DNA from: Mizuhopecten yessoensis
Taxonomy: Eukaryota
Reading direction: 5' to 3'
Length of the DNA: 64,000 nucleotides
Assembly: GCF_002113885.1 (NCBI RefSeq)
Contig: NW_018480078.1
Location: 1,856,607 to 1,920,606 of the forward strand
Shown in pieces: positions 1-64,000 of the stretch. The first letter of the stretch is position 1. Each line of letters begins with the position of its first letter. The notes beneath the pieces are model-generated. The model did no database searches. It worked only from the letters and a program-made list of their open reading frames with translations, and was not told where the DNA came from. The position numbers and the translations under genes were made by a program.

Positions 1-255
1 ACAATGTCATGTATATAAACTCTATATAACAATGTTATTTATATAAACTCTATATAACAATGTCATGTACAAAATGTATATAAACTCTATATAACAATGT
101 CATGTATATTACATAGTAGACCAATGCCATATATATAATTTTATATAACAATAAAAATGTATTTAATTTCCATAAACAGTGACATGTATATAACTTCTAT
201 ATACAGTGTCCTGTATATAAACTCACTAAAACAATAAAACAGTGCCATGTATATA
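1..255. repeat. 28-bp minisatellite (ACAATGTCATGTATATAAACTCTATATA), degenerating rightwards, truncated by window edge
   Basis: ACAATG recurs at 1, 29 and 57; decayed copies continue to about 255. Confidence 0.85.
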
Positions 256-429
256 AATTAATATCTGTCATGAACAGCTATGGTAAAGGCGTTCTGGGAC
301 TTTCTAGAATACTTTTTCTCACTTATCACTTAGCCTTAAAATGTTTCCCCTGAGACCATCTTGAAAGTTTTATTCTGGACATTCCAATCCGGTAAGCGCT
401 CCTCAGTTACAACGTAGGTGTTTAAATAG

Positions 430-470
430 TACCGTTGGGATTTGAACCCACGAACGCGCGCTTAATAGAT
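430..470 (-). mobile_element. tRNA-derived SINE head remnant (B box only)
   Basis: Minus strand reads GTGGGTTCAAATCCC, a B-box/T-arm; no A box or cloverleaf is recognisable. Confidence 0.3.
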
Positions 471-3400
471 TCGAACGTGTATAAGGTCATGTGATCATTC
501 TGTCATAATTTGTCTGCTTTATGACAAGAATATATTCATTTTTCACGTGATCAGAACCAGTATCATTAGCTGTATAGGCTTACAAATATGTCTCTGTCGT
601 TTTTTGTCGTAATTTGTCTCTTATGATTAATAACCGAGTAAGGCTGGAGGAATACGGTTTCTGCGTGACGATAACCGTTTATACTACTATATTGATGCTA
701 AACTTTCATTTAGGACGGATCAAACAACTAACTTTATCTTTGTCTGTAGATGGCAATCATCCGGATAATAGTCAGTGAATATTGCTAATGACGGTAATTT
801 ATTTCATAATTCAGCAGACAAGGGATTCAAAGTTAGGGGGCTGCATGTTAGAGAGATATAAACCCAAGTCGCGGTCAGTAACCTCTTAAGCGGTTCCAAT
901 AATTAACGTATAATCAACCCTAATACGCAGGCTTCATGCGTCCATATATGGACATACACTGTATGGTAATTATCTCTTCAGTATCGACCTGTAACGCTTT
1001 ACTCGGAATGCCTCTGACAAGATTCAGTAGAATAGCGCGATGTGTTCCGGAACAATCGAAACATCTCGGACGATATTTTGTTTGGAAGGTTCATGTGGAG
1101 CTACATACTGTCTCCTGAACAAAATATATAATTAGCTTTCTTGTTGTCATCCTGCTACATCAGATATATTTTAACTGAAATTATATAGATCTAATGTAAA
1201 ACTAAAAGAAAGGATGCCCTAAATGAAACAGTCAACTCTGATGATGATGGTGGTGGTGATGATGATGATAGTTTTCTGAAAGTTTTTTATTTATTTGTTT
1301 ATTTTTTTATAATTTGTTTATTTTTAAAGACATTTTTTTTACATAAATGCGTAAACACCACATACACCTACATACATACATTTCCCATTAGCATGGTTTG
1401 TCAATCATCTCTTGCATCGTCATCTCTTTCATCATCATCCTCATCGTGACTGAATATCATCATCAGCCTTGTCAATCATCATCAATAGTAATACACCATT
1501 ATCATCATTACCATAGTTTTCTTAAAGTTAATTCAGGTCCAATATGCTAAATAACACGTTGCAAGAAACACAATACCTCAAATAAGTACAATGATGAAAT
1601 AGCAAATGTAGAATAACAATAACGGATACACAATCTCTCATTAAATGCGACAATGTGTAAGTGACGTGCTTTTTTAAAAGAATTCATTTTGGACGTTTTG
1701 ACAACTTCAAACGTCATACATAGTACACATTACAGCGACATTTATGTCACAATTCCAACCACTCAAGGATATTAGTGCCATTCAGAGATACATAGTGGAT
1801 GACCGGATAATAGACGCTGTTATATTGCTTTCTAAATTAATGATAATGTCAAATTGACGACGGCATCATAAACCTAGATATTACTATAGGCCACTGAGTA
1901 TAGGCGGTTAACATGAAAGAATCAAAACCTACCTCTTACAAGGAGGAAACGTTAGCACCTGTTCTGTAAACTATAACAATAATTTGGCTGTTTTTTTCAA
2001 ATGGCATCCATGTAGCTAAATGGCTGTTATACTATTAACCGCAAACAGGTGAGCCCCGACCGTATCGACGAGGAACCAATCAATTTCGATGTTTGCTCCT
2101 TTTTCAAATATACAGGTGATAAAACCGCTCGTGTCTAAAGCAGACGACAGCTGGTTTACTGAAACGAGTGAATACCGATACAGCTTTTAACACAAACGCA
2201 GGAAATATGGGTCAAATTTTAACAATGAACGTAGTGGGACTGACATTCCGACACACACGCGCGCGCGGGTACCATTTCCACGCGAGTGTTGGTAGGGAGA
2301 TTGTCGCAGATGGTCCTAATCGTCCATTAAAGTACATTTCTTTTTTTCTAGTTTAAGTATTCGATTAATGATTATGATTAGTAAGGAAGACGGTATGAAA
2401 TAGAGATAAAAACATCATGCTGTACCATTAAGGGCTTGCTTCAGTACTTCAAAGTACACGTACATAGATGCCTACATTATGTATGAGGGAATACAAAATT
2501 GACGATTGTACTACATTACCACAGTTTTAGTCTACTTCTTTCATCCCCACTCAGGCCATAACATGTACACATAAGTCCATGACACATGACCTGACCCCAT
2601 AAGCCCATGACGTATGACATGTACCAATAATTGACCTTGATAATAGACGAGAGAACATCCATTCACACTCCTACGGGAAATAACTTGTATTTTGTTTACA
2701 AATATTCGACGGGAACACGGAAGCGATGAACTGCCGGAGGTGTCCAAACAAAACTGTATCAAAAGTTTTAGACCAGGAGGAATCCGAAGAGGAAAAACAA
2801 AATCCCATGTCACATGACATGTAGCAATAAGTTAATGTCACATAACCTGTACCCAAACGTTCCCCATATTACATCACCTGAGTCCTAATCCTAAGTCCAT
2901 ACACAGAAGCTTTAGTCTTATTGTAAAATTCTTTTCAAGAAAATATGTGGCCAATTCTTTTTTCTCAGTTTATTTTCTGTTGGTTTGAACGATGTTCAAA
3001 GAATTCTTAAAATATCTTCATTATTACACCTGCCTTTTCTAGCGAAGTATAATGTTAAATGAATATTTTGAGATAACAGGAGCGCAAAATGAACATTTCC
3101 AGGTGATGGCAAAGTTTTTTCCGGAGATTTATTTTCCGCCGGATCAAATTCCGAAAGTTTTTGTTTGTTCAAGCTATGTCGAATATTACCATAGTACCTT
3201 TACATAATTTTAAAAACTGACTATTCTAAATTTGTTTTTGTGTTCCACTGATTTTTTGCTGCTTTTTTTTATACTTCCCTCCAATCAAAAGTCAATGGCA
3301 AATATCGAAATGGTTCGAGTCTGAAAAGCATTAAGGTACATTGTATATTGTACAAGAGATATCCGAGCTAAATATCACAGACACGAGTTGCCATTAAATC

Positions 3401-4479
3401 AAACCAAAAAAAAATATATAAAAGTATCTTTCGATTGTCAGAGATCGCTATAGCGAGAGTCCGACTGGTATTGTTTGTTAGTTGATGGGTATCTTTTGCT
3501 ACTGTTGTCGAAAATTCAAATTGTTCTATGGTAAGGAACTGAAAAGTTCTGTGGATAGTTATTGTTCACTCGGCAAAGGTCATCAGCAGTCCGCTATTCT
3601 TCATATGTCGTCAGCTGTTTTATGTTTGTTTATCATTAATTATGATCAGGTAGATGAGGACTTGTTTACGTTGTTTGGCCCCAGTGATAGATCGTACAAT
3701 TTAGATAGAAGTTCTGATGGTGACATATGCAAGTCTTTAATTTCAGCAGTGTTCGTCGGATTTGTTTAATGATCCAGCGTTTTCTCTTTTGTCCAAATGT
3801 CATTCTGAATTGAAGGGGTGTGCATATTAAAAAAAGAAGCAATGTTAACCATCTATAAATATGCATTTGGATTCATTTGCATCCTTCGGTTCAAATAGAG
3901 TGACATGAATTACAGGCTATAAATTGTATTGGCACCATGACCAGCACCTCTCTATTCATCCAAAGGTAGTCAGCTGGTACTGATTAAATAATGATGACCA
4001 ACCATTAATTTAGAATCGGAAACTAAGGACGAAGAATTAATTAATCGGTTCCCGTACATCATTTTCACCTGCAGATCTATTGTCCACACACCGCGTGTTC
4101 TTATTACTAACACGTGGCGGCCTGACCGAAATGTAGTAAGCTAGCTTCTATGCTTGTACTACCGCCGATAGCTAAGGATTAGCATTTCTCACCTGAGTGC
4201 CCTTACGGCCCAGGACATTTCTTAGGAAGGGGTCGGAGTCGGGGGGAACGCTAACAGATGCTGCATAAGGTGACTGATCTCACCGTGGTCACTAACCTTA
4301 GCTTGTCTGGGTCACGTCTGCAGTCAGGCAAATATAAATTATGATTTTTCTCGTTCATGTGCACTAAGGGTTTTATTGAATGCGGAGTCAGTCGGTGATG
4401 GCGAGTCGGAACATGATCACAAGGGGACGCGATAGCCCTTGACGGACCAACCTCACCGGCGGAATTTCGTTCTGACACG

Positions 4480-4950
4480 TATTAAAATTAATATTAATAT
4501 GAGTATTTATTTGATAGTCATTGTACTTAGCTAAGTATCGTTTTCTTGGGCAGAATTTATAACACATATAGACAGACGAGCCGAGTCAAATCCTTACACC
4601 ACTAACAACGCATGTCTCACTATACAGCAGATATGATAGGGGACAGTTGACCATTGTGTTACAAATCTCCCTGTAATTAATTAAGCACACACTTTTGCTA
4701 GGATCGAAGGGTCAGTCGGAGGCAAATCCAGGAATTTTGAAACTTTGGATGGCAGCGGGTTCAGGTTTCCACACATTCCTCTTGTATAATATTGATTCTC
4801 AGTATCAGATATGGACTTCTCACACTCGGAATATGTCATAACCAAAACCAAGCGTCCAAAGAGAAAATCTGAAATCAAGGACGTACCAACCCTGGGATAT
4901 CTAAGGCGAACGTTACCTCACTTTCTTATCTAAGCTGCTCAAGGTTCCAT
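4480..4950 (-). mobile_element. possible decayed 3' end of a non-LTR retrotransposon
   Basis: Minus-strand frame ends ...SECEK...KFLDLPPTDPSILAKVCA* (stop at 4681), followed by a ~180-nt UTR-like stretch, AATAAA and a TAAT-like tail. No RT motif or TSD seen. Confidence 0.25.
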
Positions 4951-5079
4951 ATATTTCACAATTTAGTTACTTGAAGGCAAATACCAATACCTGCAACATA
5001 CATAGGAGTAACCTTGGTTTTAGAAAAAATATCCCAACTCAATTTTCACGACTGTCTATTAATGTATAGACTTAAAAAA

Positions 5080-5622
5080 CTAATTTCAGATTATTTTCTG
5101 CCTGTTGCTAATTTCAAATTATTTTCTGCCTGGTTTTTTCTTTCTGCCTGTTTGCTAATTTCAGATTATTTTCTGCCTGGTTTTTTTCTTTTTGCCTGTT
5201 TGCTAATTTCAGATTATTTTCTGCCTGTTTGCTAATTTCAAGTTATTTTCTGCATGTTGCTAATTTCAGATCATTTTCTACCTGTTTGCTAATTTCAAGT
5301 TATTTTCTGCCTGTTGCTTATTTCAGATCATTTTCTGCCTGTTGCTTATTTCAGATCATTTTCTGCCTGTTGCTAATTTCAGGTTATTTTCTGCCTGTTG
5401 CTAATTTCAAATTATTTTTTGCCTGGTTTTTTTTTTTCTTTCTGTCTGTTTGCTAATTTCAGATTATTTTCTGCCTGTTGGCTGTTTCAGATTATTTTCT
5501 GCCTGTTGCTAATTGCAGGTTATTGTTTGCCTGTTTGCTAATTTCAAGTTATTTTCTGCCTGTTTGCTAATTTCAGGTTATTTTCTGCCTGTTGCTTGTT
5601 TCGGGTTATTTTCTGCCTGTTG
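5080..5622. repeat. 28-29-bp minisatellite (TTGCTAATTTCAGATTATTTTCTGCCTG)
   Basis: Directly visible; units start e.g. at 5229 and 5257; some units are interrupted by T-runs. Confidence 0.95.
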
Positions 5623-6399
5623 CACTGACTTGACATAGTACCACATGCTGACATGCATCCATTGTTCCTATCATAACAACGTGACACACAGTACCGTGTC
5701 CATCTTGTCATGTATCTAGGTTTAAAAGCGTCATGTTTATTGTTGCTATATTGTTCATAATTGTCAAATATATTTAGATATATTCACATTTATGTTGTTT
5801 TAATTGTGAGCTAAAACATGTTCTCCTTTGATATGTTAGCGGTTATCGCTTCGGTGACCCCCATCGACTAATTTGCTGATAAGTGTAATATGATATGTTG
5901 ATTTTCCTGTTGATGTGGGTACATGTATACCCATGTGGAGATATGTCCAGACTGTTACCGGGTCGGATGATACATAAATAAGTTCAACGCATGCGACATC
6001 AATTACATTAATAAACTATAACTCAAAGGACAACCGGAATCAATAACAGCATCGTCACCATAGTCTAAATCATGCTTTTCCGATGAAATGAAGGACCTAA
6101 AATTTCAAAAAATATTCTTTGAATGTTTTTAGACATCAAACTAATTTTATATCAAATAAGCTCACATGAGTAATAAAGTCGTCGGAAATAGAATAGAATA
6201 CATTTCACATCTGCCTTATAAATCGAACATTTAGTTCGAAACACAATGTAATTACTGGTTTTATGGCATATTTGTAAATATTATCTCGGTTTCAACTTGA
6301 CCGCTAAAAACAGGACCACCAACGATGCCAGCTGTAGACATATAAAAACTCCATGTTGACGATTTTTGATACATTTTTATTGGTACATTTGCACCTGAA

Positions 6400-6640
6400 C
6401 GATTATGACAGAAACACCTGCCGAGCCAGAAAGGGGGGGGGGAGGAGAGACCTCGGACAAATTACACGAGGTGAACTCGAGGACAGCTCTAAACACATTC
6501 CCTTACAACGAACAAAGTCAGGCTCCAGGTCTTTGTTTACAAACAACGCGGCCACGTGGTGTGGCGACGCGATAAATCTGACACATCGATATCGACACGT
6601 CATCCGCGTGCTTTGTTTTGCCGCCAAATGTCAAAATGCT
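6400..6640. promoter_or_regulatory. CpG-rich promoter/enhancer-like island
   Basis: Local GC/CpG enrichment with CACGTG (E-box), TGTTTAC (forkhead-like) and minus-strand TTTGGCGG (E2F-like). Confidence 0.25.
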
Positions 6641-8506
6641 ATTTTTAGACGTTTCACCTGCTTAGCACTTATGATAGCAGATGTTAGGTGTGATATAACT
6701 GTGACTAATATGAGCTTTGAGTTCACAACAGGCAGAATAACACTAGATATTACATGAAACTTATTGATTTTATTGACCTTTTACCTTGCGTTAACGGATA
6801 CGAAATAGACAGGATTGATACCTGGAAAATATCAGAGCTTAGCTCTGAAGCTACTCGTAAGGTGTGAGATCATGCCAAAAGCTTCGCAACAGCTATACAA
6901 TTCACAAAGATCTGCGATCGCAAATTATGAAGAGAAAGATTAATTTAAGTTGTTCTGATCTCGTTAGATTGTTGTGAAGTATTTCGTTTCTGGCTTAAAT
7001 ATAAATTTTCAAGAATTGAATAAACACTGGAAAAATGATTTTATATACACAGGAAATGTTCAAATTTGTATGTAACTATACTGGAATTTGCTCACTTGTT
7101 TTAAATGTGTTAACTGGTCCTGCAATAATCTATCTGGGTTTTTTTAATTATGTTACATATGTTAACATTTGATTGATCTTTTTGTGGTGTGATATACTCA
7201 CGAACGAGTCTTCTAAATCATAATTGCGAAAACGAAATATTCACAAATATAACGTCAGATGAAAATCTATGATAGAAGTAAGACTCCTTTCAGCATTTTA
7301 TAACGTGTTTTCATAACTTTATAATTTACAATGGATCGGCTAACCTACTGTCATTTGAATGTCAATATTTATATAGCCTTTGTTACATCCGAAGCACGTG
7401 TTGGCGCTTTTATGAAAATGTTTGGTTAAAAAGATATATCAAACATGTGAAATGTATTGTGTTCATGTTAGCTTTTTGACAACATGCAGTTTTGTTATTG
7501 TATTCTACAAAACGAAAAACATCAATCACAATTCAAAATACTTTATTCTACTCAAAGAATGTTGAAGCTAACTGCATGTACACTTAACCATGATGGTCGT
7601 TGTATAATTTTGTATTATAAATTTTACTAATAGGTTGCCATTATTTTCCCCATACCATATATTTAAATGAAATACATTTTATTATTTTTTAATTCTTGTA
7701 TCATTAAAAAAATTAAACACAGTTTAGATAATTAAGAAATCTAATGGTTTCTGTACACAGTATGTATACTAACAAGTCTGGGATGTAAAGTCAGTTCCAT
7801 TTTCTCTATATCTTTGCCAACAATGGCGTAGGGGTGATAAGGTTATCATACGCTCGTGGGAAACAGCAGCAATTTCTCACTCAACTTTCATTGCATGGGA
7901 AACTGTGATAACCTTTCAATTTTGAAATTTCAAATTGACTTCTGTTGTTTTTGTTTATCCAAGCGCGATGTAATGACATTCGCTACCGTATTTCATATGT
8001 TTTATAATTGTGTATTGAAACATGTGATACAAATCGTCTTGATTGGGCTCTAATAACGGTAGTTAGCGTTAATGTAACAAGAAACGTCATATTGGAACAT
8101 TTAATGAAATAAAACTACAATTTCTTCTAGTTTTTTATTTTATTTTAATCACGCACACACACACACAGCAACACATTCATCGACGTGCTTGAAGCTATCC
8201 ATTAATCATTTATTAATTAAAACAATGTAATTAAATATTAAAATGTTAATACTATTATATTCATTCACAAACATTCTTATATTAATACAAATCACAGGAA
8301 AGAGGTTTCCAGAATCACAACAAGTCAATCATTTGCGCCTGTTGCTGTTATAAATTTAATAGAACTAATTTCAAAATTGACACTAACTGTTGAGTGAATC
8401 CCGGTTTGAAAAAGTCCTTAATCCTCGACATCATTTTCATAGTTCAAAAGAGCCAGGGCACGAAGTGTAAAATTTGAAAATAATACCAATTAAAAATACC
8501 TAAATA

Positions 8507-8583
8507 TTACTGATGCATCGCTTCATATCCTCCTAGAGAGTTTGTAATTCCCATGGAAAATTTAAGCTCATGCTTCACTACTC
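8507..8583 (-). CDS. candidate terminal coding exon (phase 1: VVKHELKFSMGITNSLGGYEAMHQ*)
   Basis: Good acceptor CTTATTTCTTCTGTACAG, then 24 sense codons and TAA. No homology recognised. Confidence 0.15.
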
Positions 8584-11500
8584 CTGTACAGAAGAAATAA
8601 GAACGTGGATGTCTTCCTCACTATTTTTATGAGAGAGAAAAAATATAATCCGATATATCCTTTCAAGAAATAAAAGTCTTTATTAGTACACATGCAAAAT
8701 TCAACCAAATTGAATTGAATTGCCTAAGTTGTTCCCACGTTGTCTGTTTTGATATAAAGAAAAATGTGTCTCGGAGACAATAAAGCATGTAGAACGGGTT
8801 CACTGAAACACAGGATATTTCCCATGGTGCCTATTTGTAGCCGGATAAGCATCATGGGAGGTACATGTATCGATTGCGCTTTTATTTCCCTCTTTTATTG
8901 AATGATTAGAACAGATTCTAATGACAATTTACCTGACTGTGGATCGCTGTTTGTCAGACGGTCGTTACACCTAGTTACTGATCCCAGTAAAGGAATATTG
9001 CGTGTTCAATAAATATCATAGAACACAAGGTTTTAATTGGTATCTGACCTTGACCCTACGCCATAAAATGATGTCAATATTACATCCGGTCCCATTTCCA
9101 AATGTTTTCCTTTGTATAATTTCATGTGCCACCATTACGGTTGTTCATCCGCGATAAAGTGCCTGCGATTATACAATAATGTAAATACTTAAATATTTTC
9201 AAGTTGTAAAATTAAAGAAAATTGACAATTATTTAAATCACAATATACCTGAAATTTTGAAGTTATTCTTAATCAAGTGCAGAGAAAGAGAGAGCAAGGT
9301 GTTAAAAGCGATTTTTTCATATCAATTAGCAAACTTTTCACCTCAAATAAACTCTTACGTGACGAAGATCTCCTAAGATAAAAGGATTCCTTATTCGTCA
9401 CCGTTGTTTATCGTTTTGAAATGTATACGTCCAATCACTTAAACTGTTTTTGCTCTAAAAAAAAATGAAATTAGCTAACCGTGTTAGATATACATGAAGA
9501 AAACAGCGGTCAATCGTGCGGAACATCAATTAATTGAAAATCGGTTCAAATAAGAGTTCAAACGATAATTTTCCAAATTCACAGGAATGTATAATTATAA
9601 AGAACTGGGATGCTCTGCATTAACTTAATCTACATTGTATAAATGTTTAAATTGTTCCTGCTGAAAAAAAGCAGAGAACTATCATATTTTTGTATGTCAA
9701 TATATCCACATGATGATTGCGGCTCCATAACAACCAAACATTGCTAGTCCGTATGAGCAGAAAGGGTGTACGACCGTACAGATAACGACATTATCAAGAG
9801 GGTCTACTTAGCCGTGTACATTGTCCTGGGTTCTTCAGGTTCAATGACAAACATTCATAACACCTTGATCAATTATCTCAATCGGTAATCGATCAGATAT
9901 TGGTCACTAGCAGCACTTAGCAGGGGGTCGAGTGTGACATTTGAGTTTCTTAATTTCAAATATTTCTTTTGAAGTCACATAATGAATTGAAGCTTTATAA
10001 ATTACCATCAATTTTAAGTATTCTTTGCCATGTCATGTTCTAAGGAGGTAAAAATGGCTTTTTAATTTTGTAACCGAATCCAAAATATGATCTCCATTTT
10101 TAAAGACCGGTGTCCTGAAGAATGCTGTACTATATTTATAAAAAAAGTAAGTGTATAGATATATTCAAAGAGCGATATTAAGAAATGTGACACACCTACG
10201 ATATTTCCTTTGTCATGATATAGATGTATCATGGCAAGGTAAGTTTTAAATGAAAGCAACGATACGTTACTATACAATTGAATCAAGAGTTTTTGACAGA
10301 TCGTCTTTGAAAGCAACCTTAATTGAAATTAACTTAAGAAAAGTTACATTTTATGTATCATTTCAATTCACACTTCATAAAATGTTTTAAAAATTGACAC
10401 AGACATGTCCTGAGAAAACACATACGATACTGCAAGAGCATTGTCGTACTGGCGACAAACTGATTTTACAAATTATATAGGGCGCTATAAAAATGTTGTA
10501 TATTATTTATTATTATTATACTCATCATAGGTAAAATGACTAATATCTTCATAATATCATAAACAATCAAATCGATGTGTTTCAATTAACGCTTAAACCT
10601 CAATCAGCGTGTGGTTTTGCTAAAACAGATTCGGGAAGGTCATTTCAATGATGGTCTGTCCTAAACGTCACTTAGGAACCGTTCGATAACCAACACTGAG
10701 GAAACGTTCGATTACCAAACTCAGGTCAATGACTCTGTCGCCGTTTTAAGACTCCAAATAATATAACCATTGTCCCACTTCCTCGTTAAAACTGATTATC
10801 TCCTTATCGTTCAGACTATTATCGGATGTCAGAGTTACTTTGTTTTCACGTCCAAAACTCATTCACGGTAGACTGGGGTTCACTGACCTATGATACTCCA
10901 CTTATTTCCATTAAAATTGTGCGCAATTTTCTAAAATGAAAAATAATGCCGGGATAATGCGCTCTGGTTATACCCCAAAGTATTGATACCTAGACTTTAA
11001 CATATAGCGTCCTCCTCTGTTTATTAGTTGCCTAGGTTCAGGGTCAGTGATTCAACGTTCAATCACCCTGCGGGTGTATGGCCTCCATTGAAACCTTACC
11101 TCCCCTCTCCTTCTCAAATTTGTTTTATTTTGAAATATGACACGTATTGACATGACACGATTGAAGACAAAGGCTTTTATGAAAACTACAGAATGATTCG
11201 TCCCCTATAGTGGTTCTGTTTACAATACACTTCCGCGTCCCTTCAACTCAACTCATGAAATACCATATACTGCTAATGGCGGTGCCTGCAGACAAAGAAT
11301 TTATTTGTTCTCAATAAGGTATCGTTGCTTCACTTCTACCCATTGTTTACCTTTCGGAACTATTCGCGCATGACCTGATGACCTTTATGGTGGTCAAGTT
11401 TTTAAAATGCTGTGAAATAATACAGGGCCGCGTGTTTCTATCATGAATGGACAATACAAATAGAGGCGCATTCGAATCGGTAAGCTGTTCTCCCCCGTCC

Positions 11501-12083
11501 TATCAATTTAAACCATTGCTAACCGATGGCGTTTTGTTATTAAACGATTTTCTTGGAAAAGGTCATTATTGGAAATTGTTCCACAATTGTTTGATAAAAG
11601 GATGGTTAATTCCTCATTGATAATGGCGATAACGTTTTTCTCTCCGTAATAAAAGGTCAACAATTCCCATATGTTGTCGGTTGGTTGGAATGACTCTAAA
11701 ATGCTTTTAAATGATTGTTAATGATTGTCATTATACATGACATCCACATATGTTGGCTTCAAAGAATAGCAAATTTTGTAAATTACATTTTCTATTTTAA
11801 TTGATCTTTGCGACATCTCAACGTGTGATATGTTATTGTTTTTAGTCTTGCATGATATTTCATTAGATATTGCAGATAAGAAAAGATTAAAGAAGGTGGG
11901 ATCATGCTCCGATTATAATAACAGCGTATTTGCATGTCGATTTCAGAAAATGCATACTGTTTAACATGCTCAGAAAATATCGAGGCCATTGAACCCGAAA
12001 CTGAAAAATCCCAAAACCAATCAATTGTGTCCAATTTTTGTCTGAATGTCTTGTTATTGATTATTTTGCGTTTTCTCCGACAG

Positions 12084-12126
12084 GCAAAAGTCTCTCCACC
12101 AGTGAACCGCCGGTCGTGGTATTTAG
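12084..12126 (+). other. candidate 43-nt internal exon
   Basis: Acceptor TTATTTTGCGTTTTCTCCGACAG and donor AG|GTTAGT; GC-richer than its flanks; open in two frames. Confidence 0.3.
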
Positions 12127-14663
12127 GTTAGTGTTACGATGCCCGTACATGTTTGCTTCTCACGAGAGAATCGTCCCGGACCGTAAAATTCAATAATAAA
12201 ACGCGCGATAACAGAGCCAGTTGTTGGTCTCAGTAGTACACTGAGTACACGTGTAAGATTTCCCGCCAGTTCCTATACAGATTCAGCCACAGCAGCACTG
12301 CTGTGATCGCTTCAACAGCATCTGGATTTCATGATGATCGGTTATCCGCTAGAAAAAAAATATACATACGTTTCTAAATGTACAAACATGGTCCCTTTGA
12401 TGTATTGTGTATGCCGATATTTTGTAAGAGAATTGGAAACATATCTGGGAAAGTCGAGAACATCACGAATTTACACAGTAGGAAATATGACTGTTTTTCC
12501 ATTACAGTACCGAAGATGTGTGCAGCACTGCTTAATTCATACAAGGTGACGTTTAAAATGAAATTAACTAATTAATTTCACTGTTTTAACAAAGAGCGAT
12601 TTTTTCATTGCTAGCATGCGTTATTCAGGGGGAAAGTCTATGTTATTAAGAGTATCTGCCAATATTTACGTACGCAGTCCAATTTTAAAACAAAATGAAT
12701 ATAAACTGTATTATTTGTTAAATTAGCGGTGAATAATTTTCGTGCTCAGAGCGGAAAAATCAGATTCAATCAATTTTGTGTCGGTGGTGTTAAAACGGCC
12801 AATATAATATGAATAAATTGGAATTTAAGTAGAATTTTGGAAATAACTGTTTCAATCTACCGCGAAAAGTATGGAAATAATTATCACAAAACACCATCGT
12901 TGTTCCTTTTTCGAATTAAACGATAATCGCCCATATTTCGTCTGACATACAACCGGGAAAACATTGGCCGCGAATTTAAGTAACTACATTATATAAGCGC
13001 CATTAATATAACACATGAACGGTCATTAACTACAGAATACACAAAACGTGAAGGCTACGTCAGAACACAATACGTTACTCAGTATAGCCGTTTCCTCAGG
13101 TTATGAAAGTGTGTTATTAAATGCAACCATACTACTAAAGCTTGCTCAAAAGTTCTATATGCCTAAACCTGCAATAAATATCGACCATCATATGGAGTTA
13201 TGCCATAAACGATATCATTTCAAAACATTTGGCGGTGTTTCCGACAATTTAAAAACGTTTATAAATGATTTATTTTACGAAGTGCAACCTGTGCTTCCGT
13301 GTCAAGGATAAAGATATATCGCGCGTGTATAAATGTAATATCTCCTAAACTCAGACATAACTATTACCATTGATTATCCATTAGGCTCTCCGGTTTATCC
13401 TGAAATCGCCGAGCATTATACAGCCTCTGTATCATAATAATCTTTTTTTGCTACACGTGTGCCGATGCAAATTTGATTACGGCCGATTTTTTCTGTCGTC
13501 TGATCAATTCAGCTAGTTTCATAAATTATTATATTGATCGGCGATTATGACAACCCCGACCGCATAGCTCATTTTTTTAAAGCGCGAATATCAAATGTAA
13601 ATATTTTATTCTGTTACCACGGTAACGAGAGTTTCATCTAAGGAAATCATCGTAGTATATGTAACTTGAGCCAAAAAACGCAGTAAATTAAACGATTTTA
13701 TCGAGAAAGAATATCAATCTCATGAAATATTTAGAAAACATTTCGTTTAATTAAATTTCTGTCATACATTTAACAAATCCAATCCCATAATTTCCAGTAA
13801 TGATGTCAAATGAAACGTAGCAAGTCCCATTAAATCCCCAAGGTTACTATATCATATAGCCTGACCGAAATATGTATTACCATAGCAACAGTGTTGTTAA
13901 AACACTTCCTGGAGACAACGTGATCGCATGGTGACGTCACAACGATGATCTACCGTTTATACTCTCTGTTCCATTAAACCTCTTGAGTTTAATGCCTTGC
14001 TATTCCTGAAATTTTAATATGCTTGCTAAGTAACAGAAACCATTTTGAAATGAAAGTAATCGCTTTTGTATAGGCGATAGTGTTGCCCCTCGAGAGGATA
14101 TCATTTCAGGTGATTAGGTAGACGACCTCTCACATACATATGTAATACCATTAGCAGGTGTTTGTCTAGCTGTTATTATCTCAGATGAGCTATAACGTAG
14201 TGTGGTGAAATCTGATTGTTCCATATAAAGGATTTGGTGATCAAACGTTACTCCGCGACATTTAGGTAGTCTATATGATACAGCTAAAATCATGACTGAA
14301 ATTAGTGTATAAAAGTTATATATGTACAACTGAAAACGAGAATCAATCCTTAGAAGAGTCATAACAATAAGTTACTGCTGGTGAGATCGGGTACGACTGT
14401 CTTTTTTTTGTTTACGACGTCATTATTTTATACATCTAAGTATGTGTGCTTCATTTATGACGTAACATATACATTCAAATCGGCGAAAGCGCTAGCGAAA
14501 TTTAGTCTTCGTGTTTTGTTTTACATATAGGCATAAACATATAAACGGGGGCATTATATCGAACTATTACTGTCTGCAAACAAGGGACATTATATCGGCA
14601 TTTTACTGTATCTAGATTTTATGATATATGCATAAAAGAGGGGCATTTTATAGATATTTTACT

Positions 14664-15290
14664 GCGTATATACTGTATAAAAACGATGGGCATTATATCG
14701 ACATTTTACTGTATATAAACGATGGGCATTACAACGACATTTTACTGTATATAAACGATGGGCATTATATCGACATTTTACTGTATATAAACGATGGGCA
14801 TTATATCGACATTTTACTGTTTATAAACGAGGGGCATTTCATCGACATTTTACTGTATATAAACGATGGGCATTATATCGACATTTTACTGTTTATAAAC
14901 GAGGGGCATTTCATCGACATTTTACTGTATATAAACGATGGGCATTATATCGACATTTTACTGTTTATAAACGAGGGGCATTTCATCGACATTTTACTGT
15001 ATATAAACGATGGGCATTATATCGACATTTTACTGTTTATAAACGAGGGGCATTTCATCGACATTTTACTGTATATAAACGATGGGCATTATATCGACAT
15101 TTTACTGTTTATAAACGAGGGGCATTTCATCGACATTTTACTGTATATAAACGATGGGCATTATATCGACATTTTACTGTTTATAAACGAGGGGCATTTC
15201 ATCGACATTTTACTGTATATAAACGAGGGGCATTTCATCGACATTTTACTGTATATAAACGAGGGGCATTTCATCGACATTTTACTGTAT
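14664..15290. repeat. 36-bp minisatellite with alternating A/B variants (72-bp dimer)
   Basis: Unit ATAAACGATGGGCATTATATCGACATTTTACTGTAT alternates with a GAGGGGCATTTCATC variant; this produces the 234-aa repetitive ORF. Confidence 0.97.
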
Positions 15291-15304
15291 ATGTATCGAG
15301 ATTT

Positions 15305-15325
15305 CACTATATCGAGGTGTAACTG
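15305..15325 (-). mobile_element. isolated Tc1/pogo(Tigger)-like terminal inverted repeat
   Basis: Reverse complement CAGTTACACCTCGATATAGTG matches 61440-61460 (CAGTAAAACCTCGATATAGTG) at 19/21; CAGT-starting ends are typical of Tc1/pogo. Confidence 0.35.
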
Positions 15326-15689
15326 CGTATGAATTCCCGTATTGCAAATAAAATCAACATTACATAATCAAGTGTTCTGACAATGCACAGCCTAAAGGTC
15401 TGCATGTATTGCATGCATTTATATTCGATAAAGACAATGGATTTGGTTGATTTTGAAATGCATCAGAGCTCATGGGCAAACGAATTAAGGTCTTTTTGAT
15501 AGTCTGATCAATTTAGATAGGCAAATATATGTTTCGTTTATGTAATGTTAAGTTGATAATGGTGTACGGAATTAACTGAATCAGTCAGATAAGAGATAAA
15601 GAAATATATATTTGTTAACTAGATAAAATACTGCTAAGTGAGATTATCACTTTAGATTTAATCATACATCGCGTGTTAAGAACAATCAA

Positions 15690-16370
15690 TAAACTGACAT
15701 TGCTTTTACGGAACCATCGCCAAACTGACATTACCTGATAGGAACTATCGCAAATCTGTCATTTTATATTAGGAACCATCGACAAACTGATATTTTGTGT
15801 TAGGAACCATCGACAAACTGATATTTCATGTTAGGAATCATCGACATACTGATATTTCATGTTAGGAACCATCGACAAACTGATACTTCATGTTAGGAAT
15901 CATCGACAAACTGATATTTCATGTAAGGATCCATCGACAAACTAACATTTCATGTTAAGATCCATCGACAAACTTACATTTCATGTTAAGATCCATCGAC
16001 AAACTTACATGTCCTGGTAGGAACAATCAACAACTGGACATTTCATGATAAGAACATTCAACAAACTGTTGTCGCCTGTTAGGTACCATCAACAAAATCA
16101 TAAAAGGTGATAGGAGTCATTGCGAAAATGATATTACCTGTTAGGAACCTTCAAAAACCGACATTGCGCGTTCGCAACCGTTTACAAACTGACATTAGTG
16201 CGCGTTAAGGAACGTTAATAAACCGACATTATTCATCGGGGAACAGTTAATAAAACGACATTGCGGGTTAGGGACCATTATTTAAGTTACATTGCATGTT
16301 TAAACCATTGACAAGATGCCATTGCGAGTAGGGCACCATCAACAAAAAGTGGCATTTCGTCAATGAAACA
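15690..16370. repeat. 31-bp minisatellite (TTAGGAACCATCGACAAACTGATATTTCATG), degenerate
   Basis: Best units lie at 15770-16010, with decayed units on both sides. Confidence 0.9.
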
Positions 16371-16523
16371 TGCACAAACCTCCACAGTGACGTCACAATA
16401 GAAAGATGAATGTAAGTATGACAGCCAATCAAATGTCCTAATACAACATGATTTTGACGGGTCGCTGGCAAATTTCTGTTTTGGAAATTGCAAATCCACT
16501 AGTTTTTCATTTAGCCCATAGTA

Positions 16524-16614
16524 TTAACTCATTCACCCCCGAAGACACATTTGAGCTCTTCCAATTCAAATGTTGGAATAGTTCCTTTTGAAATTTCAGG
16601 GGCGAACGAGTTAA
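16524..16614. mobile_element. 91-bp TTAA-flanked MITE (piggyBac-like ends), copy 1
   Basis: TTAA-CTCATTCACCCC ... GGGGCGAACGAG-TTAA; homologous, in reverse orientation, to 24836 and 51949. Confidence 0.85.
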
Positions 16615-17144
16615 CGCGATGCCTTCCCGGGAAATTCCTTTTATTTACAGGTTTCGATAGGTAGATTCATTTTATTTGAAACGAGATACATTGTCGGAGA
16701 AGGGTAGCTAATAAGTTTAGTAATATACGTACCTACCGACGTTTTGTTATAACAGTCAGGTGATGTCTCTCGCTGTTCTGCTCACGAAGAACGTTGGTAT
16801 GCATTCCGGTGCAGCTGTACCCGCTAAATCGTTAAAACCATTAGATATGTATTGAGAAACATTAATGTGCTGTTGAAATTGTCAATACACATATGTGACA
16901 ATGTAAATTAGGACATCAAATATTGATAAATGTTAATTTCTTTTGTTACTTCCTGGATTTATGTTACCATATCAAATTACATCAAGCGTAATCCATGTAT
17001 TTTTTTTGTTTTCCATGTATGTGAAAACAATTAATTAATGATTGACATGATACAGTTTGGTACCGATGTTTCATTGTAGGTTAATTAGGTATGTTAATTT
17101 GATAAATAGATAAAGTGCATGACTAGTTTCTTGACAAAAGTGAA

Positions 17145-17235
17145 TTAACTCATTCACCCCTACATATTTAGACTGGACCTGCCCAGTCTATGATTTGGTA
17201 AGGTACAAATGCGACTTTAGGGATGAATGGGTAAA
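17145..17235. mobile_element. 91-bp TTAA MITE, divergent copy 2
   Basis: TTAA-CTCATTCACCCCT ... AGGGATGAATGGG-TAAA; same ends and length, diverged interior. Confidence 0.7.
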
Positions 17236-17689
17236 TCAACTATGACTTCACATCAAAATTACATGTCATGACTTTGGGTGAATAGAAGGCATCAGTATGT
17301 CAACCAACCCTTAAACCGTAAGTCACATGGTCTGTTGTGTCAAATTGAAAGTTGCCATTTCATGTATCAAATATTTAATAGAGGAACCATTGTAAACATG
17401 ATCAGGTTATTGTAGCATGAAATGGCCGTCGTATAAACATTTATCACTATCCAATTATATCTCTTTTCCTCTGACTGTTAACGTCATTCCTGTGACAGGT
17501 TCTAAATACAAAGTTCCCACCAACTGTCTAAAATTCATGTCTTAAAACGTCTAAAATGCATTTTGATTTTCTAAATGGTTTAATATGTGTTATTTTATTC
17601 AATCAAACACGTTTAGACAAATGTTAATTTATCCAATGTCATATCATTATCGTCATACACATTCAAGGTCATGTCACTGTGGTACCCAA

Positions 17690-19425
17690 TGGTGAGTTGT
17701 TCTTGTGTGTTGACGCTACAGTGTATTTTATCTTTCTTTTACAACGCTTTGGCGTATTTTGTCCTGGTGTTTTGACGCTTTGGTGAGTTGTTCGTATGTG
17801 TTGACGCTTTGATGCGTTTGTCCATGTTAAACGCCTTAGCGTATTTTGTCCTTGTGGTTTGACGCCTTAGTGCAATTTGTCCTTGTGGTTTGACGCTTTA
17901 GTGTATTTTGTCCTTGTGGTTTGACGCTTTAGTGTATTTTGTCCTTGTGGTTTGACGCTTTAGTGTATTTTGTTATTGTGGTTTGACGCCTTATCGTATT
18001 TTGTCTTTGTGGTTTGACGCCTTAGTGCAACTTGTCCTTCTGGTTTGACGCTTTAGTGTATTTTGTCTTTGTGGTTTGACGCTTTAATATGTTTTGTCCA
18101 TGTTGTTTGACGCCTTAACGTATTTTGTCCTTGTGGTTTGATGCCTTAGTGCAATTTGTCCTTGTGGTTTGACGCCATAGTGTGATTTGTCCTTGTGGTT
18201 TGACGTTTTAGTGTATTTTGTCCTTGTGGTTTGACGCTTTAGTGTATTTTGTCCGTGTAGTTTGACGCTTTAGTGTATTTTGTCCTTGTGGTTTGACGCC
18301 TTAGCATATTTTGTCTTTGTGGTTTGACGCCTTAGGGCAATTTGTCCTTGTGGTTTGACGCTTTAGTGTATTTTGTCCTTGTGGTTTGACGCCTTAGTGT
18401 ATTTTGTCCTTGTGGTTTGACGCTTTAGTGTATTTTGTCCTTGTGGTTTGACTCTTTAGTGTATTTTGTCCTTGTGGTTTGACGCTTTAGTGTATTTTGT
18501 CCTTGTGGTTTGACGCTTTAGTGTATTTTGTCCTTGTGGTTTGACGCTTTAGTGTATTTTGTCCTTGTGGTTTGACGCTTTAGTGTATTTTGTCCTTGTG
18601 GTTTGACGCTTTAGTGTATTTTGTCCTTGTGGTTTGACGCTTTAGTGTATTTTGTCCTTGTGGTTTGACGCTTTAGTGTATTTTGTCCTTGTGGTTTGAC
18701 GCTTTAGTGTATTTTGTCCTTGTGGTTTGACGCTTTAGTGTATTTTGTCCTTGTGGTTTGACGCTTTAGTGTATTTTGTCCTTGTGGTTTGACGCTTTAG
18801 TGTATTTTGTCCTTGTGGTTTGACGCTTTAGTGTATTTTGTCCTTGTGGTTTGACTCTTTAGTGTATTTTGTCCTTGTGGTTTGACGCTTTAGTGTATTT
18901 TGTCCTTGTGGTTTGACGCCTTAGTGTATTTTGTCCTTGTGGTTTGACGCTTTAGTGTATTTTGTCCTTGTGGTTTGACTCTTTAGTGTATTTTGTCCTG
19001 GTGGTTTGACGCTTTAGTGTATTTTGTCCTTGTAGTTTGACGCTTTAGTGTATTTTGTCCTTGTGGTTTGACGCTTTAGTGTATTTTGTCCTTGTGGTTT
19101 GACGCCTTAGCGTATTTTGTCTTTGTGGTTTGACGCCTTAGTGCAATTTGTCCTTGTGGTTTGACGCTTTAGTGTATTTTGTCCTTGTGGTTTGACTCTT
19201 TAGTGTATTTTGTCCTGGTGGTTTGACGCTTTAGTGTATTTTGTCCTTGTAGTTTGACGCTTTAGTGTATTTTGTCCTTGTGGTTTGACGCTTTAGTGTA
19301 TTTTGTCCTTGTGGTTTGACGCTATAGTTTATTTTCCCCTTGTGTGTTGTCGTTGTGATTGAGTTTTTTTATGTTTTGCCGATTTGCAGTATTCGTGTTC
19401 TTGTGGTTTGACGCTACGATGTCAT
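17690..19425. repeat. 31-bp satellite (GTGGTTTGACGCTTTAGTGTATTTTGTCCTT), about 55 units
   Basis: Homogeneous core at about 18480-18850 with degenerate edges. Confidence 0.98.
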
Positions 19426-19567
19426 TTGTTCATTTCAACAAACTATAACTTTGCGTCTAGCATCTACAAAAGCTCCGCAACAAATGATGGTTGGTGTTTA
19501 TCTGATTAGAACTTGTTGATTGTAAATTATAAGGCTCTAGTTTTACGTTCTTCTTTTTAGAAATAAC

Positions 19568-19760
19568 AGAGGGTTGATACACTGGTAATAATATCGGTTA
19601 AGTTGACTGTACTGGACGCCATCACATACGTCATAGGGTTGATACACTGGTAGTAATATCGGTTAAGTTGACTATACTGGACGCCATCGCACTCGCCAGA
19701 GGGTTGATACACTGGTAGTATTATCTGTTAAGTTGACTATACTGGACACCATCACACCAG
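19568..19760. repeat. 65-bp tandem triplication
   Basis: GGGTTGATACACTGGTA starts at 19571, 19636 and 19701. Confidence 0.95.
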
Positions 19761-21374
19761 TGGTCGAGGGTCTCTTAATAAGATGTAAAGTATACATGTC
19801 AACGTTAAAAATTGTTTCACAATACTGTATAACGAAGAGCTTCGTCCGAGATCATGTCTGAGTGTCAACGTTTTGCCAATGGAAGGATTGGTGGAATCGT
19901 TAAAACATAAAACATGTTTGGATACTTTCTTCACTTAAAAGATGTTCTTGGTCAGTCGGTATGTGTGAAGATGCAACAGTGAAGTTTACCATGAATTTAT
20001 TATAACTCAGGTCCCGGTTACGATGTATTAAATGGGATGTAAATACCCCTCAACAGTTTCATTCTAACGAGTATAACACATGTCAGATGATGTTAATTCC
20101 TCTGGAAGCTGTACTTGATCATCGTCCCGTCCTCGAAAAGCCAATATTCGACACAGACATATTCATTCATTTTTGTTTATTTGTTACGCAGGTTGGTTGA
20201 ATGCCTTAGGCGAGGGCCTGCTTTTGAAATAACAATATTTGTGTGGGCGAGCGTTTTTATGCGGCATACAACTGTGTCACCATAATGCAGAGAAAATCTA
20301 TGATCGTCTGTGTTTAAACCACACCTGGTGTTACATTGTCTAGGTCGTAGTGGGCAAAACCTACCTATATACCTTTCATAACGAGGATAGATATATAATA
20401 CTATGTAACACCACAGATGTTGTCCGAGGAAAATAAATTTATTATATTTTTGCCTCCTCTGCACTTTCTTTTCCATTCAAACAAAAATAGCGAAGGGCGT
20501 TGTCAGGTTGTGCTAATCGTAGTCAAGCTAAGCTTTCGTCGCATCGTTCGACAAAATAGTTGTTTACAAGTCTGTGAAGCTCTGTGGTCGCATCTGCACA
20601 TACGGCTAATTGGTTTATAAATACCTTCGAATTTTGTGTTGTATAAAATTAATAAACCGGGCATGTGTTATAGTATTGACGTGAATTGCGCTGTAGACAA
20701 GACACTACGGGCTAATCATCACAACATCGGCGAAAACAAAGTGCATCATTGACGTTTCCTGCTTAATCCGAATGACGTATGGTTTGACCGCTGCCCACTT
20801 CATTAAATCTTTAAAACGGAGTTCATGGAATTTTGTTGTTGTTTACATGTTAACCAGACCGAGAATCTTAAATATGTTTTTTTTTATATAATAATCTACA
20901 TATCGGTTCAGAAATCAGTCTAACATTTGTTAACATGACCAGTTTTGTAAATTCAGCAATGTCACACACGGTAAACAAACTTTTAAGGTATCTTTGCTTT
21001 TCACATTGCTCACCAGATCGTGATGCCACGATCCAGTATATATGAAAAGATATCGTTCTATATAGCCCCACCCTTTGAACACATACGCCTTAGCTGATCT
21101 ACCCTTTTCGTAGACGTGAAAGTATTTAAGGGCGTGTGAATTAAACCTACTGCAAGCTAGGTACCTGTCCTGTCAAGCTTTTCTTGTTCTTCATTGAATA
21201 TGATTATATATATTGACAATCATACCTGTGCAAGCACTGCACTTTGTATAGTACATTACAGCCCTGTATAGGGTACCTATCCAAATACACACTTGGTTTC
21301 TCTTTACGTTACAGCCCGTTCACTCATTAGAAATTTATCAGGCATAAAAAGAGACCACCAGCCTCGTATGGTAG

Positions 21375-21960
21375 AATATCTTATCACCAATCGATATCAT
21401 GTCTTACAACATATCGATATCACATCTTGACGCCAATCGATATCAATTCCTACCACCAATCGAAATCATATTTAATAACTATTCGATAGCATATCTTACT
21501 TACAACCGATAGCATGTCTTACTACCAGTCGATATCATATAAAATCACCAATCGATATCCCATCTTACTTAAAATAGATATCATATCTTGCAACCTATTG
21601 ACATCATATCTTACCGCCAATCGATATCCCATCTTACCGACTATCGATAACCCATCTTACCGACTATCGATATCCCATCTTACCGACTATCGATATCCCA
21701 TCTTACCGCCAATCGATATCCCATCTTACCGCCAATCGATATCCCATCTTACCGACTATCGGACAAATATCTTACTTCCCATCGATGTTATATCTTACCA
21801 TAAATCAATATCATATCTTACCATAAATCGATACCATATTTCCCATCTTACCTAAACTCCATATCATGTCTTACAACCTAACCGTATCATATCCTACCAC
21901 AAATCGATATCATATATTACCATCCATCGTTATCGAATCTTACCACTGATCTCGTCATAG
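21375..21960. repeat. 23-bp minisatellite (TCGATATCCCATCTTACCGACTA)
   Basis: Core at 21620-21760 with degenerate flanks. Confidence 0.92.
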
Positions 21961-23249
21961 TTTTTATTTCGTCGATATCGTATCTTAAATTCGTAGAATA
22001 CGCGAACTTCCGATAAGGTTTTGATCAATTTAGATATAACAACAAATTGTTTATGAAAATGTAACAGAAACAGAACCCTAAAATCTCTACCATACGTACA
22101 CCGACAGGATTGGCAGTGCTCCAAATCCTAGGCTAAATCAGGAAGTCTGCTACAAAAAATATAAATCTCTTTCCAGTGTCTCGCGACATTCCAGTCCCGT
22201 AGGTTTCTTTCTGCTGTGAGGTAATAAATCCACACTTTTTTTCTCCTGAGCCAGACATCTTTTCGGTAACTCCCAGGGAACACACCAGTTAGCTGATGTC
22301 TTATGATAGAAGCGGTCTTTAGCTACCCTTTCTGTGATGTCACAATTAGTTATGTATATCGTCTGAGTAGATCATAGTATATTTTAATTGTTATCTGTCG
22401 ATGATACAGTGCCCATAGATGTATAACCCTCGGTCCTCTGGTTCAACATCACACATGTTGTCCTAAAACCCAGTCAAGAAATGTATATTGCTAATTAAAT
22501 GTAGGTTGAATTACGGCTGACCTTCCCGCACCTGTCAAAATAGCTCTACAAGCATACGTTCTCACCCTTCGCTTAAAATGATAAAACTAAATATAACTCT
22601 TCACCAGCGCTCATTGGATAACGTGTCACAATCATTTATCATATACCTTGGTGCTTTTAGAATTTTGACAAATTGTTTCCGTGCCGGACAAAAATATAAT
22701 TTAAACTTTGCGCACTTTGCATATCATTGAGTTTATTGGATGGAGTAACAGAAACGCGTAGTTTTTCACAACACGGGTATTAAAATAATATTTTTCTATT
22801 GTCTTTTGGCTATTTACCGATAAATTCAATTAAACAAGTGAAAAGGACGAGTGTTATACATTTCAAAATCTCAATAAAAAAGAAAACAAAGTGATTTTGC
22901 CGACCGAAACAAGTTTATTATCTCTGCTACAATAGAAACAACAAAAATCCAATGTCGATCTTGTACATAATGGAAACTAATGAAGAAAATTATTATCTTA
23001 AAATTTATTTTCTGTATTGGCCTCATGAATCCCGCGGATAAAAACCAAAACGTTTTTGCGAATGTATGCTTTAAAACGGTAATTCTAGAAGGATATTATT
23101 CTGCGGAAGCATTATTGTAAATATTTCATTTATGAAACTGCCGAGGGACAATAATGCTGGGCCCAGCAAAATGTATAGATTCAATGACGTGAAAATATAT
23201 ATGCATCAACTTTTAACATCAGTTTATTTCAAAGAAATAAATGATGTCA

Positions 23250-23279
23250 AAACAACAACAACAACAACAACAACAACAA
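23250..23279. repeat. (ACA)n microsatellite
   Basis: Directly visible. Confidence 0.95.
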
Positions 23280-23531
23280 AATATACTATAAGGTATATAA
23301 GGTATATATATATACACAGGCATAAAATCGGAAAAAAATGTCGACACGAATTCACAACAAAGGGTAAAAAGGGTAGACATCAAAATGAAAGGGAGTCCTT
23401 GTGAAGCCAGATGCTCCACAACTATATGGAGTGCGCTATGCCTTTAATTTGAAGTTGTATTACAATAAATTTGACGATAAATCATTGGAAATTAAAGCTA
23501 AGCATGTTATCATGTACACGGTTCTAGTAGG

Positions 23532-23648
23532 CAGTGACGGATCCTTCGGATTTATTATCCCCAAGCTCTCATTTTATATTTTCATTTAAAAGTCATTGGT
23601 TGGGCTTTTAACAGCGCTCGTCCCAATCAATCGTTGGATTCGCCACTG
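23532..23648. mobile_element. small TIR element with CAGTGGCGGATCC-type ends
   Basis: CAGTGACGGATCC ... GGATTCGCCACTG, an 11/13 inverted match; no TSD seen. Confidence 0.5.
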
Positions 23649-24835
23649 GTACAATAGGATGCGCCATTTACCAGGGGCGTATTATAGAACCTATTGTTTA
23701 CGTAATGCTTTGAAGGTCATATGCAGACAATGTGCCCAACCCTCAAGGGCACAAGTTTCACTTCAGATCTGAATTGCGTCTTCCCTATAACAAATCTCGG
23801 AATAGTCGTGACACGGTCATCACTCATTGACTTACATAACAGATCCCGGACAGTAGCCAGACATACCATAAAATAGTCTCATCAACAGCGAATTGATCAA
23901 TAAGAAGCGTGGTTATAGAAATGAATTCAAACTGGTTGGTTTCTCGAACGCAATCGATTACCTCCCCTAGAGAATATTGTTTACTTTAAAAATAGACACA
24001 GGTAAGACGGAGGTCGCTGTTGCGTCATCGCCATTGGCAACTGCGCACAAGGTTCCACGTGTTTCTATTTTTGTTGTGATGTAAATAATAACAAACCAAT
24101 GGTCTGGTTAACGGCGTGGTGGGCTTGGCACAAAGTGAACCTGCTGTCATAACCGTCTATTATGTATAGTCGATCTTATATGAAATTGATCGTCTTATAT
24201 CTATTTATAGAACGCCGTTAATGAACAGACAGCGCTTATACACACGTGGATTTTCGTAAGGGCATATATTGCGTAGTGTAAATACAATGACGATAATCAT
24301 TGTTGTTTTCTTTCTCAATTATTGGAAAACCACATTGCCTCCCAATGTGAGTAACAGTCTGAATCACATGTAAATTCATTTGGAATCACCACATTACAAT
24401 AACTTCATTTCATAAAAGGTTATCAAAAAAAACATTGAGGAAATAGATCGCTTTGGCTACTGCGTAGATACAGAACAAGGGTTCTGTCGTAATGTATTTC
24501 CTATCGGGAATTATAAATTTTCCTCGGCGGAAATTTATTATTTTCTTATACCATTATGTATTACTTAAATCATATCTCGAGAACGAATTCGTTGTCCCAC
24601 ACGGAAGTATAAATATCATTTATTCATAGTTTGCTTCTAGTGCCCTTGTCTCGTAATTCTACGGAAAATATTGCGAAGAGTTTATTCCTGGTCATACTGT
24701 TGGGACGCAGAATTATAGATATGTTATTATCAGCAATATTCGTTGTTGATAGTCACATTGTATGTGCAGCTGGAGTACGTGGGCGGTGACATTTGATATA
24801 TACTCGTACGTGTAACATAACAATTTCTGTTCGGG

Positions 24836-24926
24836 TTATCTCATTCGCCCCTAAAATTTGATAATGAACTATTCCAACCTTTGAATTGGAAGAGTTCAAA
24901 TGTGTCTTGAGGGGTGAATGAGTTAA
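24836..24926. mobile_element. 91-bp TTAA MITE, copy 3
   Basis: TTAT-CTCATTCGCCCCT ... AGGGGTGAATGAG-TTAA; interior very similar to the 51949 copy. Confidence 0.85.
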
Positions 24927-27109
24927 ACATATTAAACAACTGGAAATATTTATATGAGAGAGTACATCTTCAATAGTTGTGTGACAGGTAAAACAGCTTT
25001 TGTCTTTTTTTTTGTATTCTGTATGGTACATTGCAGGTTAAGATTATGTTTTACACAAAATACCCGTTATAAACTTTCTTTTAAATTGATTTTTTTTCAA
25101 AATTGTCAAAAATCTGTGAAGGTAAAACACAGATTGCGCCAAATAATGTAGGGGACAGTAGGGGAGGACAAATATCTATATATATCTAGCATATATGTGT
25201 GTGCTGTGGCGAGCTTACTGACACACTTACATCACACCATTTCGTTCTTCTCACACCATGTCAAGGAAGACACTTCGATCGGCACAGAAGGACCTGAGCA
25301 TCAAGACTTACGTTACGTATTGTTTGAACCGCCCCCGATGAGTAGGGTGAAGGCTTTTTAAGGGTTTATAACAAAACTCGACACAAATGCCATCCCCAAT
25401 ACCGAGTAATTATCTTACTCTAAAACGCCTAATAATACTCTCTGCCCATCAGGGGGTAGGTCTTACCGTACATACGACGAGTCTTCATACTCAAAACCAT
25501 GTGGAATGGACAACAAAAAACAGTCACTCGCGGTAATGGGTACAAATTAGTGTAGGCTCCCCAATGTTCGATGAGACTGCAGTACCAATTAAACACTACG
25601 GGTACGTATTGTGTCAGTTCTTTATTACATAGCACAAATAGTCGGAAGTAAAACTCTACATACTTAGTTTGGTTTGGTTTTAGTTTTGTTATAGTGACCT
25701 GTTAATAGCTAAGGTAATTATAGGCCCTCCTGAATCATCAAAAACAACCTCATATTCTATTCGTGAAAAGGAAACCCTCAGTTGGCGATGGTGATGATAT
25801 CTATTGTTGCTGCAACCTCTATTGTCATTCCATGTTTTATACAAGGATTCACAAGACTGAAATGCGTTTTAAAATAACATTAATATATTTTTATTTAAAA
25901 AATGCAAGACAGATAAACATCTTTTAGAATGCAAAGGTTTTAAAATAATTTGACCTTTAAAGAAAATTCAATTTTTCCTTTTTGCTTGAAAAACATCCGG
26001 ATCAGGCAACTAAACATAAAGGTTTCTCAGGCTAATATTGTAAAGAGTGCCTAGATTGTATCATCGGTATCGTAACACTTAACACATTAAACTGTTTGGG
26101 ATGTTTTCATCGTTCATACACACTTAAGACCTTTTTAGACACATTTTTGTGATAACTATGGAATTTCTGACGACAGCTGGATCCGGTTATTAAAGATCTG
26201 CCAACTTGATGATTTAAAAACTAAAAAATTCAATGGTGGTATTTGAACGATTATTGAAAATTTAAAATCTAAATATGTAACTTTGGAAATAGAGAATCGA
26301 GAACAAAGGTAAAACAAAAAAGAGGGAAAATATGTCGTATTTGAACACACAAGATCGAGAGCAAAATTATTTAAAAATACTAAAACATACCACCAAGCTA
26401 ACTAAACTTGCAACAACAGTCATCTATTGTAAGATGGTATGACTTATTTTCTCTCCGCCATCCCGCATTGTCAATTGACTAAGTCAATTAAAACCCTTTT
26501 AATAGTGATAACTGTGGTGATCGAAGAGAACCATTTTTCTAATTATGAAACGTCATTTGTGGATGGGAATTCTAAACTTAATCAGATGTGTAACAATTGC
26601 TATTTGGAAAGGTTATTTCGACGAAGTTCCTATATTTGTTGACAATGTATTGAAAACATAACAATGACATCTATTTCAGAAATTTAATTACGCACAAAGT
26701 ATATGCTTTCATTTTTAAATATTTTTAAATAAATACACACACAGCAAAAAATATCAAAGTGCATGATATACGTCATTAGCTAGCTAAGTGGTAGCAGATG
26801 TGTAGAAGTAACGTGATACCCTAGAGATGTCACACCTGTTGAGAACATACGTACTCCACTAACGTGTAAACTGAGTGGGTGACATTAGAAATGGTATTAG
26901 CTTATTCGTGACTGATACATGTATATGCATATACGAAAATCAAAATGAAAATTACAGTTTGGTATTTTAGTTTTGATTATTGAATTTAAATTGTAAAAAT
27001 GTGTGATTGAATAAATGATAAAAACAACGTAACGTAATGATGATAACTGCTGTAAGTGAACCTGTCTGAATTATGCTATTATGTTGTGTTTTTTCCTCCC
27101 TAGTATCCT

Positions 27110-27276
27110 ATTCCGTCTTTGCGTATTGCAGAGTTATCTTCTCTTGTGAGCAGGTAGTGATTGTTACGTCATTGGTTTGTGAGAGTAACGTCATCAATCT
27201 TCGAGAAAATGACGTAATTTTCTCACACAAACCAATGACGTAACAATCAATACCTGCTCACAAGCAAAGACGGAAT
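27110..27276. mobile_element. foldback/palindromic MITE
   Basis: Outer IR ATTCCGTCTTTGC/GCAAAGACGGAAT (13 bp, perfect) plus an inner ~40-bp near-perfect IR spanning 27143-27264. Confidence 0.85.
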
Positions 27277-27437
27277 TACATTCTCCACAACATACACACT
27301 TTACTCGGTATTCATTTTTAATAAGCAAATGCTTCTCATTCTTATAAATCTGAAAGTTAAGGTTTTTGCACACCTGCCCTATGTTTCAAACAAACAGTAG
27401 TTTAAACCTACTTGAACATCCAACTGCCTGTCCACTG

Positions 27438-27481
27438 GCGTCACCGATGAGTCTAAGAAGGACAAAACAGTTGTTTTGAGC
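27438..27481 (+). ncRNA. decayed minimal type I hammerhead-like motif (Penelope-type)
   Basis: CCGATGA-GTCT-AAGAA-GGAC-AAAA-C-AGTT-GTT: hammerhead geometry with three core deviations from CUGAUGA / GAAA / GUH. Confidence 0.4.
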
Positions 27482-27875
27482 AGAGTGATTCATTTTGGCA
27501 TACTATATCTGTAACAAAAAATATAACTGCAATCACCAGTGAGTGTGTTTAAGAATGTTTCAATTTTGTTTTGATTCAAATAGCGTAAAAGGTGTTCAAA
27601 ACATCCATTCATGAATCAGGTAGAAATGTGTCCTTTTCGTGCACAATTAGATATATATTTAAGTAATTTTTAACATATTGTATTATCAGAACACGATTTT
27701 TAGCTTTCCTAGTAATATATATATATATATTTTATAAGAACAATATGTATAAACTGTATAACATAAAATTGATTTAAAAGCTTTGAAAAATATTTGGGAA
27801 AATACCTAATATATGGTACATATTTCTGAATAATTGTTTATTTACTGTAGTTGGTGTAAATTTTGTTTATTTCAG

Positions 27876-27902
27876 AAATTGTAATAAATCACAGAAGCAT
27901 AC
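27876..27902 (+). other. candidate 27-nt frame-preserving microexon
   Basis: Acceptor TTTTGTTTATTTCAG and donor AC|GTAAGT; open in phases 1 and 2. Confidence 0.3.
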
Positions 27903-28883
27903 GTAAGTAGGGATTTGGACGGGAGTAATTCATCGCCTAAAGTTGAATACGTCACGCATATGTACCAGACAGTGTCGGAACAAACCGACCGGGAAGCAAA
28001 CATAAGTCATGTCAGCTTAGAAAACCGATACTTATTTCCGAATATTATTTTTTTCAACATTTTGTTTTGTTTTTTTTTTTAATTGAAAATCGTTATCACG
28101 TTAATATTTTGTGTCCAACTGTTAAATACTAAATTGTTTGGTTTAAAACGTCGGTGTTATCCATTTTAAAATATGTATTGGTTAAACATTTTGTTAAGCT
28201 TACAATACCTGAATATTTAGGTCCTGGTATAGGTAGTAAACCTGTATTTATCACCTGTACACACGTAACCCGGCAATACTTTTATCTATAATACCTACTT
28301 GGCGTAATCCCCCCCCNTACCCTCTCAGTAAGAAGATGATACATCCGCTTAACTACGTCACTCACTGTGAGGCACTGTTAATATACGTAGTAAAACCAGG
28401 CACCGGAAACACTCCCCCTTCTGGTCTGTTTTTGTAACACCTAGGGCGTACTCTTGTTTACTTTGTTTACATGGTTGAATTTCTTAAATTTGTACGGAAA
28501 CGTGTGTCATATATATAACCTAACATATCTTAAATACAGCATCGCGACATCACTAATCAGTTGATCTCAATTCAAATGTTGATAGTTGGGATTTTTTATT
28601 TGTATCAGGTGTTTTCATATCAAATGCAGGACACTCTAGTACCTAGGGTACACTTTCGATTTCTTTATTTGAAAGTTGTTGGTTTCACCTCCCGTAGAGA
28701 CATAGATGTGTGTGTATGCGTCATAAAAGTACGGACTGATGCACTCTGTATACCATAGGGGCATTGTTTCGTAATTCACCACGCTTTACTTACAAGTCAA
28801 GCTTATCCAACGAGAAGATACATAACGTCCAATTTTACAAACTTGATATCTTTATTCAAATACAAGATATCTGTGTATCTTAC

Positions 28884-29079
28884 CTGTAAGTGTGATATCA
28901 TTTGGAGTTTAATCTCAGTTATGTAGGTATAAGTTTGAATGTGTCAGTGATTCAACTTTTACCTCAGTTTGACATTAAGCTGACTATGCTTGAGTCCGGT
29001 AGCTGGTGGTGATGGGGCTTTGTAGGAAACAAAACAAGAGGGAGCAGTCCCTCCTGTGTGGTAGAGTTCATGATTTATA
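28884..29079 (-). promoter_or_regulatory. candidate TATA promoter plus first exon, or a 55-nt internal exon (28963-29017)
   Basis: TATAAA at 29079-29074 (minus); donors GAG|GTAAAA (exon end 28963) and CAG|GTAAGA (exon end 28884); pyrimidine tract CTCTTGTTTTGTTTCCTACAAAG ending at 29018. Confidence 0.3.
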
Positions 29080-29679
29080 CTTTGGTGCGACCAAGTTTTA
29101 ATTAATGTCACTTTAGTGAAATAAAACTCATTATTTTTCTATTATTATAAGCAAATCGATTGTGTATATAGTGAAGTACAAAGAAAAGAAACGTTTTTAC
29201 CTATTTAGGAGAAAAAAAACAATTATAATTAATGTTTTTCATGTCGGGAAACAAACAGAAATGACAATGAAATAATGCTAATGACGTAATTCTGTCGATT
29301 TTTTTCACGTTAAATGTAAAAAATGTAGGCATGTATGTTTTTAATGCCCGGTTTTTGCATATTTTAAGCCATTCCTATTTTAACAAACACCATTAATCAT
29401 AAAAACCCGAGTGTAAACCCCACAGATCCGGATATATGAGCTAAACATCCTAGTCTACATATGTTGTTTCCCCGAAAGTCCAAATAAATTGGAGAAATAA
29501 TATGTCAGTGTAACATTTTGTGACAACAGAGAAACTATACCATCAATGCATTGTGTGTTATGGGTTATTTGCCGAGTTTAACACGCTACTCTCTTTCAGT
29601 GTTGACTGTGATGAATTTTCTGTTATGTGTCAGGTTTTTTTTTTCTCGCTGTCATATTTTCCTGTTATGCGTTAAGAGT

Positions 29680-29960
29680 TTTCTGTTGTTTTTCTGTTGT
29701 CTGTTAAGTGTTTTCTGTTGTCTGTTAAGTGTTTTCTGATGTCTGTTAAGTGTTTTCTGTTGTCTGTTAAGTGTTTGTTGTTGTCTGTTAAGTGTTTGCT
29801 GTTGTCTGTTAAGTGTTTTCTGATGTCTGTTACGTGTTTTCTGTTGTCTGTTAAGTGTTTTCTGTTGTCTGTTAAGTGTTTTTTCTGTTATCTGTTAAGT
29901 GTTTTCTGTTGTCTGTTAAGCGTTTTCTGTTGTCTGTTAAGATTTCTCTGTTGTCTGGGT
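29680..29960. repeat. 21-bp minisatellite (GTTTTCTGTTGTCTGTTAAGT)
   Basis: Directly visible; explains the SVKCFLL-repeat ORFs. Confidence 0.95.
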
Positions 29961-32939
29961 TTTTTTTATTTATTTTTTTGTCGGTTAAGAATTCGCAGTT
30001 TTCTATCAAGCGTTTCTATTGTCTGTAAGGATTTAATGCTTTCTTTGTTGACCTTTCTCTCTTGTCTTTGTTTTTTTAAGGATCTTTTTTATGTTTCGGT
30101 CCCATTGTCCACATGGTATTTTGAAAAGTTTCAATCGCTATAATATTCTTATGAAACAAAATAAAATTTTAAAACATCATTTAAATAAAGTTCAATTTCA
30201 AATTAAGCAATACCAGCATAGCTTCGTACACATTCACACGTGTGTGAATAAAAAGTAAAATGATAAACTAGTATATACTTGTTATACATATTTGTTTTTG
30301 TTAGAATATAGAAATACAAGGTGAATTGGTGCGCCAGAAAAGTGATCTAAAGTCATTTTGGAAATGAGACTTTTTAAAAAAAAGTTTTAGATTTAGTTGT
30401 ACAAAAGATGTTAATATCATCTAAAATTGAAGTATTTTGAAATATCCTTTGTCTAATACTCCATAAATAGAGAGCTTATTATGTTCAAGGTTTTCTCGTA
30501 CATAAATATGATGTACCGAACTTTTAAACATTGACTAACACCCCGCGTAGTAGTGGGAGTGGGTCTGAAATCAGACACGTGTGTCTTGCCGTACATCCGT
30601 GGGGGACCCGCACCTCTCAACCAAAAGTTTAAATCTGAGAGCAACGGGTACTAAAAACACCCAGCCAAGTACAGACTTTGTTTTCCGAACTTTCAATAAG
30701 ACAATCACCTATCCAACTTTGTTCAGCTATTTTAACTTATTTCTTAACGCGGATTAATTTTCCCATACAAAATGCTTATCCGTGCGTATTAGACAAGGGT
30801 AGTAAGTCTTTAGTAACGTAGAATGGGAACACATACAACCGGTATGATTTAGTAAACAAACTTATGTGAACTTGTAATGAACCTCGCCTGATCAAATTAA
30901 TATAATTGTTTTGTTATATAAAGGATAAGTCTCCAAATTCCAGACGTTACAAGTTTCAGATTAGGACCCAATGGTTATAGCCTAGTTTAATACACAGGAA
31001 TGCACACATTAATAGCCCCCAAGGGCAACCACCTGTCGACACAGCTTGTTCTACGTATAAACCAGTAAAATCTCTACTTTGTAGTACACAAGCAATCCCC
31101 AAGCAGAGCGTTCGTAATTAAAATATCTCTCGGGTTTATACATAAAACATAAGGTCGATCTAGTTGCACACCTTATTATCCGAGATATATTCTCAGGTGT
31201 ACTGTTTCAAGGTTAATCAAGACAATAGGTACACCTGGATCAATGGGTACCAATGCTGGTACCATTAACGATAAACATACTAGCAAACTCGCTATAAAGG
31301 GCCATCAATTTTATACAATGAAGTAACTTTCACTTTTCTTTGTTAAATTTTATTAAATAAGCAGATTTAATTTGCGCATTAATTTTTTTTTTTTTACCGT
31401 GAATAAATTTTTGATTTGTTTAAGGAAGGTATTATGCCCTTCTTCAGTTTAAAAATACACTTAAGTTTTGTCGTTTATAGTGATGGCAGCAAACACTTCA
31501 AATTATTGCAATCTTAACACAATTACAATTACTTAAACTTGGAGGAGATCTTACAGTTGTTGCAAAAAAAAATATGAATGTTAGTTATAACAAATTTCTA
31601 AATGACAAGTCTTCGCTCTCAATACATTTATCTACTCCCCACAATATATGTATTTCGAGATTTGAATCGTTTGATTTATAAAACGAAGCGCACTCTTCAA
31701 GCTGTAGTGGTTAAATGGAACAAAAACATTTAAAGTAAAACTAAAACCATTACTATTTATAGTACCAAGGTCAACTTCAGCAGTGACTTTATTACGAGGA
31801 AACATAAGATTTTCATTCATATATTCGTATATATTTACAAAAACCTAATTCCCGATAGATACATTAAAGGGCTCATTCTCCTCCAACTTGTTCTATTATT
31901 AATGGTTTTTATGGGATTGTAACTTGCACTAAATAACACGACTTCGAGTTGTAATGGCACTAATTTCATGTGGGAAGTTGAAGTATCTTGTGTGTAGTAT
32001 AAAATGCAGACATACAACGACATAAAATGTCGCAGTGCTATTTGCTAACATTTCCCATTTACTTTATTGCCATACAGAGTGACAGCAGGGAAGTGGATGT
32101 TGAGTGTATAGTCTGTACACTGTAAGATACGGAGCTTCACTACTGCGCCTTGATATTGATCTGGTCGGTGACAACTGCATTCGGTACATAATCTTCAATA
32201 AACAAAAACAATGACTATCATGTTGATTGCGTTTCGTTTGAAATCTTTGAACAGAATCGTCACGTCAGTATTAACCAGAAGTTTTAAATTAGTACAAACT
32301 CAACTGAAAGCCGACCAGGTAGTTGGGTACGAATCATCACTGTTAGAAAGGAAAAGAGCACATTTACTGTAATACACGGACTGTGTGTAGATATTTTGAG
32401 AAAGTAAACATATACAGAAAACTGTTCACAATTTCTCCCTTCCTCCTGAAGAGAATAATAAACAAAAATGCTCGAGACTACAATTTTCATTGTTAAAAAA
32501 GCATTTATTATATAATACATACCGTACCAGAACACAATATATGTCTACCTACCCACATATCGTTGTGGGGAAATATTTATACATGTAATAAACTAAACTT
32601 CGTTTAATTATTTTTTGTTTGTTTCCTATTATGTTCCTGGTGTACGTGTTTGTATATAAATCTAATCATTACCAGGTATTATCACGGTGTTAACTTTTAG
32701 GTTATATGGTCGTATAATGATGATACGGACAAGTGATATGTTGTCACAAGACCTGGACACTCGTTTACGTCACGTTTAGTTCAGGTTCAAAAGTATATCG
32801 AACGTTCTCAAAGAAGTGGTCCATAAACCTGAATTTTGCACTCTGTGCACGTAGAGTGTTTACTAGCATCCATCAATTAATACTCAAGGTAGTTCAGCAA
32901 ATATTTTTTCTTTTTCATTTTAAGTCTATGTTGCCCTAT

Positions 32940-35900
32940 ATTAGGCTTAATGTGGCATTGATCCGCTACCACTTTACATCAGACTTTGTACCTTGTACCA
33001 GGTTGTAGATGGCATTAATCCCCCATAACACTGTATTAAGATGTAGGTGGCATTGATCCCAATACAACCATGTATCATGCTGTATGTGGCAATGATCCTA
33101 CACTGCACTGTATCAGTCTGTATGTGGCAATGATCGCCCACGACACTATATCAGACTGTAGGTGGCAATGATCGCACACTACACTGTATCAGGCTATATG
33201 TGGCATGATCGCCCACTACACTGCATTGATCCCAATACAACCATGTATCATGCTGTATGTGGAAATGATCCTACACTGCACTGTATGAGTCTGTATGTGG
33301 CAATGATCTCCCACTACACTGTATCAGACTGTAGTTGGCAATGATCACCCACTACACTGCATCAGGCTATATGTGGCAATGATCACACACTACACTGTAT
33401 CAGGCTATATGTGGCATGATCGCCCACTACACTGTATCAGTCTGTATGGGGCAATGGTCTCCCACTACACTGTATCAGTCTGTACTACACTGTATCAGGC
33501 TGTAGGTGGCATGATCACCCACTACACTGTGTATCAGTCTGTATGTGGCATTATCGCCCACTACACTATATCAGGCTGTATGCGGCATGATCACCCACTA
33601 CACTGTACCAGTCTGTCTGTGGCAATGGTCTCCCACTACTCTGTATCAGACTGTAGGTGGCAATGCTCACCACTTACACTGTATCAGGCTTTATGTGGCA
33701 ATGGTCTCCCACTCCACTGTATCAGGCTGTATGTGGACTACACTGTATCAGACTGTAGGTGGCAATGATTACCCACTACACTGTATCAGTCTGTACTACA
33801 CTGTATCAGGCTGTATTTGGCAATGATCGCCCACTACACTGTATCAGTCTGTACTACACTGTATCAGGCTGTAGGTGGCATGATCGCCCACGACACTGTA
33901 TCAGTCTGTATGTGTCAATGGTCTCCCACTACACTGTATCAGTCTGTATGGGGCAATGGTCTCCCACTACACTGTGTCAGTCTGTATGTGGCAATGGTCT
34001 CCAACTACACTGTATCAGTCTGTATGGGGCAATGGTCTCCCACTACACTGTGTCAGTCTGTATGTGGCAATGGTCTCCCACTACACTGTATCAGACTGTA
34101 GGTGGCAATGATCACCCACTACACTGTATCAGGCTGTATGTGGCAATGGTCTCCCACTAAACTGTACCAGTCTGTATGTGGCAATGGTCACCCCCTGTAG
34201 GTGGCATTGATCCCAATACAACCAGGTATCATGCTGTATGTGGCAATGGTCACCCACTACACTGTATCAGGCAGTATGTGGCATGATCACCCACTACCCT
34301 GTATCAGTCTGTAGGTGGCAATGGTCACCCACTACACTGTATCAGGCTGCATGTGGCAATGATCACCCACTACACTGTGTCAGGCTGTATGTGGCATGAT
34401 CAACCACTTCACTGTATCAGGCTGTATGTGGCAAGGATCGCCCACTACACTGTATCAGTTTGTATGTGGCATGATTGCCCACTACACTGTATCAGGCTGT
34501 TTGTGGCAATGATCACCCACTACACTGTGTCAGGCTGTATGTGGCATGATCAACCACTTCACTGTATCAGGCTGTATGTGGCATTATCACCCACTACACT
34601 GTATCAGGTTGTATGTGGCAATGATCACCCACTACACTGTGTCAGGCTGTATGTGGCATGATCACCCGCTACTCTGTATCAGGCTGTATGTGGCATGTTC
34701 ACCCACTACACTGTATCAGGCTTTATGTGGCATGATCACCCACTACACGGTATCAGTCTGTATGTGGCATGATCTCCCACTACACTGTATCAGACTGTAG
34801 TTGGCAATGATCACCCACTACACTGTGTCAGGCTGTATGTGGCATGATCATCACCCACTACACTGTATCAGGCTGTAAGTGGCAATGATCACCCACTACA
34901 CTGTATCAGGTTGTATGTGGCAATGATCACCCACTACACTGTGTCAGGCTGTATGTGGCATGATCACACACTACACTGTATCAGGCTGTATTTGGCATGA
35001 TCGCCCACTACACTGTATCAGGCAGTATGTGGCATGATCCCCCGCTACCCTGTATCAGGCTGTATGTGGCATTATCACCCACTACACTGTATCAGTCTGT
35101 AGGTGGCAGGATCGCCCACTACACTGGATCAGTCTGTATGTGGCATGATCTCCCACTACACTGTATCAGTCTGCATGTGGCATGATCATCCACTACACTG
35201 TAGCAGTCTGTATGTGGCAATGGTCACCCACTACACTGTATCAGGCAGTATGGGGCATGATCACCCACTACACTGTGTATCAGTCTGTATGTGGCAATGT
35301 TCTCCCACTACACTGTACCAGTCTGTCTGTGGCAATGGTCTCCCACTACACTGTATCAGTCTGTATGTGGCAATGGTCACCCACTACACTGTATCAGGCA
35401 GTATGTGGCATGATCACCCACTACACTGTATCAGGCTGTAGGTGGCAATGTTCACCCACTACACTGTATCAGGCAGTATGTGGCATGATCCCCCACTACA
35501 CTGCATCAGGCTGTATGTGGCATGATCACCGCCTACACTCTATCAGTCTGCATGTGGCATGATCGCCCACTACACTGTATCAGTCTGGATGTGGCAATGA
35601 TCCTACACTGCACTGTATCAGTCTGTATGTATCATCCACTACACTGTATCAGTCTGTATGTGGCAATGCTCCTCTACAACCCAAATCAGCATGTAGTTGA
35701 CATAATTTCTCCTAAAGCCCTATCCCACTACACTGTATCAGGCTGTATGTGTCAATGATCCTACACTACACTGTATCAGTCTGTATGTGGCAATGGTCCC
35801 CCATTACACTGTATCAGGCAGTATGTGGCATGATCGCCCACTACACTGTATCAGGCAGTATGTGGCATGATCCCCCACTACACTGTATCAGTCTGTATGT

Positions 35901-37100
35901 GGCATGATCACCCACTACACTGTATCAGGCTGTATGTGCCATGATCACCCACTACTCTGTATCAGGCTGTATGTGGCAATGATCCTCCACTGCACTGTAT
36001 CAGTCTGTATGTGGCAATTATCGCCCACTACACTATATCAGACTGTAGTTGGCAATGATCGCACACTACACTGTATCAGGCTGTATGAGGCAATGATCAC
36101 CCACTACACTGTATCAGCCTGTATGTGGCATGATCACCCACTACACTGTATCAGTCTGCATGTGGCATGATCGCCCACTACACTGTATCAGGCTGTAGGT
36201 GGCAATGATCGCACACTACACTTTATCAGGCTGTATGTGGCAATGATCCTACACTACACTGTATCAGTCTGTATGTGGCAATGAACGCCCCATGCACTGT
36301 ATCAGGCTGTATGTGGCATGATCGCCCTGTATCAGGCTGTATGTGGCAATGATCGTCCACTACACTGTATCAGGCTGTATGTGCCATGATCACCCACTAC
36401 TCTGTATCAGGCTGTATGTGGCAATGATCCTACACTACACTGTATCAGTCTGTATGTTGCAATGGTCTCCCACTACACTGTATCAGTCTGTATGTGTCAA
36501 TGGTCTCCCACTACACTGTATCAGTCTGTATGTGGCAATGATCACCCACTACACTGACTGTATCAGGCTGTATGTGGCATGATCTCCCACTACACTGTAT
36601 CAGGCTGTATGTGCCATGATCACCCACTACTCTGTATCAGGCTGTATGTGGCATAATCGCCCACTACACTGTATCAGTCTGTATGTGTCAATGGTCTCCC
36701 ACTACACTGTATCAGTCTGTATGTGTCAATGGTCTCCCACTACACTGTATCAGGCAGTATGTGGCATGATCACCCACTACACTGTATATCGCCCACTACA
36801 CTGTATCAGTCTGTATGTGTCAATGGTCTCCCACTACACTGTATCAGTCTGTATGTGTCAATGGTCTCCCACTACACTGTATCAGGCTGTATGTGGCAAT
36901 GATCCTACACTGCACTGTATCAGTCTGTATGTGGCAATGATCGCCCACTACACTATATCAGACTGTAGGTGGCAATGATCGCACACTACACTGTATCAGA
37001 CTGTAGGTGGCAATGATCGCACACTACACTGTATCAGGCTGTATGTGGCAATGATCCTACACTGCACTGTATCAGTCTGTATGTGGCAATGCTCCTCTAC
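32940..37100. repeat. 37-38-bp satellite, subfamily A (GTATGTGGCAATGATCACCCACTACACTGTATCAGGCT), over 100 units
   Basis: Directly visible, about 4.1 kb; explains all ORFs from 33162 to 36978. Confidence 0.98.
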
Positions 37101-37990
37101 AACCCAAATCAGCATGTAGTTGACATAATTTCTCCTAAAGCCCTATATCAGCATGTAGTTGACATGGTTTCCCCTAAAACCCTATATCAGCATTTAGGTG
37201 GCATGCAATCTCTATAACCCTATATCAGTATATATGTAGGTTACATGAATTCTCTACAACCCTACATTAGTATGTAGGTGACATGAATTCTCTACAACCT
37301 TTCATCAGTATGTAGGTGGCATGAATTCTCTACAACCCTACATCAGTGTGTAGGTGGCATGAAGTCTCGACGACCCTACTTCAGTATGGAGGTGGCATGA
37401 ATTCTCTACAGCCCTACATCAGTATGGAGGTGACATGAATTCTCTACGACCCTTCATCAGTATGGAGGTGACAAGAATTCTCTACGACCCTTCATCAGTA
37501 TGGAGATGACATGAATTCTCTGCGACGCTACATCAGTATGGAGGTGACATGAATTCTCTAGGACGCTACATCAGTATGGAGGTGACATGAATTCTCTGCG
37601 ACGCTACATCAGTATGTAGGTGGCATGAAGTCTCGACGACCCTACATCAGTATGGAGGTGACATGAATTCTCTACAGCCCTACCTCAGTTTGTAGGTGGC
37701 ATGAAGTCTCTACGACGCTACATCAGTATGGAGGTGACATGAAGTCTCTACGACGCAACATCAGTATGTAGGTGACATGAATTCTCCACGACGCTACATC
37801 AGTATGTAGGTGACATGAATTCTCTACGACCCTACATCAGTATGAAGGTGACATGAAGTCTCTACGACGCTACATCAGTATGTAAGTGACATGAATTCTC
37901 GACAACCTTTTATCATTAATTGACTACAAAATGTATCAGGCTGTAGTCGGTATTAATCTTCATACCTACAGTGTTAGGCTAAGTGGCATT
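37100..37990. repeat. 38-bp satellite, subfamily B (GTATGGAGGTGACATGAATTCTCTACGACCCTACATCA)
   Basis: Period 38 (TCTCTACGAC at 37441 and 37479); shares the ATCAG..TGTA.GTGGCATGA frame with subfamily A. Confidence 0.95.
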
Positions 37991-38689
37991 CGTCCCCCTT
38001 GCAGCCATTAATCAGACTGCAGGTGGTATTGGTTCCTGCAAAGTCTACTTTGCATATAAATGTAATAATGAAACAAAAATGTTAATGTCCGTGGTGCATA
38101 TTTAATGAATTTTTACATAATAAACCAAATAATACCCAGTAACTATGCTGTTTCGCCTGATAATGGTGAAATATGTTAATTACACTGATCAAACCTCGAT
38201 AACAAGACTTGTTAATTAAATAGACGAGACAGGATGCGCTATCATGACTTAAATGTCTATTGTAATTAGACCCTATGGGGTAGATTGTTTCATGACCCCA
38301 TGTGTATTGACACGAAAATATCGCATGTTCCCTCACGAGACAGTATTTACTTCATATAGTTTACCTGTCAATTCATAAAATTTCATGTGTATTATAATCT
38401 ATCATAAATTATACAGACAATCAACAAAAACAATTCGAGGGCCAGCTCACCATGACAACGACCCACATATAGACAGCTAGGTATGTTATCAAGATTTAAA
38501 TTCCAAAGTTTAAAGTGTACATGTTGTGTACTGTTGTGTGCTATCCCCGTGTGCGATAATCCTTGTTCAAATAGCAAAGTGCATTACTATTTATATAAGG
38601 TATGGGGTGCGTTCGTATGCGGTCGTACAATGATGTACCAGGCTGTTCACAAAAGTACAGGCTTATCACAATACATCAAGTGAATAGTC

Positions 38690-38713
38690 AGTTGTTGTTG
38701 TTGTTGTTGTTGT
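38690..38713. repeat. (GTT)n microsatellite
   Basis: Directly visible. Confidence 0.9.
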
Positions 38714-39687
38714 ATATCGAAGGCACCTATGGTCGCCAAGATGATGAAGGAAAAGTACATGGACTGAATGAACTATTTAGAGAGATTGAATATATTGATA
38801 TCAGTTTGTTCAGCTTCAAATTGTATCAGTTTGTTTCAGATGAAATTATGACGGCGTGGTGCTGATGTTTCTGGATCCATTCTCTGTTTGGATCAAAGAA
38901 ATATCTGTTTACTAGTATTATATCAAACCAAATGAATTTAAACTTATATTAAAAAAATAAGCAAATTGTCATTTGAAAAACTACGAAAAACAAAACAAGC
39001 ACTGGCAAATAAGTGCAATTATTTAACTTAACGTTGTCCTTAGTGACATGACGAATATTTGACATCACACCTGATGAATTTCAACCGAGCTAAACCATAG
39101 GTGACGATGAAATCCAAATGTCCAATGACATGACGGAAAACAAAACCCTGCAATCATCAATATGTTAATATTGGTTAAGAAATGTCACAAGTAGCCAACA
39201 TGCGGCCTTTTACTGCTCTTTTGTTATCAGTACATGTCGTATTTATTCTTATGTCAATGTTCAAATAGAAAAATAAAACACTGTCCTTTACCCATTCCTT
39301 ATTATGGATAACACAAATTCGTGCATACCGAATTCCTAGTCGTTCTCGTTGTACCCGAACGCACGGTTGCTGACGCCACGCGTGTATATGCACGAGAGAA
39401 CACCGCCTATCTGTTCAGGTGATCTGTTTTAGGTAATTAACTTTCAATTGATGTCAGATACAAAGCATGGTTAATCAGTAAATATGTCATCCTTTTTGTT
39501 GACAGTCGGATCGGTGAACTGTAGTGATACAGATACAACAGGGACGTCCCCGATGAAACGCCTTATTAGTCAGTGTCGTTTCGTGTCCTACATATTAGAT
39601 AAGACAACGGTTCATTTGCATTGTTTACAACAGCATTGTTTACAACAAAAGCCTTTATTACGATGGCCGATAGCAGCCGACACAAAA

Positions 39688-39822
39688 CAACTACAATATA
39701 AGACATTTATGTACATGTACACTTTTTAAAAACTGTACATGTACACAATACAACTACAATATTGGACATTTGTGTACATGTACACTTTTTAAAAACTGTA
39801 CATGTACACAATACAACTACAA
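39688..39822. repeat. 63-bp tandem repeat running into the gap
   Basis: CAACTACAA at 39688, 39751 and 39814. Confidence 0.9.
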
Positions 39823-40728
39823 NNNNNNNNNNNNNNNNNNNNNNNNNNNNNNNNNNNNNNNNNNNNNNNNNNNNNNNNNNNNNNNNNNNNNNNNNNNNNN
39901 NNNNNNNNNNNNNNNNNNNNNNNNNNNNNNNNNNNNNNNNNNNNNNNNNNNNNNNNNNNNNNNNNNNNNNNNNNNNNNNNNNNNNNNNNNNNNNNNNNNN
40001 NNNNNNNNNNNNNNNNNNNNNNNNNNNNNNNNNNNNNNNNNNNNNNNNNNNNNNNNNNNNNNNNNNNNNNNNNNNNNNNNNNNNNNNNNNNNNNNNNNNN
40101 NNNNNNNNNNNNNNNNNNNNNNNNNNNNNNNNNNNNNNNNNNNNNNNNNNNNNNNNNNNNNNNNNNNNNNNNNNNNNNNNNNNNNNNNNNNNNNNNNNNN
40201 NNNNNNNNNNNNNNNNNNNNNNNNNNNNNNNNNNNNNNNNNNNNNNNNNNNNNNNNNNNNNNNNNNNNNNNNNNNNNNNNNNNNNNNNNNNNNNNNNNNN
40301 NNNNNNNNNNNNNNNNNNNNNNNNNNNNNNNNNNNNNNNNNNNNNNNNNNNNNNNNNNNNNNNNNNNNNNNNNNNNNNNNNNNNNNNNNNNNNNNNNNNN
40401 NNNNNNNNNNNNNNNNNNNNNNNNNNNNNNNNNNNNNNNNNNNNNNNNNNNNNNNNNNNNNNNNNNNNNNNNNNNNNNNNNNNNNNNNNNNNNNNNNNNN
40501 NNNNNNNNNNNNNNNNNNNNNNNNNNNNNNNNNNNNNNNNNNNNNNNNNNNNNNNNNNNNNNNNNNNNNNNNNNNNNNNNNNNNNNNNNNNNNNNNNNNN
40601 NNNNNNNNNNNNNNNNNNNNNNNNNNNNNNNNNNNNNNNNNNNNNNNNNNNNNNNNNNNNNNNNNNNNNNNNNNNNNNNNNNNNNNNNNNNNNNNNNNNN
40701 NNNNNNNNNNNNNNNNNNNNNNNNNNNN
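39823..40728. other. assembly gap (906 N)
   Basis: Run of N. Confidence 1.
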
Positions 40729-40752
40729 TAAGGGCTCTTCAGGTTTATTCCT

Positions 40753-40792
40753 GAACCTGAAGAGCCCTGTGAAGGGTGAAAGCAGCTAGTTT
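40753..40792 (+). ncRNA. minimal type I hammerhead ribozyme motif (Penelope-like element terminal repeat type)
   Basis: GAAC-CTGAAGA-GCCCT-GTGA-AGGGT-GAAA-GCAGC-TA|GTTT: CUGANGA core, 5-bp stem II closed by a GNRA loop, GAAA, very short near-palindromic stem III, CUA cleavage triplet and 4-bp stem I. Confidence 0.7.
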
Positions 40793-40858
40793 TTTAGTCG
40801 GTCGTTAATTATATTTTTTCTATATTTACTTCCTTCACATGGACATTTAATCACTTTT

Positions 40859-40861
<3 letters not shown>

Positions 40862-40894
<33 letters not shown>
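40862..40894. repeat. (TA)n microsatellite
   Basis: Directly visible. Confidence 0.95.
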
Positions 40895-40897
<3 letters not shown>

Positions 40898-43664
40898 CTG
40901 ATAAGCGTCATCCAACCACACCTGGCAACTAATAGCACTGTCCAATAACTGGACGATTAAATCAAATCAACCTCGACATTATTGCATTCTTATTAATTAT
41001 ATAGTATACTGATTTAACGATAGATTTCCAATTCGGGTGGAAATGAATGAACTCTATTATTTGTAAATATTCTTTATAAAAATTTAATTTATAAACGATC
41101 GCAAAGTAATTCAGACCATACTTTCCGTATCGGTGAGGTCAAATTTTAATACTATAACTCATGAATTACCAAGAGATATCTAATCTTCAAGTCAAATCGA
41201 CCTAATATAGTGTCAGCTGATATACAACATTCAAATATAGAATAAGATATTCTAAGTGGTCCCTATAGCATTATAATTCTCCATTATCTATTTGGATACA
41301 ACGCCTTCGTCGGTAAAAAAAACCGCCAAACCCCCTTTTTATGTACGTACGAGTACTCTAGTATAGTAACACACAATCGATGCCGCTAAGACAAATTGGT
41401 TTTTATATTGGCGTTTAATGCGCCGAGTCTAACCTTTATATGGCAACCTAGAAGTCTACGATGTAGACAAATTGACCTGAATATGTTCCCTGAATATGAC
41501 TAATGATCATGTCTGCCGATTTAAGTACATTTTGTACAAGGATGACCATCGAGGCCGGTCAATATTCAATCCAGCGATGCAGTAAAATGGTCCCATAGCA
41601 TTTTTACGTCTATGTATAGATCGGTAAGGCATACATAACCCAGAGGACACATGAAAAAAAGTGTCAACCCAATTTTCAAACGAATCGGCCAGAAAACACA
41701 ACAATGGTCAATGAGTATAATAACGTAGATACATTTAAAATAGTTTTTAAAGCAGAACCCTAAATATTTCACTACACGTACATAGATATGTAATAACTGA
41801 AAGCTGTAAACGTAAATAATTAAGACGCTGTACAGTTTGATAGTAACGTTCCAGACACAAGATACAGCGCAAACGCCGCCAGGGGCTATAACAAAAGACA
41901 GCGCCAACGATATCGATGGTGGCAGCGCAGTCACATCTTCAGCAGTGCAGTGTCTCCTTCGCGCGCCAAGGTCACCTTCCGGAGCAGACGACAGCGGCTG
42001 GAGACAGCCGAATAATTATTCAATAGATTGGTGGGATTCTACATCCCTCGGCAGACGACGTATTATCCATTTTTATTTCTGCCTAATTCAGTACCAGAGA
42101 GGAAAGGGAAAGGTCTGTATAGCGAAAATCGCATGATCGTAATCGGTTGAACACCAAACTATCAGACATCGATCTTGATTAGGTAAATGTTTACCTCGGA
42201 GCGTCTACAAAGCCTACTATTTCCGTCCCTTACCGAGTGCTGGTCTTAGTTACAGCCGTCTGGTCCATTCCTGCAAAACGAGATTAGCTCGGGTTCCGTG
42301 TTATACTATGTCTAACAAAATCCTTCCTATATCAGTAACATTTTTAACTTGGAATAAAATAAACACCCTTTGCAGACGATCGAAAGATTATGGGTGTTCC
42401 CTCTACTAATCTCGTGTTTTGAAGGCCGATCTGGTCGTTCCTTAGTATACATTCTTCTCCGCCAACAAATTAGCTGTGGGTGTTTTAAACCAATTTTGAA
42501 ATGGATTCCAAAGAATGTCGTACCCGACACTTTAATAAAACGAACTCGCCATTGTAACAACCTATAACAATTACACAGGTGTGTGTATTGGGTAGGTTTG
42601 TATTTGGATAAATAAGCACATCGCCTACAAATACTATATGCCAATAGTAAGGTCTCAGCATTCCAAAGTCTAGCTCGAGTGATTCCATGTTCTTAAGCCG
42701 TTGGTACAAAAGCACTGTTCATAACAACATAGATCTAAGTATAGCTTGTTCTACATGTTTATATCAACCGGAATCTAAGCAACATGGAACAAACACTTTG
42801 ATTGTCTTGCCGAGCTGACAACAAAGGCAAAGTACATGTTACAAACACCTAGACTGCCTTACATAATGGAATACATAGAAACGTCGAACCACCTTTTTAT
42901 TGACATTAATGTCAGATGTTAAAAGATCGATATAAGGTCAAAAATATGAAAACTGTAAAATTCTAGGTGTTTATCAGCCAATCAGCTTTAACAATATCTG
43001 AATTTCTTTGAATTTATAAATATAAAAAATAAATAAAGTTACACAACAAACAGATCCCAATTATTCGGGAATAACACTCGCTTTTCACCTTTGTCGCATA
43101 TTCCAGCATTTTTCAACATTTGCATATCTTGCCTAGAACCGTCTGTCTGAAGTTGGAGCTCTGCCTAAGTGATGTGTTTTCCTGTCTCAGACAGACACAT
43201 CGATACAATGTCATTCTGAGACTACAATAAAGTCAGATTACAGTCTATGTAAGGGGGCTTCTGTCTTGCCCAGGTAGTGTACTACACACCTTACTCGTCT
43301 GGACAGACATGTAACATCCTTTGACCGGCTGTCCACACTCCCGTTTCTTAAAATTATTGCAGGTCTTTTGGTTTTTTTTATTCAATAATTACCCCAATCA
43401 TGTTTGTTAAAAGTATATGTATCATAGTTCTATTTATACATATGCGTTGTTTTCATTGGCACAATAAAAGGCCAAGTGTTTAAATATGCTAGCAGAAAAT
43501 ACCTTCACTAACATTGCCAATCCAAGAACAAATCCTAACTGAATGTCATGAGGCCTTTTAGAGCCAATCATGTGAAATGACTTTAAATTTAACATTTCAA
43601 AGGGAAAGATGATTTATTTACAATACACACATGTGAAGGTTCGGAAAACGAGCATGCATGCTTT

Positions 43665-43850
43665 GTAGCTTCTCGTGTCGTCAGAGGCGACTATCATGGG
43701 GCCCCTGCAGAACCGGGGGTTTGCTCTGTGTCTTTTACTTGGGGGGAATTGAAAAAAAAAGAAAAGAAAGTGATCTACTGTCCCTCTTTGTTTCCAATTA
43801 TGCCTATCCGTGAACCCATGTTAATAAGACCCTGACTGTTGTTGAGATAA
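43665..43850 (+). mobile_element. decayed SINE body/tail remnant
   Basis: GTGTCGTCAGAGGCGACTA hairpin and a GACCCTGACTGTT tail resemble mollusc SINE motifs (from memory, unverified); a related reverse tail may lie at about 25670-25715. Confidence 0.3.
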
Positions 43851-45512
43851 CATTCACCCCCATACACAAAAACATACACACAAACCATTTATATCCAACG
43901 TCAAATACATAAATGAACTGGGTTCTTTAATTTAATAGGTTCGTTAAGAGAACTGATAAAAGATGCAATGGTTATAAGGTTTCGATCGTGCTTTAGATGA
44001 TTATGATTAGAGTTATATATTTCTAATTGAAGGCTAATTGACGCATATGAACTTAACGAAATTCACAGAGAGTGACTTTTGTACTACTAGCTTCCGATCG
44101 ACTGTTTTTAAACAGTAACAAACAGCATTAAGTCAACATTCCTCAAAATACCCGTGAAATTGCTGCCCACATATGTCATTACTGAAATGCTGAAATAGAA
44201 ATTTATGTGACAGGTTCTTTAACCAAAGGGAATGATATTAAACAACCATTATTACTGGCTGTTAGTGCAAAAAGTTGGCAGGAAATGTCAACCAGTTGCT
44301 GAATCATCGAATCGACCATTCGGATGAATCCACAAAATGGCGTTGTTGCGAAATTGAAGTCTCATTACAATGTCTGTTGATTCATCGCCTCCACTCTGAC
44401 CTCATCAGCGCTAACTACGTAGAATAGGAAAGACTCGCGTGGCTGTACGCTGTATCTATAAATCGTTAGGAATCGATCGTGCCCAATGTTGATAGAAACT
44501 CGATCTCTCAATTGACCTTAATTTTGACACGGTCTGAGACTACACATGGCTGGGTTTGTTTACTATGAGTGTGCGTAAAATCTACTGGTTCATCCATTGA
44601 TCTTATCTTGACATCATCGATGCTGCTTGCTCTTCTGGGACAATGAGATTTGCTACTCGAGTACTACTTACTAGTCATAGGCCTATATATATATAGACAC
44701 CGATTGATTCAGCGCTAGATACGAGTCACAAAAGTAAATGAATCATGCTGTTAGGAAATGGCGACTCACTTCGGTTGCTGGCAAAGTAGTACGGTATGAT
44801 TGGGGTTGTTGCTAAATACGCATCTACGACTGTTTGTAATGGTAATTTGTAACGGTAAGTATATATGACCAATATACCACACAGGTGAGCCCACGCAATT
44901 TCTGGAAGATTGATTCTAGACTAGATCATTCCGGCTGCTTCTCACTTGTCTCGAGGTATCGTAGTGCCGTAGTACATAACGCTAGATAGAGCATTACAGG
45001 CGCTGTACCAACAAATAGCAAGGGTGCTATTAATGTAGGGAACAGGGTCGTCGCAGAAACAGATTGCTTGGTTTGCGCAATAAAAAATATTTACCAATGA
45101 TTTCCAGAATTAGGATTTTTTTCATGCCTACATTTCGATCTGGTGTTCAATAAAAAACATATACATATAAATGCACGAAGAAAACTTTTAAAGTATTCGG
45201 AATAGAATGTACGGTGGTGTTTTATGTTACTTGTGTGAAACTTGTATTGCGATGCGTATATTTCATGGTCGTCGACAGCAAATAAATTCTTTACGTATAA
45301 AGCATAAAGCATGGATTTCCTCTAAAAGTGTGTTTCTTCTTTTAATGCGTTTAAAACGGAAAAAAAGGAAATCTTACGTACTTGAACTACGAAGGAAATA
45401 TAACATACTTAAAGTGGAGAATATACCACAAGTGTTGATATTATTGCATGACACCCAAACCTTTTTGCGGTTGAATGAATTTGGAATCGACAAATAGTTT
45501 AAGCCTACAAAA

Positions 45513-45727
45513 CAGGGTCCGTATTCACGAAACCCTTTCAATCTCAAGCATGGAGACTATGCTTAAGCCAGCTTTTTTGTAACGCAACTAAATCATGTGA
45601 GACCGTCAAAAAGTCAGATGTAGCCATTATGTGTATTGTTTACATATCCATCACCTGAAGAAGAAAATGGGTTTGAGCACAGAATCGGAATATGAGTATG
45701 AGAACGGTGTCATGAATACGTACCCTG
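45513..45727. mobile_element. MITE with 18-bp TIRs (Harbinger- or hAT-like)
   Basis: CAGGGTCCGTATTCACGA ... TCATGAATACGTACCCTG, a 16/18 inverted match. Confidence 0.7.
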
Positions 45728-46837
45728 GACCTTGTTCCAGCTATTTGGATGTTCCTGCATTAGATAAACTGTTGTTTAAAACAAATCACGAACCATTAAG
45801 TTCTATTCTGAAAGATCAAATTGAATATGCATTGTTATTTTAACCATCAATATTAGAATACACGCTTCTTCGGATCATGGAATACGTTTGAACGTACCTG
45901 CGATGCATACCATTATAAATGTTAAAAGTGTACATTACTAACCTGAAACAAATATTGGATTCACATTTTAAAACTTGGCAAATATTATGAAACAGTCCCC
46001 GTTTCTATGAAATGTTGGTATATATGTTGATGTAATATAATTGTTCACAACTTATATTACCAAAATAATAATTTTGAATATATTTTTACCTTATGAAACA
46101 GTGACTCGGCAAACGTCTATTACATCGGATACCGGAGATTGCTGTATTATTATCATAACATTGTCACCTTCGATTATCACCATACCTGTGTCCTAACAAG
46201 CCCTATGTCTCATTTAGAGAACGATATGATTGCGTACCATGGTCGCCCTCGTCAATCGACATTATTAACCCTCTACCACAGACTGAGAAAATAATAGAGC
46301 CGGCGCGACAAAGATCAGCCGCTATGTGGGTTTGATTGTGTCCGTTAAGGTATAGCTCGTGATTGAAAGGCTTAATCAACTCGAAAGGAAACAATTTCGT
46401 TATATATCATCTTCATCATCAAATCACGAAAAGATAGCGTGGTACAAGGAGAGGAGACAATAATGGTAAGACATTGGAGATACTAAATAACCTACTGAAG
46501 ATCTGAAATGTACTTAAACAAAACAAAATTGATTTCCTAACCGACAGTCTTAGATTGAAACATCATTTCTCCCACAACCACTGTAGGTTTCCTCACTCAT
46601 GACTCATTGGATAAACTTGCTCGGAGTGGGTAAACATGTTTGGTTACCCACTAGTGGGTAACACCCTGGACGTGTTTTCATTTGTCAGTCTTTGATTTAT
46701 GACGTCACGTAAGAATGCTTTTCAACGTCATTTTCCATTGTGACGTCATGCTCTATGGCAATTGTTCCACCATCAATACACACATGGTGTATTTTCCAAT
46801 TGAAAAGTGTGGTTTTTCAGATAATGTTATGGGAGAA

Positions 46838-47012
46838 ACAGGTCCCCAAACAGGTGATGATTAGTTATCACGTTTATCTAACCCTCGTTAGACAATTTTC
46901 ATATTGTAAAAGATACTCGGTAAACCTAGTATCTTGATACAATTTGAAGATTAACTAACTCGAGTTAGATAAACATGATAACAAAACACCACTCGTTGAG
47001 GCACCTCTATAA
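46838..47012. mobile_element. old palindromic (foldback) MITE
   Basis: Arms GTTATCACGTTTATCTAAC...AAGATACTCGGT and ACCTAGTATCTT...GTTAGATAAACATGATAAC pair imperfectly over about 80 bp. Confidence 0.7.
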
Positions 47013-47390
47013 CGCTTCTGTAGGTCAGTGTTTTTTTTTATTTTTTCTGCTGATCAGACGAGGCTGGCCACATTATGTGTGCTTTCCTCTTAAGACTTTT
47101 CTTTATTTTTTCCGATTCTCCGCGCCACAATCCTTTATTTCTATTCTCCTGCTATTGTATTCAATTAATATGTATATATTACATGTATGACACGTATGTA
47201 AGCATTGTGGACTCAACATTTTTTTTATGAAACCACTCAAAATCATTTTTTCCACGATATTATGTTATAGCAGACATACTTATCATTTTTTCTAACATTT
47301 AACGCAGTCCGGATTACGGTTGTGTATGTGAAGTGAAAGTACTACGATCGGGATTCCATGCACTGTTGTAATACTGTGTTCAGTACTCAC

Positions 47391-47427
47391 CTTTCAAATT
47401 TGCATGGCTTCCACGAGAGACCGCCAT
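47391..47427 (-). CDS. candidate first coding exon, MAVSRGSHANLK plus a phase-1 G
   Basis: Strong start context ACAATGGCG and consensus donor AAG|GTGAGT, next to a CpG-rich motif cluster. Product not recognised. Confidence 0.5.
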
Positions 47428-47462
47428 TGTGAAAACATTTCGAAGTGTGTAAGGACATTATA

Positions 47463-47651
47463 CATACCTGAATCCTAAACCTCCGAGACACACGAATGGA
47501 GCACTTCCGGAAATAGGGAGATACTAATACGAGCACGGAGGCGGGTGATTCCGGGTCATGTGGACGGAATGCGGGAGATTTGTATGACCCGCGCGGGTCA
47601 TGAGTTGGTCGCGGGTGATAGGTTAATTTTGCGGGTCATTTAGCAGGTATG
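47463..47651. mobile_element. MITE with CATACCTG...CAGGTATG ends and internal GCGGGTCA repeats
   Basis: 8-bp terminal IR, repeated (G)CGGG(T/A)(C/G)A motifs and an 18-bp perfect palindrome ATGACCCGCGCGGGTCAT at 47584-47601. Confidence 0.55.
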
Positions 47652-47737
47652 CACTGTGGTGTTTGCGTGACATGATATATATATTTACATTAACATGTAT
47701 ATAGTTTGTTTTGTATAGTAACTGAAGCAAAAATACG

Positions 47738-47781
47738 TTTGAATTTCCCGCTTATCTTATCAGTGACGTCAGTAAGTTCAA
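47738..47781. promoter_or_regulatory. CHR-like + E2F + CRE motif cluster
   Basis: TTTGAA-TTTCCCGC (47738-47751), TGACGTCA (47764-47771) and a further TTCAAA; ETS site ACTTCCGG at 47503-47510. Confidence 0.4.
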
Positions 47782-48199
47782 ATCCCAGAACAGCCGACAT
47801 TTCCAGAAGAAATAATATAGTCCCTCGAACGTGTCATTGAAAACCACACGCACATAAAATGGTTTGAACACAAACTTTACTTTATTATTTATTTCATATG
47901 AGTGTGTATATGTTGAAAAAATGTTAATAATTGCATAACTTCTGCTTGTTTAAAATTAAAGCTGTTTTCGCGCATTGATAGATTACATGCATTTTGAAGT
48001 GATGCGGCGCTGAACGGACTTGATTGTTTCCTCGGAACCGCTTATGTTTCCTTCGACTGGAATATTAAGTTATTTTCAGAAGCATATATACTCGGAAATG
48101 TGTGGTCCTTTCAGTAGGTGATAACGATTCCAAGGACATTTCGTTTGAAATAGATTCCATGTCTAATCGATCAGATTAGCATCGCTAGCTGATGACTTT

Positions 48200-48390
48200 C
48201 ACAGGGGCTCGGTTTCGTGATTTTGAGTAATGGATGACATCAGTTAATAACCATAACACTAAAATTCAGAATTTCTAAAACCTTGTAAAAGTCGAGGGTA
48301 TGGACAAGGTTTTAGAAATGCTGAATTTTAGAGTTGTGGTTATTCACTGATGTTATACATAACTCAAAATCTCGAAACCGATCCCCTGTG
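48200..48390. mobile_element. foldback MITE with ~87-bp arms and a 10-bp TSD
   Basis: CACAGGGG...CCCCTGTG long imperfect IR; flanks TGATGACTTT and TGATGACGTT match at 9/10. Confidence 0.85.
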
Positions 48391-49622
48391 TGATGACGTT
48401 GACAAACTTGGTAATTTCGTATCTAGAATGGCGCTTACAATAATTTTGTGGTACTTACACATCTTGTAATAAATTTATATTGTCATAATTTGTCAAGTTG
48501 CTTTATTGTTTTGCGATAACCTATATTGCTAAATGCTAACGAACCCAGAATGTTTTCCGACTATAGGCCTATTGATACCGAAAGTATCGAGAGGCCATGT
48601 TTGTTTACCTTGTACCAGCTGTATTCCTACACTGGTCGTATCACTGTAAAGTGTAGTATACAGTCTCATATACTGCAATTTGGTTTACTAACGACATATA
48701 GGCAAATGCAACACAGAATGTAAATATATACATGTGTGTGTGCTATATGGTGTATTTCAGTGTCACCTGTCGCGCTGTTTATATTTTAATGTAGAATCTA
48801 TATACTTACTGTGTTATAATACTTACTACATATAGCTCTCATGATATCGACCTTTGTATGACTGAAAAAATGCAAACTACGTCATTAAATTATAAACTAT
48901 TTATAACGACCCTTTCTGTTTACACTACATGTTGCGATGGTTCGAAAGTTCATGTGGCTAATTCGTGCGGTAGATTTTAGATAATAATCGACGTGGCAAG
49001 GTTAGAAAAATAGCCACTGGTCAAGTTGGGGGAGTACTACGTCCATGTCACATGCTTACGTACTGTAATCTCAAACGAAGTTTAAGGTGGACAATATCTC
49101 GAAAACAACAACAGATTTAATAGATCGTAAATGTTTATTAAACTTTTCAAAAATAACTGTACGGGGATTATGAATTATATACCAATATAAGTGTACGTCT
49201 GTCTGACTCTAAAAATAGCCGTATATAAATTGTAAATTCACTGTCAGGTTCTTGTCGCTCAAAAATTTTGTTAATCTAAGAATCGTTTTTCTCACAAATA
49301 TTACTATTATCTAAAATCTATGGTAGTATGAAATAATCGCGAAAATCAATGATGGTATGAAATTTTCGCAAAAATCTATGGTAGTAGGAAGTGCATTCAA
49401 CAGACGATGTGACCATTTAGACGTCGCTCTCTGTATATCTTCTTCTCAAGGACATCAGGTGGAGTCTGAACGTAATGATTTGCATTCTTGTATTGCTTCC
49501 GAATGACCAGAAACAACATCGTTGCAGACAGTAATTGTTCCGATATTGTCCTAAACAGAAAACCTGGCGAAGATTGGAACGACACACATTCCTGAGTCAT
49601 GTTCTCATTAACGCTGACTGGA

Positions 49623-49672
49623 GTCAAGGCTACCGCTGTATCTGACAGGAGGGATACAGCGGTAGCCTTGAC
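49623..49672. repeat. perfect 20-bp inverted repeat with a 10-nt loop
   Basis: GTCAAGGCTACCGCTGTATC / GATACAGCGGTAGCCTTGAC. Confidence 0.95.
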
Positions 49673-51329
49673 ATAAAAGTGATGCTGGGAAAAAAGTATC
49701 GTCCAGGACCAAAGAAAAAAAGAATGGCTAATAAAAGCATCCCGTGGTATCAACACAACATCATAAAATTGGAAATCAAAGACCAATGAGAAAGAAAATC
49801 ATCAATATTAAACATGACCCAAAAGGGCATACTTTATCGTTAAAAAATTCACAGTCATAAATAATTTCAACACACATTTATATAGTGTCTATTCCAGTTG
49901 GAAAAGGTTCATTCATTAAGTAAACTAAGGGAGTACTTAAAAGGGTCTGTTTGTGTTTATATTTATGCAATAAATGTGTTCACTGTGAAAACAGTACCAT
50001 TAGTAGTTTGTGTGGGGCGTGCAATAATTCATCTCGACTCTAAAGAATTCAATTTTAAAGTATTTAACATTCATATAATTCCATGAAGATATATCTAGCT
50101 GTATTGCGTTTGGTTTGATTTGATTTGATATCGGTGCGTTTGTTTGTAAAGTTGACATGGCGCATGTTAGAAACTATTAATTTTGAAACAAAAATGTTTT
50201 GAAATTTATTTCATTATGTTTACTATGATGATGGCATCCAGATATTTACCAACACTTATCTGATACACAATTCAAAAATATGTATAAAAATAACCGTAAG
50301 GACACACACATCTGAATCTGTTCTATGGTATGCCAAAAATGAATTACACTTCACCTTACAGCTGTTTTGTAATTATGGGACACATCAGGGAAGCCAGAGG
50401 GGGGAAAAGAGCAGTAAAAAAACAAGAGGAAATTCCAGAACTAAAAACGATTTGTAGATTGAATTGACCAATCACAGCGCCAGTTTGTCAGAATCCTGGC
50501 CAAGTTGGCGAGCCTAACTGTTCTTAGACTACTGTTTGGTTTACATACATTCCTAGTCCGCGACTAACTCCTAATGTGAACGTTGCAACTACATCCGCTT
50601 GTCCTTTGAACTAGCATGTTTACTTATCTTCCCATATCAGAATATCATTTGAAATGTATCCTTCAGCAAGAAATATGTAAACAAACATCAGACTATTGAC
50701 CCTCCGTTATTTCCTTTTGTCCTTAATTATTTACATGTTTAACGTCAAACTTAATACTCTGTAGCAATATTTAGTTCATACCAAACAAACAAATAATATC
50801 CTGTACTAATCTTCTAAAGAAACAAATACTAAGTGATAATATATGGTTAATGTTTATTTGGAATGGAATGAGATTCAAACATTTACTGTAGATTTCTATT
50901 TTGTGTACGACCATATGATAAGAGACCCATCCACCTAAGTCCTATTGTCAGTTTTTAAAAGTCAAATCTAAAGTCTAATCTTCGATTTTTTAAATAAAAT
51001 GAAACATTCATTATTGTCTCTTACGAGCATGTGTAGAATCACGGGGGCGTGACACGTGAGTGATGGAATAATAAGAGGGTCTTATACATGAAAAATGGAC
51101 TGGAGAACGTTGCCCAGGAAAGGTGTGGCTTCCCCTACCAGGGTTCTACATGGTGGGGGGACGCCCAGGGTACCTGTGAAACCATGAGATATAATTCTGT
51201 GACCAAATAGCCGAGTCGCGTCCGGGTACTTATTACCTCCCCTGGCTGCTTAGGTTGCATTCCACCAAGTTAATATAAAAAAAAAGGTATCACACACAAC
51301 TTCTTTTTATACTCGTCTCGTATCCATAT

Positions 51330-51556
51330 AAGGGTTGTTGTATAAATAGGGGGTCGGACACGGGAAATATGGACTTTTGTAATTATAGGGGTCGTAGTAT
51401 ATAAATAGGGTTCTGACACATGAGGTATGGACTTTTATAAGTATAAATAAGGGGTCGGACACATGACATAATGATTTGTATAAGGGTCGTTTATAAATAC
51501 GGGTAGGACATGGGATATCAACGTATTATAGTTTAGGGCTCGCTGTAGTATAAATA
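51330..51556. repeat. degenerate tandem repeat (GTATAAATAGGGGGTCGGACAC..., about 45-60-bp units)
   Basis: The TATAAATA..GG..GGACA motif recurs 4-5 times. Confidence 0.7.
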
Positions 51557-51948
51557 TTTGTGTGTGTACGTAGTAAGTACGTTAATAGTGAAGACGGGAA
51601 AACACGGGTCGATAGTTCAGGTAGCAATTCGCGTGGGACTGGACCTATTGTTGTGTCGAGGTCAGAAACTGTCCTCTGGCGAGGTTACAGTTATATAAGT
51701 AACTCTGATTCTCCGGGGAGTTGACACTAAGTGAAAAACGATTTTTTCCGGACTCGACTGTCTGCCACCAATTAAACAAAAATAGTTTTGATAGAATGTG
51801 GGTCTGATGACCATTATAAGAAATCAGTAACGTGTAGTATGTTAAGCTATACTCTTAAAGGGAAAATAAAAAACCCTTTTTTATCTTAGTATATATTAAG
51901 TTAATAAAGAGAAGAATTTGTGTGGGTCATGAACTGGGAGGAGTAGGC

Positions 51949-52039
51949 TTAACTCATTCACCCCTGAAATTTCTTAATGAACTATTCCAATCTTTGAATT
52001 TGAAGGGTTCAAATGTGTCTTCAGGGGTAAATGAGTTAA
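51949..52039. mobile_element. 91-bp TTAA MITE, copy 4
   Basis: TTAA-CTCATTCACCCCTGAA ... TTCAGGGGTAAATGAG-TTAA. Confidence 0.9.
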
Positions 52040-52085
52040 TACATACAACATACTGAACATCATCTATAAGGGGATTCCTTATACA

Positions 52086-52417
52086 TGTAACAGGAGCGGG
52101 AAAAATTGCACGTTCGAACCCTGGAACCTCCGAACTCTAGACGGATGCTCTTACCAATTGAGCTACCTGGTCGCCAGCAATCGACCCAATCTAGTTCCGC
52201 TACATCCCTCCCTCCTTTAACAATCCCTTTGACCTGAAGACACACGAGACCATTTACCACTTTCCGTGTGCATATTTCATTGGGCGCCAAATGTAACAGG
52301 AGAAAGAGAAATGCACGGCCTGACTGTGATTCGAACCCGGGTCCTTCCGAACTCTAGAAGATATAACTAGTTTAGCTACCTGTTCGCCGGCGACCGACCC
52401 AGTCTATTTCCGCTACA
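52086..52417 (-). mobile_element. non-autonomous mini LTR retrotransposon (TRIM) with tRNA-derived LTRs (Ajax-like)
   Basis: Two direct repeats TGTAGC...GTTACA (52417-52292 and 52204-52086). PBS TGGCGCCCAA lies 2 nt after the 5' LTR; PPT AAAGGAGGGAGGGA abuts the 3' LTR; each LTR has A-box- and B-box-like motifs. Confidence 0.88.
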
Positions 52418-52668
52418 CTCATACAGCGATATTCCGCTATTACCGATTTGTTTCAGTTGCAGAACGTTTTCATATTAAAGGTCGTTTATTAAATAAGATT
52501 GTGGGTGTGGATAGCGCACTTGCCTTTCGCAAAGGCGGCCGGGGTTCGATTCCCCGATCGAACGTGAAAAGGTTGGGGTCACCTGCCTGAACACGTGGGT
52601 TTTCTACGGGTACTCCGGTTTCCTCCCACAATAAGACAAAAAACCCACGCGCTAACAACCGGGCCAAC

Positions 52669-54498
52669 CATTACAAATGATATTGGGAAAGCTTTAGATT
52701 CTGGTAAAGAAATTCGTGAAGTCTTCTGTGATATAAGTAAAGAGTTCGACAGAGTTTTGCATGAAGGGTTGATATACAAGCTGAAATTAGCGGGTTTATA
52801 GGATACAATTATCAAATGGTTTGAAATTTATCTGGAAAACAGAAAGTAAAGGGAAGTTTTGGGCGGGAAGTTTTCAGATCTCAAAAATATTACGGCAGGT
52901 GTTCCGCAGGGATCAATACTTGGGCTTTTATTATTTCTTGTTTACATAAACGATATTGTTGTTAATCTAAGATGTAAAGTTAAACTTTTTGCAGACGATA
53001 CATATCTTTACATAATAGTGGGCGATGCAAACGTGGCTAGAAATATGTTAAATAATGATTTTAATACAATTCAAGAATGGGCTGATAAATGGCTGGTAAC
53101 TTTTAATCAAACAAAACCGAAAGTTTACTTATATAAGTCGTAAAGTTTTGAAACCTGACCATGGTGATCTTTACTTAAATAATAGTGTTATTTCTGAAGT
53201 GTCTAGTCACAAACATCTTGGTGGCTGGTTTTCGTCAAATCGTTTCATGGCATGTTCATATAAATCATAAGATAGAATCTGCTTCAAAACGTCTAAATGT
53301 TTTAAGAAAATTGAAATTCAAACTTGATAGAAATTCTTTACAAATAATACTTTTATCATGTATTAGACCAATTCTGGAATACGCTGACAAAGTCTGGGAC
53401 AATATACCTAATTATCTAAGTGAGAAATTAGAAAGAGTGCAACTAGAGGCAGCCAGAATCGTTACAGGGGGTACCAAATTATCTAATATAGAACTTCTAT
53501 ATAGAGACACCAAATAGGAAAAACTAGTAGATCGTCGTAAAAAAATACAAATTAATACAGTATCATAAAATGGTCAACAAAATATCGCCGAACTCTCTAT
53601 CTTCTCTAGTCCTTTCAAGAATTTCCGACAATCATACAATACAATACAAGAAGATCCGACTTACATCAGACTGTACAAACACGAACGAACTTATATAATG
53701 AATCTTTTTTACCTTCTTCAATTCGCCTCTGGAATGAACTACCGCTAAATATTAGAGAAAATTCATCAGTTAAGGTACTAAAAACACATCTTGATAATAA
53801 CAGTATCAGACATGCACCAAACTATTTGTATACTGGTAATCGCAAAGGTCAAATACTCCATGCTAGACTCCGACTCAAATGTAGCTCATTAAACCAACAT
53901 TTATATTCCACAAAACCTTTCTGACTCACCTTGTTGTGTTTGTGGCTTTCTGATAGAGGACAACTTTCACTTTTTATTTACTTGTCTTAATTATACTCGT
54001 AACAGACAGCAGTACTTATCTGATATAATATTAAAATACAATATTCATGACAATGAAGATGTTCTTTTATGGGGGTGAATGGTAGGGAAAATGCAGAAAT
54101 ATTCATTTCCGTGCAGAACTTTATAGTCAACAGCAGCAGATTTTAATGGCTACTGCATATCTAAATTAGTTTTCCTTTACACCACTGAGGTAACTTTTTC
54201 TATGTGATTCCCTAGGAATCTTTATCAATCAATTTTCTTTTTATCCTTTTCTTAGTAACAGCTCGTTGTCAATGTCTTTTACTACCAATCAAATAATGTA
54301 TAACTACTATTTTTCCATTATTTAAATGATGTTTTGTCCGTCTCATCAATGACGTGTGTAAATGTCCATGTAAATTGCAGCAACTGTACTAGAGGAGAGG
54401 AATTGATATAAGCTTATATCTTGTTTTCCGATCCTCGTTGTATCTGTACTGTATTGTAATGTAGTGTGCAAGTGATGAAATAAAATATTGTTTAAACT
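52669..54498 (+). mobile_element. 5'-truncated CR1-clade non-LTR retrotransposon with a 12-bp TSD
   Basis: RT motifs are present; the 3' UTR ends AATAAAATATTGTTTAAACT; TSD AACCGGGCCAAC at 52657-52668 and 54499-54510. Confidence 0.95.
52670..54146 (+). pseudogene. disrupted ORF2 reverse transcriptase (RT core plus C-terminal domain)
   Basis: VFCDISKEFDRV, GVPQGSILG, LFADDT, RPILEYA..VW, HARLRLKCSSLN, CxC...HF.F.C, ending FIVNSSRF*; multiple stops and frameshifts. Confidence 0.95.
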
Positions 54499-56062
54499 AA
54501 CCGGGCCAACAAGAGTGATTAATATAAGTAACTTGTTTCATGATTGTTGTAAAATAAATAAAGTTGATATTTTAAACAAAAACAAGATTTTGTTGTTTTC
54601 GTGATGATTGTGATGCAATCGCGATCCACCAATGTTGTTATTGTTTAATCATGTATTTATAGAACTTGTGTTGGTCGTTCATCATTCAGCGCCATCTGGT
54701 GTACATAAACGTCAGCAAAAAAAATGATGGATTGTGGTTACATATGTTTGGCCCTGACCAGGGGATGACCACCAGCCGATCTAGATATCAGCGTCCAGTA
54801 TGTATTCCTATTAATTACAAACGACAAATTTCGCTTTCGGTATATGGATTTGTACGTGGAGGTCGTTTAATGAAATACAAATTTTAGGGCGTGGTCGTGT
54901 TCAGTAACTAAATGGAATTGGTGTAAAGTTTCTATATATTTTTTCGTGTTTTTCTTTTATCAAACATAGAATCGGAAACGGATTTGAATTACATCATGAA
55001 CTAACCCATTGAAATTGTTCTGTATGCCGTTTGAGAAGGAAAACATATGCTCTATGTCAGCATATGGGTATTCGGATTTTCAAACATATCTGTGTATGAT
55101 TATTTATTATTTTGTGTTATAATACTACAAAGAGATAGCGGGGGAAACTCAAAATTCATTATAATATCCATGGTATTTGGTCTTTAACTGAAGTCTAGAC
55201 GTTCGTATGGTCAAATATATGAAAACATATAAATATATATATACATACATAATTATATTAAATTACACGCGATCAAAAAAGCGATATTGTACAAACCATC
55301 ACAAATGGTGTCCTTTAAACACAATTAGTCACTCTACTTGTTATTAACTTGATGTAATTAGCATCATTAATTATCCCACTCAAGTGTCAGGGATAATGAC
55401 TAACCCCTCCTCGCCATTTTCGCGTTAATCCCCTCCTTCAACCCGACAAATCCAGAATCACGAGTGGCCGCTAACTAGCTCAATTAGCATCTGTAAATGA
55501 TGGAGAAATATCATAATTCCTTCCCCCACTGTTTCCGAAACCCCATCCGCGACACGTATAACAGGAGGTGTGTGTGTCCGGCCACGCTCACCGTCACCCG
55601 ATATGGTCAGTTGGTCAGCTTCCTGGGCACTCCCCGGCAAAAGTCAGCCTCATTTTATTTGCCTTTTATCTGCAGTTGAACCCAACCTCTTTTTTTAAAA
55701 ATTGTTTGATATTTTAAACTTTGGACCATAAGGCGTGGTTGAAACATTTGCTATTTTTAGTAGTCTGAATAAAAAGATTTTTGTTTAAATTTAAATTTCT
55801 TAAATATACAGATTTCTTTTATTCGTTAAATGATACGTGGTCAGTTATCTCAAACTGAAACGCGGAAACTAGTAACAGTCGTACTAGGGGTTTGTGACAA
55901 CTGTTTCGTCTCCGATGCCGATTCCAATCGCAAACAAAGAAAAGACATATGTTCTCTGAAAACAATAACATTTGTCCAATCATCCGCATCGAGTTATGTT
56001 TTTACATAATCGGGTAATTCATTAAAAGAAAACTCTCTATCCCATTAAAAACCAACAATAAG

Positions 56063-56107
56063 ATGGCGTCGACTCTGGCCGGGCCGTACACGCGGACCAC
56101 CTGTCGG
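56063..56107 (+). other. CpG-rich patch with AAGATGGCG (YY1/Kozak-like); possible first exon MASTLAGPYTRTTCR
   Basis: ATG in good context and a weak donor CGG|GTATGC. Confidence 0.15.
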
Positions 56108-58529
56108 GTATGCGAGGTCAAACCACATGTCACCAAATCGCGCGCGGAATGAGACAATGAAGACAATTGGTGAAAAGAACAACTAAAATCGGACGCGGTT
56201 TTACTTAGGTGCAAATTATTAAAACTACAGCTGAATTGTTGGCACTTCCTCAACACCTGACACCCCATTTTTTCGGTGTTTTTTTTTTTATCGGATTACA
56301 GATTCCATGATAACAGGATTAATCAAAGAAAACATCCTCCACGCGGTAGGAATTCAGCGCGTCCACGAAAGACAACAACGGGATAACGCGTCAGGTTCCT
56401 CCCACATTGGTCTTATACAAAATTACAACAGCTTTCTTTTGATTAATCTTAGTTGTATTCTTAAACGTTCAGTATTTCCGTATATCTGTTTTTCCTGTGG
56501 CATGTATCTGTGACCTTTTTCTATAACATCGCTTACTGCGCATTGAGACGAAACATGTTTATATAAAGTATGAGTATGTGGTATTATAGTAATATCACAG
56601 TGATGAACCATTTTGAAACTTGTTCCGGACACACAATTGACGGAAACTCCCCTTAGTTAAATGGATACTGGACAAGTTATCTGTGGTTTTTGGTTCGACT
56701 CCATGGACAGTCACTATACAATGACCTTGATAACTCGGAGTGAGATTAGATCTACGAATTTCTCGATTACACTAAGCTAATCCATTGTCTTTAACTCAGT
56801 AATAATAATTCAGATAATCTTTTGAAGAAGACAAGGTTCATGCTTTGGGCTTTACCGTTTGAGTGACACCTTTCTCTTATTCCCCAGCACAAAGCTAACG
56901 TTATAGATCTTATCTTTGTAGTTTTGACAATCTATTATCCTTACAGAGTTACCTCAGTATAGTATTAATACCTGTATTACCCGATTACGATGCATGTATA
57001 GTAATACCGACCATATGGGCGCCTAAAGCATTCTGTCAGAGGTGTCAAATAAGGGCGATAAGGCTGCCGATAATAACCGTATTTTTATTTTTCTATTTAA
57101 TCATTTTTTTATCATTTATTATCAAAAAACCCCGAAGGTTCAAAAATGAGTAGGTGTCACCCTCGCTGATAATAAAACAGATAACTCATTCTCGTTCTAA
57201 ATTTCATATACACATTTATGTTGTTCTCAGTGTCGATTTCACCCGGAAGAGTGTCAGAAACAATAATAATAGCATTGTCAGACGAGATCATACTTACAGA
57301 CATGTCATTTGTATATGCAATCGCTATTTTTATTATGAGGTAATCGAACAAGTTAGACGTCAAAAAGAAACCCTGGCGACAGCCTGGAGTTACTGTGAAA
57401 TGAGGTATAAACATGGGAGTTGTTAAGAAGTTGAAAAAATATAATGACTCTGCCCTGATATTTGTTTCAAATCCCAGATTGTTTGTATGTGTCTAAAATA
57501 ACCCAGTCAAATCATGACCTTAATCATAAGAAAACTAGAATAAATTGCCAAAAGTATAGTTATTTATTGATGAAACAAGAGCAAAACAATAAGCCCTTTG
57601 AAAAAGACGAAGACACTGGTATCTAACTGAAATATAATCATTTTGTGCAAAATGACATTCAAACTACATACGTCGCAAAATAAACTGTAAATCTATAATA
57701 GTGACCCTCCCTTCAAAACAAATCTGGATCTGCCCCTGATGCCGTGTTTACTTGATACCCGTCCACGTGTAAGACCAGCCATGTGGTCGTCGAGATGACA
57801 CAACTTACAGATGTGGTAATAAACCACGTGAACTCATCAAAATATTTATAGACAATTTTATGGCCTTAATTACCTCTCCATCCCCATGGCGTCCCAACAT
57901 ATCCATACCGTTGTGTGGGAAGGATGTGACGTAATGTAGCGTGCATCTCGCTCAAAGCACGCACATTACCCATTTACCTACCGTGTTTATTGTCTTATTC
58001 AAATCAATGGCACGTGTTGTAGAAACCATACCGACGCTATCCCGTAATGAGCGGTCAAGATGCTTGACCAGTGTTTATAGCGTTGCACTATGTCTATAAA
58101 TACCACAGATGATTCCAATGGCTGTTGAACGTTTAGTCGCTGCGTTGTTTACGTTAGATAAGAACGACACTAATTGAGCTAATTCATACTTAAAGAATGC
58201 TAATCAAGCGTGTTTATGAATCGACATGGTCCGCCTGATGGTCAGTGTATAATTATAAGTTCATGACCAATAAGCAAGGTCAATCTGACCGATGTACGAG
58301 CGTATACATACCACTCTATGGCACCGTTACTATATAAGCATACCGAGTTCCGATGGCGTATACAACAGCTATGAACCCCCTGGTCCACGTGTTAACATAC
58401 AATTGTTACGTCATAATAAAAATGTCGTATTAATAATATCGTATTTATAATGTCATATTTATAAGTTATGACCTTAGACATTACTAACTGTCATAAGAAA
58501 ATGGCTGTTCCAAGAACACACACTATATG

Positions 58530-58559
58530 CAGAGACGTATTTACCATTATAGGTCTCTG
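58530..58559. mobile_element. 30-bp micro-MITE with a 7-bp TSD
   Basis: CTATATG-[CAGAGACGTAT...ATAGGTCTCTG]-CTATATG; TIR matches at 10/11. Confidence 0.7.
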
Positions 58560-61439
58560 CTATATGCAAGAATTCAAACGAAATGCTAACTTTTGATGCT
58601 TTAGAAAATGGAAGATATATGTATTTAACTGCATTCAGTTGGCATTCATAGCTTTACATAAATGCAAACTGGAAATGAAAAAAATCCATTGTGTACGTTT
58701 GGTTTACTTCATGTTTAAATTTTCAGACGTTCATATTGACACCGAACGCAATCTGTAAAGACAGTTAAATTGTTTATAAATATTGAAGATACATTTTGTA
58801 AAAATAATATCAACACTTTTCGACGTTTAGAGTTTTATATGTTTGTTATCAATAGTTACCTTCATTGTTAAAAGCAGCGGAAGGTAGGGGTGTCACATTT
58901 CTGCAATACACACATACCCATGGAGGAGTGTCAAATTAATAGAACACACAACATGACACACATACACACATGTGTGTGTATTGCGTTAAGTTGACACCCA
59001 TCCGTGTATTTGACAGAGGGACATCAACTCTTTTATATATGAGTTTTCTTTTTTTATTTGTTAAAGAAAACAGATGAAACTAAAATTCCAGATTTGATTA
59101 TCAAAACTTAATGACGAACCAGTCACAAAGATGAGATATCTGTATTTTGTAATCACCGTTGAAAGGAAAGTTCTTAATATTAAAGAGGTAGAGTAGACAT
59201 TTGGTAAGGTTCTGGGATGCGATATTTCCAGGATATTTGCATTTTTGTTTTTTGGTTTTTTTATTTGCCATTATTTATAATTTTCAAACAGTGTCCCGTT
59301 TTATTGTTTTGTAGACAATATCTTCGTCATGGTGATCTGGCATTTTCTTGTACAACTAATAAATGGGAAACAACGATGTGTAACACATCTAAAATAGTCG
59401 TTCTTTTATCCCAGAAACGCTTGAAGTCAATATCACAACTGGTGATTCATAAATATACGGAATAGCCGCAGTTATGATGCAGTTAAAATACTTTGGCCCA
59501 GTTCCTGCATAGCCTGACTAAATATTTCAACAGATACCTCCAATGGGGTTTTTTTCAAAGGATTATTACAAGCATTTTACATCACAATATTGTTGACTCT
59601 TCTCGTGGACTATACACTCCAAAGGGTGGTCACACAATAAGGCTGACACGACAAAAATGAACGCTAGTTTCGTTATAAATTATGTCGTAACGAAAAAGTC
59701 GTTTATTTTTAATGTTTGGTGAGATTTTATAGACATATTATTCCCTTTCCGATAATTCTACGCATGCTTCTGGACACATATTTTCATCCTTTCAACCTTG
59801 AGAATCGCTTATGAATCATTTGAACAAAATGACCCTATGGTGCAATTAAATGCTTTCTTTATTTGGCTTTTTGTACAGAATGACTTGATTTTTCCAAAAG
59901 GTGATTGCAAACTTTTGTCTTTTTTTTTTGTGGTAAAACGAGCTGCCATACTCTTCCTATCGTTTCAGAAACATTTACGTGAATACAGAGATTCTTGACT
60001 GCACTCTCGTGGGAAACCCACCTTTTTGCACTGAGTTCTCTAAGTTATCTGATATCACAGGATGTATACAATAAGTGACCGGATGTGTCTTTTCACGGAC
60101 ATCCGTATTTTGCAGCAAGTTCACGCGCACAATGCCCGGCCAGTTTTTATTTGAGCTTTAGACTGATAATTCGGAAAGTTGTGAACTGTTAATACACTAG
60201 TACACAGGGCGGATCTTTGACTGGACCCGTCTATAGAATATTCAATTAATAAAGAAAAAACGAGACACTTATAATTTTGATTTCTTCGATGTCTAATTTC
60301 AAGTCTTAGACATGTCAAAGATAAGCTTATAGAAGAATAGACCTGGACATTTCTTTACAATTTAGGGGCTTGTAGCAAGTCTTAAGCGGATGCAGAGGGG
60401 TGCCGGGTGGGTTTGGGAGTTTGAACTGGGGAAGGGGGCTTTGATATCAATATTTACTATAAAGGAGAAAATGGTGCACAGTGTTATTATTATCATTCAA
60501 CAGTGAGCGTCTTCTATTGTAGAAAAGTCCTAGTGACACCTATGTCTTTTAATAACCAACCAAAGGAAACGTGAACATTTCCTGTAAATAGTTAGTTTCA
60601 GATTACATTAGCAGATACACAAACAACCGGCATTCGGGAGGACTTTCCTATCACTTGACATTTGTACAATAAATCAGGGTACGTATGATAAATATTTTCC
60701 TTGGTGCAGAAGAGGCAGTGCTTATCTTCTCAATCTGACCAACACTTCAACAATAAGAAACTCTTAATAGGTCAGCCAACAATGAGGTTAGCTCTGTACG
60801 TGTCTGATACATTACTAACCATACAACTTAGAAAGCAAACAACTGTGCACCAATCAGACGCTTCTTTCATCTATACTGACTGTGAGCATGTCAGCAACCT
60901 CATCTTAGGCCTAATGCCTAGGAGAGGACCAGTAAGTTGGTGAAACTTGTCGACAAATGCCGTTTTGTATATTAAATCTACATACAAAATCTTCCTAGCT
61001 GAAGTATTACAGAATTATCAAAAATTAATTATGATCAATTACCGGTCAAAAATTCAAAGGTGTATTGCATATACACCAGTGCCGTGACAGTATAGTATAG
61101 CGTACTGTGTCCGAAATTACATGTAAGTTAACCAAAGTTTCATGAACGTTCCCAACTTAAGGAAAATACCTAACATAAACTTTCCCATAAGAAAACATTG
61201 GTAACTCTGCCAATGATTTCCTACGGAAAACGTAAGTGAAGAAACTACCAGCTGAACACACAGTGTAAGTCCAGCGTAATTAAAAGTGTCCGGTGATCAT
61301 ATCCTATACTTACGTACACGATGTTTGCTTTATAGACTATCAGCTAGATGTATCACGGCCACATATACTTTAACAGTTACTTTTTACAAAGCATCAATAA
61401 GTAAATCATGGCAAATTGTTAGAATTACATCGATATGCA

Positions 61440-61460
61440 CAGTAAAACCTCGATATAGTG
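61440..61460 (+). mobile_element. isolated Tc1/pogo-like TIR
   Basis: Matches the reverse complement of 15305-15325 at 19/21. Confidence 0.35.
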
Positions 61461-62000
61461 CACTTATATAGGTACACTTCACCTAGAGAGTTGGACATCG
61501 GATGCTTTTAATTTACCCCGGACATAGACCAAGGGGTCAGCTGGTTAGTCTCGGACATGTTACATCTGCCTGTACATGATGTTAAGTTATTGATAAGTGC
61601 GCGTGGCCCTGTTTACGGACTGTCGGAAATTAGAACAGATATCACAGTGACCTGACTTCCAGTTGTCGACACCATTGATCCATTTATATGTTCTGACAAA
61701 ATAATCGTTCTAAAGGGCAAACATATATTTCTGGCTAATTTATATGTTAAACGAAATGGATTCACGCTAAAACCCATAATCAATACACAATATTTAAATC
61801 TATGCGCGATACCTATTATATAGAGTAAGTGTCCATTGTTTAGAGATTCCCATATCATGTTTCCCTTATTCGGAACCTCTCTTGAAATATGCGCAACAGC
61901 TGGAAGCAGACGACAGCAATAGCGCGTCAGCCTCATCATCTCTACTTTTGTGTTATTGGGGTTTATTTTCGGCATAATAAAATATGTATTGCCCTTACAA

Positions 62001-62076
62001 TAGGGAATCGCGAATCTTTGTTTCTCCTCGTGAAACTTTGAAAACCTTCAGAGAAACAATGAATCGTATTTCCCTA
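62001..62076. mobile_element. small palindromic MITE remnant
   Basis: TAGGGAATCGCGAATCTTTGTTTCTC / GAGAAACAATGAATCGTATTTCCCTA imperfect IR. Confidence 0.55.
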
Positions 62077-63129
62077 CATTTCTGCTTAGTCTCATGTCCT
62101 TCCTTCCCCCAACATTACTATTAACTACCAGAGTCCGGCAGAACTACGCAAAGGTAACTGCATTGCAATTGTATGACTTATATAAATCAACGTCGACTTT
62201 CATAATTCGAAAAAAATGACACTTTAGACCCATACAGTTTTTTATTTTCTTATTTACAATTACATGCCATTTTTCGGCATACTTCAAGGTACCGGGTAAT
62301 TATTTGTATATTATACAAATGACAATTGTTGCGGAAACGGATCTTCGCAAAACCGCATGACGTCAAGGGAAAGAGTCGCAAAGTAAATATTTCCGATCCA
62401 ATGTACGTATCAACAGTGATTGTGAATAGTTTGTTTCTGTAAGCCATATCCCTGGAGCAGACATTGACATACAGATAATGCGTTTCCGAGAGTGAAGTTC
62501 TCACTTGAAACATAAAAAATCAGAAGGAGTTCCGAAGACAAAAGAGTGTTGCCTTTCCGCACCCAGACACAAGCAAGCGGTCGTAACCTTGCGAGAAAGT
62601 CTGAAGGTTAAAGAAATGTTATCAGACACAATCTTACACAGTCTGACACTGCAACACACCCGACAATCTCGTTCTTGTGGACTTAGTCAGACAGTAAATG
62701 CCAGAAAAGAGCGAAAACAAGCCTGCTTAAGTCATTGTCTATATATTTAGAGTACACCTATGGATTTTTTTTACATGAACATCCCTCTAATTGTGTCCCG
62801 TTTGTGTAACAGAGACGCAAAATGTTGCTGTAACAGTTTGCTGGGTAACCAGGGCGATACTGCGTTCTATGGTATAGCAACAACACCTGGATATTCTAGC
62901 ATCATTAACACTTAGTAAGGTTAGGGTAAACGAATCTAGAAAATGTTTTTTTTGACTTACCATTTTGTTTTTGTTTAAGTCATAAATATAATCATGATAT
63001 CGAAGTAGTTTTTTTAATACTATATGGTGGGTGAGATTTGTGATGTTAATCTTTTATTTTTAATTACATTATATGTTACGATGCTCAGTGTCAAAACCGT
63101 TTGATTTTAGATAATGTATTCACATCGTT

Positions 63130-63595
63130 TGTCTCAAATATATCCTTTCCTCTTTTCTGTCTTCCGTCCACCGACCGTACTACTTCCAATCTTTCCTGTT
63201 CTCATCGCCTTCCTTGTGCCAATCCTCGCTATCCCCTCCCCCCGCCTCCCCCCGGCCTTTTCTCTCCTCTCGACTCCTGTTTCCCTCGCCTTCCATAGAC
63301 TTCTTATCTTCACGTTTCCCTCGCCATCGCTGCCAATTAGACTCCTGTCTCTCTCGGCTCGCCTTACCTCTCTCTCTAATTCACTCACCCTAGCTTCCCG
63401 TTTCCTTTACTGTCCCTCCATCCCTGTCTCTCCCTCTCTATCCTTCCCTCCCCCCTATTTCCTGTATTCCGTTTTCTTTGTCTTAACGGCCTCCGTTCCC
63501 GTCTTTTATCTACTTCCTCTAGTATTCACTCCCGCCTTTCTCCCCTCTCCAAATCATCTTCTATTTCCTCCTCCCTGCCAAGATTATTTGCCCNA
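63130..63595. repeat. polypyrimidine (CT-rich) low-complexity tract
   Basis: Strong C/T bias on the + strand over about 460 bp. Confidence 0.85.
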
Positions 63596-64000
63596 ATTCG
63601 CTAGGTCGCGACTTATTCACCCTCTGTATGCCTGATTAACACACTGTAATTAATCTATGAGATAATCAACACATGCATACCAATGTGACTGGCTAGCACC
63701 AGCCAGTACCATGCCCCACATTGTTAAAAGAATCTGCACATGCGTGTTACGGTGCAATGAATGTGATGATCTAGTCGTTCATTTTAAACTCACTTCCGGT
63801 TCCATTCGCCCTGCGTCTTGTCAAGTCAATTTCATTTAAAGGTTGAAAGCATGTGTTGTCCGTTTAAATACAGAGTGTCATTATTGATGGACCCGTAAAT
63901 TAATCGATGACTGTTGGGCCTTTTTTTTGAACTAATTAACCAATTCACGTGGACCGTGTTGCGTCTACTGACTATTCGAGCGGAATGACTTCCGTGTTAT

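What the first reader, a model, noticed from the sequence alone, without database searches (positions are those of the whole stretch)
40731..40792. Minimal hammerhead ribozyme with a built-in perfect antisense arm (head-to-head ribozyme pair)
Seen: 40753-40792 fits a type I hammerhead, with CUGAAGA, stem II GCCCU/AGGGU closed by a GUGA tetraloop, GAAA, stem III AGC-A-GCU, predicted cleavage after CUA at 40788, and stem I GAAC/GUUU. Eight nt upstream, 40731-40745 is a perfect 15-nt reverse complement of AACCTGAAGAGCCCT, i.e. the start of a second, divergently oriented copy running into the gap. Established: minimal hammerheads with tiny palindromic stem III occur in Penelope-like element terminal repeats, are reported to cleave as dimers, and such elements often carry inverted partial repeats. 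Inference: a read-through transcript would fold a 15-bp hairpin that sequesters the core (off state), while transcripts starting inside the spacer could cleave. The G10.1-U11.1 pair looks like CpG decay and may lower activity.
Basis: partly seen in the sequence, partly recalled or inferred. Interest (0 to 1): 0.75.

Follow-up and report, generated by a model that had tools for sequence, protein, structure and literature searches.

The report
Hammerhead ribozyme in Penelope retroelement end
The motif is a genuine minimal hammerhead-ribozyme module at the 3' end of a young Penelope-like retrotransposon that landed in a (TA)n microsatellite, and its "antisense arm" is the usual inverted twin copy these elements leave on insertion: a known kind of element, not a new ribozyme switch.

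Summary
Observation confirmed. 40754-40792 has every sequence feature of a type I minimal hammerhead, with the predicted cut at 40788|40789. 40731-40745 is a perfect 15-nt inverted repeat of 40754-40768.

It is not a one-off. The genome holds about 630 copies of the 33-nt motif, 286 of them exact. Full-length copies carry a 732-aa RT plus C-terminal GIY-YIG ORF with a CX4CxxC linker, so the family is a Neptune/Nematis-type Penelope-like element (PLE). The hammerhead lies about 110 nt after the stop codon, followed by a 3' module, an optional ~36-nt "tail" and (TA)n.

Sister PLE families (55-63% aa identity) carry a hammerhead at the same place. Helices I and II covary between families, and helix III is a short palindrome.

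The Helitron rival fails because homology runs 35-75 nt past CTAG.

Head-to-head arrangement, a tail at one end only, (TA)n targeting and assembly gaps are all published PLE hallmarks. U11.1 is the family state (286 exact copies with T, 0 with C), not CpG decay.

Self-cleavage is untested. RNA-seq was too thin to show ends at the cut site.

New here: the 5' ends of truncated copies cluster at the first base of helix I and around G1.1.

Another first-reader note in this genome (s1-512523) reports a similar motif elsewhere.

The parts
39823..40728 (.). Assembly gap (906 N) hiding the rest of the inverted arm and its outer (TA)n end.
   Evidence: Sequence left of the gap is unrelated and unique. 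PLE inverted repeats are a published cause of assembly breaks (PMC8557442). L062 has a gap at the same kind of junction.
40729..40750 (-). Inner end of the inverted, 5'-truncated copy. It is the antisense of GAAUAAAC + CUGAAGAGCCCU. 40729-40730 do not match the family.
   Evidence: Compared with complete pairs.
40751..40753 (.). Junction filler (CTG) between the two arms. It differs in every genomic pair.
40754..40792 (+). Minimal type I hammerhead: helix I 5' strand AAC, core CUGAAGA, helix II GCCCU-GUGA-AGGGU (G10.1.U11.1), GAAA, helix III AG-CAG-CU, A17, helix I 3' strand GUUU. The predicted scissile bond is 40788|40789.
   Evidence: Covariation with sister families.
40789..40825 (+). 3' module downstream of the cut site, ending at the internal TATAT where 'short-end' copies join (TA)n. 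This is the inferred first RT initiation site.
   Evidence: conserved in all copies, and short-end copies stop here.
40826..40861 (+). Optional ~36-nt PLE 'tail' extension. It is present on one arm only in 12 of 13 complete pairs with both ends readable.
   Evidence: Tail concept: PMC8557442 and PMC11167929.
40862..40894 (.). (TA)n microsatellite, the insertion target and 3' junction.
   Evidence: Nearly all family copies read, and the sister-family copies, run into (TA)n or TA-rich repeats.

Best explanation
The window holds the inner part of a 5'-truncated, head-to-head (inverted-twin) insertion of a young Penelope-like retrotransposon into a (TA)n microsatellite. Each arm is the element's 3' terminal module: a 3-4-nt helix I strand, a minimal type I hammerhead, about 36 nt of 3' module, an optional ~36-nt tail, then (TA)n.

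Shown:
- membership of a ~630-copy family
- linkage of the same module, in sense orientation ~110 nt after the stop codon, to an RT + CX4CxxC + GIY-YIG ORF
- hammerheads with covarying helices at the same place in sister PLE families
- variable junctions between the two arms
- the tail on one arm only
- (TA)n at the outer ends

Inferred from published PLE biochemistry (PMC11167929): the endonuclease cuts both strands of the target and both 3' ends prime reverse transcription at one of two internal RNA sites (short end or long end). Two convergent cDNAs then meet head to head. The inverted arm is therefore a by-product of integration.

The hammerhead most likely acts on sense transcripts of tandem or pLTR-containing copies. 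It would cut after A17, probably as an intermolecular double hammerhead through the short near-palindromic helix III and/or with help from the element's protein. That cut frees the RNA from upstream sequence.

In a transcript that spans both arms, the ribozyme would simply be locked in a long perfect hairpin.

The confidence given applies to the identity (PLE 3' module with a hammerhead motif and an inverted twin). That the ribozyme actually self-cleaves in vivo I put at about 0.55.
For: Family size and exactness.

Homology past CTAG to (TA)n, with short and long ends.

Pfam RVT_1 (E 1e-8) plus GIY-YIG (E 4e-5) in the 732-aa ORFs of L062 and L063, and in the shorter 611-aa ORF of L061. Sense hammerhead 3' of the ORF and an inverted truncated copy 5' of it. 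CKTPRCATC linker. At least 11 loci encode the 732-aa stretch at 100% identity without stops.

Sister families B, C and D keep CUGANGA...GAAA...UA| while the helices change:
- helix I: AAAC/GUUU, GUCUC/GAGAC, UCCGC/GCGGA
- helix II: CCCU/AGGG, CGGG/CCCG, GCC/GGC, UCUC/GAGA
. There are 252 genomic hits to the B/C-type descriptor against 2 for the control.

On a CM-fitted alignment of families A, C and D, 93.7% of cells are paired against 33-50% when the partners are slid. Eight of 12 pairs show changes on both sides.

For B, C and D the dimer MFE is the classical double hammerhead through AGGCCU or AGUACU.

Twelve of 13 complete pairs have a long tail on one arm only.

Literature: min-HHRs in PLE repeats (PMC4209133); inverted truncated copies, tail, (TA)n bias and assembly problems (PMC8557442); cleavage and extension of both strands, with two RT start sites (PMC11167929).

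Twenty-six of 63 copies truncated near the cut site start at G1.1 +/- 2 nt. This is compatible with cDNA run-off on cleaved RNA.
Against: - No experiment shows cleavage.
- The Rfam score is far below gathering.
- 10.1-11.1 is G.U here and A.A in families B and C, not the G-C that is typical of canonical and PLE min-hammerheads (PMC4209133).
- For family A the predicted dimer MFE is not the double hammerhead.
- RNA-seq: 48 reads on both strands, with no pile-up of ends at the cut site.
- Published PLE min-HHRs cleave poorly in vitro, and Naiad PLEs thrive without them.
- The window copy has no ORF, and its left arm is hidden by the gap.
- The covariation rests on only 3-4 families, partly on a structure-fitted alignment.
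Confidence: 0.88

Rival explanations
1. The hammerhead fold is conserved as a structural or protein-recognition element of the PLE 3' end, or as a passenger motif, and self-cleavage plays no part in this family's life cycle.
For: - 10.1-11.1 is non-canonical in families A, B and C.
- No read ends at the cut site.
- PLE min-HHRs have low activity in vitro (PMC4209133).
- HHR mutants do not affect insertion in vitro, and no RNA-seq ends were found at the cut site in Anolis (PMC11167929).
- Most copies retain both sides of the cut site.
Against: The catalytic core, the UH cleavage dinucleotide and the palindromic helix III are kept across families whose helices have changed completely. That pattern is what selection for catalysis predicts. 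The 5' ends of truncated copies are enriched at G1.1.
Confidence: 0.2
2. One reading: the antisense arm is a built-in regulator. A 15-bp hairpin gives an off state in read-through transcripts and an on state in transcripts that start in the spacer.
For: RNAfold puts the arm and the core into a 17-bp hairpin of -33 kcal/mol. Head-to-head pairs are very common.
Against: Spacer length and sequence, and the end points of both arms, differ in every pair. Arms range from a few nucleotides to kilobases (L061-L063). The arrangement is the published by-product of PLE integration. Nothing in the spacer is conserved that could act as a promoter.
Confidence: 0.04
3. A Helitron 3' end: a GC-rich hairpin about 10 nt before a CTAG terminus, inserted 5' of a T.
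For: The GCCCT-GTGA-AGGGT hairpin lies 8 nt before CTAG|T.
Against: In every copy the homology continues 35-75 nt past CTAG to (TA)n. The family encodes RT and GIY-YIG, not Rep/helicase. Inverted twins are common.
Confidence: 0.01
4. A foldback/MITE-type DNA transposon whose terminal inverted repeats resemble a hammerhead by chance.
For: Many (-,+) inverted pairs with short loops.
Against: There is no fixed internal sequence or loop. One arm carries a tail and the other does not. The same module occurs singly, in tandem, and in sense orientation 3' of an RT ORF. The helices covary in sister families.
Confidence: 0.02

Closest known systems
Minimal hammerhead ribozymes of Penelope-like elements (Cervera & de la Pena 2014, PMC4209133; Lunse et al. 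2017, known to me by title only)
   Same: - Type I topology, with the CUGANGA / GAAA / UH core.
- Tiny palindromic helix III that implies action as a dimer.
- Location in the PLE terminal repeat.
- Hundreds of copies per genome.
   Different: 10.1-11.1 is G.U here (A.A or A-U in sister families), not the highly conserved G-C preceded by a bulged base. Family A has a 1-nt interruption of the helix III palindrome (AGC-A-GCU). It scores below every Rfam hammerhead threshold.
Canonical EN+ PLEs of the Neptune/Nematis type (Arkhipova 2006, as cited in Craig et al. 2021, PMC8557442)
   Same: [quoted passage not shown]
- (TA)n insertion bias.
- Inverted 5'-truncated twin copies.
- A 30-40-bp tail at one end.
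- A hammerhead near the 3' end.
   Different: No phylogeny was made here to assign the clade. This family also shows many 'mini' copies that consist of only the hammerhead plus the 3' module, with a discrete 5' end.
Poseidon PAc of Anolis (Frangieh et al. 2024, PMC11167929)
   Same: The hammerhead sits tens of nucleotides upstream of two alternative reverse-transcription start sites, and the spacing between those sites equals the tail. The biochemistry of extending both strands explains the inverted twins.
   Different: In PAc the hammerhead overlaps the ORF start and the start sites are AC-rich. Here the hammerhead follows the ORF and both ends merge into (TA)n, so microhomology priming is possible.
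Animal non-LTR retrozymes (PMC7229834; bioRxiv 10.64898/2026.07.22.740005)
   Same: Non-autonomous, hammerhead-bearing derivatives of PLE terminal regions.
   Different: Retrozymes are head-to-tail tandem arrays that yield circular RNAs. The units here are mostly solitary or head to head, so one transcript cannot carry two sense ribozymes.

Membership tests
Hammerhead ribozyme, type I minimal (PLE type) | Catalytic core C3-U4-G5-A6-N7-G8-A9 and G12-A13-A14, in the order helix I - core - helix II - GAAA - helix III - H17 - helix I | tested here: met
   40757-40763 CUGAAGA, 40778-40780 GAA, A15.1/U16.1, A17 at 40788.
Hammerhead ribozyme, type I minimal (PLE type) | Helices I and II maintained by compensatory changes among relatives | tested here: met
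   Families A-D. Eight of 12 pairs change on both sides; 93.7% of cells are paired against 33-50% when slid. Caveat: few families, and the alignment was fitted to the structure.
Hammerhead ribozyme, type I minimal (PLE type) | G10.1-C11.1 closing pair, with a bulged base before 10.1 in PLE min-HHRs | tested here: not met
   G.U in family A (fixed: 286 exact copies with T, 0 with C). A.A in B and C, A-U in D.
Hammerhead ribozyme, type I minimal (PLE type) | Short palindromic helix III that allows a double-hammerhead dimer | tested here: inconclusive
   AGGCCU (B, C) and AGUACU (D) are perfect palindromes, and their cofold MFE is the double hammerhead. Family A has AGCAGCU with a central A.A, and its MFE is a different dimer.
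Hammerhead ribozyme, type I minimal (PLE type) | Match to a curated Rfam hammerhead model at the gathering score | tested here: not met
   No hit at gathering. HH9 scores 19.4 bits against 52. Minimal PLE forms may simply be poorly covered by these models.
Hammerhead ribozyme, type I minimal (PLE type) | Site-specific self-cleavage after H17 | not testable with these tools
   RNA-seq was too thin: 48 reads and no end pile-up. The enrichment of genomic 5' ends at G1.1 is only suggestive.
Penelope-like element, EN+ with C-terminal GIY-YIG | Single ORF with a PLE-type RT followed by a GIY-YIG endonuclease | tested here: met
   L062 and L063, 732 aa: RVT_1 at 220-407 and GIY-YIG at 642-726. L061 has a shorter 611-aa ORF with both domains. 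This holds for the family. The window copy is a truncated non-coding end.
Penelope-like element, EN+ with C-terminal GIY-YIG | Inverted or tandem 5'-truncated copies (pLTRs) and a 30-40-bp tail at one end | tested here: met
   (12 of 13 pairs asymmetric).
Penelope-like element, EN+ with C-terminal GIY-YIG | CX2-5CxxC Zn-finger-like linker (Neptune/Nematis) and (TA)n targeting | tested here: met
   CKTPRCATC upstream of the GIY-YIG domain. (TA)n or TA-rich repeats flank nearly all copies read and the sister-family copies. Clade phylogeny was not done.
Helitron 3' terminus | The element ends at CTRR, about 10 nt after a hairpin, with flanks diverging right after it | tested here: not met
   Homology continues past CTAG in all 69 copies inspected.
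Non-LTR retrozyme | Head-to-tail tandem repeats, each with a sense hammerhead | tested here: not met
   The window copy is head to head. Only occasional tandems occur elsewhere (L039/L040).

The most novel reading that the evidence does not exclude
The genomic 'fossil record' of this family may preserve the 5' ends of its template RNAs.

(a) About a quarter of hammerhead-bearing copies begin exactly at the first nucleotide of helix I (AAAC|CUGAAGA).
(b) Copies truncated near the cut site begin preferentially at G1.1.

If (a) marks the transcription start of the terminal repeat and (b) marks run-off on self-cleaved RNA, this would be in vivo evidence that a PLE hammerhead cleaves and that the cleaved RNA is reverse-transcribed. 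Earlier work could not show either. It would also mean the ribozyme removes a ~37-nt capped leader.
Probability: 0.25. Interest if true: 0.55.

Novelty: new member of a known kind. Interest (0 to 1): 0.25.

Why it matters
As it stands, this is a clean example of an already described class: a hammerhead in a Penelope-like element end with an inverted twin. It is useful for annotation. It explains a gap-prone inverted repeat, a microsatellite-embedded repeat family of about 630 copies, and a probably active retrotransposon with at least 11 identical intact ORFs.

It corrects two tempting misreadings, the Helitron end and the designed antisense switch.

The family's youth and copy number make it a good system for two open questions about PLEs. 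Does the hammerhead cleave in vivo? Where do template RNAs start? The clustered 5' ends give concrete positions to test.

Tried and rejected
- Rfam at gathering gave nothing. The 'evalue' mode gave a weak HH9 hit among miRNA-like noise caused by the hairpin.
- MAFFT could not align the four families' hammerheads.
- A covariance model built from family A alone found D (E 0.01) and C (E 0.8) but never B. A second model from A, C and D also missed B. B was therefore compared by explicit parsing.
- The two extra window hits of model R1 are not hammerheads. 32822-32867 was read and lacks the core. 5070-5096 was not inspected; it is AT-rich (GC 0.15) and scores 13.8 bits, E 0.5.
- RNA-seq: one raw-read RNA run plus three contig runs. 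It showed low, two-stranded coverage and no ends at the cut site, so it is uninformative on cleavage and on the transcription start.
- The Helitron, MITE/foldback and CpG-decay readings were rejected.
- The gap was not filled and no consensus of the element was built.
- The organism was not identified. From memory, the assembly size (987.6 Mb, 82,659 contigs) resembles a published scallop assembly. This is unverified.

Full report
**1. The observation**

The repeat finder reports arms 40731-40745 and 40754-40768: 15 nt, 100% complementary, 8 nt apart.

Downstream lie CUGAAGA (40757-63), a 5-bp helix II with a GUGA loop (40764-77), GAAA (40778-81), the short helix III region, and U16.1-A17 (40787-88). 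Then comes GUUU, which pairs with the (G)AAC that precedes the core. The predicted scissile bond is 40788|40789.

The left arm starts 2 nt after a 906-N gap (39823-40728). Sequence left of the gap is unrelated.

A descriptor made of the core only is expected 1.8 times per 64-kb window. The case therefore rests on the helices and on comparative data.

Rfam gives nothing at gathering thresholds. Its only other hit is a 19.4-bit match to Hammerhead_HH9, whose gathering score is 52.

**2. It is a repeat family, and homology does not stop at CTAG**

The 33-nt motif occurs 630 times in the 988-Mb assembly with up to 3 mismatches, against 0 for the reversed control. Of these, 286 are exact.

Across 69 distinct copies, conservation continues beyond CTAG for about 36 nt to a TATAT. 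There a copy either merges directly into (TA)n (the 'short end') or continues for another ~36 nt before (TA)n (the 'long end'). The window copy has the long end (40826-40861) followed by (TA)n (40862-40894). This removes the Helitron reading.

**3. The family is a Penelope-like element**

Some (-)...(+) motif pairs lie 2.6-3.4 kb apart and enclose an ORF. [quoted passage not shown] L061 has a shorter 611-aa ORF with the same two domains. A CKTPRCATC motif precedes the endonuclease. This is the CX2-5CxxC linker of Neptune/Nematis-type PLEs (PMC8557442).

The sense hammerhead lies about 110 nt after the stop codon. It is followed by the 3' module, the tail and (TA)n. On the 5' side sits an inverted, 5'-truncated copy with a short end, then an assembly gap.

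At least 11 loci encode the 732-aa stretch at 100% identity without stops. The family is young and probably active.

Craig et al. 2021 describe each of these features as typical of PLEs:
- partial tandems and an inverted 5'-truncated copy at the 5' end
- a 30-40-bp tail, often at only one end
- trouble for short-read assemblies
- (TA)n insertion bias
- hammerheads near the 3' end

**4. Is the hammerhead real?**

Within the family the motif is nearly invariant, which says nothing about structure. Sister PLE families in the same genome are informative. Their ORFs are 55-63% identical to this one, and I fetched their 3' ends. Each has a hammerhead at the same place.

| Family | Helix I | Helix II | Helix III |
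|---|---|---|---|
| A (this one) | AAAC/GUUU | CCCU/AGGG | AGCAGCU |
| B | GUCUC/GAGAC | CGGG/CCCG | AGGCCU |
| C | UCCGC/GCGGA | GCC/GGC | AGGCCU |
| D | (decayed copy) | UCUC/GAGA | AGUACU |

In all of them CUGANGA, GAAA and UA| are kept. The B/C-type descriptor has 252 genomic hits against 2 for the control.

On a model-fitted alignment of A, C and D, 93.7% of cells are paired, against 33-50% when partners are slid. Eight of 12 pairs show changes on both sides. The caveats are that only a few families are compared and that the alignment was fitted to the structure.

ViennaRNA cofolding of B, C and D gives the classical double hammerhead as the dimer MFE, 7-11 kcal/mol better than two monomers. 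Family A does not, because its palindrome is interrupted by one A.

All this fits the PLE 'min-HHR' class of Cervera & de la Pena 2014, with one difference. Position 10.1-11.1 is G.U here, A.A in B and C, and A-U in D, rather than G-C. The U is not decay in this copy: 286 exact copies carry T and none carries C.

**5. What the antisense arm is**

Head-to-head pairs are abundant. In each pair the inner end points of the two arms and the filler between them differ, so each pair is an independent insertion product.

In 12 of 13 complete pairs, one arm has the long tail and the other the short end.

Frangieh et al. 2024 showed that a PLE protein cleaves and extends both target strands. They also showed that it starts reverse transcription at two internal sites whose spacing equals the tail. 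Convergent cDNAs from both strands explain the inverted twins. I infer that (TA)n, being self-complementary, makes such double priming easy.

A transcript across a complete pair folds into a perfect hairpin of about 100 bp (-157 kcal/mol, L005). In the window, the visible part gives a 17-bp hairpin (-33 kcal/mol). The core would indeed be sequestered in such a transcript. Nothing, however, indicates that this is a selected switch. The two ribozymes are also on opposite strands, so they cannot form a dimer in cis.

**6. Activity**

Activity is untested. One raw-read RNA run of the same species gave 48 reads over 586 nt, on both strands, with no accumulation of ends at the cut site. This neither supports nor excludes cleavage. 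The same negative result was reported for Anolis.

**7. An unexpected pattern**

The 5' ends of truncated copies are not random.

In a contig-ordered sample of 78 hammerhead-bearing copies, 19 end exactly 4 nt before C3, which is the first base of helix I. Twenty-six end within -3 to -5, and only one between -21 and -60.

Among 63 copies truncated between -10 and +8 of the cut site, 21 keep G1.1 as the first element base and 5 start at +2. Uniform spread would give 14 of 63 in that 4-nt window. There is a secondary cluster at +6/+7.

Chance extension in AT-rich flanks blurs the exact base, and RT pausing is an alternative explanation. I therefore regard this only as suggestive of run-off on self-cleaved RNA, and of a defined RNA start at the helix I boundary.

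**8. Verdict**

The regulatory-switch, dimer-pair and CpG-decay inferences are not supported. The object is a new member of a known kind, and interest is low to moderate.

Noticed in passing
G000 family copies (L031-L060, L077-L116): About a quarter of hammerhead-bearing copies (19 of 78) are 5'-truncated at one exact position, AAAC|CUGAAGA, the first base of helix I. They form discrete 'mini' units of hammerhead + 3' module (+ tail). This may mark a transcription start in the terminal repeat, or a preferred template-switch point.
   Followed up: partly
G000 copies truncated near the cut site (L096, L117-L176): The 5' ends cluster at G1.1 +/- 2 nt (26 of 63 between -10 and +8), with a second cluster at +6/+7. 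Several head-to-head pairs have both arms starting at or within 2-3 nt of G1.1 (for example L157 and L161). This could be a footprint of in vivo self-cleavage.
   Followed up: partly
L062 1921-2000 (minus strand); L067-L076: In all four PLE families an AAUAAA hexamer lies just 5' of helix I, and several TGACGTCA (CRE-like) palindromes lie within about 250 nt upstream. They may be poly(A)-signal and promoter elements of the terminal repeat.
   Followed up: no
L070 ~325-450; L073 ~305-400; L071 187-282: PLE ends are re-targeted by other PLEs. Family-A mini pairs sit inside the (TA)n that terminates family-C copies, and a family-D head-to-head pair lies just downstream of the tail of a family-B copy.
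   Followed up: no
G000, 11+ loci (e.g. C2300:1318032-1320227, C2314:271526-273721): At least 11 loci encode the 732-aa RT-GIY-YIG stretch at 100% identity without stops. The family looks recently or currently active.
   Followed up: partly
window 40729-40730: The two bases next to the gap (TA) do not match the family's antisense arm, where AC is expected. This may be an assembly-edge artefact or a real difference.
   Followed up: no
window 52086-52417: Another first-reader note on this window (s1-528043) calls this a 332-bp mini LTR retrotransposon with tRNA-like LTRs. I did not examine it.
   Followed up: no
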